Source: an uncultured Gemmatimonadales bacterium
Lineage (GTDB): Bacteria; Gemmatimonadota; Gemmatimonadetes; Gemmatimonadales; GWC2-71-9
Reading direction: 5' to 3'
Assembly (NCBI GenBank): GCA_963795085.1
Contig: CAWCFX010000006.1
Coordinates: 780,138 to 844,137, forward strand
Length of the DNA stretch: 64,000 nt
Positions within the stretch are counted from its first letter, which is position 1, and every line of letters begins with the position of its first letter. Shown here in pieces: positions 1 through 64,000 of the stretch. The notes below the pieces were generated by a model, which worked only from the letters and a program-made list of their open reading frames with translations, did not search any database and was not told where the DNA came from. Made by a program: the position numbers and the translations under genes.

Positions 1-50
1 CCAAAACCCTTGGCGTCATTGAACCATTTCACCGTGCCGGTGGTACGCAT
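1..50 (-). CDS. cspA: Cold-shock protein, N-terminal part (runs off the window edge)
   Basis: Reverse strand reads MRTTGTVKWFNDAKGF, with the CSD RNP1 motif; AAGGAG RBS upstream. Not in the ORF track. Confidence 0.92.
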   Translation of the reverse strand, partial: MRTTGTVKWFNDAKGF

Positions 51-231
51 TGCCTAACTCCTTGATGTGTTGTCGGAGTCCGGAATGACCGTACCTGCCG
101 ACATATGTTCGCGGACTATGCCCCCGCGCTGGGCTTGCCGGCTATGACTGCGGCCGACGACTTCGGGTCAAAAAGGGGACCGGCCGGAGCCAAGCCCCCT
201 TTACAATTCAGATGATATCTGAAGCGGGCAG

Positions 232-260
232 AAGCTACCGTGCAGGCAGGCTAAAGTCAA
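232..260 (-). promoter_or_regulatory. Sigma70-type promoter of the csp gene
   Basis: TTGACT (260-255), 17-nt spacer, TAGCTT (237-232); implies a 5' UTR of about 175 nt. Confidence 0.6.
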
Positions 261-274
261 TAGTAGTGCGGGAT

Positions 275-961
275 TCAGGGATTAGCGCAGGGGCCGGCCA
301 GGTCCCCGATCCAACGGCCAACCACGCTGGCCATCTCGGTTTGGGCGTCCTCGTCGGTCCGCCCGGAGCGACGGGGAAGGTGAAACGAGTGGTCCCCACC
401 CTCGACGACGTGGACTGTCGCCCGGGGCCCCAGGCCATCCGATACCCCCTTCATCAGGGCCAGGTCGGCCAGGGAATCCCGGGTGCCCTGGATAAAGAGC
501 AGGGGGACGGTAACCAGCGGCAGATGATCCGCCCGCGCGGTGCCGGGGTTCTTCGGGGGGTGCAGGGGGAAGCCGAAGAACACCAACCCCCGAACCCCGG
601 CCAGGGCCTCTTTGGCGGCGGCGCCGCTGGTCATCCGGCCTCCCATGGACTTTCCCCCGGCGAACAGGGGCAGGCCAGAGGCGACCTCCGCACCGGCGGC
701 GACGGCGGCCCGCACCGTGGCCTCGAGCAGGGGCGGGCGATCCGGCTGGCGCCGGCCCTGGTCCATATATGGGAACTGGTATCGGAGGGTGCCCACCCCC
801 TCCCCAGCCAGCCGCACCGCCAGGGCCTCCATGAAGGGGTGGCGCATGCCCGCGCCGGCCCCGTGGGCAAGGACCAGCAGGGCACCGGCCGGCTCCGGCA
901 TATGGAGAATGGCGGACACCCTTCCAGCCCTGGTCCCGGTCTCGATGGTCAGATCCCTCAT
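275..961 (-). CDS. Alpha/beta hydrolase (KANL3/Tex30-like)
   Basis: LAHGAGAGM, GGKSMGGR nucleophile elbow, QGTRD, GGDHSF; start overlaps the ligD stop (ATGA). Confidence 0.88.
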   Translation of the reverse strand: MRDLTIETGTRAGRVSAILHMPEPAGALLVLAHGAGAGMRHPFMEALAVRLAGEGVGTLRYQFPYMDQGRRQPDRPPLLEATVRAAVAAGAEVASGLPLFAGGKSMGGRMTSGAAAKEALAGVRGLVFFGFPLHPPKNPGTARADHLPLVTVPLLFIQGTRDSLADLALMKGVSDGLGPRATVHVVEGGDHSFHLPRRSGRTDEDAQTEMASVVGRWIGDLAGPCANP

Positions 962-3015
962 GCAAGCTCCTCCTGCAGCGCGGCCAGCGCGCTCCCCAGG
1001 TCCGGCGTGGTGGCAATGATCGGAAGCAGCGGATCCTCTCCCAGCGACCGCATCCGGTCCACCGCGTTCCTGATAGTAAAGCTGCGAATATCGAGGGCGC
1101 CATTGACCTCGCTCCAGCGGAGCGGCATGGACACCGGCGCCCCGGCCAGCGGCCGTACGCTGTAGGGCGAGACCAGCAGCTTGCCGTGCCCGTTCTGGAG
1201 GAAATCCACGTACACCTTGCCGCCCCGCCTGTTCACCGCGCGGGTGATAGTGGCCACCCGGGGAACCATCTTGACCAGCGCCTGGGCCAGGATTTCGCCC
1301 ATGGCCCGGGCCTGGTCGTGGGTGAACTGGCGAGCCAGCGGAATCATCACGTGGAGTCCCGAAGACCCCGTCGTCTTGATGAACGCCGGCAACCCGATCC
1401 GCTGGCAGAGCGACTGCGCGGCCTGGGCCACCTCCACCACGTGGGCGAAGGGCGCGTCCTTGGGATCAAGGTCCAGGCTGCACCAGTCGGGGTGGGTAAT
1501 GGCGGGGAGCCGGCTGGCCCAGATATGCAGCGGAATGGCGGCCATGTTGGCCAGGTAGCGCAGGCCGTCAATGCCGTCCACGACGAAGTAATCGATATCC
1601 CGTTCGGCATGGGCGCTCCACATCCGTTCGGTGCGGAGATACTCCCGGGCATAGTCCGGCGCGTCTTTCTGAAAAAAGGACTTGCCGTGGATGCCGTCGG
1701 GAAACCGGGTGAGGACGACCGGCCTCTGGTCCAGGTAAGGCAGCAGCCAGGGCGCGACGGCGCCGTAGTAGTCGATCAGGTCCCCCTTGGTGAGGCCGTC
1801 TTCCGGCCAGAAGACCTTGTCCCGATTGCTGACTTTCAGCGCGGACCGTCCGGTCGCGTGGGCCGCCGGGGCGCGTTTCGGGGGCGGGGCCAGCGCCGGG
1901 GCAGCCGACACCGCCGGGGCGCCGATCTGGCGAACGCACTCGTCGGGCGGCTTGTCGTCACGAAAGCGGAGAAAGGCAGGCTGCCGGAGGTAGCCCTCGT
2001 CGGTCAGTTCCTTGAACCGCACCTCGGCCACCATCTCCGGCTGCACCCAGGTGGCGGTGCGAAAGTCGGGAACCGAGCGGAGCGGTATGGTTCCCTCCGT
2101 TGCCCCCGGCGGGACGGGGCCCTCGCATGGCGGTGTCTTTCGTTCCAGCCGGTCCAGTTCCCGGCGCACCTCCGTAAGCTGCCGGGCGTTGAAACCGGTC
2201 CCCACCCGGCCGGCATACACCAGCCGCCCCGCCACGTACTGCCCCACGTGGAGCGCCCCGAATCCTTGCCGGGAGCCCTTGGGCTGGGTGTACCCCACCA
2301 CCACGAAATCGTCGGTCTGGTCGGCCCTGATCTTGAGCCAGTTGGGCGAGCGCCCTCCGCGATAGGCACACTCGGCTTTCTTGGCCACGATCCCTTCCAG
2401 CCCCAGTTTGACGGCATGCTCGAACAACGGCACGCCCAGGCCCTCGAAATGGTCGAGATACCGGATGGTGCCATCCCCGGGAACCAGTTTTCGAAGGAAC
2501 TCCTTGCGGGCCAGGAGCGGCAGCGGGCGCAGGTCGAGACCGGCGAAGCCCAGCAGGTCAAACGCGAAAAAAATAGTGGGCCACTTTCGGGACGCGCGTC
2601 CCACCTCGAGGGACTTGGCGAGCTTGCCTCGCTGCTGCAGCCGCTGGAAACTGGGCCTCCCGCGCTGGTCCATGGCTACCACCTCGCCATCCAGCACCAG
2701 GTCCTCCCCCGGCAAATCGGCCATCGCGGCCACGACCTCGGGGAAGCTGCCGGCCAGGTCGTTCCCGTTCCGGCTGAGCAGCTGGACGCTGCCCCCGGTC
2801 CGGCCGGCCAGCAGCCGGTAGCCATCCAGCTTGATCTCAAAGACCCACCCCTCCCGGTCAAAGGCACGGGGATGCACCTCCGCCAGCATCATGTCGACGG
2901 CGACAGGATCAACAGGCTGGCGGATCGCCCCGGCGGCGAGCGCTTCCCGCTCGAGTTCACCGGCGGACCCGGGGGGACGCTTCTTCACGCGGGGCGAACC
3001 CGGGAGGCCATCCAC
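958..3015 (-). CDS. ligD: DNA ligase D (ligase plus primase-polymerase domains); start may be GTG at 2988
   Basis: EIKLDGYR adenylation motif, EGIVAKK, WLKIR, OB fold, then a POL domain (TKGDLIDYY, RFPDGI, DLDP, KTTGSSGLHV, DFLQN). Confidence 0.95.
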   Translation of the reverse strand: MDGLPGSPRVKKRPPGSAGELEREALAAGAIRQPVDPVAVDMMLAEVHPRAFDREGWVFEIKLDGYRLLAGRTGGSVQLLSRNGNDLAGSFPEVVAAMADLPGEDLVLDGEVVAMDQRGRPSFQRLQQRGKLAKSLEVGRASRKWPTIFFAFDLLGFAGLDLRPLPLLARKEFLRKLVPGDGTIRYLDHFEGLGVPLFEHAVKLGLEGIVAKKAECAYRGGRSPNWLKIRADQTDDFVVVGYTQPKGSRQGFGALHVGQYVAGRLVYAGRVGTGFNARQLTEVRRELDRLERKTPPCEGPVPPGATEGTIPLRSVPDFRTATWVQPEMVAEVRFKELTDEGYLRQPAFLRFRDDKPPDECVRQIGAPAVSAAPALAPPPKRAPAAHATGRSALKVSNRDKVFWPEDGLTKGDLIDYYGAVAPWLLPYLDQRPVVLTRFPDGIHGKSFFQKDAPDYAREYLRTERMWSAHAERDIDYFVVDGIDGLRYLANMAAIPLHIWASRLPAITHPDWCSLDLDPKDAPFAHVVEVAQAAQSLCQRIGLPAFIKTTGSSGLHVMIPLARQFTHDQARAMGEILAQALVKMVPRVATITRAVNRRGGKVYVDFLQNGHGKLLVSPYSVRPLAGAPVSMPLRWSEVNGALDIRSFTIRNAVDRMRSLGEDPLLPIIATTPDLGSALAALQEELA

Positions 3016-3086
3016 TGGACCGACATGGAGGATCTACTCCGTTGCAGGATGGTGAGTTACATCACCCGTACCTAACCTAATCTCTA

Positions 3087-3116
3087 TTGACGCGCCGCCT
3101 GCAGGGCCGATATAGT
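3087..3116 (+). promoter_or_regulatory. Sigma70-type promoter of ku
   Basis: TTGACG, 18-nt spacer, TATAGT, about 30 nt before the ku ATG. Confidence 0.6.
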
Positions 3117-3145
3117 ACGATTCCCCTTCCCTCAGGCAGCAGGCC

Positions 3146-4033
3146 ATGGCCGCACGTCCAATCGCATCCGCCAACATTTCCTTCGGGCTCGTTTCCGTCC
3201 CGGTGAAGCTCTATTCCGCCGCCGAGTCCTCGGCCAATGTGAGCTTCAACTGGCTGCACACCAAGTGCGGCACCCGGCTGCGGCAGCAGTATTTCTGCCC
3301 CACCGACGACGAAGTGGTCGGCAAGGACGAGATGGTCAAGGGCTACGAGTTCTCCAAGGGCCAGTACGTGCTGTTCAACCCGGAGGAGATCAAGGCGCTG
3401 GAGGAAAAAGCGACCAATTCGATTGATATCGCCGAGTTCGTGCCCATCGAAAAGGTGGAGCGGGTCTATCTCGAGAAAGTGTACTACCTGGGGCCGGACA
3501 AGGGCGGCGAGAAAGCCTATCGCCTGCTGGGTGAGGCGCTCAAGGACTCGAAGCGCGCGGCCCTGGGCCAGTACGCCGCCCGCGGCAAGCAGAACCTGAT
3601 CCTGGTCTATCCCCAGGACGGCCGGCTGGTGATGGAACAGCTGCACTACGCGAACGAGGTGCGGAAGCCCAGCGAGGTGGACATTCCCGACACCCCGGTG
3701 AAGCCGGCCGAGCTGGCGCTGGCCCGGCAGCTGATCGAGCAGGGGGCGACCGAAGAGTTCAACCCCGAGGCCTATCACGACCAGGTCCGGGACCGGGTAC
3801 TCGAGAGCATCCAGCAGAAGGTCGAAGGCAAGGAAATCACGGCCGAGCCGGAACAGGCGCCGGAAACCAAGGTCCTCGACCTCATGGAGGCGCTGAAGGC
3901 GAGCCTGGGGAAAGCCAGCAGCGGCGTTCGACCGGCCCGGGAATCGAAACCGGCCAAGCGCGGTGGCAAGAAAGAGGCGGAGCCGGAAGCGCCGGCGAAG
4001 GCCACCGCCAAGAAGAAGCGCAAAGCATCGTAG
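3146..4033 (+). CDS. ku: NHEJ protein Ku
   Basis: ISFGLVSVPVKLYSA, VKGYE, YYLGPD, VLDLMEALKASL and a basic C-terminal tail. Confidence 0.96.
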   Translation: MAARPIASANISFGLVSVPVKLYSAAESSANVSFNWLHTKCGTRLRQQYFCPTDDEVVGKDEMVKGYEFSKGQYVLFNPEEIKALEEKATNSIDIAEFVPIEKVERVYLEKVYYLGPDKGGEKAYRLLGEALKDSKRAALGQYAARGKQNLILVYPQDGRLVMEQLHYANEVRKPSEVDIPDTPVKPAELALARQLIEQGATEEFNPEAYHDQVRDRVLESIQQKVEGKEITAEPEQAPETKVLDLMEALKASLGKASSGVRPARESKPAKRGGKKEAEPEAPAKATAKKKRKAS

Positions 4034-4063
4034 GGGCGAAATACCGTCGCCCTCGCTCGGGCT

Positions 4064-4831
4064 ATGAAGGTCTATTCATCCAGAGAAGTCGCCGGACTCC
4101 TGGGGATGTCGGTCCCGCAGGTTCGCGCGCAGGCGCGCGCGGGATTCCTGCGCCCTGAACGGGGACCGCGACGGGCCTATCGCTTTTCCTTCCAGGACCT
4201 GTTTCTCCTTCGCAGCGCGAAGTCCCTGGCCGAAGCGCGAATTCCGTCCCGCCGGGTGCGGCGGGCGCTCCGCCGGCTCCGCACCCAGCTCCCCCGGGAT
4301 CGCTCGCTGACCGAGATCAGAATCACGGCGGAGAATGGCCGGATCGTGGTTCGGGATGGCGGGTCCATCTGGAATCCCGACTCCGGGCAGTTTCAACTCG
4401 AGTTCAAATCCCAGCGCCGCGGCAGTCCACCCAAGGCGCCCAAACCGGCGGCCCGGCGGCCCTCGAAATCGGATCCGGCCGATCACTACGTAGCCCAGGG
4501 CCGCCGGCTCTACGAGGCCAACGAAGTCAGCGACGCCGCCTCCTGCTATCGGAAAGCGCTGGCCATCAAGCGGCACCATCCGGCGGCAGCATTCCAGCTC
4601 GGCGTGGCGCTGGAGGACCTGGGCAAGGTGAAGGAGGCAATTGACGCGTACATTCGGGCGGTGGAGAGCGATCCGTATTTCGCAGACGCCCACTACAACC
4701 TGGCGAAGCTGTACGAGAAGGCGGGAAAAAAGTCGGCGGCCCGGCGGCACTTGAAATCCTATCGAGAGCTATCCGTCCGACCAGGGAAATCAAAGGCCAG
4801 GCGGAGTCATCCTGAGAGTCCCCGACCGTAG
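4064..4831 (+). CDS. MerR-type HTH plus TPR protein
   Basis: N-terminal YSSREVAGLLG...YRFSFQDL winged HTH; C-terminal TPRs (FQLGVALEDLG, DAHYNLAKLYE). Confidence 0.85.
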   Translation: MKVYSSREVAGLLGMSVPQVRAQARAGFLRPERGPRRAYRFSFQDLFLLRSAKSLAEARIPSRRVRRALRRLRTQLPRDRSLTEIRITAENGRIVVRDGGSIWNPDSGQFQLEFKSQRRGSPPKAPKPAARRPSKSDPADHYVAQGRRLYEANEVSDAASCYRKALAIKRHHPAAAFQLGVALEDLGKVKEAIDAYIRAVESDPYFADAHYNLAKLYEKAGKKSAARRHLKSYRELSVRPGKSKARRSHPESPRP

Positions 4832-4998
4832 CGCGGGGTCCCGAAGGAGCCCGGTTCTTCGATGGTTTGAGCCCATGTTGAAGGGTTGTCCAGCGTAAGA
4901 GATGGAAAGAGAACGGCTCCCTTCACGATATATTTCGCCACCAGTGACTTGAGATCATCGGCATGACGACGGGGTTCCTTCGGTCCCTTGCGCTTCAC
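4807..4998 (-). CDS. Possible small hypothetical protein (63 aa)
   Basis: GTG start with GAGG upstream; fills a lower-GC gap; no recognisable motif. Confidence 0.25.
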   Translation of the reverse strand: MKRKGPKEPRRHADDLKSLVAKYIVKGAVLFPSLTLDNPSTWAQTIEEPGSFGTPRYGRGLSG

Positions 4999-5054
4999 TA
5001 CCGGTCCCTCAGGATGAATCCGATGCCAGGCTCCATGCCGCTGCCTCCAACACA

Positions 5055-5774
5055 ATGATCATTTCCATCGGGATGTCGGGCTACAGCTACAAGGAATGGA
5101 AGCCCAACTTCTATCCCGCGGACCTCAAGGCGGACCGGATGCTGGAGTTTTACGCCCAGCGATTCGAGACGGTGGAGATCAACAACACCTTCTACCGCAT
5201 GCCGACCGAGAAGGTTTTGATGCAGTGGGCCGCGGAGGTCCCGCCGGGGTTTGTGTTCGGGCTCAAGGCGCCGCGCCGTATCACCCATATGAACCGGCTG
5301 CGGGACTGCGCCGAGAGCCTCGAGTATTTCATGCGCACCGCCAGCTGCCTGGGTGAGCGGCTGGGTCCCACCCTGTTCCAGCTGCCTCCCAATTTCAAGA
5401 AGGACCTGCCCCTCCTCCAGGAGTTCCTGGCCATGGTTCCCCGGCGGTGGGTGAGCGCGTTCGAGTTCCGGCACCCGTCCTGGTTCGAGGACGAGGTGTA
5501 CGAGACCCTGCGGGGGCATGACGTGGCGCTCTGCATTGTGGACGACGAGGACGGAGCGACCCCCGTGGTGGCGACCGCGGGCTTTGGATACCTGCGGCTT
5601 CGCCGGACCGACTACGCCCCGGGCGACCTGGAAGCCTGGGCCGGAAAGATGCGGGCGGAGCCGTGGGACCGGGCGTTTGCCTTCTTCAAGCATGAGGAGG
5701 ACGGGGGGCGGGGGCCCCACATCGCCATGGATATGAAGACCGTCCTGGGCGGCGAGGGCCAGGCGGCATTGTGA
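5055..5774 (+). CDS. DUF72 (YecE/YunF) family protein
   Basis: SGYSYKEW, VEINNTFYRMP, KAPRRITH, FQLPP, EFRHPSW, YLRLR. Confidence 0.93.
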   Translation: MIISIGMSGYSYKEWKPNFYPADLKADRMLEFYAQRFETVEINNTFYRMPTEKVLMQWAAEVPPGFVFGLKAPRRITHMNRLRDCAESLEYFMRTASCLGERLGPTLFQLPPNFKKDLPLLQEFLAMVPRRWVSAFEFRHPSWFEDEVYETLRGHDVALCIVDDEDGATPVVATAGFGYLRLRRTDYAPGDLEAWAGKMRAEPWDRAFAFFKHEEDGGRGPHIAMDMKTVLGGEGQAAL

Positions 5775-5851
5775 CGGAGATCACCAAAGACTGCGTTCCA
5801 GGCCGTATATTGGGAGTCAGCAACCAACTATAACTTTTGCAAGAGGCGGGT

Positions 5852-6754
5852 ATGCGAGTGTTACGAGCTGCGGCCATCGGCACCTTTTCTCTCCTGGCCT
5901 TCTCCGGATGCGACCAGAAGACCAAGCAGGAGAACGAAGCCCTGCGGCTCCAGGTGCAGGAGATGGAGACTATCTCGGCGGAGAAGGACAGCATGCTGAC
6001 CATGATGGTCACCAGCACGCAGTTGATGAACGAGATCAACAACGAGCTCAACAAGGTCAAGGACCTGAAGACCGGGGTGGTGCCGGTGGCGGGTCCCGAG
6101 TCCGGCACGGTCGATACCGTGCGGGTGCAGGACTACCTGCTCGCCAAGGTGCGGGAGGTGACCGAGCGCGTGAATGACGCCGAGACCCGCCTGGCCGCCA
6201 GCCAGCGGCGGATCCGGGGCCTGACCCGCGAGGGTGACACCCTCAAGTCCAGCATCGCGGAGTTCCAGGCGACGGTGGCCCGCTTCCAGGCGATCATCGA
6301 CACCCAGAAGGTCAACATCCTGTCGCTCACCACCCAGATCAACGAAATGCAGACCGCCAACGTCAAGCTGGTGGCCCGCACCGAATCCCTGAGCGGGACG
6401 GTCGATACCCTGGTGACCGAGCGGAACATGGTGTTTTACGTGATCGGCCGGAAGGACGACCTGGTACAGCGCGGGATCGCAACCGAAGAGGGGAGCAAGT
6501 TCCTGTTCTTTGGGGGTAAGTCTCTGCAGCCGGCCCGCCAGCTTGATGCGACCGCCTTCACCCAGTCGGACATGCGGGAGTTGACCACGATCGTCCTGCC
6601 CGATTCGACCAAAAAGTACAAGATTATCTCGAGGCAGAACCTGGCCGGTCTGGCGATCCAGCCGGAGGACGGCAAGTTCCGGGGCACCATCCAGATCGCC
6701 GATCCGGCGGTCTTCTGGGGGCCGGGCCGGTACCTGATCATCGTCCAGGATTAA
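5852..6754 (+). CDS. Coiled-coil lipoprotein, hypothetical
   Basis: Signal peptide with lipobox FSGC, long heptad region, globular C-terminus (IADPAVFW). Confidence 0.75.
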   Translation: MRVLRAAAIGTFSLLAFSGCDQKTKQENEALRLQVQEMETISAEKDSMLTMMVTSTQLMNEINNELNKVKDLKTGVVPVAGPESGTVDTVRVQDYLLAKVREVTERVNDAETRLAASQRRIRGLTREGDTLKSSIAEFQATVARFQAIIDTQKVNILSLTTQINEMQTANVKLVARTESLSGTVDTLVTERNMVFYVIGRKDDLVQRGIATEEGSKFLFFGGKSLQPARQLDATAFTQSDMRELTTIVLPDSTKKYKIISRQNLAGLAIQPEDGKFRGTIQIADPAVFWGPGRYLIIVQD

Positions 6755-6812
6755 GGGGCCCTGGGGGCAAGGGGGCATAGGGCCCGCCGGTGAAGGCGGG
6801 ACGCAATGGAGA

Positions 6813-6850
6813 AGGCAAAGGCCCATCGGTGAACGGTGGGCCTTTTGCCT
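6813..6850 (+). terminator. Intrinsic terminator
   Basis: AGGCAAAGGCCCATCG-GTGAA-CGGTGGGCCTTTTGCCT stem-loop after the lipoprotein gene. Confidence 0.7.
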
Positions 6851-6989
6851 GCTGCCCCGGGCGACGCCTCTAAGCGATTGCAGGACAGCTAGTTATGGCT
6901 GTCATTAAGGGACCGGGAATCCTGCGCGAAAATTGCGGTAACGCGGTCAGGCTCCTCATCCCTCACGTGACTGGACCACCGCAGCCTGC

Positions 6990-7658
6990 ATGACCGTTCC
7001 CAGCCGGATGTCGCTCCGTTCCATTCCGCCCGAATTGCACGCCCGGGCGCGCATTGCCTACGCCGTGGCGTGGGAAGGGGTCATTACCACGCACAGCAAT
7101 CAGCTCCTGGAGTTTCTTCAGGAGTTTGGGAGCCGGGTGCCGGTGCTCGAGGCCCTGGATCTCTACTTCCGGGTGGTAGCCGTTCCCGAGCCCATGAAAG
7201 AATCGGTGCGCACCCGGGCCCTGACCGAGTTGGATCTCGATTGCCTTCCCCCGCTCCATCCCATGCCGGTGCTGTCGCCCCTGCAGTACCTGCGGCCCGA
7301 CCTGATTCTGCGGGTCCTTCGCTACCGGCGCGATTACGTCGAGACGACCCTGCACCTGGCCCGAATGGTGGGTGCCCGGGCTGCCGAGGCGGTGACCGCC
7401 ACCCACGTCAGTCATGCCACGGAGTTTGCCCGCCTGGTAGGCCGAGTCATCCCGGTGGACAAGGCGGTGGCGCACTACGTCTTTGTCTTCGCGCTTTCGC
7501 AGGCGATGGCCCAGACCGTCTTCCAGCGGGTGCAGGCCACCCTTGCCGGGGAGCAGTTGGCCCGGGCTTATGGCCAGTCACCCTATCCTCCCGACTTGAC
7601 CGAGCCGGCCCGGGCCCGGGCCAGCCAGGAACTGGAAGTCGAGATCGAACATACGTGA
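6990..7658 (+). CDS. Hypothetical protein
   Basis: 222-aa ORF with protein-like composition that fills the gap. Confidence 0.7.
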   Translation: MTVPSRMSLRSIPPELHARARIAYAVAWEGVITTHSNQLLEFLQEFGSRVPVLEALDLYFRVVAVPEPMKESVRTRALTELDLDCLPPLHPMPVLSPLQYLRPDLILRVLRYRRDYVETTLHLARMVGARAAEAVTATHVSHATEFARLVGRVIPVDKAVAHYVFVFALSQAMAQTVFQRVQATLAGEQLARAYGQSPYPPDLTEPARARASQELEVEIEHT

Positions 7659-7899
7659 ACACCGGCCGGGTGCCGTCACCCGACCGGTGAGAATTGATGG
7701 AGGTGGCGCCCGGCGCCGAATCCACTCCCCCTGCCGCCTGTTCCTGCCACCCCACACGAATAACCGGAAGGCTCTCCCCCGGCGGGCGCGGTGCGCCCGG
7801 CTGTGCCGGGTTCTCGCAGCCGATTATCTTCCGGCCCCACAGCCGTGGGCGGGATCGGGTGAACGCGGTTTGTCTCTCTGCAGTGAAACGAATCAGATT

Positions 7900-8457
7900 A
7901 TGAAAGCAACCGACATTCGCAAGGGCCATGTCCTGATGTTCGAAGGCAAGCCCTGCCGGGTCATGGAATTCACCCACCGGACGCCGGGCAACCTGCGCGC
8001 CTTCGTCCAGGCCCGGATGCGAAACCTGGTAAGCGGGTCCACTTTCGATCACCGGTTCAGCGCGACCGACTTCGTGGAGACCGCCCGCCTCGACACCAAG
8101 CCGCTCCAGGTGCTCTACCGCGACGCCAACGGCCTGCATGTCATGGATACCGACACGTACGACCAGTACACCCTGGACGCGGAGACTATCGGCGAGCAGG
8201 CCGACTGGCTGGCGCCGGAGATGACCTTCACCGCCGAGTGGCTGGAAGGCCGGCCGATCGCCATAGATCTCCCGACCGTGGTTGAACTGGAAGTCGTGGA
8301 GACCTCGCCGGTGATGAAGACCGCGACCAAGACCGCCAGCACCAAGCCGGCCAAGCTCTCCAATGGCATCACGATCCAGGTCCCCGAGTTCATCCAGGAA
8401 GGGGAACGGGTTCGCGTCAATCCAGCGGAAGGCGTGTACCTCGAGCGGGCGAAGTAA
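7900..8457 (+). CDS. efp: Elongation factor P
   Basis: MKATDIRKG, HRTPGNLRAFVQ loop, TKPAKLSNG, VPEFIQEGE, YLERA. Confidence 0.95.
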   Translation: MKATDIRKGHVLMFEGKPCRVMEFTHRTPGNLRAFVQARMRNLVSGSTFDHRFSATDFVETARLDTKPLQVLYRDANGLHVMDTDTYDQYTLDAETIGEQADWLAPEMTFTAEWLEGRPIAIDLPTVVELEVVETSPVMKTATKTASTKPAKLSNGITIQVPEFIQEGERVRVNPAEGVYLERAK

Positions 8458-8463
8458 CCGGCC

Positions 8464-9039
8464 CTACTTCTTCCGCCGGTAGGTGATCTCCATGATACGG
8501 GTCTGGCCGGCGGCCTGGGGATCGTGCATCTCGAAGACGTGGGTGTCCGGCCCCTCGACCCGCAGCACGTACTTCACCGGCTTGCCTGTCTCCCCCGTCA
8601 TCGGGTCATCTATCCGGCCGTGGTAGGTCAGTACCCGGCCGGTCTCATCCAGGCTGCCCTCCATGGTGGAGATGGCAGTGCTCATGTTGTCTATCCAGAT
8701 CGCAACGTACTTCTTCTTCATGTTATCATAGCCGGAAATGCCGCGGCCATGGAGCGGCATCCCCATCATTGATCCGGTGGTGACATCCTCCAGGTAGCGC
8801 CCCTCCAGTATCCAGCGGACCTCGGCAGTGCCGTTCGATTCGGCGGGCGGCGCGCCGGGCTCCATCCAGACGCGGGTCGTGAGGTCCCAGGTTCCCACGA
8901 AGGTGTCCAGGAACTTGTGGGCTGCGCCCGGGGTGGCGGCCGCCATCATCCGCTGCATCGGGTCGCCGTCGGCCTGGGCGTGAATTGGGGGAGCGGATAG
9001 CAGCAGCGCAGCCGCGCTGGCCAGGAGAATACGTTTCAT
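8464..9039 (-). CDS. DUF1579 family secreted protein
   Basis: Signal peptide; TPGAAHK, GYDN..KKY..WIDNMST, MEITYRR. Confidence 0.85.
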   Translation of the reverse strand: MKRILLASAAALLLSAPPIHAQADGDPMQRMMAAATPGAAHKFLDTFVGTWDLTTRVWMEPGAPPAESNGTAEVRWILEGRYLEDVTTGSMMGMPLHGRGISGYDNMKKKYVAIWIDNMSTAISTMEGSLDETGRVLTYHGRIDDPMTGETGKPVKYVLRVEGPDTHVFEMHDPQAAGQTRIMEITYRRKK

Positions 9040-9052
9040 GGGCGTGCTCCGG

Positions 9053-10297
9053 TCAGGGGTCAATGCAGGCCAGTCGGGCCTCCAGGAACTGCCGCTCGGC
9101 GGGCAGGGAAACCAGCGCGAGGGATGCGAGATAGGCATCCCGGGCCTCGGCCCGGCGCCCCAGCCTCGCCAGCAGGTCCGCCCGGGCGGCGGGCAGCAGG
9201 TGGTACCCGGCGAGGGAGCCCCTCGCGGCCAGCGCATCCAGCAATTGGAGGCCTTTCCCGGGTCCATCCACCATAGCCAGGGCGACCGCATGATTCAACT
9301 CTACTACCGGCGACCCGGTCTTCCGCAGCAGCAAGGCGTAGAGGGCCGCGATCTGCCTCCAGTCGGTGGCTTCCGGACCGGGCGCCTGGCAGTGCAGCGC
9401 CGCAATGGCCGCCTGCAGTGCGTAGGGGCCCGCCTCGCCGTTCCGGAGGACTCTCTCGACCAGCTCCACGCCTTCGCGAATCTGGTCCCGGTTCCACTTG
9501 TTGCGGTCCTGCTGGTCCAGCAGGATCAGTTCCCCGGCGGGGGATACGCGGGCCGGCCGGCGGGCATCGTGCAGCAGCATCAGGGCAAGCAGCGCCTCCG
9601 CTTCGCGCTGGTCCGGCATCAGTTCGCGGAGCAGGCGAGCCAGCCTGATGGCCTCCGCGGCGAGGTCGTTGCGGAGCGGCTCGCCGGACGTCGGCGCATA
9701 GCCCTCGTTGAACACCAGGTAGATCACGGTCAGCACACCCTCCAGGCGATCTGCCAGCAGGGCGGGCGGCGGGACCTCGTAGGGGATGCCGGCGTCCCTG
9801 ATCTTGGCCTTGGCGCGCACCAGCCGCTGAGCCATCGCGGGGACGGAGACAAGAAAGGCGCGGGCGATCTCTTCGGTGCTGAGTCCGCAGATGGTGCGGA
9901 GGGTCAACGGGACCCGCACGTCGGCAGGCAGGGCGGGGTGGCAGCAGGTAAAGACCAGGCGAAGTCGGTCGTCAGGATACTCGTCCGTCTCCGGTTCGCT
10001 CGAGACGGCGGGAAGATCAGCCTCCCCCCGCCTCTGTTCGGGCAGCCGGGCCCGGCGCAGGCGGTCAATGGCCTTGAAGCGGCCGGCACTCACCAGCCAG
10101 GCCCGCGGATTGTGGGGAAGCCCCTGGAAAGGCCACTGTTCGACCGCGGCGGCAAAGGCATCCTGCATCGCTTCCTCCGCCAGGTCGAAATCGCGAAGGA
10201 GCCGGACCAGGGTCGCCAGCACCCGGCCCGACTCCTCCCGGAAGATCCGTCCGATCCGGTCGGTCACCGGCGTCCCGCCCGGGAGCCCGCCGCTCAC
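9053..10297 (-). CDS. ECF sigma factor with C-terminal TPR extension (ECF42-like); start 10297 or 10267
   Basis: [55 protein letters not shown]; lies next to a DGPF protein. Confidence 0.92.
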
Positions 10298-10304
10298 GAA
10301 CCGG

Positions 10305-10655
10305 TCATCCCCGCTGCATGACGGGGCGGATTTCGATGGAGCCCTCCCGGGCCGAGGGTATCCGGCCCGCGATCTCGATGGCCTTGTCCAGGTTGTCGGC
10401 TTCGACCAGGTAGAACCCGCCGAGCTGTTCCCGGGTTTCGGCAAAGGGGCCATCGGTGACCTGCGCCCTGCCGTTCCGGACCCGCACCGTCGTGGCCGAG
10501 CTGACCGGCTGCAGTTCTTCGCCAGCCTTGAAGTTGCCGCTCTTGACGATTGCTTCGGTAAAGCTCCCGTACTCGGCCATGACCGCGTTGATCTGTTCAG
10601 GGGTCTTGGCCGCCCAGTCGGCTTCGTTGCTGTAGATCAAGAGTACGTATTGCAT
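10305..10655 (-). CDS. YciI/DGPF family protein
   Basis: [21 protein letters not shown]. Confidence 0.93.
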
Positions 10656-10806
10656 GGTGGCGACTCCGTTTCGGGGTTGAGATGAGGGGACGCCAGCTAG
10701 TCGAACGGCGGCGGACGAAATCGACAGGATCCGGCCGGAACAAACAGACAGGCTGGCAACCGCGGTGATTGCCAGCCTGGGAGAGTCGCCCTGACCCACG
10801 GTGGCC

Positions 10807-11802
10807 TTACATCCGGGTGCGGTCGCGCCGCTCGCCGGCCCGTTCCCGGGCCCGTTCCCGGTCGATATTCCGATCCCGCAGGTCCCGCTCGCGCAGATCC
10901 CGGGTCCGGCTGGGGCTGAGCGTCCTCCGGCGGATCTCCGGCTTCCGGACGGTCCACTCGAGGTTGACCCGCTGGCGCTTGCGCATGACCTCCGCCTTCA
11001 CCGCCTCCCCTTCTTCATAGGACCCGAGAATCCGGAGGGCATGGCCCACCGAGGTGGGCTTGCGGCCATTGATCGAGAGAATCACATCGCCGCTCCGGAG
11101 CGGCACGGCCGAGTCGTTGGAGGCGCGGGCGACCAGCAGGCCCTCGGTGGTGCCGAAATACTCGCCCAGGTCGGTGTTAAGGGGAACCAGCTGGAGACCG
11201 CGCTGGGCGCCCAGGAAAACCGAGAAATTTCCGGGGCCATCGAGCATGGAGAAGTCCGATTCCGGCCCATCGCCGAAGAACTCGAACGTGCCTCCCTCTC
11301 CCATCCGGGGCAGTACCATCGGCCCCTCGAAGCGGCGGAAGGTGAACTGGTCATCCATGGCGCGGGCCACGACCGTCGCCGTACGGGCGGCACCATCCCG
11401 GCGGTACTGCACCACCACACTATCTCCCTCATCAAGTTTCTGCGCCAGTTCGACCAGCCGCAGACCGGGACCGGACCGGCCGGAATCTGCACTCTCGGTC
11501 TTCACCCCGGCCAGGCTGGTGGATCCGAACCGGGTGATGATGTCCCCGGCCTTGAGGCCGGCCGCCGCGGCCGGGCCCTCCTCGGCCACCGCGACGATCT
11601 TCGCCCCGAGACGGTCGGATTCGGCGTCGGCCTGCGTCTGCACCGTCACCCCGAGCCGGACCCGGTTACTGGTGTACATGCGGACCCGCGGACGGCTCTC
11701 CCGGACATCCCGTTCCGGCGCGGACTCGCGCTCCTGGGCGCTTCCGAACGCCGGGGCGGCGGCAGCGAACGCGATGGCGGCGATAAGGATACGGCCTTTC
11801 AT
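10807..11802 (-). CDS. Secreted tandem PDZ-domain protein
   Basis: Signal peptide; two PDZ signatures (GPAAAAGLKAGDII, LRSGDVILSING). Confidence 0.85.
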   Translation of the reverse strand: MKGRILIAAIAFAAAAPAFGSAQERESAPERDVRESRPRVRMYTSNRVRLGVTVQTQADAESDRLGAKIVAVAEEGPAAAAGLKAGDIITRFGSTSLAGVKTESADSGRSGPGLRLVELAQKLDEGDSVVVQYRRDGAARTATVVARAMDDQFTFRRFEGPMVLPRMGEGGTFEFFGDGPESDFSMLDGPGNFSVFLGAQRGLQLVPLNTDLGEYFGTTEGLLVARASNDSAVPLRSGDVILSINGRKPTSVGHALRILGSYEEGEAVKAEVMRKRQRVNLEWTVRKPEIRRRTLSPSRTRDLRERDLRDRNIDRERARERAGERRDRTRM

Positions 11803-11959
11803 GCTGAACTCCTGTAGTGGGAACGGTGTATTGGTCTGCCCGAAAAGATGCGGGGTGGAGGGGAATGGTCGCGGCCTTGTTCCCAGCCGATACGCCGCTC
11901 CCCGGCTGGCCAGGCGATATATATTCTTTCCCGATGCCCCCTCATTCCCCGGACGACCC

Positions 11960-13168
11960 ATGCACACTCGGATGGTGCTCCTGCCGGCCGCGGCGTTACT
12001 GATGGCCATACCGGGCACCGGCCTCGCGCAGCATCCCCCCGGCTTCCCGGAGGCCTGGGCCGAGCTGCGTACCTTCTACCAGCGCACCCTCGAGACCGAG
12101 GGCATCGTGGGAAGCGGGCTGGTCCTGGTGCAGGGGGATTCGGTGCGGGGTCAGGCCCACTACGGCCTGGCCGACATTGCCGAAGGCCGCCGGGTCGAAG
12201 GCTCCACCATTTTCCACTGGGCGTCCATCACCAAGACCTTCACCGCGATCGCCATCATGCAGTTGCGCGACCGCGGCCTCCTCGCCCTCGATGATCCCAT
12301 TGTCCAGTATGTCCCCGAACTGCGCGCGGTGCACGACAGCTTCGGCAGCATCGGCGACGTAACTATCCGGCACCTGCTGAGCCACTCCTCCGGATTTCGC
12401 AATCCGACCTGGCCCTGGGGCGGCGATAAACCCTGGCACCCCTTTGAACCGACTCAGTGGTCCCAGCTCGTCGCCATGATGCCCTACACCGAAATTCTCT
12501 TCACCCCGGGCAGCCGCTACAGCTACTCCAACCCGGGATACATCTTCCTGGGCCGAGCGATCGAAGCGCTGACCGGCGACGACTATGAGGTGTACGTCGA
12601 AAAGAACATCCTGCGGCCTCTTGGCATGGGGTCGAGCTATTTCGATCGGACCCCGTATCACCTGCTCCCTCACCGCTCCAACAACTACACGGTGCGGAAC
12701 GGCGCGCCGGTGGCCAACGGACTCGACTTCGATACCGGGATCACCGTTTCCAACGGCGGACTCAACGCCTCACTGGAGGACATGACCCGGTACCTCCAGT
12801 TCCTCCTCGGCGCCCCCGGGCTTTCCGACCAGGCGACGAACGTCCTGGCCAGGACGACGCTGGATGAGATGTGGCAGCCCCTGGTCGCCGGCGCCAGCCA
12901 GGACAGCCCCACCGGCTCCACCGGCCTCGGGTTCTTCATCATTCCGGCCCAAGGCACCGAGCTGATCGGCCACACCGGGAGCCAGGCCGCCTTCCGCTCA
13001 TTCTTCTATCTCCATCCGGAGACCGGCTCCGCCATCATCGCGGTGTTCAACACGGATGCCGGAGGGAATGCCGCCCATCCCTCAGTCGAGCCACTGTTCA
13101 GCGGTCTGCTGAGCCGGTACCTTGCCTCGATCATCCCTTCGCTGACCCACCGCGAAGTTTCGCAGTAA
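11960..13168 (+). CDS. Serine hydrolase, beta-lactamase family
   Basis: SITK (SxxK), LLSHSSG, YSYSN, GHTG. Confidence 0.9.
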   Translation: MHTRMVLLPAAALLMAIPGTGLAQHPPGFPEAWAELRTFYQRTLETEGIVGSGLVLVQGDSVRGQAHYGLADIAEGRRVEGSTIFHWASITKTFTAIAIMQLRDRGLLALDDPIVQYVPELRAVHDSFGSIGDVTIRHLLSHSSGFRNPTWPWGGDKPWHPFEPTQWSQLVAMMPYTEILFTPGSRYSYSNPGYIFLGRAIEALTGDDYEVYVEKNILRPLGMGSSYFDRTPYHLLPHRSNNYTVRNGAPVANGLDFDTGITVSNGGLNASLEDMTRYLQFLLGAPGLSDQATNVLARTTLDEMWQPLVAGASQDSPTGSTGLGFFIIPAQGTELIGHTGSQAAFRSFFYLHPETGSAIIAVFNTDAGGNAAHPSVEPLFSGLLSRYLASIIPSLTHREVSQ

Positions 13169-13299
13169 CTGACCGACACGACCTGGACGCCGATCGAGCA
13201 ACTCCGAACACTTCTTCCTGCCGACGGCTTCCAGTGGGAGCCACGGTCTCCTATGCTGGGTCAGCAGGGTCACGCCCGACGTTTCCAGGAGAACAGCTT

Positions 13300-14472
13300 A
13301 TGCACCGAGGCATCGTTCGCGTTGCCGTGATGGTTGTATTCGCGGGGTTCGCCGCCTCATCGGCAGGGGTGACGCAAGTCGAGGTCCTGGCCAGTCCAAC
13401 CGGGCAGCGCGCCGTAGGGTATTGGCGCACGACGCTGGAAACCGATCGGCCGGACGACAGGGCACCGGTCTCCAGCCCTGGCCGGCGAAGGCTCCTGATC
13501 GAGGTCTGGTACCCGGCCCCAGGCGAGCGTTCGACCGCCAGGGCCAGGCGGTACACCTCTCCAGCGATCGAGAGCACCCTCGTCGCGCAACTGGGGCTCA
13601 CACCGGGTTGGGCCGGCCGGGTCGCGACTCATGCCGTAGAGAATGCAGCAGCGTCACCGGGGCCCCATCCGGTTGTGATTTTTTCACACGGGCTATCGTG
13701 GCCGGTCTCGCTCTATCAGAGCTTTACGGAGGAGCTGGCAAGCCATGGCTACGTCGTCATCGGTATCAATCATCCCCACGGTACCGTCATCGACTTCGGA
13801 AGCGGCCTGGTTGTCCCCGTCGCCGAGTTACCCGAGTTCCCCGACGATTCTACCGGGCACGCGTTTCTCGCCAGGCTGACCGGCGTGTGGAAGGAGGACA
13901 TTCGCACGGTGATTGAACAGCTGCCCCGCTGGAATGCGGAGGGGCCGGCTCCACTTTCAGGAGGACTGGATACATCCCGGCTCGCCTTAGTCGGTCACTC
14001 CCTCGGCGGTAGCGCCGCAGCGCTCTTGTCCGACGACCCCAGGGTGAAAGCGGTGGTGGCGCTCGAAGGCAAGTTCCGAGGCGAGTCGGCCGCCAGCCTG
14101 ACGGTCCAGGCTCCCTTTCTGCACCTGATCGGCGAGTATAACCGCACGGAACTGGAGAACCGAAACTACCGTCCATCCGACCGTGCGCCGGTATACCAGG
14201 CGGTGATCGCCGGGACCGGTCATGCCAGTTTTTCGGACCTGATCGCCATCTACAAAACCACGGCCCCGCCCGATTGGCTGGTGCGTCATCGATACGAGCT
14301 CGAACCCGGTCGGATCATACAGATTACCCGCGATTATGTGAGAGCCTTCCTGGGGCGGTACCTGCTTGATACCGACAATTCACTCCTCCATCCCACCGGC
14401 TACGCAGCCCGGGTGGATGGCCCTCGTTCGGCCGGCTATGCCGAGGTCCGCCTCAGCATCGACGCCCATTAG
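13300..14472 (+). CDS. PAF-acetylhydrolase-like alpha/beta hydrolase
   Basis: VWYPA, VIFSHG, ELASHGYVV, GHSLGG, GHASFSD. Confidence 0.85.
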   Translation: MHRGIVRVAVMVVFAGFAASSAGVTQVEVLASPTGQRAVGYWRTTLETDRPDDRAPVSSPGRRRLLIEVWYPAPGERSTARARRYTSPAIESTLVAQLGLTPGWAGRVATHAVENAAASPGPHPVVIFSHGLSWPVSLYQSFTEELASHGYVVIGINHPHGTVIDFGSGLVVPVAELPEFPDDSTGHAFLARLTGVWKEDIRTVIEQLPRWNAEGPAPLSGGLDTSRLALVGHSLGGSAAALLSDDPRVKAVVALEGKFRGESAASLTVQAPFLHLIGEYNRTELENRNYRPSDRAPVYQAVIAGTGHASFSDLIAIYKTTAPPDWLVRHRYELEPGRIIQITRDYVRAFLGRYLLDTDNSLLHPTGYAARVDGPRSAGYAEVRLSIDAH

Positions 14473-14513
14473 GGAGTATATGGTGAGACGGACAAGCGGA
14501 CGACCGTTCGCCT

Positions 14514-15908
14514 CTACACCTTTTTGACTTTCCACTTGCCCAGCCGGAACATCCAGGCACTCGCCACGGTCAGCGAGATCTCCGCGATCGGAATGGACAG
14601 GTAGACCCCCAGCGGTCCCCACGGCCGGGAGAGAAACCAGGCCAGCGGAATCTCCAGCATCCAGAAGAACGCCACGTTGAGCCAGGTTGGCGTCCAGGTG
14701 TCGCCCGCCCCGTTGAATGACTGGTGCAATACCATCCCGTAGCCATAGAACACCAGGCCCAGCGCCATGATCCGGAGCGACAGGACGGCGTGGTGAGCCA
14801 CTTCAGGATCGGTGGTGAAGGCGGACACCAGGCCCGGCGCGAAGGCCAGGGAAATCGCACTCACCAGCGCCATCCACACGCTGTTGTAGATTCCCGCCAG
14901 CCGCACCGACCCCGCAGCCCGGTCCGGCTGATCCGCGCCAAGGGACTGGCCGACCATGGTCGCGGCCGCATTGGCGAGGCCCCAGGACGGCAGCATCACG
15001 AAGATCATCATCCGGATCGCGATGGTATAGCCGGCCAGCACGCTGCTCCCGAAGGTGGAGAGGACCCGCACCAGCCCGATGTAGCTCGAGGTGGCCACAA
15101 ACACCTGGAAGGTGCCGGTCGCCGAGAGCCGCACCAGCGACCGGAGCGCGGCGGGCACCACCCGCAGGTGCCGCCGGCGGATCAGCACCCGGCCGTCCCG
15201 CCGCATCAGCTGGCTCACCTGGTACAATACGCCGATCCCGCGCCCCACCGTGGTCGCCACCGCCGCCCCGGTTACCCCCATTTCGGGAAACGGTCCCCAG
15301 CCAAAGATGAGACAGGGGTCCAGCACGATGTTGATCCCATTGGCCAGCCAGAGGGACCGCATCGCGATGGTGGCATCCCCGGCGCCGCGGAAGACGGCGT
15401 TGATCAGCCAGATGAGCAGGACCGTGCCGCTCCCCGCCAGCATCATCCGGGTATAGCCGGCGCCACCGGCCTGCACCGAATCGCTGGCCCCCATCAGGGC
15501 CAGGAGGTCGGGGGCGTAAATAATGCCCACCACTCCGATGGCCAGCGCCGCGATGATCCCCAGCACGATCCCCTGGACCGCCGACTCCGCGGCGCCTTCC
15601 GGATCCTTCTCGCCAGTGCGCCGGGCTACCACCGCCGTCACCCCGATGGACAGGCCGATGGCCAGGGTGTACACCAGGGTCATCATGGACTCGGTGAGCC
15701 CCACGGTAGCCACGGCGTCCGATCCCAGCCGGGAGACGAAGAACACGTCCACCAGCGCGAAGAGGGACTCCATCGCGGTCTCCAGCACCATGGGCACGGC
15801 CAGCAGCACCAACGACCGGGATATGGTACCGCTGGTGTAATCCTGTTGAGTCCCCCGCAGCGCCTCCCGGACCAGGCTCCACCAGCCTTGCTTCGCCGTT
15901 GTCTCCAT
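14514..15908 (-). CDS. MATE family efflux transporter
   Basis: About 12 TM segments; LAVPMVLE, FRGAGDA, NIVLDP.LIFG, GAAVAT, GQSLGA. Confidence 0.95.
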   Translation of the reverse strand: METTAKQGWWSLVREALRGTQQDYTSGTISRSLVLLAVPMVLETAMESLFALVDVFFVSRLGSDAVATVGLTESMMTLVYTLAIGLSIGVTAVVARRTGEKDPEGAAESAVQGIVLGIIAALAIGVVGIIYAPDLLALMGASDSVQAGGAGYTRMMLAGSGTVLLIWLINAVFRGAGDATIAMRSLWLANGINIVLDPCLIFGWGPFPEMGVTGAAVATTVGRGIGVLYQVSQLMRRDGRVLIRRRHLRVVPAALRSLVRLSATGTFQVFVATSSYIGLVRVLSTFGSSVLAGYTIAIRMMIFVMLPSWGLANAAATMVGQSLGADQPDRAAGSVRLAGIYNSVWMALVSAISLAFAPGLVSAFTTDPEVAHHAVLSLRIMALGLVFYGYGMVLHQSFNGAGDTWTPTWLNVAFFWMLEIPLAWFLSRPWGPLGVYLSIPIAEISLTVASAWMFRLGKWKVKKV

Positions 15909-15956
15909 TGAAGTCATTGAAATGCCAGGTGCTCAAGGTTACGCCTGGGGGGCGTG

Positions 15957-15988
15957 AAAAAGCCCACCAGCCAGTTGGCGGTGGGCTC
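15957..15988 (-). terminator. Intrinsic terminator in the MATE 5' leader (attenuator)
   Basis: mRNA AGCCCACC-GCCAACUGGCU-GGUGGGCU followed by UUUU, about 50 nt before the MATE start. Confidence 0.75.
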
Positions 15989-16010
15989 GCGATCCTGCGT
16001 TGGTGCGGGA

Positions 16011-16139
16011 TCAGCCGATACTCGACCCGTGGTCGAGCCCACCTGAGCGAACGATCAGGTCCGGGACGAGGTCCCCGCGTCCCGCAAGGCTCGCGAGCGC
16101 GGCGCTGTCCAGATCCGGGGTGAATTCGTTCAGGCGCAT
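16011..16139 (-). CDS. Putative leader peptide (42 aa; alternative in-frame ATG at 16163)
   Basis: MRLNEFTPDLDSAALASLAGRGDLVPDLIVRSGGLDHGSSIG*, between the promoter and the terminator. Confidence 0.45.
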   Translation of the reverse strand: MRLNEFTPDLDSAALASLAGRGDLVPDLIVRSGGLDHGSSIG

Positions 16140-16175
16140 CGGCGTTTCCAGGCCAGGGTCCATTTCCGAGGACAC

Positions 16176-16204
16176 ACAGTACCAACGCCCGGCGGACTTG
16201 TCAA
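16176..16204 (-). promoter_or_regulatory. Sigma70 promoter for the leader and MATE gene
   Basis: TTGACA, 17-nt spacer, TACTGT; a back-to-back TTGACA at 16215-16220 faces the M1 gene. Confidence 0.7.
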
Positions 16205-16264
16205 CGAGGGGTCCTTGACAAAGCCGGTCCCGGGCGGAGACTTGGGGGAGTCCCCATCAACTCC

Positions 16265-18583
16265 GTGAGCCCCATGCACCGATTCCGCCCCGCACCACTG
16301 GCCGGCGCCCTTCCGGTTGCCTTGCTGGCCTGCGTCCTTGCCCCCCCGCTCCAGTGCCAGGGCCCCGCGGCCGCCAGCTACCAGGCGTACTATGGCGAAC
16401 TCCGCGAGGCCCGGCCGCTGGAAACCCAGAGCGCCGCCGTGAGCGGCCTGACCCTCCGGCGCAACGGCGCCGAGTTCCAGCTGCAGGACGGGAGGCTGTG
16501 GCTCCTGAGCCCGGTCAACGGCCGCACGATCGGGTTCGCTTTTCAGGGCAACGGCGTGTTCCGTTACCAGCCGGCCAGCACTATGGAACAGCAGCGGCTG
16601 GCTGAACTTCGCAAGGTGACCGCCATGGAGGAACGATTCTCCGAGATGGTGGTCCTGTTCGCTGACAGCACGCTGGCGGAGTTGAAAGGGACCCTGACAT
16701 TCGGCGCCTCCAGTCGCAACGACCCGCTCCGCTCCCGCTACCGCGAAGCCCTGTCCTACCTGGGTAAGGAAGACAAGCAGTCGCTGGACCCCGACCTGCT
16801 CGTCACCCTGCTCAACGGGCAGAGCAACGACCTCTTCTACGCGCACATGGCCCACCGGGGCGACCCCTGGATGTTCATGGTCAACCCGCACGAAGTCGAA
16901 GGCGTTCGCCTGCTGACCCGGCCTCGCGGCATCGGGATGGTGCGCTACGCCGAGGTGTTGACCCAGTCTCGCCGGGAGGGCGACACCGGTGTGACCACCT
17001 CGGAGCGGCGGCCGGAAGCCAGGATCAGCCACTACCAGCTCGAGAGCTGGATGACCCAGAGCTTCTCGGGTGACCTGACCTTCTCCGCGGCGGCCACGGT
17101 AAGCGTGACGGCGGACAGCGGCTCAGGGCCCTGGACGGCCTTCTCCATGTACTACAAACTGGACGTGGACTCGGCGCGGTTCCCCGGAGGCGAGCGGGCG
17201 GAGGTGTTCAAGGGCAAGGACTTCGACGCGGTGCTGGTCAACCTGGGCAAGCCCCTCGCCCCGGGAGAGACCCGGCCCGTCACCATCTATTATCACGGCA
17301 ACGTGATTGACCGCTTCGGGGAATGGTTCTTCATCAACTCGTCCATCGCCTGGTACCCGGTGTCCATGGAAGGGCGGACCCGGGCCACGTTTGATATCAC
17401 CTTCCATCACCCCCGCTCGCTCACCGTGGCCAGCGTGGGGGAGCGGAAGGATTCCTCGCTCGCGGGAACCGTAAAGACCAGCCGGTGGGTGACGGCCCAG
17501 CCTATTCGCAACGCCTCGTTCAACCTCGGCATTTTTGAAGCGCTCGAGGTCGAGGAGGCAGGGCTGCCGCCCATCACCCTGCTCTCCTCGGAGAAAGGCC
17601 ACCGGGAGCTGTTCGGCGGAGGCGCCAGTTTTGGCGGGGTGACCCGGCGGGTGGGCGCGGACATCGCCGCCGCCATGAAGTTCTTTCAGAACGTGTTCGG
17701 CCCTTCGCCGGTGGACCGGTTCTACGCGACCGAGATCCCGTGGGCCCACGGCGAGGCCTTTCCGGGCTTGATCAACCTCTCCTACGCCACCTTCGGCCCC
17801 ACGCAGCCCGATGGATCCGACGAGGTGTTCCGGGCCCACGAAGTGGCCCACCAGTGGTTCGGCATCGGTGTGGACTATGCCACCTACCACGATCGGTGGA
17901 TCAGCGAGGGCTTCTCCGAGTTCGCGGGCCTCTGGTTCCTGCAGACGCGGCGGGCGGATAACAAGCGCTACTTCGACAAGCTGGACCGCTACCGGGCCGA
18001 TATCATGCTGCGGCGGAACCAGGCGCTCCCCGTGTGGCTGGGCCACCGGGTGGCCACCGCCCGCACCGGCGACGACTACAGCGCCATCGTGTACTCCAAG
18101 GGCGCCTGGGTCCTCCACATGCTCCGGATGCTCACCCTGGACCTGCAGAGCATGAAAGAAGACCGCTTCACCGCCATCATGCGGGAGTTCTACCAGACCT
18201 ACCGGGGGGGCCGGGCCTCCACCGAGGATTTCCGCGCCACCGTGGAGCGCCACGTGGGGGCCGACATGCGCTGGTTCTTCGATCAGTGGATCTATGGGCA
18301 CACCATCCCCACCTACCGGGTGGCCTGGCAGTCAGCAGCCCAGCCGGATGGCCAGCACCGGGTGCGGCTCCGGGTGCGGCAGGAAAACGTCCCGCCCGAA
18401 TTCATGATGTACGTGCCCGTCACCGTGGACCTGGGCAACAACCGCCTGGCCCGGGCCCGGATCCGGGTGACCGGGGCCACGTCGGAGATCGATTTCCCGG
18501 TGCCCCTCCCCGGCCCGGCCAAGGCGGTCCGGTTTAACGACATGATGGGCGTGCTGGCGGACGTGAAGAATGAGGGATGGTAG
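16265..18583 (+). CDS. M1 family aminopeptidase
   Basis: HEVAHQWFG...WISEGF zinc motif, YSKGAWVLHMLR, WFFDQW. Confidence 0.92.
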   Translation: MSPMHRFRPAPLAGALPVALLACVLAPPLQCQGPAAASYQAYYGELREARPLETQSAAVSGLTLRRNGAEFQLQDGRLWLLSPVNGRTIGFAFQGNGVFRYQPASTMEQQRLAELRKVTAMEERFSEMVVLFADSTLAELKGTLTFGASSRNDPLRSRYREALSYLGKEDKQSLDPDLLVTLLNGQSNDLFYAHMAHRGDPWMFMVNPHEVEGVRLLTRPRGIGMVRYAEVLTQSRREGDTGVTTSERRPEARISHYQLESWMTQSFSGDLTFSAAATVSVTADSGSGPWTAFSMYYKLDVDSARFPGGERAEVFKGKDFDAVLVNLGKPLAPGETRPVTIYYHGNVIDRFGEWFFINSSIAWYPVSMEGRTRATFDITFHHPRSLTVASVGERKDSSLAGTVKTSRWVTAQPIRNASFNLGIFEALEVEEAGLPPITLLSSEKGHRELFGGGASFGGVTRRVGADIAAAMKFFQNVFGPSPVDRFYATEIPWAHGEAFPGLINLSYATFGPTQPDGSDEVFRAHEVAHQWFGIGVDYATYHDRWISEGFSEFAGLWFLQTRRADNKRYFDKLDRYRADIMLRRNQALPVWLGHRVATARTGDDYSAIVYSKGAWVLHMLRMLTLDLQSMKEDRFTAIMREFYQTYRGGRASTEDFRATVERHVGADMRWFFDQWIYGHTIPTYRVAWQSAAQPDGQHRVRLRVRQENVPPEFMMYVPVTVDLGNNRLARARIRVTGATSEIDFPVPLPGPAKAVRFNDMMGVLADVKNEGW

Positions 18584-18588
18584 TAAAC

Positions 18589-18634
18589 AGAAGTGAGAAG
18601 TGAGAGGTGCTTCTCACTTCTCACTTCTCACTTC
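18589..18634. repeat. Heptamer-armed hairpin between convergent genes
   Basis: (AGAAGTG)2...(TTCTCAC)3. Confidence 0.8.
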
Positions 18635-18637
18635 GGT

Positions 18638-19906
18638 TCAGAGGCTTCCTTCCAGTCCCACCGTCCAGATCAGGTCCGGCTGGAGCCCGGTCTTTCGCAG
18701 CGGGGCAATTCCGTTCACCACCAGCACCATGCCACCCCGCACCGAGAACTTGAGGCCCAGCGCGGCATTGAGGATGTTCTCTCTCCGGTTGGGGACCGAG
18801 ATGGCGGGCACCCGGCGCTGGAAGGGCTCGGAGAAGACGATGTCGCCGGGAAGCGTGAGGGGACTGTCGCCGATCTGCCACTCCGAGATGATATCGGCGG
18901 CGACGGTGGCCCACGAGGCCATCAGGTTGTCGAACCCCAGCGTCGCGATGAAGGCATCGGTATGGAGGTCGCCGCCCCGGGCGAGGTAGCCCAGGTTGAC
19001 GTGGGGCGCGAAGTTGCCAAACTGGGCCGAGCCGACCGCCATCGCCCGGGCACTGGTGAAGCCGGACCCCAGCAGTTCCTCCTCCTTGCCGGTCGCGAAC
19101 CGCACGTCGGACAGGATCGCCGCGCCCAGGGTGCGGGACTGGCCGAGGTTGATCTTGATCCGGCCCACGACGTCGCCGAGGCCGGTGGAGGTCCCCGAGG
19201 CCGCGGTGCTGGCCCGGAGAATCGGGTCGCTGAGGGTCCCGCCGAACCGATGCAGGGCGGCGGAGCCAAAGGGGAGGATCTGGGCTTCGCTGGTCCCGTT
19301 GATCGTGGTGCGAACGAACGGTACCGCGACCCCGATGTCCATGAAGTCCAGGATGCCCCAGGTGGCATAGAGCGACACCACCGTGATGTTCATGTCCAGG
19401 TTCATCCGCAGCTGGATGATATCGTTCTCGAACTCGGGATCGCCGTGGCCCGGATTACCGACGTCCTGGTGGGCGAAGTTGATGACCAGGTTATCGACCG
19501 GGGCGCTGTTGAGCGTGGTGAATGCCAGGCCGGTCACGTTAGCGCCCAGGAAGAACCGGCCCCGGCCCAGGGTCTGGGACCGCTCGCCGAAGATGGGCCC
19601 CGGCGACGTGGACGAGCGGACCGGAAGCCCCCCCACCAGGCTGAAGGTGGCGCCGCTGGAGGTGGCGCTGAGCGGCGCGCTGGCCACGGAGCGGCCGATC
19701 GCCTCGGTCAGGAAGGTGAGCACCGTCTGGTTGCTCTGGGTCACCGCCGGCAGATAGTGGTTGCCATGCTCGTCGTCCAGCTCCAGGCACAGCGGCGCGC
19801 CGCAGTCGCCGAAGGTAAAGAGCTGGGTGATCGTGCTCCGCATGTCCTGGGCGCGGAGCGGCACAGCCAGCGAGAGGAGCAGCATGCCGACGGCGAACGA
19901 TCGCAT
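18638..19906 (-). CDS. Secreted protein, probable outer-membrane beta-barrel
   Basis: Signal peptide, amphipathic strands, GLGD...K motif, C-terminal GLEGSL. Confidence 0.7.
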   Translation of the reverse strand: MRSFAVGMLLLSLAVPLRAQDMRSTITQLFTFGDCGAPLCLELDDEHGNHYLPAVTQSNQTVLTFLTEAIGRSVASAPLSATSSGATFSLVGGLPVRSSTSPGPIFGERSQTLGRGRFFLGANVTGLAFTTLNSAPVDNLVINFAHQDVGNPGHGDPEFENDIIQLRMNLDMNITVVSLYATWGILDFMDIGVAVPFVRTTINGTSEAQILPFGSAALHRFGGTLSDPILRASTAASGTSTGLGDVVGRIKINLGQSRTLGAAILSDVRFATGKEEELLGSGFTSARAMAVGSAQFGNFAPHVNLGYLARGGDLHTDAFIATLGFDNLMASWATVAADIISEWQIGDSPLTLPGDIVFSEPFQRRVPAISVPNRRENILNAALGLKFSVRGGMVLVVNGIAPLRKTGLQPDLIWTVGLEGSL

Positions 19907-19941
19907 AGAGACTCCGATGTCTGGGATACCGAAACCAACGG

Positions 19942-20066
19942 CCACTGTCCCACTGACCCACTGACCCACTGACCCACTGATCCCACTGTCCCACTGACCC
20001 ACTGACCCACTGTCCCACTGACCCACTGACCCACTGTCCCACTGACCCACTGACCCACTGTCCCAC
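19942..20066. repeat. Octamer tandem array CCACTG(T/A)C, 15 units
   Basis: Directly visible; two unit variants with a 24-bp higher-order period. Confidence 0.95.
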
Positions 20067-20085
20067 CAGTCCGTCCCCTGCTCCT

Positions 20086-21480
20086 CTAGTTCAGCGGCGC
20101 CCCCGCCCTGATCCACGCCCGGATGGTGTCCCGCACCGCCGCCGGGATCAGCACCCCGTTGGGCGGCATGGGCGCCGAACACGCCGCGGGCGCCGTGTTG
20201 TCCAGCTTCGCCATGAACAGGCTGTTGGCCTCTCCCGGGATGCCGCCGGCCCCGGAGACCTGGATCAGCCCGCCCCCGGCACAGGCCGTCGGCACGTTGA
20301 ACAACTCGTTGGCGTGGGTGGCCGCAGCGGTGCCATTCAACTGCAGTCCGCCCAGGTTGGCATTGCCGTGGCATCCCGCGCAGCCATTCGTGGCCCATAT
20401 CGGGTGCACCGTGTTGCTGTAGTTGAAGTACGCCAGCGCGGTAAACGCGAGAGAACCCGCGCTGGGCGCGCTGGCCTCGAGCTGGTTGAGATAGCGGCCA
20501 TCCGCAGGCACGGCGCCGGTGGCCTGAATGGTCCAGGAGCCCACCGCCGCGACCCCGTTGGCGTCGGTATTGACGACCGCACCGGTCACGCTTCCTCCCC
20601 CGCCCGTCACCACGAAGGTCACCGGCAGGCCGGCGATGGGGTTGGCGAAGGAATCGGTGATCGTTACCTGGGGGTCCACCGGGAGGGTGGATCCGGCCAA
20701 AACCTGCTGAAGGTTCCCTCCCGAGATCACCATCTGGTAGGTGGTGGGCGGACCCGGCACGACGACGAGGGTGACCGCGACGGTGTCGGGGCTGTTGCCG
20801 GAGCCGGCGGCCGCAATGACCGGGATGAACGCGGTGTAGGTGCCCGCCTGAGTAATGCCTCCGGTAGCGGCGGTGATCGTCAGGTTGGCCGGTGCGGCCG
20901 TGGTGTCGAGCTGGGTGAGCAGCCAGAACTGGGGCCCGGTGCCATAGTCAATGGTGCCCACCGTGAGACCGGAGAGACTGAGCCCGCCGGCGTTGGTGAT
21001 CCCCACCGTCTGCGGCAGGGGACTTCCCTGGCCGGCCTGGCCGTTGAAGAGGATAGAGTCGGCGGAGAGAGCGATGACCGGCGCCGGGCCGACCCGCACC
21101 CGGGCCTGGCCTTCGACACCTTTGACGGTCGCGCTGATGGTCGCGGTGCCGCTCCCGACGGCCGTGACCCCGCCGGTATCATCCACGATGGCGACCTGCT
21201 GGTCGGAGGACGCCCACGCGGCGGGCGAGCCCGGCCGGAAGGCGCCGGTGCTATCGAGCGGAAAGGCGTGGATGGTCATCGTCAGCCCGATCGGCAGGTC
21301 GGTGCTGTCGGGACTCAGGCGGACGCTGGCCACCGGCGCGAGGCTCACGTCGGTGAGGACCTCAGTGCAGGAGAGCAGTGCAAGACAGGCCAGAACGGCC
21401 AGTGGGCCAGTGGGCCAAGGGGCCAGTGGACCATTCGAGCGACGCACGGGAGTGACCTTCCGGAGATCCGTCATGGACAC
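20086..21480 (-). CDS. Lipoprotein with Ig-like domains and a C-terminal c-type cytochrome-like domain
   Basis: Lipobox LLSC, Big_2-like WASSD..VA.V, Big_1-like VTF...TDANG, CAGCH, MPP...IRAWIRAGA. Confidence 0.8.
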   Translation of the reverse strand: MSMTDLRKVTPVRRSNGPLAPWPTGPLAVLACLALLSCTEVLTDVSLAPVASVRLSPDSTDLPIGLTMTIHAFPLDSTGAFRPGSPAAWASSDQQVAIVDDTGGVTAVGSGTATISATVKGVEGQARVRVGPAPVIALSADSILFNGQAGQGSPLPQTVGITNAGGLSLSGLTVGTIDYGTGPQFWLLTQLDTTAAPANLTITAATGGITQAGTYTAFIPVIAAAGSGNSPDTVAVTLVVVPGPPTTYQMVISGGNLQQVLAGSTLPVDPQVTITDSFANPIAGLPVTFVVTGGGGSVTGAVVNTDANGVAAVGSWTIQATGAVPADGRYLNQLEASAPSAGSLAFTALAYFNYSNTVHPIWATNGCAGCHGNANLGGLQLNGTAAATHANELFNVPTACAGGGLIQVSGAGGIPGEANSLFMAKLDNTAPAACSAPMPPNGVLIPAAVRDTIRAWIRAGAPLN

Positions 21481-21506
21481 GCTCTCGGCTCGGGTAACAC
21501 ACTAGT

Positions 21507-21540
21507 CCCCCTACCCCCTACCCCCTACCCCCTACCCCCC
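21507..21540. repeat. Heptamer array of (CCCCCTA) units
   Basis: Directly visible, about 4 units. Confidence 0.85.
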
Positions 21541-21549
21541 CGGCCCCCT

Positions 21550-23670
21550 TTACCGAATATCCGTGATCACCCACCCCGCTCCGCGACGTTCCAGGGTGTA
21601 AGTGTCGTCGGCGGGGAGGGTGTTCTGCCTGCCTCCGGACTGGAACACCCAGCTTCCGGTAACTCGGGCCGTGGCGTTGTCATCCCGGATATCTACCTGG
21701 CCGACCGCGAGGCGGACCCGCAGATTTTCCATGGCCGGCAAGGCCTGCCGCAGCTGTTGTTCGCGGGCGGAGGGCATCCCGGGATAGATCTGGCGTACCC
21801 GCCCGATATTGCCTGCCTCCAGGGCACTGGCATAGGCCTGGATCGCGGACCCGACCTGCTCCTTGAGTTCGGCTGCGGTGGGGCCGGCGGGTTGGGCGGC
21901 CGGCGGCGGCGTCACCGTGGTCTCGCGGACCGGAGGCCGTTCCACGACGATCTCCGGCGGCGGAGCTGCGTTAACAGTCACAGTCACGCCCTGGCTGAGT
22001 CCGTCCACCGTGGCGGTGACCGTGGCGCGGCCCGGCCGGCGCGCCAGCAACTCTCCACCCGGCCCGACACTGACCACGTCCGGCGCGCTGGACCGCCAGG
22101 TGACCGTGGATCCGGCGATGGAGCGGCCCCGCGCATCGCGAGGCTCCGCACGGAGCATGGAGTTGCCACCTGCATCCAGCGTCGTCAATCCGGAGATCGC
22201 AACGGAGCGGACCTGGGGAACCTGCGGCGTGGCGGTCACGCCGGGCGCTGCCCGGGGCGCCGGCACCGCCGGGGGCGGCGCCTGGCCAGTCGCGGCCGGC
22301 TGGGTATCTGCGGGCTCCTGGGCTGGGGCGGTGGCGGGCGGGATCATCGCCCCATTGGCGACCGCGGGCGCCGGGTCGGTCACCTGGGGCCCGGCTCCTC
22401 CCGGCACGGCGGACCCCTTCCAGGGCTGGACCAGGGCCAGCACCACGGCGGTCACGACCAGCGCCCCGGCCCCGCCGAACAGTGCCGGCCGGGAGATCCC
22501 CCGGCGCGACGCCGCGGGCGCCTCGGCTACCCGGGTCTTGCCCTTTCGGACCAGCGAACTGGGAATCGGACTGCGCGGCGTGCTGACCCGTTTCAATACT
22601 TCGCGGTTGGACCCGGCCATCGCGAACTGCACCAGCTGGGTTCGGACAATATTCTCAGAGGTGACGGTGGGCGCGTAGATCGCGCGGGCCACGTCCTCGA
22701 TATTGGGAAACCGCTCCTCCGGATCCTTGGCCAGCATGCGGTCAATCGCGGCGGCGAGGTCGGGAGGACAGTTCTGGACCTGCTCCAGCACCGGCCGGAC
22801 CGGCTCGTTGATATGCTTGAACATGATGGTCATGACGCTGTCGGCATCGAACGGCGGCCGGCCCGTCATCATCTCGTAGGCCATCACACCCAGGGAGTAC
22901 TGGTCGGACGCGCCGGTCAGCGGCAGCGCGTTACACTGTTCGGGGCTCATGTAGGTGGGCGTTCCGATGGTGGCCCCAGTCATGGTGAGCCCCTGCTTGT
23001 CCGCCACCTTGGCAATGCCGAAATCGGTCAGGATCGGGTGCCCGTCGGTCGAAATCATGATATTGGCGGGCTTCACGTCGCGGTGAATGACGCCGCGCTT
23101 GTGGGCATAGCCCAGCGCCTCCGCCACCTGGCTGACGATCTGGCGCACCATTTCGGCGGGCAGCGGCGCCTCTTTCTTGACGATCGAATCCAGCGGGCGG
23201 CCCTCCACGAACTTCATGACGAAGAAGAGCAGCTCTTCCTCGACCCGCACCGCATAGATCGGAATGATGTTGGCATGGCTGAGGCCGGCGGCGGTCCGCG
23301 CCTCGAGGATGAACCGTTCCACCATCCCATCGCCGGACACCAGCGCGGGATGCATCAGCTTGATGGCGACCCGCCGGTCCAGTTGCAGGTCGTGCGCGAG
23401 AAACACGGTGGCCATGCCGCCGGAACCCAGTTCCGCCAGGATCTCGTAGTCGCCGAGGGTCGCGTCCCGCAGTTGCTCCAGCATCTGCTGGCTCTTGTTG
23501 CGGGACACGCTGGCGGGAGTCAGCGCCGTCCGGGTGCCGCCGGCCGGGAGCGGCGTCGTCGCCGAGGATGGCCGCGCGGCGACCACGCCCGATCCGCAGG
23601 ACGGGCAGAACCGGACGCCGGGCTCCAGGAGGACACCGCAGCGGTCACACAGGGTGCGGGTACCGCTCAC
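21550..23670 (-). CDS. Ser/Thr kinase with N-terminal zinc ribbon, TM segment and Ig-like domain
   Basis: CDRC..CPSC, GSGGMATV, VAIK, HRDVKPAN, DFGIAK, GTPTYMSPEQ. Confidence 0.93.
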   Translation of the reverse strand: MSGTRTLCDRCGVLLEPGVRFCPSCGSGVVAARPSSATTPLPAGGTRTALTPASVSRNKSQQMLEQLRDATLGDYEILAELGSGGMATVFLAHDLQLDRRVAIKLMHPALVSGDGMVERFILEARTAAGLSHANIIPIYAVRVEEELLFFVMKFVEGRPLDSIVKKEAPLPAEMVRQIVSQVAEALGYAHKRGVIHRDVKPANIMISTDGHPILTDFGIAKVADKQGLTMTGATIGTPTYMSPEQCNALPLTGASDQYSLGVMAYEMMTGRPPFDADSVMTIMFKHINEPVRPVLEQVQNCPPDLAAAIDRMLAKDPEERFPNIEDVARAIYAPTVTSENIVRTQLVQFAMAGSNREVLKRVSTPRSPIPSSLVRKGKTRVAEAPAASRRGISRPALFGGAGALVVTAVVLALVQPWKGSAVPGGAGPQVTDPAPAVANGAMIPPATAPAQEPADTQPAATGQAPPPAVPAPRAAPGVTATPQVPQVRSVAISGLTTLDAGGNSMLRAEPRDARGRSIAGSTVTWRSSAPDVVSVGPGGELLARRPGRATVTATVDGLSQGVTVTVNAAPPPEIVVERPPVRETTVTPPPAAQPAGPTAAELKEQVGSAIQAYASALEAGNIGRVRQIYPGMPSAREQQLRQALPAMENLRVRLAVGQVDIRDDNATARVTGSWVFQSGGRQNTLPADDTYTLERRGAGWVITDIR

Positions 23671-24113
23671 GCGGGCGCTCCGGCGATCATCGCGATGCCC
23701 GGCGCGATGCTGGCCCGCCATGCCGCCAGGGTCTCGGGGCCGGCCTGCTGGTCATACTGGCTGACCGTGGCGAGCAGGCTCTCCACGAACAGCGGATAGA
23801 AATGCGCGGGAATACCGAGGTCGGACGGCCCGTGCCGTTCCGCCAGCCGGGCCAGCAGGCTGGGGTTCGGGCGCTTCGCATAAATCAGGAGCAGGGAAAG
23901 GCCATGCTGCAGCAGCCGGTCCTGCTTCTCGAACTTGGTGCGAACGAAGAAGGGGGGTATGGCGGGATCGCTGGCCAGCAGGCGGTCATAGAAGGCGCGG
24001 AAGAACTCCGGGGCCTCCTGGCAGCGGGCGTAGCTGTCCCGCACCAACTGGAGATGTTCCGCTGCGACGGCCGATGTTGCCATGCCAGGCTCCCGGGTGT
24101 CCAGGTGGGCCAT
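23667..24113 (-). CDS. Single-domain globin (start 24113 or 24083)
   Basis: VRDSY, FY (B10 Tyr), FF (CD1), KQ (E7 Gln), LAERH (proximal His), AAW. Confidence 0.85.
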   Translation of the reverse strand: MAHLDTREPGMATSAVAAEHLQLVRDSYARCQEAPEFFRAFYDRLLASDPAIPPFFVRTKFEKQDRLLQHGLSLLLIYAKRPNPSLLARLAERHGPSDLGIPAHFYPLFVESLLATVSQYDQQAGPETLAAWRASIAPGIAMIAGAPA

Positions 24114-24118
24114 TCGGG

Positions 24119-24736
24119 TTAGTTTGCCGGGTATCCCGGCGACCGCTTGACCTCTTCGATCTGTTGGGTGTGCCGCTGCTCGTGGCCGGCCACCAGGATG
24201 ACCCACTGTACGCCGTCCATCGGGCCGAATGCCGGGTGAGGCACCCCCACCGTCCGCAGCGGGGCCCGGGTCTGGGCCAGGAAATCGTTGAGGTCGTTCC
24301 GGGTCTCCACAAAGGCCGCCACCAGGTCGGACTGGGTGGCGTACTTCCCGGCAGGCTGGATCACGGCCGGTGCATCGAACCGCTGGGTTCGGTCGGCCAG
24401 GAGAGTGACGATCCTCCGGTCCATCGCAGCGGCGGAATCGGGGCGCGCGCCAAGCGGCGGCATCCCGCCGATGAGAAATCCTCCAATCAGCTTGTCGGTA
24501 GCCACGATGTGCTCGGCCGTCTCGGCGATGGACCAGCGGTCCGCCGCCGGCTTGAAGCGCCACTGGGCCTCGCTCAGGCCGTCAATGGAGGCCAGGAACC
24601 CAACGGCCGCCTGCGCCAGGCGCGTGTGCATCACCACCCGGTCTGCAGTGGACAACGAATCGGCCTGCGCGTACGCTCCAGGCGCCGTTCCGGATAGCAC
24701 GGCCAGGCCAGCCAGGATGCGAAGGGTGGACTTCAT
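24119..24736 (-). CDS. DinB family protein, secreted
   Basis: QWRFKPAADRWSIAETAEHI, HPAFG, HEQRHTQQI. Confidence 0.9.
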   Translation of the reverse strand: MKSTLRILAGLAVLSGTAPGAYAQADSLSTADRVVMHTRLAQAAVGFLASIDGLSEAQWRFKPAADRWSIAETAEHIVATDKLIGGFLIGGMPPLGARPDSAAAMDRRIVTLLADRTQRFDAPAVIQPAGKYATQSDLVAAFVETRNDLNDFLAQTRAPLRTVGVPHPAFGPMDGVQWVILVAGHEQRHTQQIEEVKRSPGYPAN

Positions 24737-24765
24737 GAATTGCTCACTATAAGGAGTGGATTCCA

Positions 24766-26175
24766 ATGTACTTGCCCGCCCTGTGTTCCACCAACAGCCG
24801 GCCCCGGGGGGCCTGGTCCATCGGCCTGGCCTTGCTGGCGTCCGGGCTGGCTGCTCCCGCCCTGGCCCAGCAATCGCTCCCGCCTGATTCCACTATTCAA
24901 CGAATGATTGACGCCCGGGTCAAGGCCGGCTGGACCCCGGGGATAGTGCTCGGGGTCCTCCGCGCCGATGGTACCCGCCAGGTGTTTACGGCCGGGACCA
25001 GCGGGACCCCCCGGCCCCTCGATGGGGCGACGATATTCGAGATCGGTTCGATCACCAAGGTCTTTACCGGCATCCTGCTCGCGGACATGGCAGAAACGGG
25101 CGACATCCGGCTGGACCAGCCGGTCGCCGAGCTGTTGCCAACCGGCACCCGGGTGCCGGAACGGAACGGTCGGGCCATCACCCTGGTGGACCTGGCCACC
25201 CAGACCTCGGGCCTGCCCCGGCTTCCGGGGAATCTCCCGGCCGCCGACCCCGAGAACCCGTATGCCGACTATACCGACAGCCTGCTGTTCGCGTTTCTAG
25301 CCGGCTACACCCTCCCGCGGGACATCGGGTCTCAGTACGAATACTCCAACCTTGGCGTCGGCCTCCTCGGCAATGCGCTGGCCCGGCGGACCGGCCAACC
25401 CTACGAGGAACTGGTGCGGACCCGGGTGCTGCAGCCTCTCAACATGCCGGACACCCGGGTCACGCTCACGGCCGGACTCACGGCGCGGGCGGCCCAGGGC
25501 CATACGGCCGAGGGACGGCCGGCGGGCATGTGGGACCTGCCCTCGCTGGCGGGCGCCGGCGCGCTGCGATCCTCCGCGGAGGAGATGCTCACCTTCCTCG
25601 CCGCTAACCTCAACGGCGTCCCGGGATCGCTTGGCCGGGCCATGGAAACGGCCCGGGTCCCGCGTAATCCGGCCGGCAGCCCGGTTCTCAAGATCGGGCT
25701 GGGCTGGCATATCCTCGAGAAAGACGGGCGGTCGATCGTATGGCACAACGGCGGGACCGGCGGGTTTCGGTCCTTCACCGGCCTGGACCCGGCCCGGAAG
25801 ACCGGTGTGGTGATCCTCTCCAACTCAGCCAACGACAGCGACGACCTGGGGTTTCACCTGCTGGATCCGGCCAACCCGGTGGACACCATGAAACTGGTAC
25901 GCCCAGTGGCAGTGCCGGAGTCCGTGCTCATGGAGTATATCGGAAAGTACGAGCTTGCCCCGACATTCAGCATCGCCATCACCCTGGAAGACGGCCGCCT
26001 GCTGGGCCAGGGCACCGGGCAGCCCCGGTTCGAGATGTACGCACTCAACCCGCAGGAGTTCTTCCTGCGGGTGGTGCCGGCTCGGATTGTTTTTCAACGG
26101 GATGCCGGTGGAAAAGTGACCGGCCTGGTGCTCTTCCAGGGAGGGCAGGAGCTGGCGGGGAGGCGGGTGCCGTAA
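24766..26175 (+). CDS. Serine hydrolase (AmpC-like plus DUF3471)
   Basis: FEIGSITK, YEYSN, WHNGGTGG, C-terminal YIGKYEL domain. Confidence 0.92.
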   Translation: MYLPALCSTNSRPRGAWSIGLALLASGLAAPALAQQSLPPDSTIQRMIDARVKAGWTPGIVLGVLRADGTRQVFTAGTSGTPRPLDGATIFEIGSITKVFTGILLADMAETGDIRLDQPVAELLPTGTRVPERNGRAITLVDLATQTSGLPRLPGNLPAADPENPYADYTDSLLFAFLAGYTLPRDIGSQYEYSNLGVGLLGNALARRTGQPYEELVRTRVLQPLNMPDTRVTLTAGLTARAAQGHTAEGRPAGMWDLPSLAGAGALRSSAEEMLTFLAANLNGVPGSLGRAMETARVPRNPAGSPVLKIGLGWHILEKDGRSIVWHNGGTGGFRSFTGLDPARKTGVVILSNSANDSDDLGFHLLDPANPVDTMKLVRPVAVPESVLMEYIGKYELAPTFSIAITLEDGRLLGQGTGQPRFEMYALNPQEFFLRVVPARIVFQRDAGGKVTGLVLFQGGQELAGRRVP

Positions 26176-26276
26176 GCTCACCCCGTCCCCGTCTCACTGA
26201 GGAAGAGGGTAGTGGGAAGGAGCAACTGAAGCCGAGTGGACTGTCTCACATGTTCCGATAGTCGCTGTCGAACAGC

Positions 26277-26414
26277 TCACCACGGAGCCACGAAGCACAC
26301 GGAGGTAGCACGGAGCACCCACCGTAGCGGGCTCAAGAGCCGCAATCTCGATACCTTGGTGCCAGCATGAGGTTTCTTCGTGCTGCCTTCGTGAACCTCG
26401 TGACTCCGTGGTGA
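26277..26414. repeat. Imperfect long inverted repeat built from CACG(G/A)AG units
   Basis: TCACCACGGAG...CTCCGTGGTGA ends with arms of about 38 bp, between convergent genes. Confidence 0.8.
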
Positions 26415-26456
26415 ATCAGTTCTTGCCCACCTGATCGGAACTTTTGATACAGTCCA

Positions 26457-28547
26457 CTAGTTCCCCCTCCCGCTCACCCGGTCCCACAACCCCCGGAGTT
26501 GATCGCGCACGGTCGAAAAGGCCTCCTGCAGCCAGCCGTGGTCGTGCGCTTCGCAGTACTCGGTGGGCTGGGTGCCGGCCCGGAAATACTCCCAGCGGGT
26601 CGTGGGGCAATAGTCCCCGGCCAGGAGCCCGGTCTCCGGGTCGATTTCCGCCATCACGATTCCATCGGGAACCTTCCACTCCCCGCCCTGTTCCTGCTTC
26701 TGCCAGGCCCGCCGGTAGAACGAGGCCCACGCCGGTGCGGCAAGCCGGGACCCGGAGGCACCCCGCCCCAGGGAACTGGGCGTATCGCTCCCGAACCAGA
26801 ATCCGGCCAGGATCGTCGGAGAATACCCCACGAACCAGACATCGGCGCCGTTGTTGGTGGTTCCCGTCTTGCCCGCCACCGGTCCGACGACGCCAAGGTT
26901 CCTGAGGGAGTAGCCGGTCCCTTCATCGACCACCGAGCGCAGCATGCTGGTGACCAGGAACGCGGTGATCGAGTCCAATACCTGGGTGCGGGCCGGAGAC
27001 GCTCCCTGTCCTTCCAGCGCCTGGATCGCCTGTTTGCCGCGGTAGGCAGTCGTCTCGCCGACGACGATGCTGTCCACCAGCCAGGGCTCCACCTTCCAGC
27101 CGCCGTTGGCGAACGGGGCGTAGGCGGTCACCAGTTCCACCGGGGTGACTTCCATCGAGCCCAGCGCCAGGGAAGGCACCGAACTGAGCGGGCTGGTGAT
27201 TCCCATTTTCCGGGCCAGCGCCACCACCTGCGGCACGCCGACATCCTGGCTCACTCGCACGGTGGCCGCGTTGGCGGACCGCGCCAGCGCCGCGCGCAGG
27301 GTGATGCTTCCCGCATATCCGTTGGAATTGCCCGGCGCCCAGGTGCCGCCGGCATCGGCCAGCTGGATCGGCTCGTCTTCCACCATGGTGGCGGGCGAGT
27401 ATCCGGCCTGGATCGCCGCGGCGTACACGAACGGCTTGAATGCCGAGCCGGGCTGCCGCCGGGCCAGGGTCGCGCGGTCGAAACCGGCCCGCGCGGGCCC
27501 GGTGCCGCCCACCATGGCCAGCACCGCGCCGGTCTGGGGGTCCAGGGCCACCATCGCACCCTGGACATCCCGTCCGATGGCCCTGGCACGGTCCCGCACC
27601 GCGAGTTCCGCGGCCAGCTGCGCACCGCGGTCGAACGTGGTGAACACCGTGATTTCTCCGCGCCGGCTGCGCTTGCCGACGGTGGACTCCACCAGGCCGC
27701 GCACCGCCTCAATCGCGTAGGAGTTCTCGTCCGCCGGCCGCCAGCCGTTGCGGGCCACGCGCAGTTTCTGGCCCGCGGCCTCGCTCGCGTCGTCGGCGGT
27801 GATGAACCCCTCGCGCGCCATCAGCGCGAGGACCAGGTTCCGCCGGGTGGTCGCCCGCTCGGGATGATCGCGGGGATCGTAGGCCGAAGGAGCCCGCGGC
27901 AGGCCGGCCAGCATGGCGGCTTCCGCCAGGGTGAGCCGCTGGACACTCTTGCCGAAGAAGTGCCGGCTGGCCGCTTCCACCCCGTACGTGGCGTCGCCCA
28001 GGTAGATGAGGTTGAGGTACAGTTCGAGGATCTGGTCCTTGGTCAGCGCCTTCTCGATACGGGGCGCCAGGCGCAGTTCGATCAGCTTGCGGCCGATGGA
28101 GCGATCATTCCGCTCGTCCCCGATGAACCCGCTTCGGGCGACCTGCATGGTCAGGGTCGAGGCGCCCTCGCGGACCTCCAGCGACGTCATGTTCTTCCAG
28201 AAGGCCCGGGCTACCCCGCGCCAATCCAGCCCCTCGTGTTCGGCAAAGCGGCGGTCCTCAACCGCGATGAACGCGTTGCGGATGTTTTCGGGAAAGCGCT
28301 CCAACGGCAGGGTGATCCGCCGGACCGGATCCAGGTGACCCAGCTGGTTCCCCTCCCGGTCCAGCACCCGGCCCCCCTCACTGGGGACGAAGGCCTGGAT
28401 TTCCGCGATGCTGGGGCATCCGGCAAAGCCGCAGGTCCAGCTGTAAAGGAAAGTCGTTACGAGGGTCAGGCCGAGAGCCGCGGCAGTGCCGACCAGGATG
28501 CGGCGGCGATATGTCAAAAGAAGTGAGACCCAGCGGTTCGGATACAT
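26457..28547 (-). CDS. Class A penicillin-binding protein (PBP1A family)
   Basis: EDRRF, GASTLTMQ, YLN, RQPGSAFK, SAN, GKTGT. Confidence 0.95.
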   Translation of the reverse strand: MYPNRWVSLLLTYRRRILVGTAAALGLTLVTTFLYSWTCGFAGCPSIAEIQAFVPSEGGRVLDREGNQLGHLDPVRRITLPLERFPENIRNAFIAVEDRRFAEHEGLDWRGVARAFWKNMTSLEVREGASTLTMQVARSGFIGDERNDRSIGRKLIELRLAPRIEKALTKDQILELYLNLIYLGDATYGVEAASRHFFGKSVQRLTLAEAAMLAGLPRAPSAYDPRDHPERATTRRNLVLALMAREGFITADDASEAAGQKLRVARNGWRPADENSYAIEAVRGLVESTVGKRSRRGEITVFTTFDRGAQLAAELAVRDRARAIGRDVQGAMVALDPQTGAVLAMVGGTGPARAGFDRATLARRQPGSAFKPFVYAAAIQAGYSPATMVEDEPIQLADAGGTWAPGNSNGYAGSITLRAALARSANAATVRVSQDVGVPQVVALARKMGITSPLSSVPSLALGSMEVTPVELVTAYAPFANGGWKVEPWLVDSIVVGETTAYRGKQAIQALEGQGASPARTQVLDSITAFLVTSMLRSVVDEGTGYSLRNLGVVGPVAGKTGTTNNGADVWFVGYSPTILAGFWFGSDTPSSLGRGASGSRLAAPAWASFYRRAWQKQEQGGEWKVPDGIVMAEIDPETGLLAGDYCPTTRWEYFRAGTQPTEYCEAHDHGWLQEAFSTVRDQLRGLWDRVSGRGN

Positions 28548-28706
28548 CGGCGGCCTTCCGGGTAACGTCTGTGGAGCTAATACGCCGGCCGGCCTGAGCA
28601 TGTTTCAGGTTGGGACAAACATGGGGTCGGGCCAGGTCCAGGCCCACTATAGACTCGCGACGCCCGGAAAACGTTGTCATTGGTCACAGGTTCCCGGCTC
28701 TCCCGG

Positions 28707-29459
28707 TCAGCTCACGTCCGGCTCCCGGGCCGACCCGGCGCCCGACTGAAGAATCCGGCCCAGCTCGGCTTCGTCGGTCAGGTCGAGCCGGAGGGGGGTT
28801 ACGGACGTGAGGTTGTTCTGCATGGCCCAGCGGTCGGTGCCCGCTTCGGTTTCTTCGATGGCGCGGACGGTGAACCAGAAGTGCTTGCGGCCCACGGGGT
28901 CCTCGCCCGGGATCACCAATCCATCGTAGTGCCGGACCGATTGCCGGGTCCAGATGATGCCCTCCGGCTCCCGCGGAATGTTTACGTTGAGGAGCACCGG
29001 CATCCCCGGCTGCAGGAGCAGGTCCAGCGCCGCCTTGATGTGGGGCCGGAGTTTCTTGAAATCGGCTCCTTTCCCGCCGGCCGGCGTGCTGAACGCGATC
29101 CCCCGGGTACCCAGGAGCACCGCCTGCTTGGCGGCGGCGAGGGTCCCGGAGTGCCAGGTCGCGTTCCCGATGTTGGGTCCCAGGTTGATCCCCGAGAGGA
29201 CCACGTCCACCTTCTCCCAGTTATGGGTTCCCAGGGCCACGCAGTCGGCCGGGGTGCCGTTAACGCGGAATCCTTCCATGTCCTCCACGACGATCGGCCG
29301 GTACCAGAGCGGCCGCGTTGACGTGATGCTGTGGCTCGACGAAGATTGTTCGACGTCCGGCGCGACCACCCGGACTTCGCCGAACTCCGCCGCCGCCTGG
29401 GCGAGGGCCCGGAGCCCCGGACTGTAGATGCCGTCGTCGTTGGTTACCAGTATGCGCAT
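28707..29459 (-). CDS. surE: 5'/3'-nucleotidase SurE
   Basis: ILVTNDDG, GTPADCV, SGINLG, SGT, SVTPL. Confidence 0.95.
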   Translation of the reverse strand: MRILVTNDDGIYSPGLRALAQAAAEFGEVRVVAPDVEQSSSSHSITSTRPLWYRPIVVEDMEGFRVNGTPADCVALGTHNWEKVDVVLSGINLGPNIGNATWHSGTLAAAKQAVLLGTRGIAFSTPAGGKGADFKKLRPHIKAALDLLLQPGMPVLLNVNIPREPEGIIWTRQSVRHYDGLVIPGEDPVGRKHFWFTVRAIEETEAGTDRWAMQNNLTSVTPLRLDLTDEAELGRILQSGAGSAREPDVS

Positions 29460-29485
29460 ATCTCTCTCACGATTGCTGTCACTGC

Positions 29486-30376
29486 ATGCGAGTCATCCTG
29501 ATCTATAATAGCAAGGCCGGCGATGACAACCGGGGCGCGGAAATGCTGGCGCTGGTCCAGGCGGCAGGGCACCAGGTCCGGGCCATCGATAAAAAGGCCG
29601 ATTTCAGCGAGTCGCTCCGCGGCCCCGCCGACCTGGTGGTCGCGGCGGGCGGAGACGGCACGGTCGCCAAGGTAGCCCGCCACATGGTGGGATCGGACAT
29701 TCCCTTCACCCTGCTCCCCATCGGCACCGCCAATAATCTCGCCTTCTCGCTGGGACTGGACGGCGACCCCGAATTGCTGATCGCCGGGTGGAACCATGCC
29801 GTCGTCCGGCCCATGGACGCGGTGATCACCGAACACCCGGAAGGCAAGACCGTGTTGTTCGAGAGCGCCGGGGTGGGCCTCTTCACGGAGGCCATGTGCC
29901 ACGCGACCAGCCGGGAGCACGGGGAGGAAACCCGGTCCGCGGAGGAGCGTTTCGCGCGCGACTTTCGATTCCTCCGCCGGCTGGCCGGCACCCTGGAACC
30001 GGTGCCCTGCACCGTCACGGTGGACGGCGAGACCACCCGGGAACCGGTGCTGCTCCTCGAGATCATGAACTCCCGACAGATCGGCTCCCGCGTTCTCTTC
30101 GCGCCCCGGGCGGACATGGCGGACGGCGAGCTCGACCTGGTGCTCGTCACCGAGCGGGACCGCGCGCTGCTCCAGACTTTCCTGGACCGGGGGCCCCTTG
30201 ATGACTACCCGCCACACCTGCCGGTCCGCCGTGGCACTCACGTCCGGGTATCCGGAACTGGCGGCAGGATTCACCTCGGCGACGACATCGTCCGGATAGC
30301 AGGAAGCGATGAACCGTGGACGCTGGACGCGCGCATCCACCCCGGCGCGGTCCGGCTCCTCGTTCCGGCAACCTGA
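29486..30376 (+). CDS. Diacylglycerol/lipid kinase family protein
   Basis: GGDGT, PIGTANNLA, DGELD. Confidence 0.9.
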   Translation: MRVILIYNSKAGDDNRGAEMLALVQAAGHQVRAIDKKADFSESLRGPADLVVAAGGDGTVAKVARHMVGSDIPFTLLPIGTANNLAFSLGLDGDPELLIAGWNHAVVRPMDAVITEHPEGKTVLFESAGVGLFTEAMCHATSREHGEETRSAEERFARDFRFLRRLAGTLEPVPCTVTVDGETTREPVLLLEIMNSRQIGSRVLFAPRADMADGELDLVLVTERDRALLQTFLDRGPLDDYPPHLPVRRGTHVRVSGTGGRIHLGDDIVRIAGSDEPWTLDARIHPGAVRLLVPAT

Positions 30377-30507
30377 TATTGTCCGGCCGCACCGGCGGCG
30401 GAGAGCCGTAAAGACGGTCACGATCGGTGGGAAGTGCGAAGTGAGTGACCGTGGCGGCCGACCGGGGAAGTCACCCGTTACCTGTCACGGGGTCGGGGCA
30501 CCGATCT

Positions 30508-31413
30508 TCAGGCCAGGTGGCTCCTGAGCAGCTCCCGGAACGAGTCGGGCCCGATCACCTGGGCCTCGGCGCCATACTGCAGGACGTGGCGTACCAGCCA
30601 CTCCGGGCTGGCTACCTGGTAGGTCACCACCACACCGCCATCAGCCGCCACCACCGCATCGGGATGGCGCTCCCGAATCCACCGGGCAATCGCCGGTGAG
30701 AACCGGACCTGGACGGGGGTCGTGCCGTCCGCCGGCGGATGAAACGAGCCGGACGGCGGCGTGAAGTCGGGGCGCGGCGTATAATAGCCTTCCATGACCA
30801 GGGCATCGAGCACCCGGTCGGCCCGAAAATGGCGCCAGCCGTTCGCCAGTTCGCACCATGCCACGATGTAGGTGTGTCCGCCGTCTTCCAGCACCTGGTA
30901 GGGATGGATGACCCGGTTGATCCCGCCAATGCTGCGCTCGCCGGTGTAGCGGATCTCGACCTTGCGGCGGTCGGTGATCGCCCGGCGGACCAGGGTGCTG
31001 ACCGGCGGGATGACCCGGCCTCCGCCTTGAAGGGCCTGGGGTGGCCGCTCCGACGTGAGCAGGAGACTGGCCAGGGCGCTGCTCAGCGCCGGCGCCCCTT
31101 CTTCCGCCAGCAACCCCATCTGGACCGCGACCAGCTCATCCCGGGTGAACCGGATCGGCCGGCGAAAGGGGCCGCCACTCCGAAGCGAAATCCGGTCGCC
31201 CTCCTGGAAGGCGCTGAGGGAGAGGAGCCAGTCGGCGTCGGAGTCGTCGCCCAGCCTGGTCATGGCCCGGACGTCCGCCTCGATCTGCCGGCGGGTGGTG
31301 CCGAAGCGCTCGGCCAGTTCGGCAATCGGGGTATCCTCCTCGCCGCGCTGACTCCGCCGGGTCAGCTCCGCGACCAGGCTGACGATCCGGTTGACCTGCT
31401 CCGCCGAGCTCAC
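30508..31413 (-). CDS. PafC-like HTH-WYL-WCX regulator
   Basis: N-terminal HTH (IAELAERFGTT..QIEAD), RPIRFT, YIVAWCE...RHFRADRV, VLQYG.EA. Confidence 0.88.
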   Translation of the reverse strand: MSSAEQVNRIVSLVAELTRRSQRGEEDTPIAELAERFGTTRRQIEADVRAMTRLGDDSDADWLLSLSAFQEGDRISLRSGGPFRRPIRFTRDELVAVQMGLLAEEGAPALSSALASLLLTSERPPQALQGGGRVIPPVSTLVRRAITDRRKVEIRYTGERSIGGINRVIHPYQVLEDGGHTYIVAWCELANGWRHFRADRVLDALVMEGYYTPRPDFTPPSGSFHPPADGTTPVQVRFSPAIARWIRERHPDAVVAADGGVVVTYQVASPEWLVRHVLQYGAEAQVIGPDSFRELLRSHLA

Positions 31414-31422
31414 CGGTGTGCC

Positions 31423-32499
31423 TCAGGCATAGAGCTGAGCGACCTGGCCACGCAATGCTTCCAGTTCAACGCGGGTCTCCTGGGGTGAAAGGACGTCGGC
31501 CTGCCGGCGGAAGGTGAGCAGCCACCGGAGAAAGGGATGCAGGTCCTGCACGCTGAAATCGATGATCGCGCCGCCGTCGTCCAGCATCGGCTCGACCGGT
31601 TCTCCCAGGTCCTGGGCCATGACCCAGCGAGACTCGGGGAAGGCGAAGCGCACCCGGACCCGGGTGGGCTGCCCGCCGGAGAGCTGCCAGGGCGCCCGCC
31701 CCAGGTAGGCCCGGATCGAGAAGTCGGCGGGGACGGTAAAGCGGGCCTGCTTGCCTTTTTGCAGGGCGGTCTGGCGCATGCGGTCCACCCGGAACACCCG
31801 GAGTGCGTCGCGGTCCCGGGCGCGGCCCACGCAATACCAGCGGCCCCAATTGAAAAAGAGCCCGAAGGGTTCGATATCCCGCGGTTCCTCCCGGTTGCGC
31901 CCGATCGAGTGGTAACTGCAGGTCACCGCGTTCCGCTCAGCCACCGCCTGCTGCAGCACCTCGAGGGAGCGGGTGGTTTCCCCGCCGGTCGCCGCGGCCA
32001 GTACCCGCTCCACCGCGGCCTGGGGCAGCGGCAGGTCGAACTCCAGTTTGCGCCGGGCCGATGCGGCCGCGGATCCAATCGGCGATTCAGCCCGCTGCGC
32101 CACCAGCTGGGTGGCCCGGTCCAGCACTTCGAGATCCCCGGGCGACACCGGTACCCGGGCCAGGCCCTGGTAAAGCTGTTCCGGTATCCCCGACTGGTGA
32201 AGCTCGAGATACGGGAGGTAGAACGAACCGGGCGAGAGACGGTACCCGGTGGCCGGCTCATCCCCCTGGGCATCGGGGATCGGCACGGTTTCGATGCTGA
32301 TGCCCAGTCCGCGGAGCTCGTCCTTGTCGCGCTCGAACATTCGGCGGGTGATCTCTCCTCCCTTTCCCCCCGGCACGTCCTCCTCGTCCTCCTCGTACCC
32401 ATGCACGCTCCGGTAGATGTCGGCCCGGCTCACCGGGAACCGGTGTTGCAGCAGGTAGGCAATGAGATCGAGCCAGCGGGCGGTCTTGGCAGCGCTCAT
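31423..32499 (-). CDS. PafB-like HTH-WYL-WCX regulator
   Basis: RMFERDKDELRGLGI (PafB signature), GYRL, WYCVG...RVFRVDRM. Confidence 0.9.
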   Translation of the reverse strand: MSAAKTARWLDLIAYLLQHRFPVSRADIYRSVHGYEEDEEDVPGGKGGEITRRMFERDKDELRGLGISIETVPIPDAQGDEPATGYRLSPGSFYLPYLELHQSGIPEQLYQGLARVPVSPGDLEVLDRATQLVAQRAESPIGSAAASARRKLEFDLPLPQAAVERVLAAATGGETTRSLEVLQQAVAERNAVTCSYHSIGRNREEPRDIEPFGLFFNWGRWYCVGRARDRDALRVFRVDRMRQTALQKGKQARFTVPADFSIRAYLGRAPWQLSGGQPTRVRVRFAFPESRWVMAQDLGEPVEPMLDDGGAIIDFSVQDLHPFLRWLLTFRRQADVLSPQETRVELEALRGQVAQLYA

Positions 32500-32708
32500 G
32501 GAAAAGTCCTCGCGGGCCTGGGAGGTCGCGACGTTAGATCCGCAAAAACCCGAGATCGCGGCCCGCCCAGCACCGACCGGCGGGCAAGCCGGCTCAGGTG
32601 CGGACAGGCGAGAACGTTGCTCAGGTCGGTCGCCGAATTGACCAGGACGCCATCACGTGGATGCATGCGATTCCAGTATGGCGCGGGAATGCCCGGCGCG
32701 GGAGGGGG

Positions 32709-33977
32709 TCAATCGCTCCGCCGCTTCCGGCGGATCACCTTCCCGTACTGCTGCTTTGATTCCAGCGCCGCCAGGGATTGGGCCCAGAAGTATTTCCGGT
32801 CACTCGGGCCGAAGCGCCCCGCTTCGAGGTCGGCAGCTTCGGCCTCGAGGTCGCGCTGCGTCTCCCGGAGATCGTCATCGAGCTGGATCTGGCAGAACCT
32901 CTCCACCACCGAGCGAAGGGTCCGGGCCGCGTCGGCATGGTCGCCATGATCGGCCTGCTTGAGCGCCGCCTCCCGGGCCCGGGCGACCTCGAACCGAAGG
33001 AAACTGCTCTCGACCACGGGGTCGAGGTGGCTGGCGCCGTCCAGCAGGGCCTGGATCGGCATGGTGATCGTCCGGTGCTCGATGCCGTCGGGTTCGATGA
33101 CCTGGGCTTCCACCCGTACCTGGGCCACCTGCACGGGGCCCAGGTCGGTCACGTTCTCCGCATGCACGACGATCCCCAGTGACTGGGGAGACGACCCGTA
33201 GAGGTCGCCCAGCGGGGCCCGCCAGGCGCCTTCCGCTGTCCGGGTCACCGGCAGCGGCTGCAGGAAGGAGACGCCGGCCACCGAGGGATGGGTCGCCGTG
33301 ACTTCGACGCTCACGTTCTGGGCGGCCAGCGACACCAGGCCTTCGATTTCCTGGCCGAAGATGGCGCTCATCTGGCCAGTTTCCTCGACATACCAGAAGT
33401 TACCCCGGCCGGCGCGGGCCATGGCCATCAGCAGGTCTTCGTTGAAGCCTGGACCAAACCCGATGCAGGTGGTGCTGATCCGCTGGTCCGCCAGGTTCCC
33501 TGCCAGTCCGGCCAACTGCGCCGGGTCGGCGACTCCCGCGTTGGCCTGGCCATCGGTCAGCAGGACTACCCGGTTGGTGCCCTCCACCAGCCCGCTCCGG
33601 ACCAGCGACGTGCCCTCGAGCCAGCCCCCGGACAGGTTGGTGGTGCCCCCGGAAGTGACATGCCGGAGGGCCTGGATGGCGGCCTCCCTGCCGTCGGCGC
33701 CCAGGGTGCGGGCGGCAAAGAGCCGATTGACCTCGCCGTCAAATGTGACGATGGCCAGCCGGTCTCCCGGCAGCAGAAACCGGATGAACCACTCGGCGGC
33801 CTCCTTTGCGGCGGCCAGCGGCTCCCCACTCATGGAGCCCGACCGGTCCAGCACCAGCGCCACATTGATCGGGGGCCGGACCACCCGCGGTTCGGCGCTC
33901 AGGGTCACCAGGACTCCGACCTGGTGGGCGTTGGACATGGTCACGAACTGGGTGCTGACCTGGTGGGATACGTTCAC
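32709..33977 (-). CDS. vWA domain protein
   Basis: MIDAS DRSGS, GTTNL, LLTDGQAN, IGFG. Confidence 0.92.
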   Translation of the reverse strand: MNVSHQVSTQFVTMSNAHQVGVLVTLSAEPRVVRPPINVALVLDRSGSMSGEPLAAAKEAAEWFIRFLLPGDRLAIVTFDGEVNRLFAARTLGADGREAAIQALRHVTSGGTTNLSGGWLEGTSLVRSGLVEGTNRVVLLTDGQANAGVADPAQLAGLAGNLADQRISTTCIGFGPGFNEDLLMAMARAGRGNFWYVEETGQMSAIFGQEIEGLVSLAAQNVSVEVTATHPSVAGVSFLQPLPVTRTAEGAWRAPLGDLYGSSPQSLGIVVHAENVTDLGPVQVAQVRVEAQVIEPDGIEHRTITMPIQALLDGASHLDPVVESSFLRFEVARAREAALKQADHGDHADAARTLRSVVERFCQIQLDDDLRETQRDLEAEAADLEAGRFGPSDRKYFWAQSLAALESKQQYGKVIRRKRRSD

Positions 33978-34004
33978 GGCACGGCTCCGGTAATGGGTGA
34001 GGAC

Positions 34005-34026
34005 AGGCTACCGGAGGGGTGTGACA
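34005..34026 (-). promoter_or_regulatory. PafBC-type promoter (-26/-10)
   Basis: TGTCAC-ACCCCTCCGG-TAGCCT, about 28 nt upstream of the vWA GTG. Confidence 0.65.
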
Positions 34027-34059
34027 TTTGAGTGAGTACGGGGGTAGGTGCAGGCTCAA

Positions 34060-34560
34060 GGATTCCAGGACAGGTTCGATCGCAGGCCAGCTCCCCATGC
34101 GGCCTCGGTCCGGTGGATCCACCATTGTTCGAGGACGCGGGGAGTACGGAATTCGGCTGGTCATGGGGAACGAGCAGAAACGCTCCAGCAGGACGACGCG
34201 CAACCCGGCCTTGGCGGCGAGCGATTGTATCTGGCCCGAGGCATTGGCCCGGGAGTAGGTTCGGAAGACGTGCCCATGGGCCCGCCCCTCCGCTGCATGG
34301 GCGACCCAGGAGCGCCAGGACGGGTGAAGCAGGATGGACATGGCAGGACCACCGGGTGGCCTCGGTGGGCGTGCCGAAAGACGAACTTCCGCCCGGGGCG
34401 CCAGTACTCGAGCTACCTCGCCGAGAACCAGAGCCGGATCCCGAAGGTGCTCGAGGACCATGTTGGCGGTCACCACGTCAAAGGATCCGTCGGGGAAGGG
34501 GAGGCTATCGCCGGTGCCCCCACCCGGTGTGTGAGATTCGGAGTCGCCGAAGGTGATGAA
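34060..34560 (-). pseudogene. Degraded class I SAM methyltransferase (bounds approximate)
   Basis: LPFPDGSFDVVTANMVLEHLRDP..VLGEVARVLAP is present; the frame is disrupted afterwards and motif I is missing. Confidence 0.65.
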
Positions 34561-34895
34561 CCACCATGTCGCAGCCAACCAGATAGCGCGCCGATCACTG
34601 GGTTAGCCCTTCGGGCGAAGGACCGGCCAGCCCCCATGCAGCCTGGCGCCGGCGCCCAGGTCGAGCCAGCGGCAGCCTGAAACCACGGTGCCGCCCAACG
34701 CACGGGCGGTACCGATTCTGGTATATTCCCTGGTTTCTCCCGGTGGTCTGGAGAGAATAATCGAGGCTCTGGGGTGTGACAGTAGGCGGGAGCCCGCAAT
34801 CCAGGAGGCGATTTGAGGGGAGCCGACCCCCGAAACGCCCCACATGCGATTAAGTTGCTTCTATTCACCCACTTCCCTTCCCCCTGGCAGGCCCA

Positions 34896-35294
34896 ATGGC
34901 GAAGAAATCCAGCGCGGCGCGCAAGCTCTCCGGCAGCTCCGAACGGTCGCTTACCGACCGGGTCCAGGAGCGCCTGGCCGAAGCGGGCGAGGCCATCGAC
35001 CGGACCCGTAGCAAGTCCGCCCGAGGGCGCAAGACGAGCAAACTGGGCCATACCAGGCTGGGGATGAGCACGGGCGGGCCCAAGGAGAATGCGGACGCGT
35101 TGCGGGAGACCCGGTCACTGCACCGGGTTTACCGGGAGCTGCGGGGGACCTACCGGAAGCACCGCCGGGACACCGGCCAGGCAGCGCTCCCCGAACTCCG
35201 GGAAGCCGTCCATGCCTACAAGAAGGGGCCGACCGTCGCCGGCCTCGTCGCGGTCGCCGCGTTTCTAGACGAGCGGGGCCTGCTGGAGTGGTGA
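34896..35294 (+). CDS. Hypothetical basic protein
   Basis: 132-aa ORF ending VAAFLDERGLLEW. Confidence 0.75.
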   Translation: MAKKSSAARKLSGSSERSLTDRVQERLAEAGEAIDRTRSKSARGRKTSKLGHTRLGMSTGGPKENADALRETRSLHRVYRELRGTYRKHRRDTGQAALPELREAVHAYKKGPTVAGLVAVAAFLDERGLLEW

Positions 35295-35298
35295 TGTA

Positions 35299-35416
35299 AA
35301 TTGAGGGAATGGGGAAATTGAGGGAATGTTGGAATTGAGGGAATGGGGAAATTGAGGGAATCTCAATGCTTCTCCCGATTCCACAATTCCCTCAATTCCA
35401 ACATTCCCTCAATCCT
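35299..35416. repeat. Nonamer-armed hairpin (GGAATTGAG/GGAATG-- units)
   Basis: A G-rich array followed by its reverse complement, between convergent genes; same family as 57500-57981. Confidence 0.9.
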
Positions 35417-35875
35417 TTATCTCACCGGCGTCAGCGACGCCCGGACCAGCTTCCACTCGTTCATTCCGCGGCGTAACACCACCACATAGCGGCTCACCAT
35501 TTCACCGCCGCCGGCCGGGTGCATCTTGACCACGCCGATGTCCACGGCCGTGTTGCCGTAGATCTGCATATCATCCGATTCGATCACCAGGTGCGGGAAC
35601 TGGCTGGCGTCCCCCAGGAACGACCGGACCCCGGCCGCGCCGGAGATCATGGCTCCCATGTCCGTCACGATAACCGCATCATCCGCGTACATGGCGACGA
35701 CGGCGTCGGCGTTCTTCTTGTTGTAGGAATCGGCGTACTGGGCCCGGAAGCGGGTCAGCTCCGTCATTTTGGTCTGGAGGGGAATCCGGGGTTCTTCGAT
35801 CTGGGCACTGGCCAGGGAGGGCGCCAGCAGCAGCGCCAGGAGGAGCGCGGACATCCGGCGAGGGGTAACTCGCAT
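35417..35875 (-). CDS. DUF4440/NTF2-like secreted protein
   Basis: Signal peptide, YADDA, GNTAVDIG, RYVVVLRR...WKL. Confidence 0.8.
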   Translation of the reverse strand: MRVTPRRMSALLLALLLAPSLASAQIEEPRIPLQTKMTELTRFRAQYADSYNKKNADAVVAMYADDAVIVTDMGAMISGAAGVRSFLGDASQFPHLVIESDDMQIYGNTAVDIGVVKMHPAGGGEMVSRYVVVLRRGMNEWKLVRASLTPVR

Positions 35876-35941
35876 GGGTCACCTCGGGTTGGGGATCCTT
35901 TTCTTATACTATCGGGTACCGGAACGCGCTAGGGGAGGCGC

Positions 35942-37519
35942 TCACGGCTTCTCCACCATGGCTCCGTTTCGCATCACAAAGTCGATCGCGGTCGTGTTCC
36001 GGATGTCCGCCAGCGGGTCTTTGGTCAGCACCACCAGGTCCGCCCGCATACCTGGGGCGATCATCCCCGCTTCTGATTCAATGCCAATGCCACGAGCGGC
36101 GTTTCGGGTGGCCGCCAGGATGGCCTCGTGCGGGGTGAGGCCGGCCAGCCGCACCAGGAGCTCCAGTTCGCGGTGCAGGTTCGGCAGGGTACCCGGGGGC
36201 GCGGGCGGACCTCCATCGATCCCAATGATCCCGTCGGTGCCCGCGACCAGGGTAATCCCGCGCCGGTGCAGCTCCCGGGTCAGCAACCCGGCCCAGCGGG
36301 TGGGTGGCGAGGTGCTGTCCCGGTTGGCGAACACGAAGAGGGTAGGTTCCACGATCGTGGCCTTCGCCGCCATGGCGTCCAGCAGCCGGCGCAGGGCGGG
36401 GTCGGTCATTGCAATGCTGTCATACTTCGCCCGGTAGCGCTCCAGGTAAGTCGCGGACGAAGTATCCGCCTCCCGCGCCAGCAGCGGAGCATGGGACAGC
36501 ACGTCCACCCCGGCGGCCACCATGTCCCGCGGGCGGGCTGGAATCGGGGCGGCGTGCGCCCACACCTTGAGACCCTGCCGATGGGCCTCCGCCACCAGCG
36601 GCGCCATCACCTCCGCGCCCACGGCCGCATACACCTTGATCCCGGTAGCCCCGGTGCCTCGGGCCTCCGCCATCACCTGCCGCCAGTCGGACTCCGCCGT
36701 CACCGCCCGCGCCCACGGCGCCGCGCCGGGTTTCTCGCCCCGGCTGGAGGAGAGCACCCGGGGATCGGCAAAGAACTCGGGCCCGGCGAGGATCGCCGAG
36801 TAGTAGATGTAGGGGGAGACGATATCGCCGACCCGGGCGGCGCGGGCCAGGTCGGCCAGCGCCCGGGCGTCGCCTGCCATGTCGCGCACCGACGTCACCC
36901 CGCCCTGGAGCGCCATCCGGAGCCGGTCCTCCACCAGCCGCCTGGCGTCTCCGCCGCTCGGGTCGGTGGCCAGGTGGACATGAGTGTCGATCAAGCCGGG
37001 AATCAGGTAGCGGCCGGGCAGGCCGCGGCCCGTCGTGCCGGGTGGCAACGGCCGGCTCCCGTCGGCGAACAGGTCCACAATCTTCCCATCGGCGATCACC
37101 ACGGTCATGCCGCTTCGGGGCGGCGAGCCGGTGCCGTCGATCAGTGTGACGCCGGTAAACGCCATCCGGCCCGCTGCCTCCGCCATCCAGGGCCGGCCCG
37201 GGATCGCGCCCCGACGGCCGGGACAGGAATCGGTGACCAGGGTAAAGGTCAGCGCGGTATCGCTCCGCTGCCAGAGGTACCGGCCGGCGGAGGCCGGGGT
37301 ACAGGCGATGGCGCCGGAGAGGTCCTGGAAGGTGATGGTGTCGGCCGACAGGCGGTATTCGCCGGTGACCGCCAGCTGCCCCCCACGGCTGATGCGGTAC
37401 CCCGCGGAATCGAATTCCAGAGTGATGGGACCGGCGGTGTATGATCCGGGTAGGCGGGACTGGGCCTGCAGAGAGAACGCGGCCAGGCCCGCAAGGCCGG
37501 CCAGCAGAATTGCACGCAT
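35942..37519 (-). CDS. Amidohydrolase family protein
   Basis: PGLIDTHVH, GVTSVRD, KVWAH, AGTD, ADLVVL.DPL. Confidence 0.92.
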   Translation of the reverse strand: MRAILLAGLAGLAAFSLQAQSRLPGSYTAGPITLEFDSAGYRISRGGQLAVTGEYRLSADTITFQDLSGAIACTPASAGRYLWQRSDTALTFTLVTDSCPGRRGAIPGRPWMAEAAGRMAFTGVTLIDGTGSPPRSGMTVVIADGKIVDLFADGSRPLPPGTTGRGLPGRYLIPGLIDTHVHLATDPSGGDARRLVEDRLRMALQGGVTSVRDMAGDARALADLARAARVGDIVSPYIYYSAILAGPEFFADPRVLSSSRGEKPGAAPWARAVTAESDWRQVMAEARGTGATGIKVYAAVGAEVMAPLVAEAHRQGLKVWAHAAPIPARPRDMVAAGVDVLSHAPLLAREADTSSATYLERYRAKYDSIAMTDPALRRLLDAMAAKATIVEPTLFVFANRDSTSPPTRWAGLLTRELHRRGITLVAGTDGIIGIDGGPPAPPGTLPNLHRELELLVRLAGLTPHEAILAATRNAARGIGIESEAGMIAPGMRADLVVLTKDPLADIRNTTAIDFVMRNGAMVEKP

Positions 37520-37552
37520 AGGCTCCCGCCGAAAGAGAAGAAATCCAGCCAA

Positions 37553-37630
37553 TACCCGGCACCCAAAATACCCGGCACCCAGTACCGGTGCTGAGGTACG
37601 GGGTGCCAGGTGTAGTGTACTGGGCTACTG
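37553..37630. repeat. Degenerate heptamer-armed hairpin
   Basis: ACCCGGC/ACCCAGT units, then the complementary GGGTGC/TACTGGG units. Confidence 0.55.
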
Positions 37631-37645
37631 AATGCCTGCTGCCAG

Positions 37646-37939
37646 TTAGACCAGGGTCGTCGCGGCGAGCTCGAAGTTCTCGACGCGCGGGGTGCCCTCG
37701 ATCACGCCGTCCAGCTTCTTGAGGACTTCCGGATAGGTAGACGCCTGATACTGCTCGGCGCTGCTACGGTCCTGCCACACGCTCAGTCCGATCGCTGAGT
37801 TGTCGTGGAACATCGCGAGCTCATGCTTGAAACCGGGCTGCTTTTTCATCACGGGCAGCACGTCGTTCTGCAGTACCCGGGTAAACTCCCGGCTCATGCC
37901 GGGCTTGATCTGGAAGGTCACGTTGCGAATATGGTTCAC
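37646..37939 (-). CDS. ABM-like small protein
   Basis: VTFQIKPG, VLPVMKKQPGF, SVWQD. Confidence 0.75.
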   Translation of the reverse strand: MNHIRNVTFQIKPGMSREFTRVLQNDVLPVMKKQPGFKHELAMFHDNSAIGLSVWQDRSSAEQYQASTYPEVLKKLDGVIEGTPRVENFELAATTLV

Positions 37940-38228
37940 GAAATATCCAATCTCCTCGCGGGCATCACCACCGTTCTCCGCTCCGCAGCGAGGCTCATCG
38001 CGGGTAGGCGGGGATTCCTCATACCGGTATGCACGGGAATCTCTTTCGGGGGGATCCTGAGACTCGGTCCGGGTTTACCCGGGAGTCCCTGTTCTTCAAC
38101 TGCTCTCAAGGTAACATATAACTCATTAAATGTCAATGGGTTACAAACCTACGTCTCAGGTCAATCTGGTACGCCGCCTGTGTAGTTGCAACTCGCCATT
38201 TGGCGCTTACACTCCGGGATGCACCCCC

Positions 38229-38756
38229 TTAGTCGCAGGAGGGCCGTTCCCAGTCCCCGTTGGCCGAGACGCGGAGCATGCCGCTCAAGGTCCGGGGTTC
38301 GCCGCCGACCTGAACGATATCCGCGATGAGCCACAGTTCCCCCTCGTTCGCGAGCCAGACCAGCCGGGGTCGAGACGGGCTGGCGGAGGCCAAGTCAATG
38401 TTGGCGTACCACAGGGGCGGGGGCTGATAGGACCCGTTGGTCCAGGAGGCCTGGACGGTGGTGTCGCCGGAGGCCACCCGCAGCAGGGTCACCGACGCGA
38501 TCTGCCGGCTGACACTCGAGGTGATGGCAACGCCGAGCACCCGGGAGTCGGTTGCCGTCTGCCCCCGCGATTCTGACAGGGTCACGACCGCCGTCGGGAC
38601 CTCGGTCAGCCCGGGACGGCTGTCGCGCAAGACTGTTTTGAGGTCCAGGTAGCGTAGTTCGTAGTTGCAGCGGCCGATGCCCAGAATACAGGCGGGCTGC
38701 AGCGCCAGGGCGAGGCTCAGTCCAGCCTGGGTAAGGATCCTGAAAGGCAGCGACAT
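38229..38756 (-). CDS. Hypothetical exported protein/lipoprotein
   Basis: Hydrophobic N-terminus followed by Cys. Confidence 0.6.
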   Translation of the reverse strand: MSLPFRILTQAGLSLALALQPACILGIGRCNYELRYLDLKTVLRDSRPGLTEVPTAVVTLSESRGQTATDSRVLGVAITSSVSRQIASVTLLRVASGDTTVQASWTNGSYQPPPLWYANIDLASASPSRPRLVWLANEGELWLIADIVQVGGEPRTLSGMLRVSANGDWERPSCD

Positions 38757-38892
38757 GCCTGATACTGGGGAGCACCCGTGGCTTATCCGTCCCCTGGCGG
38801 CGGGGATGGTCCGGGGTCAGCGAGTGACTGGTATCACCGTGTCGCGGCGGCAAACGTGGCAGGATAGGGGACCAACTCGAACGGAGGGTTTC

Positions 38893-39327
38893 ATGAAGGC
38901 TTCAGAACTGATGACCAGGGATCCCGCCTGCTGTACTCCCGAAGATTCCATCCAGCGAGCGGCAGAACTGATGAAAGATTGCGATTGCGGATGCATTCCC
39001 GTGGTGGAGAGCACGAACAGCAAGAAGCTGTCCGGCGTGGTGACCGACCGTGACCTGGCGGTGCGGGCGCTGGCCCAGGGCAAGGGCCCGGAGACGAAGG
39101 TCAGGGACGTCATGACCCGCGAGGTCAGTTGCTGCACCCCGGACGATGATGTCGCCGCCGTGGAGCAGATCATGACGCGGGAGCAGGTCCGCCGGGTGCC
39201 GGTGGTGGATACCGCGGGGAACTGCTGTGGGATGATCTCGCAGGCCGACCTGGCGCTCAACAACCGGGCCGCCAGCGATAAGGATGTGGGCCGGGTGGTG
39301 GAGAGGATCTCGGAGCCCGTGGGGTAA
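38893..39327 (+). CDS. CBS domain protein
   Basis: ELMT, GVVTDRDL, VRRVPVVD, GMISQADL; GGAGG RBS. Confidence 0.93.
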   Translation: MKASELMTRDPACCTPEDSIQRAAELMKDCDCGCIPVVESTNSKKLSGVVTDRDLAVRALAQGKGPETKVRDVMTREVSCCTPDDDVAAVEQIMTREQVRRVPVVDTAGNCCGMISQADLALNNRAASDKDVGRVVERISEPVG

Positions 39328-39472
39328 GGCGGGCAGCAGAAGACAAGCCGCCGAGGTCGCTGGGAACGCCCCGAGTCGTTGACGCCGGGGATATCCGGCG
39401 AGGCTCGGCGGTCTTTGCGTCCCTCCAGCGAACCTCTCCCGTCAAAGCCCTCCCCCGTCGCCCGCTTGCCCC

Positions 39473-42184
39473 TCAGTCCCTTCCCACCGTGCGTAGCCGG
39501 TCGAGGATCGCGCCCAGCCGCCGGATCTCTTCTCCGTAGCGGGCCCAGTCCCCGTCCCGCTGGGCCCGGAGCGCCGCATCGTAGGCGCGCTGGGCATCGG
39601 CCAGCAGGGGAACCGCATCCGCGGCGGCGGGTGAGGTCTGATCGGCTGTGGCCGGCGCCGCCACCCGGGACGGCCCGCTGCCTCCACCGAAGAGCTGGGT
39701 CAGCGCCGCGTCCAGGGTCTCGCCCATGACGACCTGGTTCTGGTAGGCGACCACCACCCGCTTGAGCTCGGGGATCTTGCCCCCTTCGGCCTGGAGATAG
39801 AGCGGCTGCACGTAGAGCAGCGACTCATTGATCGGGATCACCAGCAGGTCGCCCCGGATCACCGAGGATCCCCGCTGGTCCCAGAGCGAGACCTGCCGGG
39901 AGATCTCGGTGTCCTGGTTGATCCGGTTCTCGATCTGCTGGGGCCCGAAGACCAGGCTCTGCCGGCTCAGGCGGTACACCCGGAGCTTGCCGTAGTGTTC
40001 CCCATCGTTCCGGGCCACCACCCAGGCCGCCAGGTTGTCCTTGCCCCTCGGCGTGAACGGCACCATGTAAATGAACTCCGCCTGCTCTTCGTCCGGCAGC
40101 CGCATCACGATGTGCCGCATGAAGGGCACCGCCCCGTTGGCCTCCGCCACCATGGGGATCTGCCACTGGTCCTCCCGGTGATAGAAATCTTCCGGGGCCT
40201 CCATGTGGTAGGTGGTGTAGAGGCTGGTCTGGACCCGGTAGAGATCATCGGGATAGCGGATGTGGGCCCGCAGGTCCGCCGGCATGCTGTCCAGCGGGAC
40301 GAAGATGCCGGGGAAGATCTTCTCCCAGGTCCGGATCAGGGGGTCGGCCGGTTCCGCGACGTACGCGGTCACCGAGCCATCGTAGGCGTCGATCACCACC
40401 TTCACGCTGTTCCGCATGTAGGTGGTGCCATCGTCGGTCCGCTGGGCATAGGGATACCCGTCGGTCGCGGTATAGGCATCGAGCAACCACTTGAGGGTAC
40501 CCGCCTCGGTGATGACCATGTAGGGGTCGCGGTCGAAGCGGAGGAACGACAGGGCCTTCTTCGCCCGTTCCACGATGTCGCGGTAGTAGAGAGCCCGGCT
40601 CTCGTTGGTGATGTCCTGGGAGAAGAAGATCTTGGATGACCCGAAGCGGATCGCCAGCGCCAGCCGGCGCACCAGGTTGCCCACCTGCACGCCGCCGCTG
40701 CCCTCATAGGCGGCATAGATGTTCTCTTCCCCTGAGGGGTGGTCGAACTCCCGCTGCCGGGTCCCCACGAAGACGAAGTCGTTGGCCAGTTCGCCGTAGT
40801 AGATCTGCGGCCGGGTGATCGTGAGGGATCCCACATTGGACGCCGGCGGCAGGTCCTGCACGAAGAGCACCGGCAGGCCCTCGGTGGTGACCTGGTTGAC
40901 CGGCCCCAGGGTAAGGCCCATGCCATGGGTGAAGGTCAGGTGCTCGTTGATGAAGGTCCGGGTAGGGAGCGACCCGGCGTTCAGCTCCCGGGGGGAGAGC
41001 AGCACCTGGCGATACTTGCCGTCGATCCAGTAGCGGTCGTCGTCAATCGAGACGAAGTCGTAGTAGGTCCGGATCTCCTGCAGCTGGCCGAAGGTCAGGA
41101 GCAGCGGGTCCCGGTCCCAGAGCCGGACGTTCTCGATGGTGGGCGCGTTGGCCTTGATGTCGGCCAGGGTGAGGTTGGCCTCGCCGTCCAGTTCCCGGAC
41201 CTCGACGCTGTCGATCCCCCAGGCCTGGCGGGTGGCGGCGATGTGATGCACCAGGTAGGGCTTCTCCCGGGTCAGTTCGGTCGGCGCCACGATCAGCTTC
41301 TGCATCGCCATGGGGAAGAGCACCCGTCCCACCAGGGCAATCACGACGTAGCCCCCGATCGCCCAGAGGCCAAGCGAGGGCAGCTTCCTCTGCTGCGCCG
41401 CGACCACCACCAGGATGGCGGCGAGCCCGGCGAGCACCGCCGTGACCCGGAGCGCCGGAAGCCGGGCATGCATGTCGGTATAGCTGGCGCCGACCAGCGG
41501 CCCGGTGGTGGAGTACAGCAGGCTGGGGACATCAATGAACCAGAGCCGGACCGCGGTCAGCACCAGCAGCAGGGCCACCAGGATGGCCATGTGCAGGCCC
41601 GCCGAGGGCTCGAGGCGCACCTTGTTGGCCTGGAGCATGATGTCGCCGCGGAGGAGATAGATCGGGATCAGCATCACCAGCGAGAGCCCCAGGATCGCGG
41701 TGAGGAAGCCGCGGAACACGGCCAGGGCCGGCAGGGTGAAGACATAGAACCCGATGTCTTTACCAAAGACCGGGTCGGTGATGTTGAAGGAGGTGCCGTG
41801 AATGGCCTGGAGGGTGAGTTCCCAGACTGAGGTCGCGGCAAACCCGATGAAGAGCCCGAACCCGATGGCGGCCGGAAGGGTGAGCCGACGGAGAATGCCG
41901 CTTACGTCCACCCGCGGAATTTCCTTACCGTGGGTGAACACGATGGGATTGAAGCTGAGTCCCCGCTGGGCGATCCGGAGGTTGAGGTAGATCACCAGGG
42001 CCGCAAAGATGCCGACGCCGAGGAAGAGGAAGAACTGGGTCGAGATCTGGCGCGTAAAGACGACCTCGAAGCCGATCTCCTTGAACCACCACCAGTCGGT
42101 AAGCGTCGTGACCGAGGCCGGGAAGAGCAGCACGGCTCCGACGACAAGGACAGCGAGGGACACGAAGAAACGACGGCGGTTCAC
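39473..42184 (-). CDS. UPF0182 family membrane protein
   Basis: DWWWF.EIG, DPVFGKDIGFY, NVRLWD, QLQEIRTYY, YMRNSVK, IPELKRV. Confidence 0.95.
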   Translation of the reverse strand: MNRRRFFVSLAVLVVGAVLLFPASVTTLTDWWWFKEIGFEVVFTRQISTQFFLFLGVGIFAALVIYLNLRIAQRGLSFNPIVFTHGKEIPRVDVSGILRRLTLPAAIGFGLFIGFAATSVWELTLQAIHGTSFNITDPVFGKDIGFYVFTLPALAVFRGFLTAILGLSLVMLIPIYLLRGDIMLQANKVRLEPSAGLHMAILVALLLVLTAVRLWFIDVPSLLYSTTGPLVGASYTDMHARLPALRVTAVLAGLAAILVVVAAQQRKLPSLGLWAIGGYVVIALVGRVLFPMAMQKLIVAPTELTREKPYLVHHIAATRQAWGIDSVEVRELDGEANLTLADIKANAPTIENVRLWDRDPLLLTFGQLQEIRTYYDFVSIDDDRYWIDGKYRQVLLSPRELNAGSLPTRTFINEHLTFTHGMGLTLGPVNQVTTEGLPVLFVQDLPPASNVGSLTITRPQIYYGELANDFVFVGTRQREFDHPSGEENIYAAYEGSGGVQVGNLVRRLALAIRFGSSKIFFSQDITNESRALYYRDIVERAKKALSFLRFDRDPYMVITEAGTLKWLLDAYTATDGYPYAQRTDDGTTYMRNSVKVVIDAYDGSVTAYVAEPADPLIRTWEKIFPGIFVPLDSMPADLRAHIRYPDDLYRVQTSLYTTYHMEAPEDFYHREDQWQIPMVAEANGAVPFMRHIVMRLPDEEQAEFIYMVPFTPRGKDNLAAWVVARNDGEHYGKLRVYRLSRQSLVFGPQQIENRINQDTEISRQVSLWDQRGSSVIRGDLLVIPINESLLYVQPLYLQAEGGKIPELKRVVVAYQNQVVMGETLDAALTQLFGGGSGPSRVAAPATADQTSPAAADAVPLLADAQRAYDAALRAQRDGDWARYGEEIRRLGAILDRLRTVGRD

Positions 42185-42251
42185 GGCAACCTCCGGGGGC
42201 GTCGGCGATGGGAGCGGAACATCGGAACATAACCCGGTGGTGCAGGGGGTG

Positions 42252-42402
42252 CAGTGGGTCAGTGGGACAGTGGGACAGTGGGACAGTGGGACAGTGGGAC
42301 AGTGGGTCAGTGGGTCAGTGGGACAGTGGGACAGTGGGTCAGTGGGACAGTGGGTCAGTGGGGCAAGTGGGACAGTGGGACAGTGGGTCAGTGGGGCAGT
42401 GG
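42252..42402. repeat. Octamer array CAGTGGG(A/T), about 19 units
   Basis: Reverse complement of the unit at 19942. Confidence 0.95.
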
Positions 42403-42480
42403 CACGGCTGACCCCTTTGCCGTTACCCCCCTTATACTTCACTAGCCCTTCAGAGCCCCCCTTTCAGGAGCGAGGATTCC

Positions 42481-42762
42481 ATGGCCACCGCAACCCGGAA
42501 GAAGACGACCCGCAAGAGCACGCGCAAGACGCCCGCCCGCGCGGCGAAACCCGCGAAGCCCACCGCCAAGGCGAGACTGGCCAAGGCCGCCAAGTCGCTG
42601 GAACTGGCTGCGGCCAACTACGCGAAACGCGCGAGCGAGGCCGGCGTCGCGGCTGGGCGCGCGGTGAAGAAGGCCAGCAAGACGAAGACGGCGAAGATCC
42701 TGGGCGCGGCGGCCCTGGCGGCCGCGGGGTATGCGGCGTCGCGGGTGATTCGAGGCAAGTAA
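42481..42762 (+). CDS. Small Lys/Ala-rich protein
   Basis: Histone-like N-terminus and hydrophobic C-terminal anchor; RBS present; paralogue at 43394. Confidence 0.8.
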   Translation: MATATRKKTTRKSTRKTPARAAKPAKPTAKARLAKAAKSLELAAANYAKRASEAGVAAGRAVKKASKTKTAKILGAAALAAAGYAASRVIRGK

Positions 42763-42843
42763 TGGTCTGATAGCCTGGCCCCCTCACCCAGGCCCACTTC
42801 ATGCCTGAGAGGGGGTTGTCTTCTCTTCCCCGGCTAGTCGACC

Positions 42844-42987
42844 GTGAGAGCCCCAATGATCGCCGATCGTCGTTGCCCTGCTCACCGGCGTGGCGGTGGG
42901 CATCGGGATTTTCACCTTCGGCTATGCCCGGGGTGCCTCCTATCTCACCACGGATCCCGCCGCCTGCGCCAACTGCCACGTCATGCA
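42844..42987 (+). pseudogene. nrfH: NrfH-like cytochrome c N-terminal fragment
   Basis: GIFTFGYARGASYLTTDPAACANCHVM; a frameshift near 42865; truncated after the first heme motif. Confidence 0.7.
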
Positions 42988-43319
42988 CCTCACCCAGCTC
43001 CGCCCGAAGCGACGCCACCGCCTCGGAGCCCAGGTGGACGGTATCGGGCCTGGGGAGATGGATCCCATCCAGGCGGCGGCCGGTCTCCGACTGGATGACG
43101 AACTGGTGGAGATCGGTCTGCCGGGGCGATCTGTTCCCGGGCGTACGCCTCGACGCCGTCGCCCAGCGCGATCACGGCGACCAAGGCAGCCGTGCCGATG
43201 ACCACGCCGAGGGTGGAAAGGAAGGTGCGAAGCGGGTGGGTGGCGAGGGCACTGAGTCCGATGGAGAGCGCGTGTCGAATCATTCCGGCACAACGTCGGA
43301 ACATTCCAAAGTGTTTCAC
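42985..43319 (-). pseudogene. MacB/FtsX-like ABC permease N-terminal fragment
   Basis: HPLRTFLSTLGVVIGTAALVAVIALGDG; frameshift near 43125; truncated. Confidence 0.75.
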
Positions 43320-43393
43320 ATGGCAACGACCATGATTAGTGTTAATTTACGTGTGAGAGGTCAACTCAGAACCCAGACCAATGGAGGACAACG

Positions 43394-43678
43394 ATGGCAG
43401 GACGATCCCTGAAAAAGACTATCCGCACCGTGCGCAAGAGCATGCCCAGCAGGAAGGCCATGGTGTCGGCGACCCGGCAGACCGGGGCCCGGCTCAAGAA
43501 GGCCGCGATATCTCTCGAAAAAGCAGCCGCCAACTACGCCAGGCAGGCCAAGGCCGCCGGCGTGACAGCGGGCAAGACGGCGAAGAAGGTGAGCAAGACC
43601 CGCTCCGCGCAGGTGCTCGCCGCGGCGGCGCTGGCGGCGGCCGGGTATGTGGCGGTGAGGAAAGCCAGGAAGCGTTAA
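43394..43678 (+). CDS. Small Lys/Ala-rich protein (paralogue of 42481)
   Basis: Shares KAA.SLE.AAANYA...AAALAAAGY; GGAGG RBS. Confidence 0.8.
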   Translation: MAGRSLKKTIRTVRKSMPSRKAMVSATRQTGARLKKAAISLEKAAANYARQAKAAGVTAGKTAKKVSKTRSAQVLAAAALAAAGYVAVRKARKR

Positions 43679-43681
43679 GCC

Positions 43682-44513
43682 TCAGCGAAGGACGATTCGC
43701 TCCAGCGATTCCGTCAGGATCCTGGCCGTCGGCATCGACCGCTGCGCCTCCCTCGTCGCGCGGTCGTTCGCCGCACCGGACAGGTGAAACCCCGCCACCT
43801 GCCTCGGCTTGATCCACCGCTCGATCACCCGCCGGCCCTCGGCACTGCTCAGCATCCAGGACGGCAGCAGGGCCACGTCAACCCGGGCGGTGTCCAGCCG
43901 GAACGGCGCAAAGGCCTCCTCCGATACGTCGGTATCGTCCGACGTGGAGGATCCGCCGGCCCCCGATGGTGACCAGGAAACCGAGGTGTTCCACCACGGT
44001 GCGGTGACGGGCGCCGCCGTGCGGCAGACCGAGCAGCTCGACCTGGATCCCGTTGACGACCTCCGTCCGTCGCGCCCCTATCGGCGTCGTCCGGGCCCGG
44101 ATTCGCGCGGCGAGTCCCGGGTCGCGGGGCAGGCGACCGCGCAGGGAATCAATGACCTGCGTCGAGGTGACCAGGGTGGCGCGGGGATTGGCGAGCAGGT
44201 GGGGAGCCACCGACCTGGGATGGAAGTGGTCGCCGTGCCGGTGGGTGACCAGGACCAGGTCAACCGCATCGAAGGGCGCCCGCGCGGCCTCCAGGCTGGC
44301 GAGGGTGGAGTCGGCGGGATCGGCGTACTCCGGGCCGTAGTCACGAAAGAGTCCGTCGATCAGGACCTTTCGCGATCCGTCGGAGAGCATCACGCCTTCG
44401 TTGGCGATGAAGGTGATGGTGACGTCACTTTCGCCGGGTGGATGGGCGGCTCCGAGCGGCAGCAGCATCGCCGCGGCGGTGAACAGAACGAAGCGGGCGG
44501 ATCGTCGCGGCAT
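43682..44513 (-). pseudogene. MBL-fold hydrolase with a frameshift near 43938
   Basis: THRHGDH motif; ILHVG-[extra base]-DTDVSEE continues in another frame to the stop at 43682. Confidence 0.75.
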
Positions 44514-44635
44514 GTGAACCGGGGAAAGAGCGAGAGGCCTGGCAGACGTCATGACGGGACGCCCGGAGAGGTGGTTTCGCGTCACCCAGCCTGTTCTCTC
44601 CCGGCGTGGTCTACTCCCAGCCGCTCTACTCGTGG

Positions 44636-44672
44636 CCTCACCCCCAGCCCCTCTCCACTTCGTGGAGAGGGG
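44636..44672. repeat. REP-like hairpin
   Basis: CCTCACCCCCAG-CCCCTCTCCAC-TTC-GTGGAGAGGGG. Confidence 0.75.
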
Positions 44673-44703
44673 TGCCTGTTCCGCCAGGGAACCAGGGATA
44701 CGA

Positions 44704-44860
44704 CTACTCCCGCCCTCTTTACTCCCGCCCTCTTTCCTACCGCCCGTTTCTACCGCCCTCTTTTCTACCGCCCGTTTCTACCGCCCGTTTTCTCCCGCCC
44801 GTTTTCTCCCGCCCTGTTCCTACCGCCCTGTTCCTACCGCCCTGTTCCTACCGCCCTCTC
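44704..44860. repeat. Degenerate 13-15 bp array with a TACCGCCC core
   Basis: About 11 units; same family as 50404-50598. Confidence 0.9.
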
Positions 44861-44869
44861 TTGCAAGTA

Positions 44870-45622
44870 TCAGGAAGGCCCGGTCTTCAGCTCCGCCACC
44901 TGGCCCTGCAGGCTCTGAATCAGCTCCTTCAGTTCTTCAACCCTCGCGTCCTTCTGCTGCTCCAGCGGCGAGAGGAACCAGCTGACCGCGACGCCGCTGA
45001 GGATGCCGAAGACGGCGACACCGGCGGCCATCACGGCCGCCCCGATCAGGCGCCCCTCGGGGGTCAACGGATAGACGTCCCCATACCCTACCGTGGACAT
45101 GGTGGCGATCGCCCACCACATCGCGTCGTAGGCATCCTTGATGTTGGTGCCGGGACCCGATTCAAAGTGGAGGATGGCGATGCTGGACGCGGTGAGCAGG
45201 ATCAGGCTTCCCAGCACCGCGGCCAGGAACGCGCTCTCGGTTCGGCGGCCCGACATGAACAGCGCGATGGTGCGCGCCGAGCGGAAGGCGCGGAGCACCC
45301 GAAGCACGCGGAAGATGCGCCCGAGCCGGCCATAGCGGAGCGGGCCGATGGCGGGGATGCTGGAGATCAGGTCCACCCATCCCCAGGTCAGCATGTACCG
45401 GCGCCGGTCGGGGGACCGTTTCAGCGTCACCAGGAAATCAATGAAGAAGATCCCGCAGGCCACCGTGTCGGCATAGTGCAGGATGATCCGGGTATCCTCG
45501 CTCAGGTCGAAGAGCGGTCCGGCCCCGATGGCCAGGATCGCATATATGGAAAGGCTGAGGATGAAGATCTGGTACGGCGCGAAGCGGTGGTCCTTGGTTT
45601 CCGCCGGGGCGGGGTGCGACAT
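44870..45622 (-). CDS. Voltage-gated potassium channel (KvAP-like)
   Basis: S4 RLGRIFRVLRVLRAFR, WWAIAT, TVGYGD selectivity filter. Confidence 0.93.
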   Translation of the reverse strand: MSHPAPAETKDHRFAPYQIFILSLSIYAILAIGAGPLFDLSEDTRIILHYADTVACGIFFIDFLVTLKRSPDRRRYMLTWGWVDLISSIPAIGPLRYGRLGRIFRVLRVLRAFRSARTIALFMSGRRTESAFLAAVLGSLILLTASSIAILHFESGPGTNIKDAYDAMWWAIATMSTVGYGDVYPLTPEGRLIGAAVMAAGVAVFGILSGVAVSWFLSPLEQQKDARVEELKELIQSLQGQVAELKTGPS

Positions 45623-45913
45623 GGGGGAAGCTCCGTAAGTGTATAGGGGGACCAAGGTAACGCTGCACCAGGCGGGGAGCGGTGAGGAGTGAACAGGGGC
45701 TACTGTAATGCCCCGCCCTCCCATCCGTCTGCCTGTGTAGCCCGGCCGAGGGGCCGGGATTCATTCAACCGGGAGGCAGCATGCTGGATCGTAACGCGAT
45801 GGGTGGAGGCTCTTGCGGCTGTGGCGAGTGTGGCTGCGGCTGCGGCGACTGAACCGCCCACGGAACCCCGCCCGGCTGGACCGCCGGGCGCGGGTGCCGT
45901 ATCGTTGGCACCC

Positions 45914-46435
45914 ATGACTGCCGCACAGGGAGCTTCGCCGGACGTGATGCGGGCGCTGGTGGACAACCACCAGCGGTTCCTGGCGTTCCTGGAGAAACGG
46001 GTGGAGTCGCGGGAGGTGGCCGAGGACATTCTCCAGGACGGCTTCGCGCGGGCCATCGAGCGCGCCGCCGATATCAGGGAGCCCGGGTCCATCGTGGCCT
46101 GGTTCTACCGGCTGCTCCGGAACGCGGTGACCGATCATTACCGGCACCAGGGGGCCGAGTCGCGGGCCCTGGCGCGGGTAGCGGGAATGGAAGAGACCCG
46201 GACCGAGCCGGGCGACCAGGAGATGTTCGACACCGTCTGCGACTGCGTGGTCAGCCTGATGGAGACGCTTCGGCCGGCCTATGCGACGGCACTCCGGGAG
46301 GTGGAGATCGAGGAGCAGCCGCTGGCCGAGTATGCGGCCAGGGCGGGCATCACGGCGGGGAATGCTGCGGTGCGGCTCTTCCGCGCGCGCGAGGCACTCA
46401 GGAAGCAGGTGGTGCGGTGCTGCGGGCCGGTGTAG
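45914..46435 (+). CDS. ECF sigma factor (SigZ-like)
   Basis: AEDILQD, AWFYRLLRNAVTDHYR, AVRLFRAREALR. Confidence 0.85.
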   Translation: MTAAQGASPDVMRALVDNHQRFLAFLEKRVESREVAEDILQDGFARAIERAADIREPGSIVAWFYRLLRNAVTDHYRHQGAESRALARVAGMEETRTEPGDQEMFDTVCDCVVSLMETLRPAYATALREVEIEEQPLAEYAARAGITAGNAAVRLFRAREALRKQVVRCCGPV

Positions 46436-46489
46436 CACTGAGTCTCTCCGAGGGGCCACCACCCGAGTCCCTGAACAAACAGGGCGGCT

Positions 46490-47040
46490 TGCCCTGCCTG
46501 ATCACGAAAGCACGAACGACAAACTACAAAGCGTGAACGACAAAGCACGAACGACAAAGCACGAACGACAAAGTACGAACGACAAAGTACGAAATAGGCA
46601 AAACACAAGAAACAACTCTGACAGATACGGCTTCTTCTTCGCCAAGTTGCTGTTTTATTGGTGTTCTTTTCTTGTATTTCGTGCTTTGTTGTACCGGGCA
46701 GGGCTCGTGCGCACAATAGTCTAGCGGGACAACGCGGGGGCTGGCCCTGCCTGATCACGAAAGCACGAACTACAAACTGCAAAAGCGCGAACTCGTGCTT
46801 TGTTGTACCGGGCAGGGCTCGTGCGCACAATAGTCTAGCGGGACAACGCGGAGGCTGGCCCTGTCTGATCACGAAAGCACGAACTACAAACTGCAAAAGC
46901 GCGAACTCGTGCTTTGTTGTACCGGGCAGGGCTCGTGCGCACAATAGTCTAGCGGGGCACACGCCTTATGATTGTTCTTCTCTTTGTATTTCGTGCTTTG
47001 TTGTCCCGGGCAGGGCTCGTGCGCACAATAGTCTAGCGGG
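46490..47040. repeat. Cluster of MITE/REP-like elements (family D)
   Basis: 50-bp unit at 46679, 46793, 46907 and 46991; GCCCTGCC..AAAGCACGAA and TTCGTGCTTT..GGCAGGGC inverted ends; internal CGACAAA/GCACGAA heptamers. Confidence 0.9.
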
Positions 47041-48931
47041 ACTCACGACCGCCCACTTCCTCCACTTCCTTTCGCGCCTCAGCCAGCCGGTCCGCGCCCT
47101 CCCCGATCTGGCGCGCGGCGTCAATCAGCGTCGTCAACGACCCCAGCTCGGCGGCCCCCGCGTGAAGCCGGAGCAGGTCCAGCCGGATCCCTTCGAGGGC
47201 CGCCACGCTCTGGGCGAGGTGGGCGGCGGCCCCCTGCTTCCGCGCCGCCAGCACCTCGGTGTCTCCCGAGCCGGCGGGAACCAGGGCGGCGACCAGTTCG
47301 AGTTCCGCCCGCGCTCCCGCGGCCCGGGCCTCCAGCGCGGCCACGACGGCGGGCAACTCGCCCAGGTGCGCCCGCTGCGCCTCGGGAAGGGCCGCGTACA
47401 GTTCCGACGCGGCTAGTCCCAGGGCTGCTTCGGTGGCGCGGAACGCCGAGGCGCCGGCCAGCCGGGACCGATCCGGTGCCCCCAGCCGCCGGGCCAGCCA
47501 CTCCCCCACCCGGCTCTGCCAGAGCCGGTCGCGGATTCCCGTCTGCCACCACTTGCGGATCCGGTCAGGAATAAACTGCACGCCCAGCGCATTGCTCAGG
47601 GCGCCGAGCCCCATCGTGGTGAGGACGGGGGCGAGGACGAACATCATCCCCATGTCCCGCTCGTGGACCACTTCGGCGAGCACCAGCCCGAACGTCACGG
47701 CGAGCCAGCTGGCGGCACCGGCCGTCGCGAGCCGGAGGAGCCGGTGGGCGGGCGACTCCCCCTCGTCCCGGGCCGCCGCCTCGGTCTCGGCCTGCTCCCG
47801 CCGGGCGACCTCGAGCGCGGTCCGGAGATCGGCCAGGGTGTGGCCGGCCCGGAACTGTCGCGCCGCCTGGTTCAGATGGAAGCCGATCACGGGAAGGAGC
47901 GGCAAGGCCGCGATCGCGGCGAGCAAGACGATGTCGGCCGGCCCGTCCGGGCGCCGGCCGGCGAGCCACACGACGAGGTTCACCAGCGAAAGCGTGCCGA
48001 ACACGCCGGACCAGGCCAGGTAGGGAACCAGGAGCGGGTTCCGGGCGGCGAGCCAGGCCCGGAGCGGGGTCGGCAGGGCCGGACGGGTCTCCGGCGGCGG
48101 GGCGAGAGCTTCGGCCAGCGTCTCGCCGTCGGCGAACCGTGCCTCGGGGTCCCGGGCGAGACAGCGGTCAATCGCCGCCGCCAGCCCGGGCGGCACGCCG
48201 GGCGCCGCCGCCTGGAGTCCGGGTGGATCCTCGGTCGCCTGCCGCAGCATGAGGGCGGCCAGGTTGTTCGCCTCGAACGGAAGCTGGCCGCTCACCGCGA
48301 GGAAGCCGACCACGCCGAGGCCGTAGATATCGCTCCGGCCATCAGTGGTTTCGCCCGCCATCTGCTCCGGGCTCATGAAATGGGCCGTCCCCATGATCTT
48401 CCCCGGGTCGGTCGCCGAGCCGCGATCCCCGCCGCCATGGGCGATCCCGAAATCGGTCACCAGCGCCCGGCCGGTGGCGGCTTCGAGCAGAATGTTGTCC
48501 GGTTTCACGTCGCGGTGCACGATCCCGCGACCATGGGCGTACGCCAGCGCCCACGCCACCTCGCGAAGGATCCGGGTCGTCTCGGCGGGCGGGAGCGGGC
48601 CGGCCCGACGGATCCGCTCGCCCAGGGTCTCCCCTTCGACGTAACTCATGGCGAAGAAGACGAACCCGCCGGCTTCACCGACCCGGTGGATCGGCACGAT
48701 GTGAGGGTGGGAGAGCCCGGCGGCCATCCGCGCCTCACGGAGGAACCGCTCGCGCGCGGCCGGCGCCTGGGCCAGCTGGGTCGGGAGGACCTTGATGGCC
48801 ACGTCCCGGTCCAGCTGCACCTCGCGGGCGAGGTAGACCACGCCCATCCCGCCGCGGCCCAGCTCGCGCTGGATCGAGTACTCGCCCGCGAGCGCGGCCT
48901 GGAGGTCGAGGAAGTCGGAGGAGGGGGGCAT
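47033..48931 (-). CDS. Membrane Ser/Thr protein kinase
   Basis: GRGGMGVV, HRDVKPDN, DFGIA, GTAHFMSPEQ, 4 TM segments. Confidence 0.93.
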   Translation of the reverse strand: MPPSSDFLDLQAALAGEYSIQRELGRGGMGVVYLAREVQLDRDVAIKVLPTQLAQAPAARERFLREARMAAGLSHPHIVPIHRVGEAGGFVFFAMSYVEGETLGERIRRAGPLPPAETTRILREVAWALAYAHGRGIVHRDVKPDNILLEAATGRALVTDFGIAHGGGDRGSATDPGKIMGTAHFMSPEQMAGETTDGRSDIYGLGVVGFLAVSGQLPFEANNLAALMLRQATEDPPGLQAAAPGVPPGLAAAIDRCLARDPEARFADGETLAEALAPPPETRPALPTPLRAWLAARNPLLVPYLAWSGVFGTLSLVNLVVWLAGRRPDGPADIVLLAAIAALPLLPVIGFHLNQAARQFRAGHTLADLRTALEVARREQAETEAAARDEGESPAHRLLRLATAGAASWLAVTFGLVLAEVVHERDMGMMFVLAPVLTTMGLGALSNALGVQFIPDRIRKWWQTGIRDRLWQSRVGEWLARRLGAPDRSRLAGASAFRATEAALGLAASELYAALPEAQRAHLGELPAVVAALEARAAGARAELELVAALVPAGSGDTEVLAARKQGAAAHLAQSVAALEGIRLDLLRLHAGAAELGSLTTLIDAARQIGEGADRLAEARKEVEEVGGRESR

Positions 48932-49000
48932 GGATACAAAAGTAAGCGGTGAGCGGTGAGAAGTGAGCAGGCTTCGAAACAGGCAAAGCGAGACACTCGG

Positions 49001-49330
49001 GGCTGGCCCTGCCTGATCACGAAAGCACGAACGACAAACTACAAAGCGCGAACGACAAAGCACGAACGACAAAGCACGAACGACAAAGCACGAAATAGAC
49101 AAAACACAAGAAACACTCCCGACAATACGGCTTCTTCTTCGCCAATGGCCGTTTTATTGGTGTTCTTTTCTTGTATTTCGTGCTTTGTTGTCCCGGGCAG
49201 GGCTCGTGCGCACAATAGTCTAGCGGGACTCTCTTGGGGCTGGCCCTCTCTGTTTACTGCTGTTTTCGTTTCTTGTATTTCGTGCTTTGTCGTCCCGGGC
49301 AGGGCTCGTGCGCACAATAGTCTAGCGGGA
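49001..49330. repeat. Family D element cluster, direct copy of 46490
   Basis: Near-identical element of about 230 bp plus an extra 50-bp unit at 49280. Confidence 0.9.
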
Positions 49331-49387
49331 CTGCGGGGGGGGATCTCGTGTTGCCTCGACCTCAAGGCTGTACCGCTTCCCCCAGCC

Positions 49388-49434
49388 ATCCCTGACCCCC
49401 TGGCCCCCTTCCCCCGTCGGGGGAAGGGGGAACG
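49388..49434. repeat. Hairpin element B
   Basis: ATCCCTGACCCCCT..CCCCCTTCCCCC-GTC-GGGGGAAGGGGGAACG; matches the copies at 59-61 kb. Confidence 0.8.
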
Positions 49435-49443
49435 AGATGCCAG

Positions 49444-50238
49444 TTACAGCACGACTCGCCTTACAAAACCCCGTACTCCCAGTACCGTCAGCAGCACCGC
49501 GACCAGCAGCAGCATCCCGGCGGTCACCGCCGTCGCGAGGTGCGGCACCTCGGGGGTGAGCGCGATCCGGAGTCCTTCGCTCATGTACATGAGCGGGTTG
49601 GCGAGCACCGCCACCTGGAGCCAGCGGATCGGGTGCAGCGCCGCCCAGGGGTAGTACACGCAGCCGAGGAAGATGAGCGGGGTGAGAATCACGGCAAACA
49701 TGAGCCCGATGTGCTGCGGCCGGACCGCGGTGCCCAGGGCGAGGCCGAACGCTGCCGCGAGCCAGCAGGCCAGCACCAGCATCAAGGCCAGCATGGGCCA
49801 GCTGGCCACGTGGATGTGCACCGGCCCCAGCGGGATCAGGGTGACGATGGGAAAGACCACCACCCCCGCCATGAGCGCCTGGAAGGCGCCGAAGGCCACC
49901 TTGGCGAGCGGCACGGTGGCGAGGGGGACGGGTGCCAGCACCCGGTCTTCGATCTCGCGAGTGGCGCCGAGTTCCATGGAGAGCGGCAGGGCCACGGCGG
50001 CGATCGCGGTGAACACCATGGCCACCGCCACCAGGCCCGGCACCAGGATGGTGGCGAACGACCCGGTACCTCCCGACGGCAGGCTCTCGCCGGTGCGGGG
50101 CAGGACATAGGTGAACACGAACACGGTGAGCAGCGGGTTCATGATGGTCCGCAGGGTGAACGGCAGCCACTCCCGCCGGAGCACGCGGAAGTCGCGGGCC
50201 CAGAGTCCGAACACGACCCGCACAAGGGTGCTATTCAC
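49444..50238 (-). CDS. ABC-2 type permease
   Basis: ILVPG, REIEDRVLAP, FLGCVYYPW, NPLMYMSEGLR. Confidence 0.9.
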   Translation of the reverse strand: MNSTLVRVVFGLWARDFRVLRREWLPFTLRTIMNPLLTVFVFTYVLPRTGESLPSGGTGSFATILVPGLVAVAMVFTAIAAVALPLSMELGATREIEDRVLAPVPLATVPLAKVAFGAFQALMAGVVVFPIVTLIPLGPVHIHVASWPMLALMLVLACWLAAAFGLALGTAVRPQHIGLMFAVILTPLIFLGCVYYPWAALHPIRWLQVAVLANPLMYMSEGLRIALTPEVPHLATAVTAGMLLLVAVLLTVLGVRGFVRRVVL

Positions 50239-50400
50239 GGAGGTCCCGCCCGGTCATCTGGATGAACATGGTTTCAAGGGACGGCTCTACGACCTTGAGG
50301 CCGGTCAGGTGGTGCTCGCTTAAGAGGGTGACGACGGCGGGGACCGAGCCGGCCTCGGGACCCCGTCGTACCCCCCAGTTGAGCTCGGCCGGGCCCCGCC
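50231..50400 (-). pseudogene. C-terminal remnant of a DrrA-type ABC ATPase
   Basis: EPSLETMFIQMTGRDLRE* overlaps the permease start; no Walker motifs upstream. Confidence 0.75.
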
Positions 50401-50403
50401 AGC

Positions 50404-50598
50404 ACCGCCCAGTTAGTTCCACCGCCAGCCGCTGGCAGATCCGCCCAGTATAGTGCGTGAGGCTAAGCCCTGTTCTACCGCCCCGTCATACCGCCCAGTT
50501 AGTTCTACCGCCCTGTCCTACCGCCCCGTCATACCGCCCAGTTAGTTCTACCGCCCTGTCCTACCGCCCTTTCGTACCGCCCAGTTCTCCCGCCCAGT
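50404..50598. repeat. TACCGCCC-core array
   Basis: Units such as TACCGCCCAGTTAGTTC and TACCGCCCCGTCA. Confidence 0.9.
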
Positions 50599-51750
50599 TC
50601 AAGCCGTCCGCTTCGAATACTGGTGCACCGCCAGCCAGAGCACGATTGCGGCATAGGCGGTGAGAATCCCCATGGGCAGGGCGATGTCCGCCGGGCCGGC
50701 GCCCTTGACCAGGATGGCGCGGGAGACGAACACGAAGTGGCGCACCGGGTTCAGCTGCGACACCACCTGCACCCAGTGGGGCATACTCTCAATCGGGGTG
50801 AAGAGCCCGCTCATCAGCAGGTAGATCAGCATGACGAAGAAGGTGATGAACATGGCCTGCTGCTGGGTCTCGACCAGGGTGCTGATGAACAGCCCGATAC
50901 CCAGCGCCACCAGCAGGTAGATCGCCGCGGATCCGAAGAGGAGCAGCAGGCTGCCCCGGATGGGGATCCCGAAGAGCAGCTTGCCCACCAGGAGTCCCAC
51001 CGAGAGGTCGAGCATCGCGAGGACCCAGAACGGCAGCATCTTCGCGGTGATGAACTGGCCCCGGGTCATCGGGGTCACGTTCAGCTGTTCCAGCGTCCCC
51101 AGTTCCTTTTCCCGGGCCAGGTTCTGGGCGGTCAGCGTGGTGCCGATCAGGGTGACCAGGGAGACCAGCAGCCCGGGCACCATGTAGTGCCGGTAGTCGA
51201 GTTCCGGGTTGTACCAGTTGCGGGCCCGCACGTCGATGCGGCGGATACCGGCCACGGGTCCCCGGGCCGCTGCGGCCGATACCGCTCTCCTCTGGGGCGC
51301 CAGCTCCAGGGTCAGGTCGCCGGCATAGGCGGAGAGAATGCGGTTGGTGTAGTGCTGGACGATGCCGGCCGACGTGCCCTTCTCCGCGTTGACCGTCACC
51401 TGGACCGGCGCCGATCCGTCCCGCACCAGCTGTTCCTCGAACCGGGGCGGAATGGTGAGCACCAGGGTGGCGTCTCCCCTGAGCAGCGACTCCTCGGCCG
51501 GCGCCATGCCGTCGGCGATCCCGATCAGCCGGAAATGGCGGGACGCCTCGAAGCGGCTCACCAGCCCGCGGGAGACGCCGGTGCGGTCCTGGTCCACGAT
51601 GAACGCGGGGGTGTCCCGGATCTGGAAGGTGGCGGCGTTGGCCAGCACGACGAGCTGGATCGCCGGCATGAGCAGCACCTGGACCAGCGAGGCCCGGTCC
51701 CGGACGACATGCAGCACCTCGGCCCAGGCCAGCGCCAGGATCCGGCGCAC
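50599..51750 (-). CDS. ABC permease (YbhR/YhhJ-like)
   Basis: WYNP, REKELGTLEQL.VTP, SGLFTPIESMP. Confidence 0.93.
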   Translation of the reverse strand: MRRILALAWAEVLHVVRDRASLVQVLLMPAIQLVVLANAATFQIRDTPAFIVDQDRTGVSRGLVSRFEASRHFRLIGIADGMAPAEESLLRGDATLVLTIPPRFEEQLVRDGSAPVQVTVNAEKGTSAGIVQHYTNRILSAYAGDLTLELAPQRRAVSAAAARGPVAGIRRIDVRARNWYNPELDYRHYMVPGLLVSLVTLIGTTLTAQNLAREKELGTLEQLNVTPMTRGQFITAKMLPFWVLAMLDLSVGLLVGKLLFGIPIRGSLLLLFGSAAIYLLVALGIGLFISTLVETQQQAMFITFFVMLIYLLMSGLFTPIESMPHWVQVVSQLNPVRHFVFVSRAILVKGAGPADIALPMGILTAYAAIVLWLAVHQYSKRTA

Positions 51751-51751
51751 C

Positions 51752-52861
51752 CTAGTCGAGCCTCACGTGGAAGTTCCGGGTGGCCAGGGCCAGGAGCCCC
51801 GCCGCCATCCCCACCAGGACCAGGGTCGGCTGCCAGAGATACTCGATGCCGACCCCCTTGAGCATGATGGCCCTGGCGATCTCGATGAACCAGCGGGCGG
51901 GGACGATATGGCTGACCCACTGCAGGATGTCCGGCATGCTCTCCACCGGGAAGAGAAAGCCGGACAGCAACATGGTCGGCAGCATCGTCCCCGTCATGGC
52001 GGCCATCATCGCGACCCGCTGGCTCCTGGTGCGGGTGGAGATCAGCATCCCCAGCGCGAGCGAGACCAGGATGTAGAGCAGCCCCTCCCCCAAGAGCAGG
52101 AGCGTGCTGCCCCGGAGCGGCACGTTGAAGATCAACCGGGCCTCGACGATCACCGCGCCCACGCTGACCATCCCGATCAGCAGGTAGGGCGCCACCTTGC
52201 CGGTCACGATCTCCCAGGGCCGAAGGGGTGAGACCAGCAGCGACTCCATGGTGCCGGTCTCCTTCTCCCGGGTGAGCGAGATCGCGGTCATCATGGAGGA
52301 GATGATGGTCAGCACGAACGCCATGAGCCCGGGGACGAAGAGGTTGGAGCTCTCTCCGTCCGGGTTGAACCGCATTCGCACCCGGGACTCGATCCGGACC
52401 TGGCCGGCCAGGCGGCCCTGGTTCAGCTCGTGCTGCCATGCCTGGATGACGGCCAGCATGTAGTTCTGCCGCGAGTTGCCGCTGTTGGGGTCGGTCGCGT
52501 CGGTGATCACCTGGATGGGGGCGGGCAGCCCCTGCCCCAGCGCTTCGCCGAAACCGGACGGGAAGATCACCGCCTGGGTCACCCGGCCGCGCTGGAAATG
52601 GTCCTCCAGGGTGCCGGTGCCGGGAAGTACCTCGACGATCCGGAACACACCGGTCCCCTCGAGCCGGTTCCGAAGCGCGAGCGTCGAGGCGTCCGGAGTG
52701 GGGTCCACCACCGCCAGGCGCACGTCCCGGATGTCGGTGCGAATGGCATAGCCGAAGAGAATCACCTGCACCACCGGCAGCAGGATCAGCACGGCGAGGG
52801 TGCGCCGGTCGCGGAGGATATGGTACACCTCCTTCCGCACCAGCCCGCGAAAGGCGCTCAT
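51752..52861 (-). CDS. ABC permease (YbhS-like)
   Basis: KE..HILRD, REKETGTME.LLVSP, LSGF.FP. Confidence 0.93.
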   Translation of the reverse strand: MSAFRGLVRKEVYHILRDRRTLAVLILLPVVQVILFGYAIRTDIRDVRLAVVDPTPDASTLALRNRLEGTGVFRIVEVLPGTGTLEDHFQRGRVTQAVIFPSGFGEALGQGLPAPIQVITDATDPNSGNSRQNYMLAVIQAWQHELNQGRLAGQVRIESRVRMRFNPDGESSNLFVPGLMAFVLTIISSMMTAISLTREKETGTMESLLVSPLRPWEIVTGKVAPYLLIGMVSVGAVIVEARLIFNVPLRGSTLLLLGEGLLYILVSLALGMLISTRTRSQRVAMMAAMTGTMLPTMLLSGFLFPVESMPDILQWVSHIVPARWFIEIARAIMLKGVGIEYLWQPTLVLVGMAAGLLALATRNFHVRLD

Positions 52862-53604
52862 CCGACTGCCGCCTCGGCCGGGCGGGCCAGCCGGACGAAG
52901 AGCTCGTCAATGCTGGCGACGCCGTGCTCGCGCTTCAGCTGGTCCGGCGTCCCCAGCGCCGCGATCCGCCCCGCCACCATGATGGAAACCCGGTCGCAGT
53001 ACTCGGCTTCGTCCATGTAATGAGTGGTGACCAGCACCGTGGTGCCGGACCGCGCGGCCTGGTAGATCATCTCCCAGAACTGGCGGCGGGTGACCGGGTC
53101 CACCCCGCTGGTCGGCTCGTCGAGAAAGACCAGCGACGGCTGGTGCAGCAGCGCCACCGAAAAGGCGAGCTTCTGGCGCCAGCCGAGCGGCAGCGAACGC
53201 ACCGGCGCGTCCGCCACCGGTCCCAGGTCCAGTTGGGCGATGATCCGGTCGGTCCGCTCCCGGAGCACCGGCCGCGCGATATTGTAGATCCCGCCGTAGA
53301 GCCGGATGTTCTCCCGGATGGTCAGGTCCTCGTAGAGCGAGAACCGCTGGCTCATGTAGCCGATGCGGGCCTTGACCGCCTCGCTCTCGCGGCCCACGTC
53401 GAACCCCACGACGGTGGCGCTTCCGTCGCTGGGGGCCAGCAGCCCGGTCAGCATCCGGATCGCGGTGGTCTTCCCCGCGCCGTTGGCGCCGAGGAACCCG
53501 AAGACCTCGCCGGGGTGGACATCGAACGAGATGTGGTCCACCGCGGTGAAGCTCCCGAAGCGGCGAGTGAGGTCCCGGGCGGCGATGACCGGCGGGCCAT
53601 TCAT
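52858..53604 (-). CDS. ABC ATP-binding protein
   Basis: GANGAGKT, LDEPTSGVDP, TTHYMDEA. Confidence 0.95.
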   Translation of the reverse strand: MNGPPVIAARDLTRRFGSFTAVDHISFDVHPGEVFGFLGANGAGKTTAIRMLTGLLAPSDGSATVVGFDVGRESEAVKARIGYMSQRFSLYEDLTIRENIRLYGGIYNIARPVLRERTDRIIAQLDLGPVADAPVRSLPLGWRQKLAFSVALLHQPSLVFLDEPTSGVDPVTRRQFWEMIYQAARSGTTVLVTTHYMDEAEYCDRVSIMVAGRIAALGTPDQLKREHGVASIDELFVRLARPAEAAVG

Positions 53605-54560
53605 GCCGCGGCCTCCGGGGCGCCCATCAGCGCCATGAAGACATCTTCGATGGTCGGGTCCACCGGCGCCGCGCTCGCGGGCCCCAGTCCCTGCTCCTCG
53701 AGGGCTGCCACCACCTCCCGGGCCTGCTCGTCCACCGGGATCCTCCGCTGGTCGGTGAAGTGCAGCGTCGAGCCAAAGAGCTGGACCGAGTGGGTGTGCG
53801 GGTAGCCACGCAGCGCCTGGAGCGCACCCAGCCGGTCGGGCGCGGCAACGGCGAGCAGCGGACGGTCAAACGACCGGGAGATCACCTCGGGGCGGTCCAG
53901 CGCCAGCACCCGCCCCCGCTGCACCAGGGCGATCCGGTCGCAGCGGCCGGCCTCGTCCATGTAGGGCGTGGAGACGAGGACGGTGAGGCCACCTTCCCGC
54001 AGCCGGCCCAGCAGGTCCCAGAACTCCCGGCGGGACACCGCGTCCACTCCGGTGGTCGGCTCATCGAGGACCAGGATCTCGGGGCGGTGCACCAGCGCAC
54101 AGCAGAGCGCCAGTTTCTGCTTCATGCCGCCGGAGAGGGCGCCGGCCCGCCGGTCGCGGAACGGCTCCAGCTGCCGGTAAATCACCTCGATCCGTTCCCG
54201 CTCCCGCTTCAGCGTGGTGCCGAACACCGACGCGAAGAAGTGGAGGTTCTCGTCCACGCTCAGGTCGCCATAGAGGGAGAAGCGACCCGCCATGTACCCG
54301 ATGCGCCGGCGCAGGTCCCAGATATCCTTGACCACGTCCCGGCCCAGCACCGTGGCCTGGCCGGAGGTGGGAACCAGCAGGGTGGCCAGGACCCGGAAGA
54401 GGCTGGTCTTCCCCGCCCCGTCGGGCCCGATCAGTCCGAACAGTTCGCCCGGGTGGACGTCCAGCGAGATGGCGTCCAGCGCGGTGGTGTCCCCATAGCG
54501 CATGACCAACTCCCGGACGGAGACCGCCGGTCCCACCGGAGTTCCGGCAGAAGCAGTCAC
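53601..54560 (-). CDS. ABC ATP-binding protein
   Basis: GPDGAGKT, LSGGMKQK, LDEPT. Confidence 0.95.
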   Translation of the reverse strand: MTASAGTPVGPAVSVRELVMRYGDTTALDAISLDVHPGELFGLIGPDGAGKTSLFRVLATLLVPTSGQATVLGRDVVKDIWDLRRRIGYMAGRFSLYGDLSVDENLHFFASVFGTTLKRERERIEVIYRQLEPFRDRRAGALSGGMKQKLALCCALVHRPEILVLDEPTTGVDAVSRREFWDLLGRLREGGLTVLVSTPYMDEAGRCDRIALVQRGRVLALDRPEVISRSFDRPLLAVAAPDRLGALQALRGYPHTHSVQLFGSTLHFTDQRRIPVDEQAREVVAALEEQGLGPASAAPVDPTIEDVFMALMGAPEAAA

Positions 54561-55456
54561 TCGGCCGCCGGGTGCAGCCGCACGTCGGCGGGCATGCCAA
54601 GCTTCAGGGTGCCGTTGGCGTTGGGCACCAGGATCTTGACGGCGTACACCAGGCCGGCCCGCTCTTCCCGGGTCTGGATCGGGGTCGGGGTGAACTCCGC
54701 CTGCGACGAGATCCAGCTCACCACGCCGGGGAGGGTGATCCGCTCGCCGGCGGCAGAATCCACGGTGACGTCCACGGTCTGGCCCAGCCGTATCGTGGCC
54801 AGGGATGGCTGCGCGACGTACGCCCGGAGGGTCAGCGTGTCGAGCCGGGCCATCTTGAAGAGCGGCTGTCCCGGCTGGACGTATTCCCCCCGCTCCGCGT
54901 AGGTCACCAGCACGGTGCCGCTCATCGGGGCGGTGACCCGGCTCTGGCGGATCCGTTCCCGGACCTGGTCCACCAGCGACCCGCCGGCGTTGACCTCCTG
55001 GCTGGTCGCGCGCTGCCGCGACCTCGCCCCCTGGATCTGCTCGGCCAGCACCCTGAACTCCCGCTCGGCCTGGTCCCGCTGCTGGGCGGTGGCCGCCTGC
55101 TGGTCGAAGAGCCGCTGGGTGCGCTCGTAGCTCCGCTTCGCCACGTCGTACTGGGCCTCGAGCGCGGCGACCTGGTTGGCGGCATCGCCCACGCGGGACT
55201 GGCCGGCGCCACGCTGGGCGGTGAGTTGCGACTCCTGCAGCAGCAGCTGGGTGGTGTCCACCACCGCGACCAGCGCACCGGAATCCACCGTCGCGCCTTC
55301 TTCCGGCGTGAAGTGGAGCAGCTGGCCGCTGGTCTCCGCCGAGACCACCACTTCGGTCGCTTCGAAGTTGCCGTAGGCGTCGGGGTCATCGCCGCCGTTG
55401 CAGGCGGCGAGCAGGAGCAGGAGCGCCGGTGTGAGCGCTGGGGGGCGGGCCATCAC
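54557..55456 (-). CDS. HlyD-family membrane fusion lipoprotein (YbhG-like)
   Basis: LAAC lipobox, YGNFEA, AEFTP..IQTREER, GMP. Confidence 0.93.
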   Translation of the reverse strand: MMARPPALTPALLLLLAACNGGDDPDAYGNFEATEVVVSAETSGQLLHFTPEEGATVDSGALVAVVDTTQLLLQESQLTAQRGAGQSRVGDAANQVAALEAQYDVAKRSYERTQRLFDQQAATAQQRDQAEREFRVLAEQIQGARSRQRATSQEVNAGGSLVDQVRERIRQSRVTAPMSGTVLVTYAERGEYVQPGQPLFKMARLDTLTLRAYVAQPSLATIRLGQTVDVTVDSAAGERITLPGVVSWISSQAEFTPTPIQTREERAGLVYAVKILVPNANGTLKLGMPADVRLHPAAE

Positions 55457-56757
55457 GGAATCTCCTGGCCAAGGGTGGTGAGCAGCCGGGCCTTGAGCCG
55501 GGCTCGTTCGATCTCATGGGCGGCCAGCGCGAGCCGGCTCTCCAGCACGTCGGTCGAGCGGTCGAGGTAATCGGCCGCGGTCATCACGCTCTCCTGGAAC
55601 CGGAGCCGGCTCTCCCGCTCCACCAGCTCGCGGAGCCCGATCAGCCGCCGGTCCATGGCAATCGTCGAGTCCAGCCGGGCGAGCCCGGCCAGGTCTTCCT
55701 GGATCGTGCGCGTGAGCTGGCTGGTGAAGGCGGCTTCTTCCGCCCTTGTGATCTCCCGCTGCAGTGCCAGCACCTGGCGCTCCCGCGCGTTCCGTCCCCA
55801 GGTAAACGGGGACCATTGCGCCTGCACGCCGGCGAGCCAGTAGGAATCGAAGCCGTCGTTCAACTGGTTGAGCCCCGGCTGCCCATATCCGGCCCGGCCG
55901 AAGGCGCTGATCCGGGGTGCGCTTCGCGCGGCGATCACCCGCTCCTGCTGCACCAGCCGGTCTCGACTCACCGCGAACTGCTGGTACTCGGGACGGGAGC
56001 GGAGCAGCCGAATCGAATCGCCGGCGGAGAGATGCGAGACGTCGAGCTCGGGCACCTGGGGCAGCACCGAGTCCGGCATGGAGTGACCCGCCAGGATCTC
56101 GAGCCGGTTGAGGGCGGCGCGGCGCTGGGCCGAGAGGTCCAGGGCATCCTGCCGGCGGAGCAGCACCGTGGCGGCGATCGACGCGGTGTCGCCGGGAAGT
56201 GCGGAGCCTTCGCGCAGGCGGGCGGCAACCTCGCGGAGCCGGGCCTCGAGGTCGGTGATCGTGGCCTGCACCAGGCGGCTTCGGGCGTCCAGCAGCGCCA
56301 TCGCGAAGAAGGCTTCGTTCACCTCCTGCCGGAGACCATAGAGCGCCGTCTCCAGCCTTGCTTCAGACTCTTTCAGCTCGGCATGCTCCAACCCGCGCCG
56401 GGGACCTCGGGTGGGGTCGAAGAGCGACTGGTCCATCCGGACGTGGGCATCGTACGTGTCGTGCGGGGGCGTGGGGATCGAGAACGCCGGAGACTGGACC
56501 GGCACCTTGGTCACGTCCGACTGGTACTGGGCCTGCCCCTGCCCGGTGAGGGACGGCAGCCATTCGCTGGAGAGGTTATCCAGCCGGAGCCGGCTCTGCT
56601 GGGTGAGCAGCTCCGATTCCCGGAGACGGGGATCGGCGGCGCGGGCCTGGCGCTGCAGTACGCCGAGGCGAAGCGTATCGGGCGGGGCCTGCTGCGCCTG
56701 GGAGATCGGGGCGGCGCCGAGCAGCGTGGCGGCGAGCGCCAGGGAGAAGGCCTTCAT
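55453..56757 (-). CDS. TolC family outer membrane protein
   Basis: Signal peptide, WLPSL, QSLFD, operon context. Confidence 0.88.
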   Translation of the reverse strand: MKAFSLALAATLLGAAPISQAQQAPPDTLRLGVLQRQARAADPRLRESELLTQQSRLRLDNLSSEWLPSLTGQGQAQYQSDVTKVPVQSPAFSIPTPPHDTYDAHVRMDQSLFDPTRGPRRGLEHAELKESEARLETALYGLRQEVNEAFFAMALLDARSRLVQATITDLEARLREVAARLREGSALPGDTASIAATVLLRRQDALDLSAQRRAALNRLEILAGHSMPDSVLPQVPELDVSHLSAGDSIRLLRSRPEYQQFAVSRDRLVQQERVIAARSAPRISAFGRAGYGQPGLNQLNDGFDSYWLAGVQAQWSPFTWGRNARERQVLALQREITRAEEAAFTSQLTRTIQEDLAGLARLDSTIAMDRRLIGLRELVERESRLRFQESVMTAADYLDRSTDVLESRLALAAHEIERARLKARLLTTLGQEIP

Positions 56758-57443
56758 GGGCGAAGCCCCGCGAGGAAGAAGGCAGGGAGTTCCCGTCGGC
56801 GCTGGGCGATGAACCCGGCGAAGCCGGCGGCATCGAGTCCCAGGAAGAGCTGGAGCGCGGGCCGGGCGGCGAAGGGAAAGACGCAGAGGGCCAGCAGGCT
56901 CACCAGGAACTGCCGCGCCGCGATGGGGCGATAGCGCCCGGCGCGGACCTCGGCGTCAATCTGTTTCTGGAGCCGGGCGAGAATGCCGCTGCCGATGGTC
57001 TCCAGCTCCTGTCCCGCCTGGGTGGCGATCAGCTGGCGGATCCGGTCCGGGTTGTGGTGGATCTCGCTGATCATGTAGGCGGGGAGATAGGGGTGCCGGG
57101 AGAGGTGGTCGAGCTCCAGCGACACGATCTGGCGGACCTTCGTTTCCAGGTCCAGGTCGGCGGCCAGGGTGGCGAAGAGCGCGGGAAAGAGCCGGCCGGC
57201 GTTCTGCCGGAAGACGGCCTCGGCCAGGCTCTGCTTGTTGCGGAAGTAGTAGTGGAGCAGCGCCTTGTTGACCCCGGCCTCGGTGGCGATCTCCTGCATC
57301 CGGGCGCCGGCGGTGCCCTCGCGGAGAAAGACGGCGTGGGCGGCGGCGAGGATACGCGCCTCGGTGGCGCCGTCCTTGGGGGGGGCGGCCTTGGCGCGGG
57401 CCTTGGCGCGGGGGCGCTTGGTGCGTCGGATGGGCTTGGGCAT
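56754..57443 (-). CDS. TetR family regulator
   Basis: ILAAA..F...G.AGARMQEIA.EAGVNKALLHYYFRNK. Confidence 0.95.
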   Translation of the reverse strand: MPKPIRRTKRPRAKARAKAAPPKDGATEARILAAAHAVFLREGTAGARMQEIATEAGVNKALLHYYFRNKQSLAEAVFRQNAGRLFPALFATLAADLDLETKVRQIVSLELDHLSRHPYLPAYMISEIHHNPDRIRQLIATQAGQELETIGSGILARLQKQIDAEVRAGRYRPIAARQFLVSLLALCVFPFAARPALQLFLGLDAAGFAGFIAQRRRELPAFFLAGLRP

Positions 57444-57473
57444 CTGGCCTTAACCGTTTGGTTAAACCAGATG
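57441..57473. promoter_or_regulatory. Probable TetR operator palindrome
   Basis: CATCTGG-cc-TTAACC-gttt-GGTTAA-a-CCAGATG, overlapping the tetR start codon. Confidence 0.7.
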
Positions 57474-57499
57474 GTAAGGGGAGGGCGGGCGGAGGGCAA

Positions 57500-58056
57500 G
57501 GGAATGGGGGGAATTGAGGGAATGGGGGAATTGAGGGAATGGGGGAATTGAGGGAATGTTGGAATTGAGGGAATGGGGGAATTGAGGGAATGGGGGAATT
57601 GAGGGAATGTGGGAATTGAGGGAATGGGGGAATTGAGGGAATGGGGGAATTGAGGGAATGGGGGAATTGAGGGAATGTTGGAATTGAGGGCAATAAGAAC
57701 AGAGATGCAGAAAGAAGATGTCGTTTGTCTTGTTTGTCTATTTCGTACTTTGTAGTCCGTGCTTTTGCAGTTTGTCGTTCGTGCTTTCGTGATAAAAGCA
57801 GGGTCAGCCCTCGAGTGTCCCGCTGGATTATTGTGCGAGCCAGCCCTGCCCGGACACGAAAACACGAAACACGAGAAGAGTACTTTCCATCAGGTTCCCT
57901 CAATTCCAACATTCCCTCAATTCCAACATTCCCTCAATTCCAACATTCCCTCAATTCCAACATTCCCTCAATTTCCCCATTGTTCTTGTTCTTTGTTTTG
58001 TATTTCGTGTTTTGTTGTACCGGGCAGGGCTGGCGCGCACGATGATCCCGCGGGAT
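57500..58056. repeat. Composite repeat: inverted nonamer arrays interleaved with family D elements
   Basis: (GGAATTGAGGGAATG--)n at 57500-57689, its complement at 57895-57981, D sequences at 57720-57880 and 57983-58056. Confidence 0.9.
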
Positions 58057-58080
58057 CTGGACCAGCCTCTCTTCGCCCTT

Positions 58081-59391
58081 CTATCTTGAGCTGCCGCCGC
58101 CCACGACATCCAGGACCAGCGCCGTCATCACCCGCATCGCGATCGGCACCGTCTGGTCGTCGGCGTAGAAGGTGGGGGTGTGGTGGCCGCCGCTCTGTTT
58201 CCCCTCCGGCACGGCGCCGATGAAGACGTATAAGCCGGGCACCTGCTGCGCGAAGAAGGAGAAGTCTTCGGCCCCGGTCACCGGCGGGGCGACCACGACG
58301 TTCTGCTCGCCCACGGCGCGGCGGAGCACGGGGAGGAACCGCCGGGCCAGGGTGGAGTCGTTCACCGTCACCGGGTGGGTCCGGTCCAGCGACAGGGTGT
58401 ACTTGGCACCCGCGGCTTCGGTGATCCCCTTGAAGATCTCGTGCATCCGCCGCTCGATCAGGTCCAGGGTGGCCGGCTCGAAGGTGCGGATGGTGCCCTC
58501 CAGGTCCATCTGGCCCGCGACGATGTTGTTCCGGTCTCCCCCCCGCATCACCCCGACTGTGAGCACGTTATCCGAGAAGGGCGACAGGGTGCGGGAGCGG
58601 ATGGTCTGCAGCGCGAGGACGATCTGGCTCGCCGTCACCACCGCGTCCACGCCCATGTGCGGGGCGGATCCGTGGGCCTGGGTACCGATGACCCGGGCGG
58701 TGAACCGGGTGGCCGCCGCCAGCGCCGGCCCGCTGGTGAAAGAGACCGTCCCCAGCCGCTCGTTCCGGTCCTCCGTGGTCGGCGGTTTCCCGTTAGCGTG
58801 AAAGGCCAGGATCAGTTCAGGACGGGGATCGTTCAGCACCCCTTCCTCGACCATCATCTTCGCTCCGCCGTTCTCGCCCGGGGGCAGGCCTTCCTCCGCG
58901 GGCTGGAAGATGAACACCACGGTCCCGCGCAGCTGATCTTTCATTCCGGCCAGCAGGTTGGCGACGCCGAGCTGGGCGGCGACGTGGATGTCGTGGCCGC
59001 AGGAGTGGGAGATCCCGATTCGGCGGCCGAGGTAGGTGGTGGAGTCCACCGAGCGGTAGGGCACGTCGGTCAGCTCGGTGACGGGGAGGCCGTCCATGTC
59101 GGCCCGGATGGCCACGACCGGGCCGGGCCGTCCGCCCCGGAGAATCCCCACCACCCCGGTGTGGGCGATCCCGGTGCGCACCTCCATCCCCAGCCGCCGC
59201 AGCTCCTCGGCCACGATCCCCGCCGTGCGCCGCTCCTGGTTGCCCAGCTCGGGGTGGCGGTGGATGTCCTGCCGGATCTCGATCATCCTGGGCGCGATCC
59301 GCTCCACCTGGGCGGCGACCTGGGGAGACTGGGCAAAGACGGGCGTGGCGGCGAAGAGGCCGGCGGCCAGCAGGGGGAGCGCGCGGAGCAT
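58081..59391 (-). CDS. M20 family amidohydrolase
   Basis: HRHPEL, RADMD, CGHD, FQPAEE, AEDF, HHTP. Confidence 0.95.
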   Translation of the reverse strand: MLRALPLLAAGLFAATPVFAQSPQVAAQVERIAPRMIEIRQDIHRHPELGNQERRTAGIVAEELRRLGMEVRTGIAHTGVVGILRGGRPGPVVAIRADMDGLPVTELTDVPYRSVDSTTYLGRRIGISHSCGHDIHVAAQLGVANLLAGMKDQLRGTVVFIFQPAEEGLPPGENGGAKMMVEEGVLNDPRPELILAFHANGKPPTTEDRNERLGTVSFTSGPALAAATRFTARVIGTQAHGSAPHMGVDAVVTASQIVLALQTIRSRTLSPFSDNVLTVGVMRGGDRNNIVAGQMDLEGTIRTFEPATLDLIERRMHEIFKGITEAAGAKYTLSLDRTHPVTVNDSTLARRFLPVLRRAVGEQNVVVAPPVTGAEDFSFFAQQVPGLYVFIGAVPEGKQSGGHHTPTFYADDQTVPIAMRVMTALVLDVVGGGSSR

Positions 59392-59418
59392 GGAGGCCTT
59401 GGGAGAGAGGGGAGAGAG

Positions 59419-59975
59419 ACGGTGAATAGTAAACGGTATGGATCCCTAACCCCCTGCGACCGAGCGTAGGGAGGAAGTCCTTTAGGGTTCCCCTTCCCCC
59501 GTAGATCCCTAACCCCCTGCGACCGAGCGCCCCTAAAGGGACTTCCTTCGGTCGTAGCGAGGAAGTCCTTTAGGGTTCCCCTTCCCCCGTAGATCCCTAA
59601 CCCCCTATCCCCCTTCCCCTGTACAGGGGAAGGGGGAACGTGCCTCGAGCTCAACGGTGAGCACATAGCGCAGCTGTTCTCAACTCCGGTCCCGCTTACT
59701 GCTCACCGCTTACCGGATATCCCTAACCCCCTGCGACCGAGCGCCCCTAAAGGGACTTCCTTCGGTCGTAGCGAGGAAGTCCTTTAGGGTCCCCCTTCCC
59801 CCGTAGATCCCTAACCCCCTATCCCCCTTCCCCTGTACAGGGGAAGGGGGAACGTGCCTCGAGCTCAGGCCCAACGGTGAACGGTGAACTGAGCGGGACT
59901 AGAAGCGAGATTAGCGTGAAATGGCGCAGCTTGTCTCAAGTCCAGTTCCTCTTACCGCTTCCTGCTTACCCCTTG
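59419..59975. repeat. Nested hairpin repeat cluster 1
   Basis: Multiple ATCCCTAACCCCCT-led units plus heptamer-armed hairpins. Confidence 0.92.
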
Positions 59976-59981
59976 CTGCTT

Positions 59982-60305
59982 CTACGGCCTCTCCGGCCCG
60001 TACTCCGCGTCCTCCTCCAGGTCTTCCGCCAGCCGCTCCCGGAGTGCGGTGATATCGGCCTTGAGGTCGTCTCTCTGCACGTCGGCGGGAATCCCTTCCA
60101 CCCCGGAGGCGGAGCTGAAGTGGGTCCCGACTTTCACCTTGACGTTCACCAGGAGCGCTCGGGCGAGAGCGCCGAGGCCGAGGATGGAGTCGAGGCTGTC
60201 GACCAGCTCGAGGGCGCGGTCGTGGAGGGCGGGTTTCTTGGCCGGGCCCTTGGGCACCAGCTTGAGCAGTTCGTCGCAGACGGAGAGTACGTCGTCGCGG
60301 GTCAT
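59982..60305 (-). CDS. Hypothetical protein (107 aa)
   Basis: Clean ORF with high GC3, between repeat clusters. Confidence 0.65.
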   Translation of the reverse strand: MTRDDVLSVCDELLKLVPKGPAKKPALHDRALELVDSLDSILGLGALARALLVNVKVKVGTHFSSASGVEGIPADVQRDDLKADITALRERLAEDLEEDAEYGPERP

Positions 60306-60386
60306 GGGGTCACCGTGGTCCTGTAGTCATGGCTGACTCATTAACTCGCGCCAGCGGCGGGGGAAGTGACGGGGCGCACTATGGCT

Positions 60387-60630
60387 ATCCCAACCCCCTG
60401 CGACCGAGCGAAGCGAGGAAGTCCTTTAGGGTCCCCCTTCCCCCGTAGATCCCTAACCCCCTATCCCCCTTCCCCTGTTCAGGGGAAGGGGGGACGTGCC
60501 TCGGTCCCAAGCCCAACGGGGAACAGTGAACAGTGAACGGGGCTAGAGGCGAGAGTCGTCCGGGAATAGCGCAGCTGTTCTCAACTCCGGCCCCGCTCAC
60601 CGTTTACCGCTCACCGTTTACCGTTTACCG
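60387..60630. repeat. Nested hairpin repeat cluster 2
   Basis: Same units as cluster 1. Confidence 0.92.
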
Positions 60631-60671
60631 AAATTGAGGACAGGCTGAAGCTGCCCTCGGCCTATCAAGAT

Positions 60672-60693
60672 TGTCACACCCTCCCGCTAACCT
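60672..60693 (+). promoter_or_regulatory. PafBC-type promoter (-26/-10)
   Basis: TGTCAC-ACCCTCCCGC-TAACCT. Confidence 0.6.
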
Positions 60694-60721
60694 CTGATTG
60701 ACCACTTCAAGGAGGTACCCC

Positions 60722-61117
60722 ATCGGCAGCCCGCACTTCCCCACCCCCGACCGCTCCAACTTCACCCCCAATTTCTCCAGGACCGCTGACAACGACGTGC
60801 TCGACATCGGCTGGGCCGAAGGGCTCCTGTCCGATGGACGGCCCTATCGGCTGGAGTGCTGGGCCCAGGACCAGGTCACCAGCGTATCCATCTTCGTCGC
60901 CCGGGCGGGGTTGGAGGATCTCGAGGGGACGGGTCTCCAGGCGTTCCTGGAGCGGGAGCAGCTGGTCCAGTTCGTCTCGCCGCGACGCTTTGCCAGCGCA
61001 CAGCCGTTCACCGACCCCAGCGGCAACGACCTGCTTTCGATCAGTGTAGTCGTGGGGGACGACGAGGAGAGGTATGTCGCCGGGGGACCGGCGCTTCAGC
61101 GGTACTCGCGGTCGTAA
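60722..61117 (+). CDS. Hypothetical protein; apparent ATC start (the ORF track uses TTG at 60698)
   Basis: AAGGAGG at 60709-60715 is followed by an in-frame ATC after 6 nt; protein-like sequence (DIGWAEG.LSDGRPYRLECW). Confidence 0.7.
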   Translation: MGSPHFPTPDRSNFTPNFSRTADNDVLDIGWAEGLLSDGRPYRLECWAQDQVTSVSIFVARAGLEDLEGTGLQAFLEREQLVQFVSPRRFASAQPFTDPSGNDLLSISVVVGDDEERYVAGGPALQRYSRS

Positions 61118-61123
61118 CCCGTC

Positions 61124-61565
61124 AAGCGAACTGCGCTCAGGTGCGCGGGTCTCGTTTCCAGTCCCGTGTACTGTTCACCGTTCACCGTTCGCGTAGATCC
61201 CTAACCCCCTGCGACCGAGCGAAGCGAGGAAGTCCTTCAGGGTCCCCCTTCCCCCGTAGATCCCTAACCCCCTATCCCCCTTCCCCTGTTCAGGGGAAGG
61301 GGGGACGTGCCTCGGGCCCAAGCCCAAGGGGGAACAGTGAACAGTGAACGGGGCTAGAGCCCTAACCCCCTGCGACCGAGCGTAGCGAGGAAGTCCTTTA
61401 GGGTCCCCCTTCCCCCGTACAGGGGAAGGGGGAACGTGCCTCAGCCCCTAACGGTGAGCGGTAACGGTGAACAGTAAATGGGGCTAAAGGCGAGGGTCGT
61501 CTGCGAATAGCGCAGCTGCTCTCAACTCCCGTCCCGCTCACTATTTACCGTTCACCGCTGACCGT
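61124..61565. repeat. Nested hairpin repeat cluster 3
   Basis: Same units as cluster 1; one inverted copy of the heptamer-armed element. Confidence 0.9.
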
Positions 61566-61568
61566 CTT

Positions 61569-63803
61569 TTACTGGCCCAGCAGGCGAAGGGCGGCGTTGA
61601 GAACTTCGTCCTGGCCGGCTCGGATCCCCCGAATTGTTGGTACGACCAGGAGGTCAGGAACCAATCCGATCCGCTGGAGTTGCCGGCCATCGGGAAACCG
61701 GACCGATTGACCGGTGAATCCAACAGTCACCCCGCCGGGGAGCGAGACCGACGCCAGTTCTCCGTTCGCGCCCGCCGTCGGGCCGCCCACGAAGCGAGTG
61801 CCGTTCGCGGCCCGAAAGAACATCCCGGTGTGCTCCGCCTGGCTCTGGGTCCGCTCGTCGATGAGCATCACGGTTCTTCCCCGGTACGGGACCAGGCCTT
61901 CCGGCCGTGGCGGGACGTGCTGAGAGAAGGCTTCACTCGCCGGACCCGGGGACCCATGGTTGACCATGGGCGTTTCCAGCCGCGCGGCGGGGGGTTCGCC
62001 CGTGGCCAGCCAGGGCGCGATGACCCAGAACGTTCCCTGGGGATACCCGCGCATGTCGAAGATGATGGCGCGGGTATCCTGCAGGACCCGGAACATGCTG
62101 TCCACCATGGAATACGACAGACGGTCCAGGTCCACGTATCCCACGTTTCCCGGGAGGACCCGGATGATGTCACCCGAACGTTCCCGGTGATAAAGCGTGG
62201 TGAAATCCTCTCGCCGCCGGGGAAGCACGACGGACCGGACCCGCTCGCTCGCTCCGCGCACCTGGAGGCGCACCTCCGACCCCACCGGCCCATTCATGAA
62301 ACTGATCGCGGCCTTGTCCCGCGAACTCTGGGGCGTCGAGGCCGAGATGAGTTGCTGATACCTCGCCAGGCGAGCGCCGGCGTCTTCCCCGTCCACCCGC
62401 TGGATCACGTCTCCCACCTCCAGGCCCCGGCGGGTCGAGTCGAAGAGCGCGGTCACCACCGGCTCTCCTTCCACCACCCGAACCCTGATCGGAGGATACC
62501 CCTCGCCCAGGATGCGCGTGTAGACGGACCCGGCCACGTAGGCGTGGGAATCGTGCAGTCGGACGGCCACCTGCGCGATGGCCAGGGCGTAGGCGGAATC
62601 GCTCGTCGCCTGCTGGAACCTCGGAATGAACTCCGGGAGGATCGAGTCCCAGGGCTCGTCGAGGAGATCCTTATACGGGTAGAAGTATTGCACCGTGGCC
62701 CAGAGCCGGAATAATCCCAGCAGCCGGTACTCCGGCGCGGGGTAGCCCATGGTCGGATAGCTTCGCTCCACCGGTACGGGTGCGGCGGCGGGAAGCACGG
62801 CGCGGGGAGAGCCTGGTGCCGGCGGCGTGCCAGCCAGGGCCAGGGCCGCCGCCAGCGCCCGGTCCGGCCCGGGGCCGCGACTGGGCTCTACCCGGACATC
62901 GGGGACCAGGCCGGCGCTGGTTCCGTCAGGGTGGACCGGCTCGCTCACCCGAACTTCCACCTGCACTCCCGGTGCGATGTCGAGAGCGGCGACGCTGCCG
63001 GTTCCGCCGCCCCGCGGGTCGCCCTCGAACACGATCGACCCCGTGCCCTGCGCCTGGAGGGCCAGCGCCGCGGGTGGAGGCGGGGCATGCGCGTTGACGA
63101 TGAACACGCTGGGAATGGCCCGCGCGCCGGCCGCGGCCTTGAGCCGGGGTTCGAACGTGGTCAGGAAGCCGGTGCGATACTGGCCGGAGGCGAAGGGCGA
63201 CGCCGCGGGGTACCCGACAAACACCCGCCGTCGTTCGCCGGGAGGCACGAGGTCCGCCGATGCGATGAGCCGGAGGAGGGGGCTGAGGGTGGCGGCGGCA
63301 GCCCCTCGGCCGAACGGATCGACGGGAACCGGGCTCCTCAGGTCAATCACCACGGCCCGGGCATGGGGAATCCTGGCGAGGGCGCCCTGGACCACGGCGC
63401 CGCTGGCGGGGGTGTACAGGCCATAGTAATCCCGGATGGCCAGGATCATGGTGCTGTCATCCGTCATCCTGACAACGACGGCGCGTGCATCGTCCGCGGG
63501 TTCTGCCGGGGGGCTCGCCGGTTCCACCACCCGGGTGAGGGGATCCTCGAGCACCGACAGGAGGCGGCGTATGGCCGCACGGTACTGCGTGAGACTGTCA
63601 CCTTCGCTGACGAGAGGGATCACGCTGACCAGGGCGGAATCCCAGTCGAGGTCCTTATAGGCCAGGTGGGGATGATGGAACTTGATGAAGCCCCAGGCCC
63701 GGGCCAGGCCGGCCAGCCGCTCGGACGCGGTGGGTTGCTGGGCCAGGCCGGCGGTCGAGAGCGAGAAGACGGCAAGGCTGAGGAGGAGGCCGCGTCTGAG
63801 CAT
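61569..63803 (-). CDS. S41 family peptidase
   Basis: WGFIKFHHP, YFYPY, LHDSH, PDZ, DMRGYP, QSQAE, TAGANG. Confidence 0.92.
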   Translation of the reverse strand: MLRRGLLLSLAVFSLSTAGLAQQPTASERLAGLARAWGFIKFHHPHLAYKDLDWDSALVSVIPLVSEGDSLTQYRAAIRRLLSVLEDPLTRVVEPASPPAEPADDARAVVVRMTDDSTMILAIRDYYGLYTPASGAVVQGALARIPHARAVVIDLRSPVPVDPFGRGAAAATLSPLLRLIASADLVPPGERRRVFVGYPAASPFASGQYRTGFLTTFEPRLKAAAGARAIPSVFIVNAHAPPPPAALALQAQGTGSIVFEGDPRGGGTGSVAALDIAPGVQVEVRVSEPVHPDGTSAGLVPDVRVEPSRGPGPDRALAAALALAGTPPAPGSPRAVLPAAAPVPVERSYPTMGYPAPEYRLLGLFRLWATVQYFYPYKDLLDEPWDSILPEFIPRFQQATSDSAYALAIAQVAVRLHDSHAYVAGSVYTRILGEGYPPIRVRVVEGEPVVTALFDSTRRGLEVGDVIQRVDGEDAGARLARYQQLISASTPQSSRDKAAISFMNGPVGSEVRLQVRGASERVRSVVLPRRREDFTTLYHRERSGDIIRVLPGNVGYVDLDRLSYSMVDSMFRVLQDTRAIIFDMRGYPQGTFWVIAPWLATGEPPAARLETPMVNHGSPGPASEAFSQHVPPRPEGLVPYRGRTVMLIDERTQSQAEHTGMFFRAANGTRFVGGPTAGANGELASVSLPGGVTVGFTGQSVRFPDGRQLQRIGLVPDLLVVPTIRGIRAGQDEVLNAALRLLGQ

Positions 63804-63898
63804 GGGTTCCCGGGGATTCGGTGCGGTACCAGGGGTCAGGAGGGTGCTGTATCCTCAACATGGACGATTGTCGCCCCGGGCGAGGCACAGTCGTCTGC

Positions 63899-63934
63899 GA
63901 TTGCTTCGTCGCGCTGCGCGCTCCTCGCAATGAC
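63899..63934. repeat. REP-like element half
   Basis: GATTGCTTCGTCGC..GCTCCTCGCAATGAC, a widespread bacterial palindromic repeat type. Confidence 0.65.
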
Positions 63935-64000
63935 TCCGCTATCAAAGGAAGCTGCTGTACCACACACGCCGTGTTGACATGGCATCCAGGGCCCCCCAGC

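Follow-up and report, generated by a model that had tools for sequence, protein, structure and literature searches.

A probable PafBC-type activator with a small, rewired regulon in Gemmatimonadota

To our knowledge, PafBC and the sigma adaptation through which it works have been described in Actinobacteria only, and recA is the archetypal PafBC target. The reference systems used for comparison here are those of Mycobacterium smegmatis and M. tuberculosis and of Arthrobacter aurescens (PDB 7P5X, 9FND and 6SJ9). The pathway is placed in Actinobacteria by PMC8635444, which gives the mycobacterial PafBC promoter as tGTCgg-N10-tA-N3-T and lists K5, R8, R46, R50 and K52 as the DNA-contact residues of the PafB helix-turn-helix domain (HTH-B), with R46 and R50 reading the GTC triplet and K5, R8 and K52 touching the DNA backbone. 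Single-stranded DNA (ssDNA) is bound by WYL residues, namely R181, Y196, R204, R208, R211 and R214 of PafB and R201 and R204 of PafC (PMC11804915). A full-text literature search returned no paper pairing PafBC with Gemmatimonadetes, Gemmatimonadota or non-actinobacterial.

The window analysed here, a stretch of 64,000 nucleotides from a Gemmatimonadota soil bacterium, carries on its minus strand a vWA gene followed, after a gap, by two WYL genes spaced 9 nt apart, the first of which contains RRMFERDKDELRGLGI (Table 1). The tandem WYL genes, the co-oriented vWA gene and the motif ahead of it were found with the coordinates and features given in the first-pass annotation. Its description of the host as a diderm without pafA was also confirmed, as BamA is present in the genome, which marks a diderm, and a search for a Pup ligase through the genome, 93% complete, gave none. 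LexA is encoded as well. The pair does not lie in a pafA/Pup-proteasome locus, a location that counts as a PafBC hallmark and that reflects the naming of the paf genes, not the working of the factor.

Table 1. Features of the WYL-vWA locus and of the promoter boxes in the window
Feature	Position	Strand	Description
WYL gene 2, PafC orthologue P0002	30508-31413	-	301 aa; HTH_PafC, WYL, WCX
WYL gene 1, PafB orthologue P0001	31423-32499	-	358 aa; wHTH, WYL, WCX
vWA-pafB spacer	32500-32708	-	209 nt; without box, consensus promoter or terminator-like site
vWA gene	32709-33977	-	422 aa; GTG start; Pfam VWA 61.8 bits
Box 1, TGTCACACCC-CTCCGG-TAGCCT	34005-34026	-	-26 element and -10 hexamer, no -35 found
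Orphan half box TGTCACACCCC	34760-34781	-	without -10 hexamer; ahead of methyltransferase remnant
Box 2, TGTCACACCC-TCCCGC-TAACCT	60672-60693	+	second exact match in the genome, inside the window
Orphan ORF P0003	60698-61117	+	139 aa, directly after box 2; start codon uncertain

Pfam assigned WYL and WCX domains to P0001 and HTH_PafC (43.5 bits, cut-off 32), WYL and WCX domains to P0002, while no NCBIfam model matched either protein. Among PDB sequences, P0001 matched the PafB half of 6sj9 (3.7e-26) and M. smegmatis PafB (7p5x_AY, 68 bits), compared with only 23.6 bits for PafC, and P0002 matched PafC (7p5x_AX, 78.4 bits) and the C half of 6sj9, with PafB not among its listed matches. Profiles built from 39 PafB-like and 29 PafC-like Gemmatimonadota proteins were likewise run against PDB sequences. 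The PafB-like profile scored 101.9 bits with PafB, 54.6 with PafC, 39.7 with DriD and 26.5 with CapW, and the PafC-like profile 151.2 bits with PafC, end to end, 76.2 with PafB and 70.9 with DriD; the scores of CapW and BrxR (22-43 bits) were the lowest among the compared families. In the single-sequence and profile searches, each subunit thus resembled the actinobacterial protein of the same name more closely than it did the partner subunit or other WYL regulators, and in the Atlas P0002 falls among PafC clusters of Actinomycetota and Gemmatimonadota. P0001 and P0002 are reciprocal best matches of mycobacterial PafB and PafC and count as their counterparts, with similarity at the level of orthology. 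The 150 representative homologues also include fused forms of approximately 680-760 aa.

Aligned to 7p5x_AY, P0001 has equivalents of K5, R8, R46, R50 and K52, which are kept in 33, 34, 34, 35 and 35, respectively, of 35 Gemmatimonadota homologues. The ssDNA-binding WYL residues of PafB named above are all identical in P0001, as are those of PafC in P0002, and they are mostly kept among the same 35 homologues. The resemblance to PafBC noted at first pass was upheld both by the reciprocal matches and by the retention of the GTC-reading arginines and ssDNA-binding residues. Two further positions align with other residues: the wing-tip Trp of PafB aligns with Ala in P0001, inside a gapped stretch (PDAQGDEPA) where the alignment is uncertain, and D62 of PafC, an acidic residue that contacts sigma domain 4, aligns beside gaps with Ser in P0002, so that the RNA polymerase contacts may differ. 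In 28 of 33 Gemmatimonadota loci the gene immediately after pafB encodes a PafC homologue, and in most of these the stop codon of the one overlaps the start codon of the other. A model of the PafB-PafC complex scored 0.62 (best control 0.00), a mark reached by 116 of 157 solved pairs and 2 of 215 mismatched pairs, with at least 42% of contacts in common between runs and a partner pLDDT of at least 72; as a similar complex has already been solved, this score shows likeness only, not binding. The model may owe its score to the PafBC structures already solved.

Ahead of the vWA gene stands TGTCAC-ACCCCTCCGG-TAGCCT (34026-34005, minus strand), the final base of which lies 28 nt upstream of the GTG codon; the transcription start is predicted near 33998. 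For the first-pass annotation, occurrence of the degenerate form TGTC[AG][CG]-N10-TA-N3-T at background frequency and not before repair genes was to count against its proposal. The degenerate form occurred 15 times, where a first-order Markov model predicts approximately 19.9 occurrences and the reversed pattern gave 24. This is background, so the loose motif fails if that rule is taken literally. The longer box TGTCMCACCC-N6-TANNNT, by contrast, has two exact matches where 0.058 are expected, which supports the claim that the site upstream of the vWA gene is a conserved promoter of PafBC geometry and not a chance occurrence. With the refined box the core idea survives, though the regulon it implies is small and of another make-up. 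P0003, the ORF behind the second match, has no Pfam or PADLOC match, and no relative of it was found in 100 genomes of the same family. The half box at 34760-34781 is a 2-mismatch match with both mismatches in the -10 part, possibly a decayed promoter. Matches with one and two mismatches numbered 1 and 11 in this genome, compared with 1 and 17 for the control, and one-mismatch matches in five relatives numbered 24 versus 27; since these counts fall to background, the regulon cannot be extended by pattern alone. Boxes that retain the 10-nt word without a mismatch and carry CAnnnT or GAnnnT in place of the -10 hexamer are an exception to this noise.

Among 201 Gemmatimonadota genomes, 45 box matches were found in 29, compared with 8 matches for the reversed control; the fixed letters of this 45-site set are imposed by the search pattern itself. 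In its layout of 22 nt the box is identical to the PafBC promoter of mycobacteria; it departs from that promoter in the letters that follow GTC. A same-strand ORF begins 2-69 nt downstream of the box at 22 of the 41 sites examined. With up to two mismatches allowed, the box was present in the upstream regions of pafB on the sense strand in 12 of 36 cases versus 2 of 36 on the other strand, and this position directly before pafB suggests that autoregulation is common in the phylum. De novo, the top 8-mer in 35 pafB upstream regions was TGTCACAC, found in 5 sequences as opposed to 0.1 in shuffles.

A broad LexA-independent repair regulon was not borne out. Besides the background frequency of the loose motif and the presence of LexA, recA carried no box in any of six PafBC-positive genomes, and the hallmark PafBC regulon including recA and many DNA-repair genes was not found. 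TGTC-N12-TANNNT matched 50 times, 23 of them outside any confident ORF, and no known repair gene was present among 11 scanned genes downstream of loose-pattern intergenic matches. The products of these genes comprise, among others, a sulfate permease, a response regulator, an RHS protein, a beta-lactamase-fold protein, a sulfatase, an ATPase and proteins without family. In relatives, the box heads pafB, nucleases (DUF2779 among them), helicases, HmaA (E = 0, full length), Cas4-Cas1, a DruE-like helicase with HNH and a DEDDh exonuclease. DUF2779 was considered as a core target and rejected, the box (up to two mismatches) being present at only 4 of 27 genes with readable upstream DNA, a count that leaves out one locus from an unpublished genome; DUF2779 is an occasional target. 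Judged from these sequences, the switch appears to act on itself and on the vWA scaffold protein, and in relatives also on genes for nucleases and phage defence, rather than on recA.

The defence-like character of many of these genes (HmaA, the DruE-like helicase, Cas4-Cas1, the exonuclease) would also fit a repressor of the CapW/BrxR kind residing in defence islands, with the box as a promoter-overlapping operator that is relieved upon DNA damage or infection. PADLOC models of CRISPR-associated WYL proteins match both P0001 and P0002, and known defence-linked WYL factors are ssDNA-sensing repressors (PMC11662680). The box, however, is asymmetric and of fixed orientation, stands at a constant 6 nt from the -10-like hexamer and contains no inverted repeat, and two distinct paralogous subunits take the place of a homodimer; a single-gene homodimer with a palindromic operator beside a defence system, the hallmark of CapW/BrxR, was not found here. 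The 12 positions read upstream of the box, which cover the -35 area in part, showed no conservation, and hence no -35 element was found for a repressor to occlude. Together with profile scores of 22-43 bits, compared with 102-151 bits for PafB and PafC, this makes repression an unlikely explanation, and activation by a PafBC-type pair is the reading followed below.

The vWA gene is the target most tightly linked to the box, which stands 46-181 nt upstream of 10 of 11 orthologues. Among 101 genomes of the same family, 13 were found to carry such an orthologue. The protein has an ArnB/Sec23-24-like architecture with an intact DxSxS MIDAS motif and is cytoplasmic, and its AlphaFold model (pLDDT 87) was closest in fold to ArnB (8s05) and a vWA protein (4fx5), with a TM of approximately 0.65. 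In this window pafB has no box of its own, the best match having five mismatches, and autoregulation thus needs read-through across the 209 nt separating it from the vWA gene. That gap might instead divide two separate units, with true PafBC orthologues expressed constitutively and no autoregulation at this locus, and mycobacterial PafBC levels are indeed unchanged upon DNA damage (PMC8635444). Moreover, two genomes (G045 and G125) have the reverse arrangement, pafBC first and then box-vWA. The box-vWA-pafB-pafC layout with pafB itself unboxed nevertheless recurs in two other genera, being found again in G252 (88-nt spacer, no box there) and G224. Within the gap neither a terminator-like site nor a consensus promoter was found (Table 1), its folding is unremarkable (z = -1.5), and elsewhere the box stands directly ahead of pafB, as described above. 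We therefore regard separate, unregulated units as very unlikely. The recurrent layout fits the proposed autoregulation through a vWA-pafB-pafC transcript, in which the three genes would be co-transcribed.

The box was 5-6 times commoner in genomes with PafB (19 of 50) than in others (10 of 151), and 16 of the 19 have a copy no further than 7 kb from pafB on one contig, often directly upstream. Five of the ten box-bearing genomes that were not PafB-positive were re-checked, and two of them turned out to hold a WYL pair next to the site. In the draft genomes G070, G137 and G130, and likewise in the draft genome G033, where the vWA gene is boxed, no WYL domain was detected. These four genomes would be accommodated if the box belonged to another factor, such as an alternative sigma factor, with PafBC merely sharing its islands, but this is highly improbable given the linkage to pafB, the joint conservation of the GTC core and of the arginines that read GTC in mycobacteria (PMC8635444), and a 5' element only 12 nt ahead of the -10 hexamer, too near for a -35.

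Taken as a whole, the observations are probably best explained by a heterodimeric PafBC activator acting at GTC-box promoters, with vWA-pafBC autoregulation, beside LexA and not on recA. P0001 and P0002 would form a transcription activator with ssDNA as its putative ligand, in which the PafB HTH would bind the box by reading GTC of the -26 element TGTCMCACCC, 6 nt ahead of the TAnnnT -10 hexamer, with P0002 as the predicted PafB partner and sigma-facing subunit. As the box promoters appear to lack a -35, we propose that they recruit the housekeeping holoenzyme in the manner of sigma adaptation in mycobacteria. Two promoters would be driven in this genome, those of the vWA gene and of the orphan 139-aa ORF, and transcription from the former probably reads through into pafB-pafC, so that the pair would activate its own expression. 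Elsewhere in Gemmatimonadota, this box stands ahead of pafBC, the vWA gene, nucleases (DUF2779 among them), helicases and anti-phage genes, and the system would run beside LexA without control of recA. It is accordingly likely, in our estimate, that a PafBC-type activator exists outside Actinobacteria with a small, rewired regulon rather than a broad SOS-like one. A wider proposal is put forward more tentatively and as one piece: that sigma adaptation by PafBC reaches beyond Actinobacteria, and that in Gemmatimonadota the two-subunit ssDNA sensor and its promoter architecture may serve as a self-amplifying alarm, rewired away from SOS-like repair, which turns on an ArnB/Sec23-24-like vWA scaffold protein along with accessory genes for nucleases, helicases, CRISPR adaptation and Hma-type phage defence. 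If true, ssDNA arising from DNA damage or from phage would be linked to immunity in a diderm phylum, a link open to testing. The uncharacterised cytoplasmic vWA protein is flagged as the most faithful target of the box.

Among known systems, CapW and BrxR (PDB 7TB6, 7T8K) share the WYL-WCX sensor module and, in relatives of this locus, the nearness of anti-phage genes, but are single-gene homodimeric repressors, whereas the present box lacks symmetry and is coupled to a -10 hexamer. In Caulobacter crescentus, DriD (PDB 8TP8) is, like the proposed factor, an ssDNA-activated wHTH-WYL-WCX activator with a small SOS-independent regulon; it is a homodimer, however, and its profile scores (39.7 and 70.9 bits) lie far below those of PafB and PafC. 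DdaA of Moraxellaceae resembles the system in being a WYL activator through which repair genes as well as anti-phage systems, in that case restriction-modification and CRISPR-Cas, are coupled to DNA damage, but it is a single protein with a binding motif unlike the box, is reported to have replaced SOS, in contrast to the LexA-containing genome here, and its abstract does not describe a sigma-adaptation geometry (PMC12392091). The closest likeness is to PafBC itself, in the two adjacent paralogous wHTH-WYL-WCX genes, B then C, with reciprocal best similarity, in the GTC-reading arginine pair and the ssDNA-binding WYL residues, in the 22-nt hybrid promoter with GTC at -26, N10 after the sixth base and TAnnnT, and in the coexistence with LexA. 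The differences are the diderm host without pafA or Pup ligase, a longer -26 element diverging after GTC (TGTCMCACCC compared with tGTCgg), the wing-tip Trp that is not conserved (at a position of uncertain alignment), and a tiny regulon of two promoters, excluding recA, compared with approximately 150 genes in mycobacteria. The targets also differ, being the vWA protein, pafBC, DUF2779 and other nucleases, helicases and defence genes, and autoregulation appears common in Gemmatimonadota, whereas mycobacterial PafBC levels are reported to be constant. A second, distant phylum would hold the same subunits, DNA-reading residues and promoter geometry with a different -26 word and a different regulon, which would show how a regulon of this kind becomes rewired and offers a natural comparison for the contacts that are essential to sigma adaptation, the wing-tip Trp being one that is not kept.

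The genome holding the window comprises 3.89 Mb in 6 contigs at 67% G+C, and the nearest loci elsewhere were found in records titled Gemmatimonadota or Gemmatimonadales. BamA and LexA are both encoded above their curated cut-offs, the former identifying the host as a diderm, and no Pup ligase was found in the genome, which is 93% complete. The tandem WYL genes, both intergenic gaps, the vWA gene and its upstream motif described in the first-pass annotation were all confirmed by re-reading and by Pfam (see table). P0001 (candidate PafB), in which RRMFERDKDELRGLGI is present, and P0002 (candidate PafC) carry the only two WYL domains of the whole genome, and a GGAG is located 8 nt ahead of the vWA GTG. 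The locus is flanked beyond pafC by an oppositely oriented lipid-kinase gene, overlapped by a 325-aa minus-strand ORF that lacks a family match and is unlikely to be a real gene. What looks like a decayed methyltransferase gene is found immediately upstream of box 1. Of the 95 positions of the Methyltransf_11 model, one of its frames covers only 50-90, and the LDLGAG-type N-terminal part is cut off by a stop codon together with a change of frame.

Features of the PafBC-like locus and of related sites (window positions unless a contig is given)
Feature	Position	Strand	Remarks
Lipid-kinase gene	29486-30376	plus	diacylglycerol-kinase/YegS-type
P0002 gene	30508-31413	minus	301 aa, 9 nt after P0001 gene; Pfam HTH_PafC, WYL, WCX
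P0001 gene	31423-32499	minus	358 aa; Pfam WYL, WCX
Spacer, vWA to P0001 gene		minus	209 nt
vWA gene	32709-33977	minus	422 aa, GTG start
Box 1, TGTCAC-ACCCCTCCGG-TAGCCT	34026-34005	minus	last base 28 nt before vWA GTG
Methyltransferase remnant	34069-34700	minus	class-I SAM type
Short direct repeats	60520-60640	plus	GAACAGT-type and CCGTTTA/CCGCTCA-type units, just upstream of box 2
Box 2, TGTCACACCC-TCCCGC-TAACCT	60672-60693	plus	near-twin of vWA site
L090 (HmaA locus)	G144:C42:22972-28318		two exact boxes 325 nt apart
L073 (DUF2779-WYL locus)	G165:C2:504400-509421		685-aa fusion, box ahead, another WYL gene after

The proposal that the two WYL proteins are counterparts of PafB and PafC held up in searches of all PDB sequences and in profile scores, where each was closest to its respective namesake. 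In the PDB, P0001 best matched the fused PafBC of A. aurescens in its PafB half (6sj9, 3.7e-26), and it scored 68 bits against M. smegmatis PafB (7p5x_AY) versus only 23.6 bits against PafC. The top matches of P0002 were PafC of M. smegmatis (78.4 bits) and 6sj9 in its C half. Similarly, a PafB profile built from 39 Gemmatimonadota sequences scored 101.9 bits for PafB, 54.6 for PafC, 39.7 for DriD and 26.5 for CapW, and a PafC profile built from 29 sequences scored 151.2 bits for PafC in an end-to-end alignment, 76.2 for PafB, 70.9 for DriD and approximately 37-43 for CapW/BrxR. In the ESM Atlas, P0002 fell among PafC-type clusters with known members in Actinomycetota and Gemmatimonadota, and close P0001 homologues are named 'proteasome accessory factor B' in some JGI records.

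In mycobacterial PafB, the GTC triplet has been described as being read by R46 and R50, with backbone contacts by K5, R8, K52 and R56, and ssDNA binding has been assigned to R181, Y196, R204, R208, R211 and R214 of PafB and R201 and R204 of PafC (PMC8635444, PMC11804915). HMMER alignments placed identical residues in P0001 and P0002 at all of these positions. Among 35 Gemmatimonadota PafB homologues, R46 was retained in 34, R50 and K52 in 35, K5 in 33 and R8 in 34, as were Y196 in 35 and R211 and R214 in 32 each of the WYL domains. Two RNA polymerase contact positions were not evidently conserved (PafB W70 to Ala, PafC D62 to Ser, both beside gaps). Judged from sequence, P0001 and P0002 show orthology-level similarity to PafB and PafC with conservation of the putative DNA-reading and ssDNA-binding residues. 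A PafC homologue followed pafB in 28 of 33 loci, mostly with overlapping stop and start codons, and the modelled P0001-P0002 complex scored 0.62 (best control 0.00; contacts shared by runs at least 42%, partner pLDDT at least 72), a mark attained by 116 of 157 pairs with a solved structure and by 2 of 215 mismatched ones; because PafBC structures have already been solved, the model indicates likeness rather than binding. The 150 top-scoring representative homologues of P0001 include approximately 14 proteins of 680-760 aa that matched in two stretches and are fused PafBC-like forms. L073 may be a rearranged pafBC locus.

The loose promoter pattern TGTC[AG][CG]-N10-TA-N3-T, put forward as the signature of a PafBC-type regulon, occurred at background frequency in this genome, with 15 matches, compared to an expectation of approximately 19.9 and to 24 matches of the reversed pattern. 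Box 2 was found among these matches, and the longer word was also seen in pafB upstream regions of relatives. In an unseeded count over 35 such regions, the top over-represented 8-mers were TGTCACAC, GTCACACC and TCACACCC, each in 5 sequences versus 0.1-0.2 in shuffled sequences and 1 on the opposite strand. With up to 2 mismatches, TGTCACACCC-N6-TANNNT was present on the sense strand of 12 of 36 pafB upstream regions and on the other strand of 2, the best background matches having 5-6 mismatches. The exact box TGTCMCACCC-N6-TANNNT occurred twice in this genome (0.058 expected), and 45 times in 29 of 201 Gemmatimonadota genomes (2 of the 45 from the unpublished genome G057), compared to 8 for the reversed control.

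A search of the same 201 genomes returned P0001 homologues at E <= 1e-30 in 50, of which 19 carried the box, as opposed to 10 of the 151 others. Of these ten, five were re-checked: two (G125, G165) have two WYL genes adjoining the site, and G070, G137 and G130 yielded no WYL domain. In 16 of the 19 genomes with both, a box and pafB share a contig and are at most 7 kb apart, the box often standing immediately ahead of the gene. Among 41 box sites, 32 were outside any confident ORF and 7 more only in an over-extended frame of the following gene, and at 22 a GC3-supported ORF began 2-69 nt downstream on the same strand. There was no conservation in the 12 positions before or the 14 after the box, so that it is not a repeat element; the 12 upstream positions span only part of a possible -35 region, and its absence is covered to that extent.

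Of 101 genomes from the same family, 13 encode an orthologue of the vWA protein. Upstream DNA was readable for 11 of these, and in 10 the box stands 46-181 nt ahead of the vWA start, either exact or with a single mismatch, which in every such case affects the first T of the -10; the best opposite-strand matches had at least 4 mismatches. In the ten vWA-positive genomes covered by the WYL check, the pair was confirmed in 9 and not found in G033. The order box-vWA-pafB-pafC recurs in G252 and G224, with box-free spacers of 88 and 515 nt. Taken together, the box with PafBC promoter geometry is enriched, gene-oriented and linked to pafBC and a conserved target. Visual inspection of the vWA protein itself revealed no signal peptide, and its DxSxS motif (DRSGS) is intact. 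In its confident AlphaFold model (pLDDT 87, pTM 0.84), the vWA domain is accompanied by a beta-sandwich and, at the C terminus, by a helical bundle. The closest folds were archaeal ArnB (8s05, TM 0.64-0.72), for which orthology to the Sec23/24 core has been described, and an actinobacterial Catenulispora vWA protein (4fx5, TM 0.66). We regard the vWA protein of the window as a putative cytoplasmic scaffold or adaptor. In M. smegmatis, a 'von Willebrand factor' protein, MSMEG_5511, has been tabulated as reduced upon deletion of pafBC (PMC5656591), a lead by name only.

Pfam was run on 64 ORFs downstream of the box sites, and PADLOC on 18 of these together with the four proteins of the window. 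The first gene was pafB at 6 sites, and at 4 more pafB followed a first gene encoding the vWA protein (window), a 1169-aa RNase-H-like/SF1 helicase, an ARPP-1 protein or a DUF2779-WYL fusion. A vWA orthologue came first in G125 and G045, and in G013 by the vWA-upstream search. DUF2779, placed among predicted 3'-5' exonucleases in PMC3985635, came first at 3 sites, but among 27 DUF2779 genes only 4 have the box. At 7 sites the box headed nuclease, helicase or defence genes. These encode full-length HmaA (PADLOC E = 0, two boxes ahead), a PD-(D/E)XK protein of 1084 aa, an HNH protein with a DruE-like helicase after it, a fused Cas4-Cas1, a DEDDh exonuclease, and a small protein ahead of REase-ARP and a ResIII helicase. 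Ig-like proteins came first at 2 sites, and the other sites preceded ORFs without family match or no clear ORF. HmaA, the helicase of the Hma anti-phage system, lies at L090 in G144, whose three further boxes precede the HNH and DruE-like pair, the PD-(D/E)XK protein and the Cas4-Cas1 fusion. The suggested repair regulon including recA was not borne out: in this and five other PafBC-positive genomes (6 of 6), no box was present within 400 nt of recA, the best match having 5-6 mismatches, and the loose pattern was unenriched.

In this genome the box precedes only the vWA gene and P0003, the 139-aa orphan ORF after box 2, so the regulon readable from sequence would consist of two promoters, the former probably including pafBC. 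No relatives of P0003 were found in 100 genomes of the same family. P0003 has several candidate starts. The sole canonical in-frame codon upstream is a TTG at 60698, which begins 4 nt past the -10 hexamer, and the next canonical one is a GTG at 60797. Between them, an in-frame ATC (60722) stands 6 nt beyond a strong AGGAGG (60710-60715).

We infer that PafB would bind the GTC word of the box, that the PafB-PafC heterodimer would recruit the housekeeping holoenzyme to promoters without a -35, and that ssDNA would be the signal switching PafBC on. The vWA promoter would also feed pafBC in this genome, where the 209-nt spacer showed neither a terminator-like site nor a consensus promoter and had an unremarkable fold. 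The chief alternative, in which the pair would be a repressor like the defence-island WYL factors, is disfavoured by a box that is asymmetric and stands at a fixed distance from the -10 hexamer.

A literature search found no paper joining PafBC with Gemmatimonadetes, Gemmatimonadota or 'non-actinobacterial', and the PafBC set described in PMC6789036 is limited to Actinobacteria. Most features tested for membership were found, and the pair would be expected to work like PafBC. The box, with its GTC-containing word, twelve bases from TGTC to TA and then TAnnnT, has the same layout as the 22-nt tGTCgg-N10-tA-N3-T of mycobacterial PafBC promoters (PMC8635444). In contrast, neither the recA and repair regulon nor the wing-tip Trp of mycobacterial PafB is matched here, and the pafA linkage of actinobacterial PafBC, a historical rather than mechanistic feature, is absent. 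The small SOS-independent regulon resembles that of DriD, and its content that of DdaA of Moraxellaceae, described as a WYL activator of repair and anti-phage genes (PMC12392091).
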